Part shown: one piece after another, positions 1 through 4,996 of the stretch | Layout of the letters: the number at the start of each line of letters is the position of its first letter | Position numbering within the stretch: the stretch's first letter is position 1 | Translations under genes and position numbers: made by a program | DNA from: a plasmid | Reading direction: 5' to 3' (one strand) | NCBI RefSeq assembly: GCF_055900595.2 | Contig: NZ_JBVWEU010000010.1 | DNA: 4,996 nucleotides | The notes under the pieces: generated by a model | The model's database searches: none | What the model saw: only the letters and a program-made list of their open reading frames with translations | What the model was told of the DNA's origin: nothing

Positions 1-139
1 ATGCACGAACCCCCGTTCAGTCCGACTGCTGCGCCTGTTCCGGTAACTTTCGACTTGAGTCCAACCCGGAAGGCACGACAAAACGCCACTGGCAGCAGCC
101 ACTGGTAAGGGGTGTACAAGAATTACTGGTGCAGAGTTC

Positions 140-169
140 TTGAAGTTACAGCCTAACTACAGCTAAACT
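140..169 (+). promoter_or_regulatory. RNA I promoter (-35 TTGAAG 140-145, -10 TAAACT 164-169)
   Basis: TTGAAG is identical to the pMB1 RNA I -35 and sits in the conserved agagttcttgaag context; 18-bp spacer to TAAACT. Hexamers read directly from sequence; function inferred. Confidence 0.55.
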
Positions 170-175
170 GAAAGG

Positions 176-280
176 ACAGATTTGGTGGCAGCGGTCTTGT
201 ACACCCTGTTACCACGGTTCAGAAGTTCCCCAACTTACTGATCCTTCGAAAAACCACCTCCCCAGGTGGTTTTTTCGTTT
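176..280 (+). ncRNA. RNA I antisense copy-number control RNA (ColE1-type)
   Basis: Starts at ACAGA (cf. pMB1 ACAGTATTTGG) about 7 nt downstream of a TAAACT -10 box; ends at an intrinsic terminator (stem accacct 253-259 / aggtggt 264-270, then a T-run). Length ~105 nt and position relative to the RNA II promoter match ColE1 RNA I. Stem-loop sequences differ from pMB1. Confidence 0.75.
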
Positions 281-290
281 ACAGAGCAAA

Positions 291-319
291 AGATTACATC
301 CCGCAGGTTAGGATCTCAA
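291..319 (-). promoter_or_regulatory. RNA II primer promoter (-35 TTGAGA = rc of 314-319, -10 TAATCT = rc of 291-296)
   Basis: Reverse complement of ggatctcaagaagatcc..agatta gives TTGAGA - 17 bp - TAATCT, the same hexamers and spacing as the pMB1 RNA II promoter (ggatctcaagaagatcc is conserved). Confidence 0.6.
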
Positions 320-495
320 GAAGATCCTTTTAATCGGAATTCGACAACTCCAGATAAGTCATGGTGAGCCAGCCAACCCCTTCGACTGAATATCGTTCCA
401 AAAAAAGGCAGTCAGCTGAAAGAAACTAACAGTAGAACAATAATCTCTAGTACCCTGAATCTAAGCTAACAACAAAACTAGATTAGGAGTTATAG

Positions 496-1554
496 ATGGC
501 GATCTATGCCGTATGGAATAACAAGGGTGGTGTAGGGAAAAGTTACCTTACTTTTCAGTTAGCCTCTGAATATGCCAGACAGAACCCTACTAAAAAGGTC
601 CTGGTGGTTGACCTGTGCCCACAAGCGAACTCGTCCTCTATGTTACTTGGTGGAATGATAAATGGCGAAAACACACTAAACCAGATTCATTCAGCAATAC
701 AGAGAAAGACAATATCTGGATATATTGAGGATAGGATCAGAAGTCCATATATTCCTACCAACACTGGTTCTAGCTATGTAATAAATGTATCTACACACAA
801 TAGTAAAGTTCCAAATAATCTATATCTTGTCACTGGCGATGAACAATTAGAACTCCAAGCATCAAGAGTTGTTGGGGCATCATTTCCAGGTCCCCATGAT
901 GCATGGCGTACTGTTCACCTCTGGATTAATGATTTAATCAGTGACATTTGCAACTCATGGAATAATGAAGATAGCTGCGTATTCATTGACTGCAACCCTA
1001 GCTTCTCTATTTATACAGAGTTAGCTTTAACCGCAGCAGAGCGCCTTTTAATTCCTTTCTCTGCCGATGGTTCATCAAAGAGAGCAGTTAAGGCTGTACT
1101 TTCTTTAGTTTATGGTGAGCGTCGCCATCAGAATGAACCACAATCAGATTTCTATCTTAATAGCAATCGTTATTCTATGTCGCTACCACAAATATATATG
1201 TATGTTGGAAATAGATTAACGCAAATGAACAATTCATCTGCCAGTGCATTTAAGACGGTAGTAACCGAAATTGGTGATGAAATTTGGAAAGTATGGCAAA
1301 CAAAACCAAGTCTGTTTTGTATTCACCCAAATGGGAGCTCAACGCCAAATAATAAAAGATCTTTCAGGAATATGTTTCAGTATGAAGTAAATGATGCAAA
1401 CACAGCATCTGTCGTATCTGGAGCCTTAGGTATTCCAATCGCGACATTAACTGCAGGAAATAAAACTGTTTCAGGAAAAATAATAAAGGTTAATCAGACG
1501 CAGCTAGATAAACAAGTCCCCAACATTGTAGCTCTCGCTGGTATGATCGAATAA
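496..1554 (+). CDS. ParA/MinD/Soj-superfamily P-loop ATPase, 352 aa, with ~90-aa C-terminal extension of unknown function
   Basis: ATG preceded by AGGAG (484-488, 7-nt spacer). Deviant Walker A KGGVGKS at residues 10-16 (nt 523-543); ParA-type VLVVDLCPQANSS segment; Walker B-like CVFID (nt 976-990) followed by NPSFSIYTELALTAAERLLIPFSAD. Long uninterrupted ORF ending at a strong intrinsic terminator. AT-rich compared with the backbone. No symbol assigned because the specific family is not recognised. Confidence 0.85.
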   Translation: MAIYAVWNNKGGVGKSYLTFQLASEYARQNPTKKVLVVDLCPQANSSSMLLGGMINGENTLNQIHSAIQRKTISGYIEDRIRSPYIPTNTGSSYVINVSTHNSKVPNNLYLVTGDEQLELQASRVVGASFPGPHDAWRTVHLWINDLISDICNSWNNEDSCVFIDCNPSFSIYTELALTAAERLLIPFSADGSSKRAVKAVLSLVYGERRHQNEPQSDFYLNSNRYSMSLPQIYMYVGNRLTQMNNSSASAFKTVVTEIGDEIWKVWQTKPSLFCIHPNGSSTPNNKRSFRNMFQYEVNDANTASVVSGALGIPIATLTAGNKTVSGKIIKVNQTQLDKQVPNIVALAGMIE

Positions 1555-1556
1555 AA

Positions 1557-1590
1557 TAGCAAGGCCCTTAAAAGGGCCTTTTTTTATTTG
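1557..1590. terminator. Bidirectional intrinsic terminator between convergent genes
   Basis: Perfect 7-bp GC-rich stem aaggccc (1561-1567) / gggcctt (1574-1580) with 6-nt loop, followed on the plus strand by a T-run (1581-1585 and beyond) and flanked on the minus strand by a weaker U-rich stretch. Lies 3 nt after the ParA-like stop and just after the stop of the 1584-1841 minus-strand ORF. Confidence 0.7.
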
Positions 1591-1841
1591 TTTTTCTTTA
1601 CTGCTTGCAGCGCCCTGCCAGCACTAGAGGCCAACTCTTTGATTACATTATCTTTACTTTCAACAACCTCAGTAAGCAACTCGTTTTCGTTTTCCAGTTT
1701 ATTCAAAGCGTTCTGAGTATCTTCAATAGCATCATCATACCCTTCGGCATAGCCATCCATCCAACCAAGAGTATACGTTTGGTCCAAAAGATCAGCTTGC
1801 TTATCCTGCAGATCTTTATTCTGATTATTGTTAGAGCCCAT
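1584..1841 (-). CDS. Small acidic hypothetical protein, 85 aa (D/E/N/Q-rich, probably helical)
   Basis: ATG at 1841 preceded on the minus strand by TGAGGAAAAAAC (GAGG about 8 nt upstream); ends at the shared terminator. The plus-strand antisense ORF (1605-1901) starts with TTG, lacks an SD and is hydrophobic, so the minus-strand reading is preferred. No recognisable family. Confidence 0.6.
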   Translation of the reverse strand: MGSNNNQNKDLQDKQADLLDQTYTLGWMDGYAEGYDDAIEDTQNALNKLENENELLTEVVESKDNVIKELASSAGRALQAVKKNK

Positions 1842-2016
1842 GTTTTTTCCTCATTTGTTGGCGCATCTGAGTTTTCAAACCAGGAGGAATTCCATTTCTA
1901 AGTTTCTCACTTAGTCTGACTGGTGGTGTGTTTCCTGAGACTGGATTACAGTCAGCATCCACCCCGACATCTTTCTTTTTATAGTCGCCAATATTCCTAA
2001 CGTTATCTGTAGTCAT
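1831..2016 (-). CDS. Possible small basic protein, 61 aa, overlapping the start of the 85-aa ORF by 11 nt
   Basis: ATG at 2016 downstream of the AT-rich divergent promoter region; its last codons contain the SD of the next ORF (translational-coupling geometry). No convincing SD of its own and no recognisable motif; may be only a 5' leader. Confidence 0.3.
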   Translation of the reverse strand: MTTDNVRNIGDYKKKDVGVDADCNPVSGNTPPVRLSEKLRNGIPPGLKTQMRQQMRKKHGL

Positions 2017-2179
2017 AGAAAACCACGCCCATTGCTGTGAATAACCGAACTATAAACCAGAAAAAAAACGTACGGCTTATCATAACACTTGACACAAAAA
2101 AACACCGCTACTCTCCAAGCAAAAAACATAAAATTGGAAAAACAAAATCACAAGCACATGATAACAATAGATATTAATA

Positions 2180-2207
2180 TTTACTTACATTTAGTGAGTT
2201 TTATAAT
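2180..2207 (+). promoter_or_regulatory. Candidate sigma70 promoter for the 143-aa ORF (-35 TTTACT 2180-2185, -10 TATAAT 2202-2207)
   Basis: Exact TATAAT hexamer with a 16-bp spacer to a TTTACT -35-like hexamer, ~50 nt upstream of the ATG at 2259, inside a 240-bp AT-rich divergent intergenic region. Prediction by eye only. Confidence 0.35.
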
Positions 2208-2258
2208 TAGAAAAACAATGTAATTTAATAATCACAAACATTACCTAAGGACGAACTG

Positions 2259-2690
2259 ATGAAAATACCCGCGCATTTGAAGCATAAACCAATTATTCAA
2301 GTCGAAAATTACGACCGCATTGACGGCCCACATGCCGATGACACTGATGCTATGGGGCTATCTGTAGGTATTGCTCAATGGAACACTCCTGGATGGACTG
2401 AGCTTTCGGCAAAGGTTTGGCGAAACACAGGAGAAAAATGGTCAAGACAATCAGAAGAGCTGCCTCTTCACCGGGTAATCGACCTTGCAACTCTGATCTG
2501 TATCACCATGGACTACAGTAAAAATGGGCGACTTTCATCCAGTGATGATTTTCCCGTGACTCGCTCAACTGATAACCCTGAGCTAGCACATCACACTGAG
2601 TTTATGAAAAAAGAGTTAAAACAAAATAAAAGCAATCTTGATGTAAGCCTCAAACGCCTCTCGACTGAATTGAAGAGACTTGGCTATTAA
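2259..2690 (+). CDS. Hypothetical protein, 143 aa, unknown function
   Basis: ATG preceded by TAAGGA (2246-2251, 7-nt spacer); candidate promoter upstream; ORF ends 38 nt before the first Xer-like site. No recognisable catalytic motif; C-terminus is K/E/L-rich. Confidence 0.65.
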   Translation: MKIPAHLKHKPIIQVENYDRIDGPHADDTDAMGLSVGIAQWNTPGWTELSAKVWRNTGEKWSRQSEELPLHRVIDLATLICITMDYSKNGRLSSSDDFPVTRSTDNPELAHHTEFMKKELKQNKSNLDVSLKRLSTELKRLGY

Positions 2691-2727
2691 AACTAGCTTT
2701 AGAAATGTCTACCTACTTCACAGACGA

Positions 2728-2755
2728 ATTTACCATAACATCCGTTTTTCGAACC
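2728..2755 (-). other. XerC/XerD-type site-specific recombination site (cer/dif-like, 6-bp central region), site 1
   Basis: Minus-strand reading GGTTCGAAAAA-CGGATG-TTATGGTAAAT (11-6-11). The XerD arm is identical to the cer XerD arm TTATGGTAAAT; the XerC arm matches consensus GGTGCGnAnAA at about 7 of 11 positions. Shares an identical 20-bp core (aatttaccataacatccgtt, 2727-2746) with site 2. Confidence 0.6.
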
Positions 2756-2760
2756 ATAAT

Positions 2761-2778
2761 GGCAGGCTATAGCCTGCC
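2761..2778. repeat. Perfect 18-bp palindrome ggcaggctatagcctgcc
   Basis: The sequence equals its own reverse complement; lies between Xer-like site 1 and the stop codon (2784) of the 134-aa minus-strand ORF. No strong T-run, so a terminator role is uncertain; could be a protein-binding site. Confidence 0.5.
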
Positions 2779-2783
2779 GTAAT

Positions 2784-3188
2784 TCACCGGAAAAAATCAT
2801 CCACAGAGTCGCTCCACTCATGCCCGGAAAGAGACCACACCTTGTTTATAGGGGGAGGATAACCACTCCTGCAGTACCCGTTTTTTCCCACGAAATCGAA
2901 TGCCCCGTGCGGGTATCCATTGATCAGGAGTACGCACTTCTGACTGTCTTCTGACCAGCCAATTTTAACATCAGAAGGAATGTGACCGTCTGAAACGTCT
3001 TCGGCATTGTAGATGTGTACTGCGTCCATAATCGGGTTTCCCTCGACGGACTCATCGAGCGCATAGAAATACCCGGTCCGGCCATCGTCTTCGAACACGG
3101 CGGCCAGCATGCCCTCAGGAGCGAGGCTCTTTATAACCTGTTCCTCCCCGACAACGAGCTGGGCCTGTATCGTCACTAAAATGGTCAT
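2784..3188 (-). CDS. Hypothetical protein, 134 aa, GC-rich, cargo of the Xer-bounded cassette
   Basis: ATG at 3188 with AAGGAG about 10 nt upstream on the minus strand; the ORF fills almost all of the interval between the two Xer-like sites. No motif recognised. The overlapping 70-aa minus-strand ORF (3115-3327) is judged spurious. Confidence 0.6.
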   Translation of the reverse strand: MTILVTIQAQLVVGEEQVIKSLAPEGMLAAVFEDDGRTGYFYALDESVEGNPIMDAVHIYNAEDVSDGHIPSDVKIGWSEDSQKCVLLINGYPHGAFDFVGKNGYCRSGYPPPINKVWSLSGHEWSDSVDDFFR

Positions 3189-3245
3189 CAGGTCTGTTCT
3201 CCTTTCCTTGGTTGCTTCGGCAGCCAGCTTTCAGACAAGCGGATA

Positions 3246-3273
3246 ATTTACCATAACATCCGTTATCAGCATC
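3246..3273 (-). other. XerC/XerD-type site-specific recombination site (cer/dif-like), site 2; candidate plasmid multimer-resolution site
   Basis: Minus-strand reading GATGCTGATAA-CGGATG-TTATGGTAAAT; central region and XerD arm identical to site 1, XerC arm about 8 of 11 to consensus. About 300 bp of GC-rich sequence with no credible ORF lies on its XerC side (3274-3580), where cer-type accessory sequences would be expected. Confidence 0.6.
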
Positions 3274-3594
3274 GTCAGAAACGCGCTGAGGGCGTTTCTG
3301 ACGGGAAACCGGTAAAACAGGCAACAAACCACCCGAAAACCCGCCAGAAACGCGCAGGCTCTGTTTTTATGGCATGCATGAGTATGCACGCAAGTGCATA
3401 GCGCGAATATTCACGCCATTCAGACAGGGTAAGTCCTGTTTCCGGCGTTCTTCCCATCCGAAAACGGTGAACGGGGACGCAATTTATTGCGTGGCCGTGA
3501 AGCGTTGCCGGCGCAGCCGGAAAACCGGTTTTCAGCACGTTCAGGAATCGGGTTCGTCGACGGCCGGCAATCACGTTATGGCAAGTCGCCGGAC

Positions 3595-3784
3595 GACTCA
3601 CCACACGATTCACCGGCGACTCTGCACTAGAGTCGTACCTAGAGTCGCCGCGACTAAAAAACAACCAAACGGGGAGTCGGGTCTAGAGTCGGGTCGTTAT
3701 TAACTCATTGTTTTTATAGCCCTGAGTCGTTACCGACTCTATGACGACTCGCCGGGGACTCTATGACGAGTCGTCATAGAGTCG
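3595..3784. repeat. Array of 12 GAGTC/GACTC motifs (11 as the hexamer GAGTCG/CGACTC), including two pairs of tandem 12-bp repeats and nested inverted repeats
   Basis: Counted directly: GAGTC at 3630, 3642, 3674, 3686, 3724, 3768, 3779; GACTC at 3595, 3618, 3735, 3746, 3757. Tandem ctagagtcg at 3627 and 3639; tandem gagtcgggtc at 3674 and 3686; 13-bp gactctatgacga at 3735 and 3757 (direct) and 3771 (inverted). Chance expectation for a 5-mer on both strands in ~190 bp is under 1. Confidence 0.7.
3757..3783. repeat. 27-bp perfect palindrome gactctatgacgagtcgtcatagagtc (13-bp arms around a central G)
   Basis: Every position i pairs with position 28-i; sits at the end of the GAGTCG array, immediately before an AT-rich stretch (3786-3860). 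Confidence 0.75.
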
Positions 3785-3982
3785 GATCTATATAAATAAA
3801 ATTTAAAAAACGAAATCTCAGGAAAGTAAACTACTGATATTAAATACAAATCTGCAAAATTTTAATTTTGCGTGGGGTGTGGGTATTTTTAGTGGTGAGG
3901 AGCGTTCAGAGATCTGACTATTTTTGGGAAGGTTCAGGAACTCCCCGGGATGGCCGGAGAGGAAAACTGAAGCATGACAGGG

Positions 3983-4384
3983 TCAGGATTTTTTCCAGAA
4001 TTTCCACCATGGCGCCGGGGATTCAGTTAATTTTGCCTGGTGATTTTCAAGAAGGAGCATGGCCTGTTTCAGGCTGTCAATGTGCGAATCTTTGGACAAA
4101 AGTAAAGTGTTCAGGTGTTCAATCTCCTGTTTCAGATGACGAATCACCTGTTCACACTGGTCAACAGAGGCTGTATCGCGCTGTTCAGAGACCTGTCCAG
4201 AATGGTGTTCACCCTTCAGTTGTTCAAAGGGACCAAAGACACGTAAAAGCTCTGAAGTATCTACCATTTTTGCATTGCGCTCACCGCTACAGGTGGACAG
4301 GTCACCTGCTTTAATTAACCTGTGCAGTGTTGTTCTACTCTTACCCGTCAGTCGGGCTGCCTCACTAATAGACACTCTGGCCAT
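3983..4384 (-). CDS. HTH DNA-binding protein (excisionase/MerR-like HTH_17-type N-terminus) with C-terminal coiled-coil-like region, 133 aa
   Basis: N-terminus SISEAARLTGKSRTTLHRLIKAGDLS fits the excisionase-family HTH pattern (EAAxLxGxSxxTxxRLIxxGxL); the C-terminal half is heptad-like and Q/E/L-rich. Start ATG overlaps the rop stop (TGATG at 4382-4386), implying co-transcription and translational coupling. Its antisense 148-aa ORF is Arg-rich and judged spurious. Confidence 0.7.
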   Translation of the reverse strand: MARVSISEAARLTGKSRTTLHRLIKAGDLSTCSGERNAKMVDTSELLRVFGPFEQLKGEHHSGQVSEQRDTASVDQCEQVIRHLKQEIEHLNTLLLSKDSHIDSLKQAMLLLENHQAKLTESPAPWWKFWKKS

Positions 4385-4575
4385 CAGTTACCATCCTGTA
4401 ATGCATCCAGTCTCGAGGACAGTGTACGGAAAAGATGCTCCGCATCATCGTGGAGTTTCTCACAAAGGTCGGCCTCGACATCAAGATCAAGCTCGTTAAG
4501 CTTCTCCAGCAGGAGCAGAGATTGATGCTGGATGAATTTAGCCATGTTCAGCGCTGTTTTCTGTTGTTTCGTCAT
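4384..4575 (-). CDS. rop: Rop/Rom RNA I-RNA II interaction modulator, 63 aa
   Basis: Translation MTKQQKTALNMAKFIQHQSLLLLEKLNELDLDVEADLCEKLHDDAEHLFRTL... closely matches ColE1/pMB1 Rop (MTKQEKTALNMARFIRSQTLTLLEKLNELDADEQADICESLHD..., recalled from memory), with identical length of 63 aa; located just downstream of the origin in replication direction. Confidence 0.9.
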   Translation of the reverse strand: MTKQQKTALNMAKFIQHQSLLLLEKLNELDLDVEADLCEKLHDDAEHLFRTLSSRLDALQDGN

Positions 4576-4599
4576 AAGAGGCCTCAGAGCGTCAGTGCT

Positions 4600-4996
4600 C
4601 AGTGTAGGGATGTTCTCTCTTCCGCTTCCTCGCTCACTGACTCGCTACGCTCGGTCGTTCGGCTGCGGCGAGCGGCAGGAGCATACGTTATGAAAGCTCG
4701 AGAAAACCGAGCGATCATGTAATTAAGCAAAGGGCAACGAAAGGCCGCGCCGCTGGCGTTTTTCCATAGGCTCCGCCCCCCTGACGAGCATCACAAAAAT
4801 TGACGCTCAAGTCAGAGGTGGCGAAACCCGACAGGACTATAAAGATACCAGGCGTTTCCCCCTGGAAGCTCCCTCGTGCGCTCTCCTGTTCCGACCCTGC
4901 CGTTTACCGGTGTCATTCCGCTGTTATGGCCGCGTTTGTCTCATTCCACGCCTGACACTCAGTTCCGGGTAGGCAGTTCGCTCCAAGCTGGACTGT
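4600..4996. other. ColE1-type origin of replication region (RNA II 3' domain, primer RNA-DNA transition, conserved origin-proximal hairpin region); continues at 1-330
   Basis: Near-identity by eye to pMB1 over cttccgcttcctcgctcactgactcgct.cgctcggtcgttcggctgcggcgagcgg and ggccgcg..gctggcgtttttccataggctccgcccccctgacgagcatcacaaaaat.gacgctcaagtcagaggtggcgaaacccgacaggactataaagataccaggcgtttccccctggaagctccctcgtgcgctctcctgttccgaccctgcc. The RNA-DNA switch is expected near 4735-4745 (inference, not mapped). Confidence 0.85.
4738..4996 (-). ncRNA. RNA II replication primer precursor, 3' portion up to the origin
   Basis: Continuation of the minus-strand RNA II from position 1 across the circular junction; the 3' boundary is approximate and placed by analogy with pMB1, where the primer ends near the ggccgcg..gctggcgttttt motif. 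Confidence 0.65.

Follow-up and report, generated by a model that had tools for sequence, protein, structure and literature searches.

A conserved gene overlapping rop on a small ColE1-type plasmid encodes a predicted DNA-binding protein of the Exc1/OrfX family with a possible membrane-targeting tail

Introduction

Small plasmids of the ColE1 type occur in abundance in Klebsiella and other Enterobacterales, and they carry resistance genes. Their inheritance is treated in published work as random diffusion. The window, i.e., the whole stretch of DNA analysed here, is a complete ColE1-type plasmid of 4996 bp. On its minus strand, the stop codon of rop overlaps the start codon of an open reading frame for a 133-aa protein with a helix-turn-helix (HTH) domain, and an array of GAGTCG copies lies nearby. 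What is a DNA-binding protein doing in the same unit as the copy-number modulator, and is the array its target? The original prediction held that the coupling implies co-regulation with replication control and that the protein may bind the array.

The gene pair and its conservation

The features of the replication region and of the junction are the following.

177-278, plus strand: RNA I (Rfam RF00106, 101.8 bits)
4384-4575, minus strand: rop, 63 aa, first gene of the pair (ORF list)
3983-4384, minus strand: 133-aa Exc1/OrfX-family HTH gene (ORF list, Pfam, AlphaFold2, BLASTP)
4382-4386, minus strand: TGATG stop/start overlap (sequence), shared by alleles L005, L006 and L007

The first gene encodes a homologue of ColE1 Rop, with 35 of 63 residues identical in a count on the sequences, and it lies beside a ColE1-type ori with RNA I. 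In 99%-identical plasmids, RefSeq annotates the product as 'Rop family plasmid primer RNA-binding protein'. Given the position of RNA I, RNA II must run on the minus strand, and the ori switch is placed near 4760. The gene pair is located 185 nt downstream of the ori and is co-directional with the RNA II primer transcript. Alignment of the ori region to ColE1 places rop in the inverted orientation relative to the ori when the two plasmids are compared.

Read along the minus strand, the sequence at the junction is ...cag gat ggt aac TGATGgcc. One base is common to the rop stop TGA (4386-4384) and the ATG of the HTH gene (4384-4382), as had been claimed, and a Shine-Dalgarno-like AGGA lies 9 nt upstream of this ATG. 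The one-base overlap (TGATG or TAATG) and the AGGA at 9 nt are kept in three other alleles, whose proteins are 41-72% identical. Over the whole 133-aa ORF, dN/dS is 0.17-0.29; for the HTH domain it drops to about 0.07-0.10, and such values mark an ORF under purifying selection. By tblastn, the ORF is present in 2002 PLSDB plasmids, 1901 of them with a coverage of at least 80%, and rop overlaps the match in about half of an evenly spaced sample of these matches. The loss of the ORF in close relatives, named beforehand as an outcome that would speak against the pairing, is not what the relatives display. Because the overlap is conserved, the dN/dS is low and the ORF is widespread in PLSDB, the comparative evidence identifies rop and the 133-aa gene as a real conserved pair, neither a chance ORF nor one decaying among relatives. 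The HTH gene is an ordinary backbone gene. It is among the very few backbone genes common to small ColE1-type plasmids (about 2000 PLSDB plasmids here).

Co-expression of the two genes, as first proposed, is likely, since a terminator would not fit between them and both the overlap and the AGGA are conserved. As its ATG and the stop codon of rop have one base in common and the AGGA lies 9 nt upstream, translation of the HTH gene should be linked to that of rop. A promoter scan of the minus strand between the ori and rop found no sigma-70 promoter.

Fold and family of the 133-aa protein

Four parts can be distinguished in the protein.

4235-4378, minus strand: residues 3-50, winged HTH (AlphaFold2 model)
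4166-4234, minus strand: residues 51-73, disordered linker (AlphaFold2 model)
4025-4165, minus strand: residues 74-120, long helix (AlphaFold2 model)
3986-4012, minus strand: aromatic and basic tail PWWKFWKKS (sequence)

The AlphaFold2 model, computed as a monomer, has a mean pLDDT of 87 and contains an additional short helix at residues 126-130. Pfam HTH_17 (PF12728) matches residues 5-48 with an E-value of 4.1e-6, in agreement with the winged-HTH fold. The top Foldseek matches are the DNA-binding domains of BldC, Xis, MerR and RacA. The earlier description of an excisionase/MerR-like HTH protein with a helical C-terminal part is therefore upheld by profile, model and structural comparison. 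The matches to solved structures have weak Foldseek E-values, 4e-3 at best. The best structural matches to residues 1-52 are BldC, phage Xis and MerR N-terminal domains, with TM-scores of 0.70-0.80 on the target.

Neither BldC nor Xis has a counterpart of the long helix or of the tail found here. MerR regulators have a C-terminal effector-binding region, whereas the modelled chain ends 13 residues past the long helix without such a domain, and the Pfam MerR match reaches only an E-value of 0.021. As for excisionases and directionality factors, the TIGR01764 score is 18 bits, below the cut-off of 28.8. Xis-type systems have an integrase/att context; the window has none, and its ORF list contains no recombinase. 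A family-profile sequence search of solved structures gave nothing but coiled-coil noise. PADLOC and PHROGs returned generic HTH matches only (mad1, an excisionase phrog), with no sign of a defence system.

By homology, the gene belongs to an old and widespread small-plasmid family that includes ColE1 Exc1 and Acinetobacter OrfX (pMAC ORF2). BLASTP aligns the protein with ColE1 Exc1 at 30% identity over 98 aa (E 9e-11), and in AFDB the closest structures carry the name 'Entry exclusion protein 1'. According to the AlphaFold2 model and the sequences, Exc1 has the same layout, i.e., an N-terminal HTH, a central helix and an aromatic/basic C-terminal tail, and both proteins are encoded on ColE1-type plasmids. 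The contrast with classical ColE1 drawn in the original prediction holds in so far as the gene is not next to rop there. It must be qualified in that ColE1 carries a homologue elsewhere: exc1 is distant from rop and precedes exc2, a lipoprotein gene, whereas here the gene overlaps the rop stop and there is no exc2. The ColE1 gene has borne a misleading name since 1985.

In Acinetobacter, orfX is found beside almost every Rep_3 rep gene. Like the present gene, pMAC ORF2/OrfX is the second gene after a replication-control gene, and its product combines an HTH, a coiled coil and a GFWSRFF-type tail. The Acinetobacter OrfX proteins differ in being about 40 residues longer, with an acidic spacer, and in following a Rep_3 initiator after a 77-nt gap, whereas rop is upstream and overlapping here. 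Acinetobacter orfX/pMAC ORF2 is described as conserved, transcribed, of unknown function and outside the minimal replicon (PMC9927589; PMC5559437). Against the corresponding NCBI profile, NF038291 (rep_pAB02_ORF2; curated cut-off 85 bits), the 133-aa protein falls short at 63 bits (E 4.4e-17), with positions 2-110 of the 172 in the profile aligned. The genomic context of that family is a position directly downstream of a Rep_3 initiator, and here the upstream gene is rop. Judged by its profile match, the 133-aa protein is a relative of NF038291 and not a member by NCBI's rule.

Homologues with 46-49% identity follow Rep_3/RepM/RepE-like genes (L004, L008). Other upstream genes of relatives are pMAC repM and Rep_1, and some relatives follow genes of 187-188 aa with 2-nt gaps or a 4-nt overlap. 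A position immediately after the replication-controlling gene of a small plasmid (rop, Rep_3, Rep_1) is typical of family members. A Rop-HTH 'fusion' in P0022, with the HTH at LLLE joined to the Rop C-terminus, was set aside; it is a single sequence and probably a deletion or assembly artefact.

A conserved tail and a possible membrane tether

At least two aromatic and at least two basic residues occur in the last 12 positions of 82 of the 85 family representatives. Aromatic residues make up 27% of these last 12 positions and 2.7% of the remaining sequence. ColE1 Exc1 ends in KKRGFWSRLFGR, compared with PWWKFWKKS here, and pMAC ORF2 ends in EKRGFWSRFFKPYG. Tails of the GFLKRLF type are found in 23 of the 85 representatives, and P0203 carries exactly KGFLKRLF. 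The membrane-targeting sequence (MTS) of E. coli MinD is KGFLKRLFGG (PMC5471200). The hydrophobic moment of PWWKFWKK is 0.66, against 0.60 for MinD KGFLKRLF. The features of a MinD-type MTS are recognisable in the protein, namely a short C-terminal amphipathic helix (residues 126-130 in the AlphaFold2 model) with an aromatic/hydrophobic face and a basic face.

The conservation of the tail and its likeness, in 23 representatives, to the MinD sequence suggest a possible dimeric DNA-to-membrane tether, as read from the sequences and the model. The long helix of about 47 residues would dimerise the protein, and the paired tails would work in the manner of the MinD membrane-targeting sequence. Plasmid DNA would in this way be kept at the inner membrane, for maintenance or positioning and not for initiation. 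Alternatively, the tail of about 8 residues could dock onto a host protein or form a tip that binds nucleic acids. Moreover, the plasmid encodes an orphan ParA-like gene, so another maintenance function may be unneeded. Taken on its own, the tether is a tentative proposal whose chances we put below even. Treating ColE1 Exc1, Acinetobacter OrfX and the present gene as one tailed family provides a testable idea on how small plasmids are held or positioned.

Two systems offer analogues, not relatives: RacA, the chromosome anchor of B. subtilis, and Noc, a membrane-binding relative of ParB. The likeness, on the present side predicted from the model, lies in a MerR-type winged HTH followed by a coiled coil and in a connection between DNA and the cell envelope. 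Foldseek lists the DNA-binding domain of RacA among its matches (E 0.065, Foldseek probability 0.99). Noc binds the membrane by an amphipathic helix. RacA reaches the pole through DivIVA and not by a membrane helix of its own, whereas for the 133-aa protein we infer direct membrane binding. Neither RacA nor Noc is plasmid-borne, and their sequence relationship to the 133-aa protein is undetectable.

Possible autoregulation and allele exchange

The protein might instead do no more than regulate transcription of its own operon, the rop (or rep) operon. Bound to an operator near the promoter of that operon, it would modulate copy number via the dosage of Rop, and the tail would have no membrane role. 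A small HTH with a dimerisation helix and a MerR-like fold, as modelled, would suit such a regulator, and the position straight after replication-control genes in several replicon types fits co-regulation. Yet neither a promoter nor an operator-like repeat was found upstream of rop, and the retention of the tail in nearly all representatives across replicon types is left unexplained. Moreover, the ori-rop region is 85% identical between plasmids with differing recognition helices, and pMAC ORF2 is dispensable for replication, not being part of the minimal replicon (PMC5559437). We consider autoregulation unlikely, although it survives better than the other alternatives.

Comparison with L005 indicates where the DNA site of the proposed tether might be found. 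The dS of rop between the two plasmids is 0.05, yet the interior of the HTH gene (4012-4350) has no nucleotide similarity. Since this variable middle is the only backbone segment swapped together with the recognition helix, the DNA site may be inside the HTH gene itself. An extended version of the tether would make Exc1/OrfX a one-protein maintenance device across unrelated replicons (ColE1, Rep_3, rolling-circle). A coiled-coil dimer would place two MerR-like HTHs on DNA and two MinD-like tails on the inner membrane. The cognate site would lie in the gene's own variable middle, and protein and site would be exchanged together as a specificity (incompatibility) cassette. This would explain the allele swap between otherwise near-identical backbones; we regard it as speculative and unlikely.

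A possible role in site-specific recombination

One further element lies downstream of the gene pair.

3246-3402, minus strand: cer-like multimer-resolution site, downstream of the oriT described below, aligning to ColE1 3844-3938 and to L002

Within this site, TTATGGTAAAT is what we take to be a XerD-arm-like core. The protein could be an excisionase-like accessory or directionality factor, acting in multimer resolution at the cer/Xer site or in cassette exchange. The HTH_17 and excisionase matches and the structural similarity to Pukovnik Xis point this way, and the cer-like site is only about 600 bp downstream of the HTH gene. However, the cer core lacks the flanking repeat array typical of Xis sites, and cer recombination already has established accessory proteins, ArgR and PepA. 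All ColE1-like plasmids of Rahnella have the replicon, mrs and an excI homologue in common (PMC2831885), XerC/D sites come after orfX in Acinetobacter (PMC9927589), and some homologues adjoin recombinase genes. Nonetheless, the distance and orientation of the gene relative to Xer sites vary, and a membrane-type tail is not accounted for by this role, which is improbable.

The GAGTCG array and a putative F-type oriT

GAGTCG is enriched in the window: 12 copies occur where 1.6 are expected, and 11 of the 12 fall within 3594-3784. As had been pointed out, about 200 bp separate the stop of the HTH gene from the nearest copy, which ends at 3784.

3595-3783, no strand assigned: GAGTCG array with 13 GANTC motifs, in three phased clusters (3595-3646, 3674-3690, 3724-3783) with 11-12 bp steps
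3867-3883, plus strand: F-type oriT nic region, TTTGCGTGGGGTGT followed by GGG, matching the F nic oligonucleotide (TTTGCGTGGGGTGT GGT) at 16 of 17 positions

The nic sequence of F-like oriTs, TTTGCGTGGGGTGT followed by GG, is thus matched at 16 of 17 bases at 3867-3883, and the number of such matches expected by chance is 0. The array region is homologous to more than 3400 conjugative plasmids. In plasmids of the pKpQIL type, the homologous DNA is flanked by traM and the SLT gene. In L013, the nic motif adjoins traM and the SLT gene, and TAGAGTC/GACTC repeats lie upstream of traM. Phased TraM-type motifs are thus found between nic and traM in the cognate conjugative plasmids. TraM of pED208 binds GANTC motifs 12 bp apart (PMC3159463). 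The window shares the nic region, the GANTC phasing and the three clusters with F-like oriTs bearing TraM sbm sites. It differs in that the cognate plasmids have traM beside the oriT, whereas this plasmid is relaxase-less and has no traM, traY or traI. On the nic side, the IncF homology ends about 20 bp past nic, and the 3' end of the HTH gene replaces the rest. The array is read as TraM-type oriT sites because the F-type nic adjoins it, its GANTC motifs are phased and its homology is traM-proximal. By these comparisons it is the putative TraM-binding part of a borrowed F-type (pKpQIL-like) oriT and not an operator of the HTH protein.

The binding of the array by the protein, whether as a relaxosome accessory or as the centromere-binding partner of the ParA-like ATPase, had some appeal: the array is close, Xis/BldC-type HTHs bind phased repeats, and the ParA-like gene is an orphan. 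Besides the homology to IncF(K) oriTs and the TraM-site motif and spacing, the absence of covariation between array and recognition helix speaks against it in both directions. The array of L005 is the same although its recognition helix differs, and L007 pairs an identical helix with a different array. In L006 and in Rep_3 plasmids, the HTH gene is present without such an array or nic, and L005 has the array but no ParA gene. The idea was rejected because this covariation fails both ways, and it is now very improbable.

F tra genes mobilise ColE-like plasmids that bear oriT(F), with no need for mob genes on these plasmids (PMC9282650). Because the array belongs to what appears to be a complete F-type oriT, the present plasmid, although typed 'non-mobilizable', is by sequence and by analogy probably mobilisable by common IncF(K) plasmids. 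The oriT would let a co-resident IncF plasmid mobilise a plasmid that has no relaxase.

An entry-exclusion function, as the historical name Exc1 implies, is the least probable reading, for although the protein is homologous to ColE1 Exc1 and a membrane-directed tail would suit an envelope function, the function of ExcI is called unknown and exclusion is ascribed to mbeD in two papers (PMC2831885; PMC11493245), the modelled protein has a cytoplasmic DNA-binding fold with neither a signal peptide nor a transmembrane segment, and the family is common in PLSDB plasmids typed non-mobilizable. The preferred explanation as a whole, which joins the coupled and conserved pair, a membrane tether and the array as an F-type oriT, has in our judgement slightly better than even chances of being right.

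Repeats and minor elements

A 16-bp palindrome at 3477-3492 was considered as an operator for the HTH protein and discarded, as it is identical in L005 despite the different recognition helix. Repeats also occur inside the gene.

4108-4226, minus strand (same strand as the gene): six TGAACA copies in the linker and early-helix codons of the HTH gene (repeat count)

A universal intragenic binding array was likewise rejected, with TGAACA or ACAGGT significant in the window, L007 and L002 only and not in L005, L008, L004, L009, L010 or L011. Six TGAACA copies were matched in only 3 of 1000 synonymous-codon shuffles. Among three alleles, the ACAG cores are invariant at 10-12 nt steps, and dS is depressed in the linker of the HTH gene. 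The TGAACA/ACAG repeats could reflect a repeated E-Q/E-H peptide pattern.

The rop-HTH operon

The ORF positions and the junction sequence bear out the original prediction that the stop codon of rop overlaps, in a TGATG, the start codon of a gene for a helix-turn-helix (HTH) protein:

4384..4575, minus strand: rop, 63-aa ORF
3983..4384, minus strand: HTH gene, 133-aa ORF

The junction reads aac-TGATG-gcc, with a single A common to both codons, and AGGA stands 9 nt upstream of the HTH-gene ATG. The Rop protein is identical to ColE1 Rop at 35 of 63 positions. Three other alleles of the HTH gene were fetched from ColE1-type backbones (L005, L006, and L007; protein identity 41-72%), and each of them retains AGGA and the one-base overlap, as TGATG or TAATG. 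All 85 family representatives have M1, and conservation of the N-terminal consensus MAxVSISEAARL is strong, so the start codon of the HTH gene is right. The two genes form a genuine, conserved operon and, to judge from the junctions, are probably translationally coupled.

The HTH ORF was found by tblastn in 2002 PLSDB plasmids, at a coverage of at least 80% in 1901. Among hits sampled at even spacing, about half have an annotated rop that overlaps the match. The dN/dS ratio is 0.17-0.29 over the whole gene and about 0.07-0.10 within the HTH domain. Given this distribution, the retained overlap and the low dN/dS, the ORF is neither frameshifted nor absent in close relatives. The pair belongs to the ordinary backbone of a very common plasmid lineage.

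Protein family and gene neighborhood

The HTH protein matches Pfam HTH_17 (residues 5-48, E 4e-6) and NCBIfam NF038291, "plasmid replication DNA-binding protein, rep_pAB02_ORF2" (E 4e-17), with 63 bits, below the cut-off of 85 bits. An AlphaFold2 model built from an 85-sequence alignment (pLDDT 87) has a winged HTH at 3-50, a low-confidence linker at 51-73, a single long helix at 74-120, and a short terminal helix at 126-130. The best structural matches of the N-terminal domain are BldC, the mycobacteriophage Pukovnik Xis, MerR-family DNA-binding domains, and the RacA DNA-binding domain. A sequence search for a solved structure of any relative found none. Structural neighbors in AFDB are mostly named "Entry exclusion protein 1", and the ColE1 exc1 product, which has the same build, is 30% identical to the HTH protein over 98 residues (E 9e-11).

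An excI homologue is carried by all Rahnella ColE1-like plasmids (PMC2831885). In Acinetobacter, orfX ("repA", pMAC ORF2) is conserved downstream of Rep_3 rep genes and transcribed; it lies outside the minimal replicon, and its function is described as unknown (PMC9927589, PMC5559437). The HTH protein is a member of this Exc1/OrfX family, which the literature already calls conserved and of unknown function. New here are the union of Exc1, OrfX, and the rop-coupled HTH protein in one family, the conserved MinD-like tail, the inversion of rop relative to ColE1, and the allele swap in the HTH-gene interior.

Homologues 46-49% identical to the HTH protein follow RepM/RepE-like initiator genes after a 7-nt gap, in a Proteus plasmid and a ColE10-type mcr-4.3 plasmid. 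The pMAC ORF2 follows repM, and one metagenomic member has a Rep_1 rolling-circle gene in front of it. Three further members follow genes for 187-188 aa, with 2-nt gaps or a 4-nt overlap. Because these contexts (Rep_3/RepM, Rep_1, rop) span unrelated replicon types, the rule holds that the family provides the second gene after the replication-control gene of small plasmids, and the rop-coupled arrangement is its ColE1-type version. The exceptions are ColE1 and p4_0.3, in which exc1 stands apart from rop.

A MinD-like C-terminal tail

Among the 85 full-length family representatives, 82 have at least two aromatic and at least two basic residues in the last 12. Aromatic residues account for 27% of the tail versus 2.7% of the remaining protein; the tail has almost no acidic residues. 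The tails include 47 of a WWxF/W type (PWWKFWKKS in the window) and 23 of a GFLKRLF type; ColE1 Exc1 ends in KKRGFWSRLFGR and pMAC ORF2 in EKRGFWSRFFKPYG. The family protein P0203 ends in …KGFLKRLFNF, and the membrane-targeting sequence of E. coli MinD, a transplantable tag, is KGFLKRLFGG (PMC5471200). On a helical wheel, W126, W127, F129, and W130 of the window tail occupy one face and K128, K131, and K132 the opposite one, with a hydrophobic moment of 0.66 versus 0.60 for the MinD peptide. Many members have a Pro-rich spacer ahead of the tail. By its composition and pattern, the tail is conserved and MinD-like. The protein may, rather tentatively, be pictured as a coiled-coil dimer that bears a pair of DNA-binding heads and a pair of weak membrane anchors. 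It would then play a RacA/Noc-like role without being related to RacA or Noc.

Plasmid identity and replication region

The end of the window (…gctccaagctggactgt) joins its start (atgcacgaacccc…) inside conserved ColE1 ori sequence, and circular 4991-bp plasmids of Klebsiella, E. coli, and Enterobacter match the entire window at 99.3% identity. Both observations show the window to be a complete small ColE1-type plasmid. The 4991-bp relatives are typed as ColRNAI_rep_cluster_1987 and "non-mobilizable" by MOB-suite.

177-278, plus strand: RNA I (Rfam)

This position of RNA I places RNA II on the minus strand, crossing the window junction, with the RNA/DNA switch near 4760. When aligned to ColE1, the ori of the window is reversed and its rop forward; rop is therefore inverted relative to ori. 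In ColE1, rop converges on ori, whereas in the window rop and the HTH gene follow ori at a distance of 185 nt and run in the direction of RNA II and the replication fork. On the rop strand of the ori-rop interval, a simple scan for sigma-70 promoters found none, and the only feature noted was a weak terminator-like hairpin at 4753-4734. Since the scan found no promoter in this interval, the rop-HTH mRNA may arise by read-through from the RNA II promoter.

The GAGTCG array

The hexamer GAGTCG occurs 12 times versus 1.6 expected. Read as the palindromic GANTC, the array at 3595-3783 comprises 13 sites in three clusters with 11-12 bp steps, and a nic motif lies about 85 bp beyond the last cluster:

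3595, 3607, 3618, 3630, 3642: GANTC cluster 1
3674, 3686: GANTC cluster 2
3724, 3735, 3746, 3757, 3768, 3779: GANTC cluster 3
3867-3883, plus strand: F-type nic, TTTGCGTGGGGTGTGGG, matching the F nic oligonucleotide TTTGCGTGGGGTGT|GGT at 16 of 17 positions

The TraM protein of pED208 binds GANTC motifs 12 bp apart (PMC3159463). The segment 3585-3900 matches at least 5000 plasmids, and 3403 of the matches listed are conjugative. In one of them, the pKpQIL-type IncFII/FIB plasmid L013, the homologous DNA is flanked by the TraM ORF and an SLT transglycosylase gene; TAGAGTC/GACTC repeats stand a short way upstream of traM, and the nic motif is shared. The phasing of the GANTC sites, the nic motif, and this traM-side homology identify the array as the predicted TraM-binding section of an F-type oriT; the plasmid has no tra or mob genes.

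The HTH protein had been proposed to bind this array. L005 has a different recognition helix (RPTIYKMINSG; RTTLHRLIKAG in the window) and the same GANTC array, L007 has a near-window helix (RTTLHRLIKTG) and a different repeat set (GGATCCGGCAC and TGTCACACAATCC), and L006 and the Rep_3 plasmids carry an HTH-family gene with neither array nor nic. This lack of covariation and the absence of the array from some carriers of the gene argue against it as the site of the HTH protein; the proposed link fails because the array belongs to an F-type oriT.

A complete F-type (pKpQIL-like) oriT is thus carried by a plasmid typed as "non-mobilizable". ColE-like plasmids bearing oriT(F) are mobilized in trans by F tra genes (PMC9282650). 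The HTH gene and rop have the nicked plus strand as their template and would be the first genes to reach a recipient.

Allele exchange and an intragenic repeat

The backbones of the window and L005 are 82-85% identical on either side of the HTH-gene interior, and the dS of rop is 0.05. No nucleotide similarity was found between the two within that interior (4012-4350): what the two genes share is confined to the first ~35 nt and the tail codons, and the proteins are 41% identical. The oriT is conserved as well. Such a dissimilar interior between conserved flanks shows that the middle section was replaced as a cassette, recognition helix included.

4108-4226, minus strand: six same-strand copies of TGAACA inside the HTH gene, in codons of the disordered linker and early long helix

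Six copies were reached by only 3 of 1000 synonymous-codon shuffles; five of the window copies share one reading frame and one lies in another. L007 carries six copies of ACAGGT, spread over all three frames (0 of 1000 shuffles), and L002, another compared sequence, five copies of TGAGAC in two frames (about 1% of shuffles). The same test gave no significant repeat in several other family members. The repeat could be simply a repeated E-Q/E-H peptide pattern. It could also be a cis-acting, DNA-level site carried within the gene. The window, L006, and L007 share invariant ACAG cores spaced at 10-12 nt, with variable sequence in between, and dS is 0.49-0.56 in the linker codons versus 0.77-1.29 in the HTH domain, with a high linker dN.

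In a single Klebsiella sequence (P0022, 152 aa), residues 1-112 of the HTH protein run, at a common LLLE, into the last 40 residues of Rop. This is probably a deletion or an assembly artefact of a circular plasmid.

Other features of the plasmid

2727-2746 and 3245-3264: identical 20-mers AATTTACCATAACATCCGTT, direct repeats 518 bp apart, flanking a DUF2251 gene (2784..3188)
3477-3492: perfect 16-bp palindrome ACGCAATTTATTGCGT, between the cer-like site and oriT
496-1554, plus strand: orphan ParA-like ATPase, 352 aa (phrog_164, E 7e-35)
1584-1841 and 1831-2016, minus strand: two small overlapping ORFs, 85 and 61 aa, convergent with the ParA-like gene

Each 20-mer contains an XerD-arm-like core, and the second is the core of a cer-like site. 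Relatives of 4473 bp are without DUF2251 and have one copy of the 20-mer; the DUF2251 segment resembles a cassette bounded by Xer sites that is acquired or lost whole. The palindrome is conserved in L005 and in L012, a further compared sequence, and in L002 a variant immediately follows the stop codon of exc1. No ParB-type gene adjoins the ParA-like gene, which is followed by a hairpin and T-run at about 1560-1585. The 85-aa ORF is annotated by RefSeq as a "hypothetical protein" in relatives.
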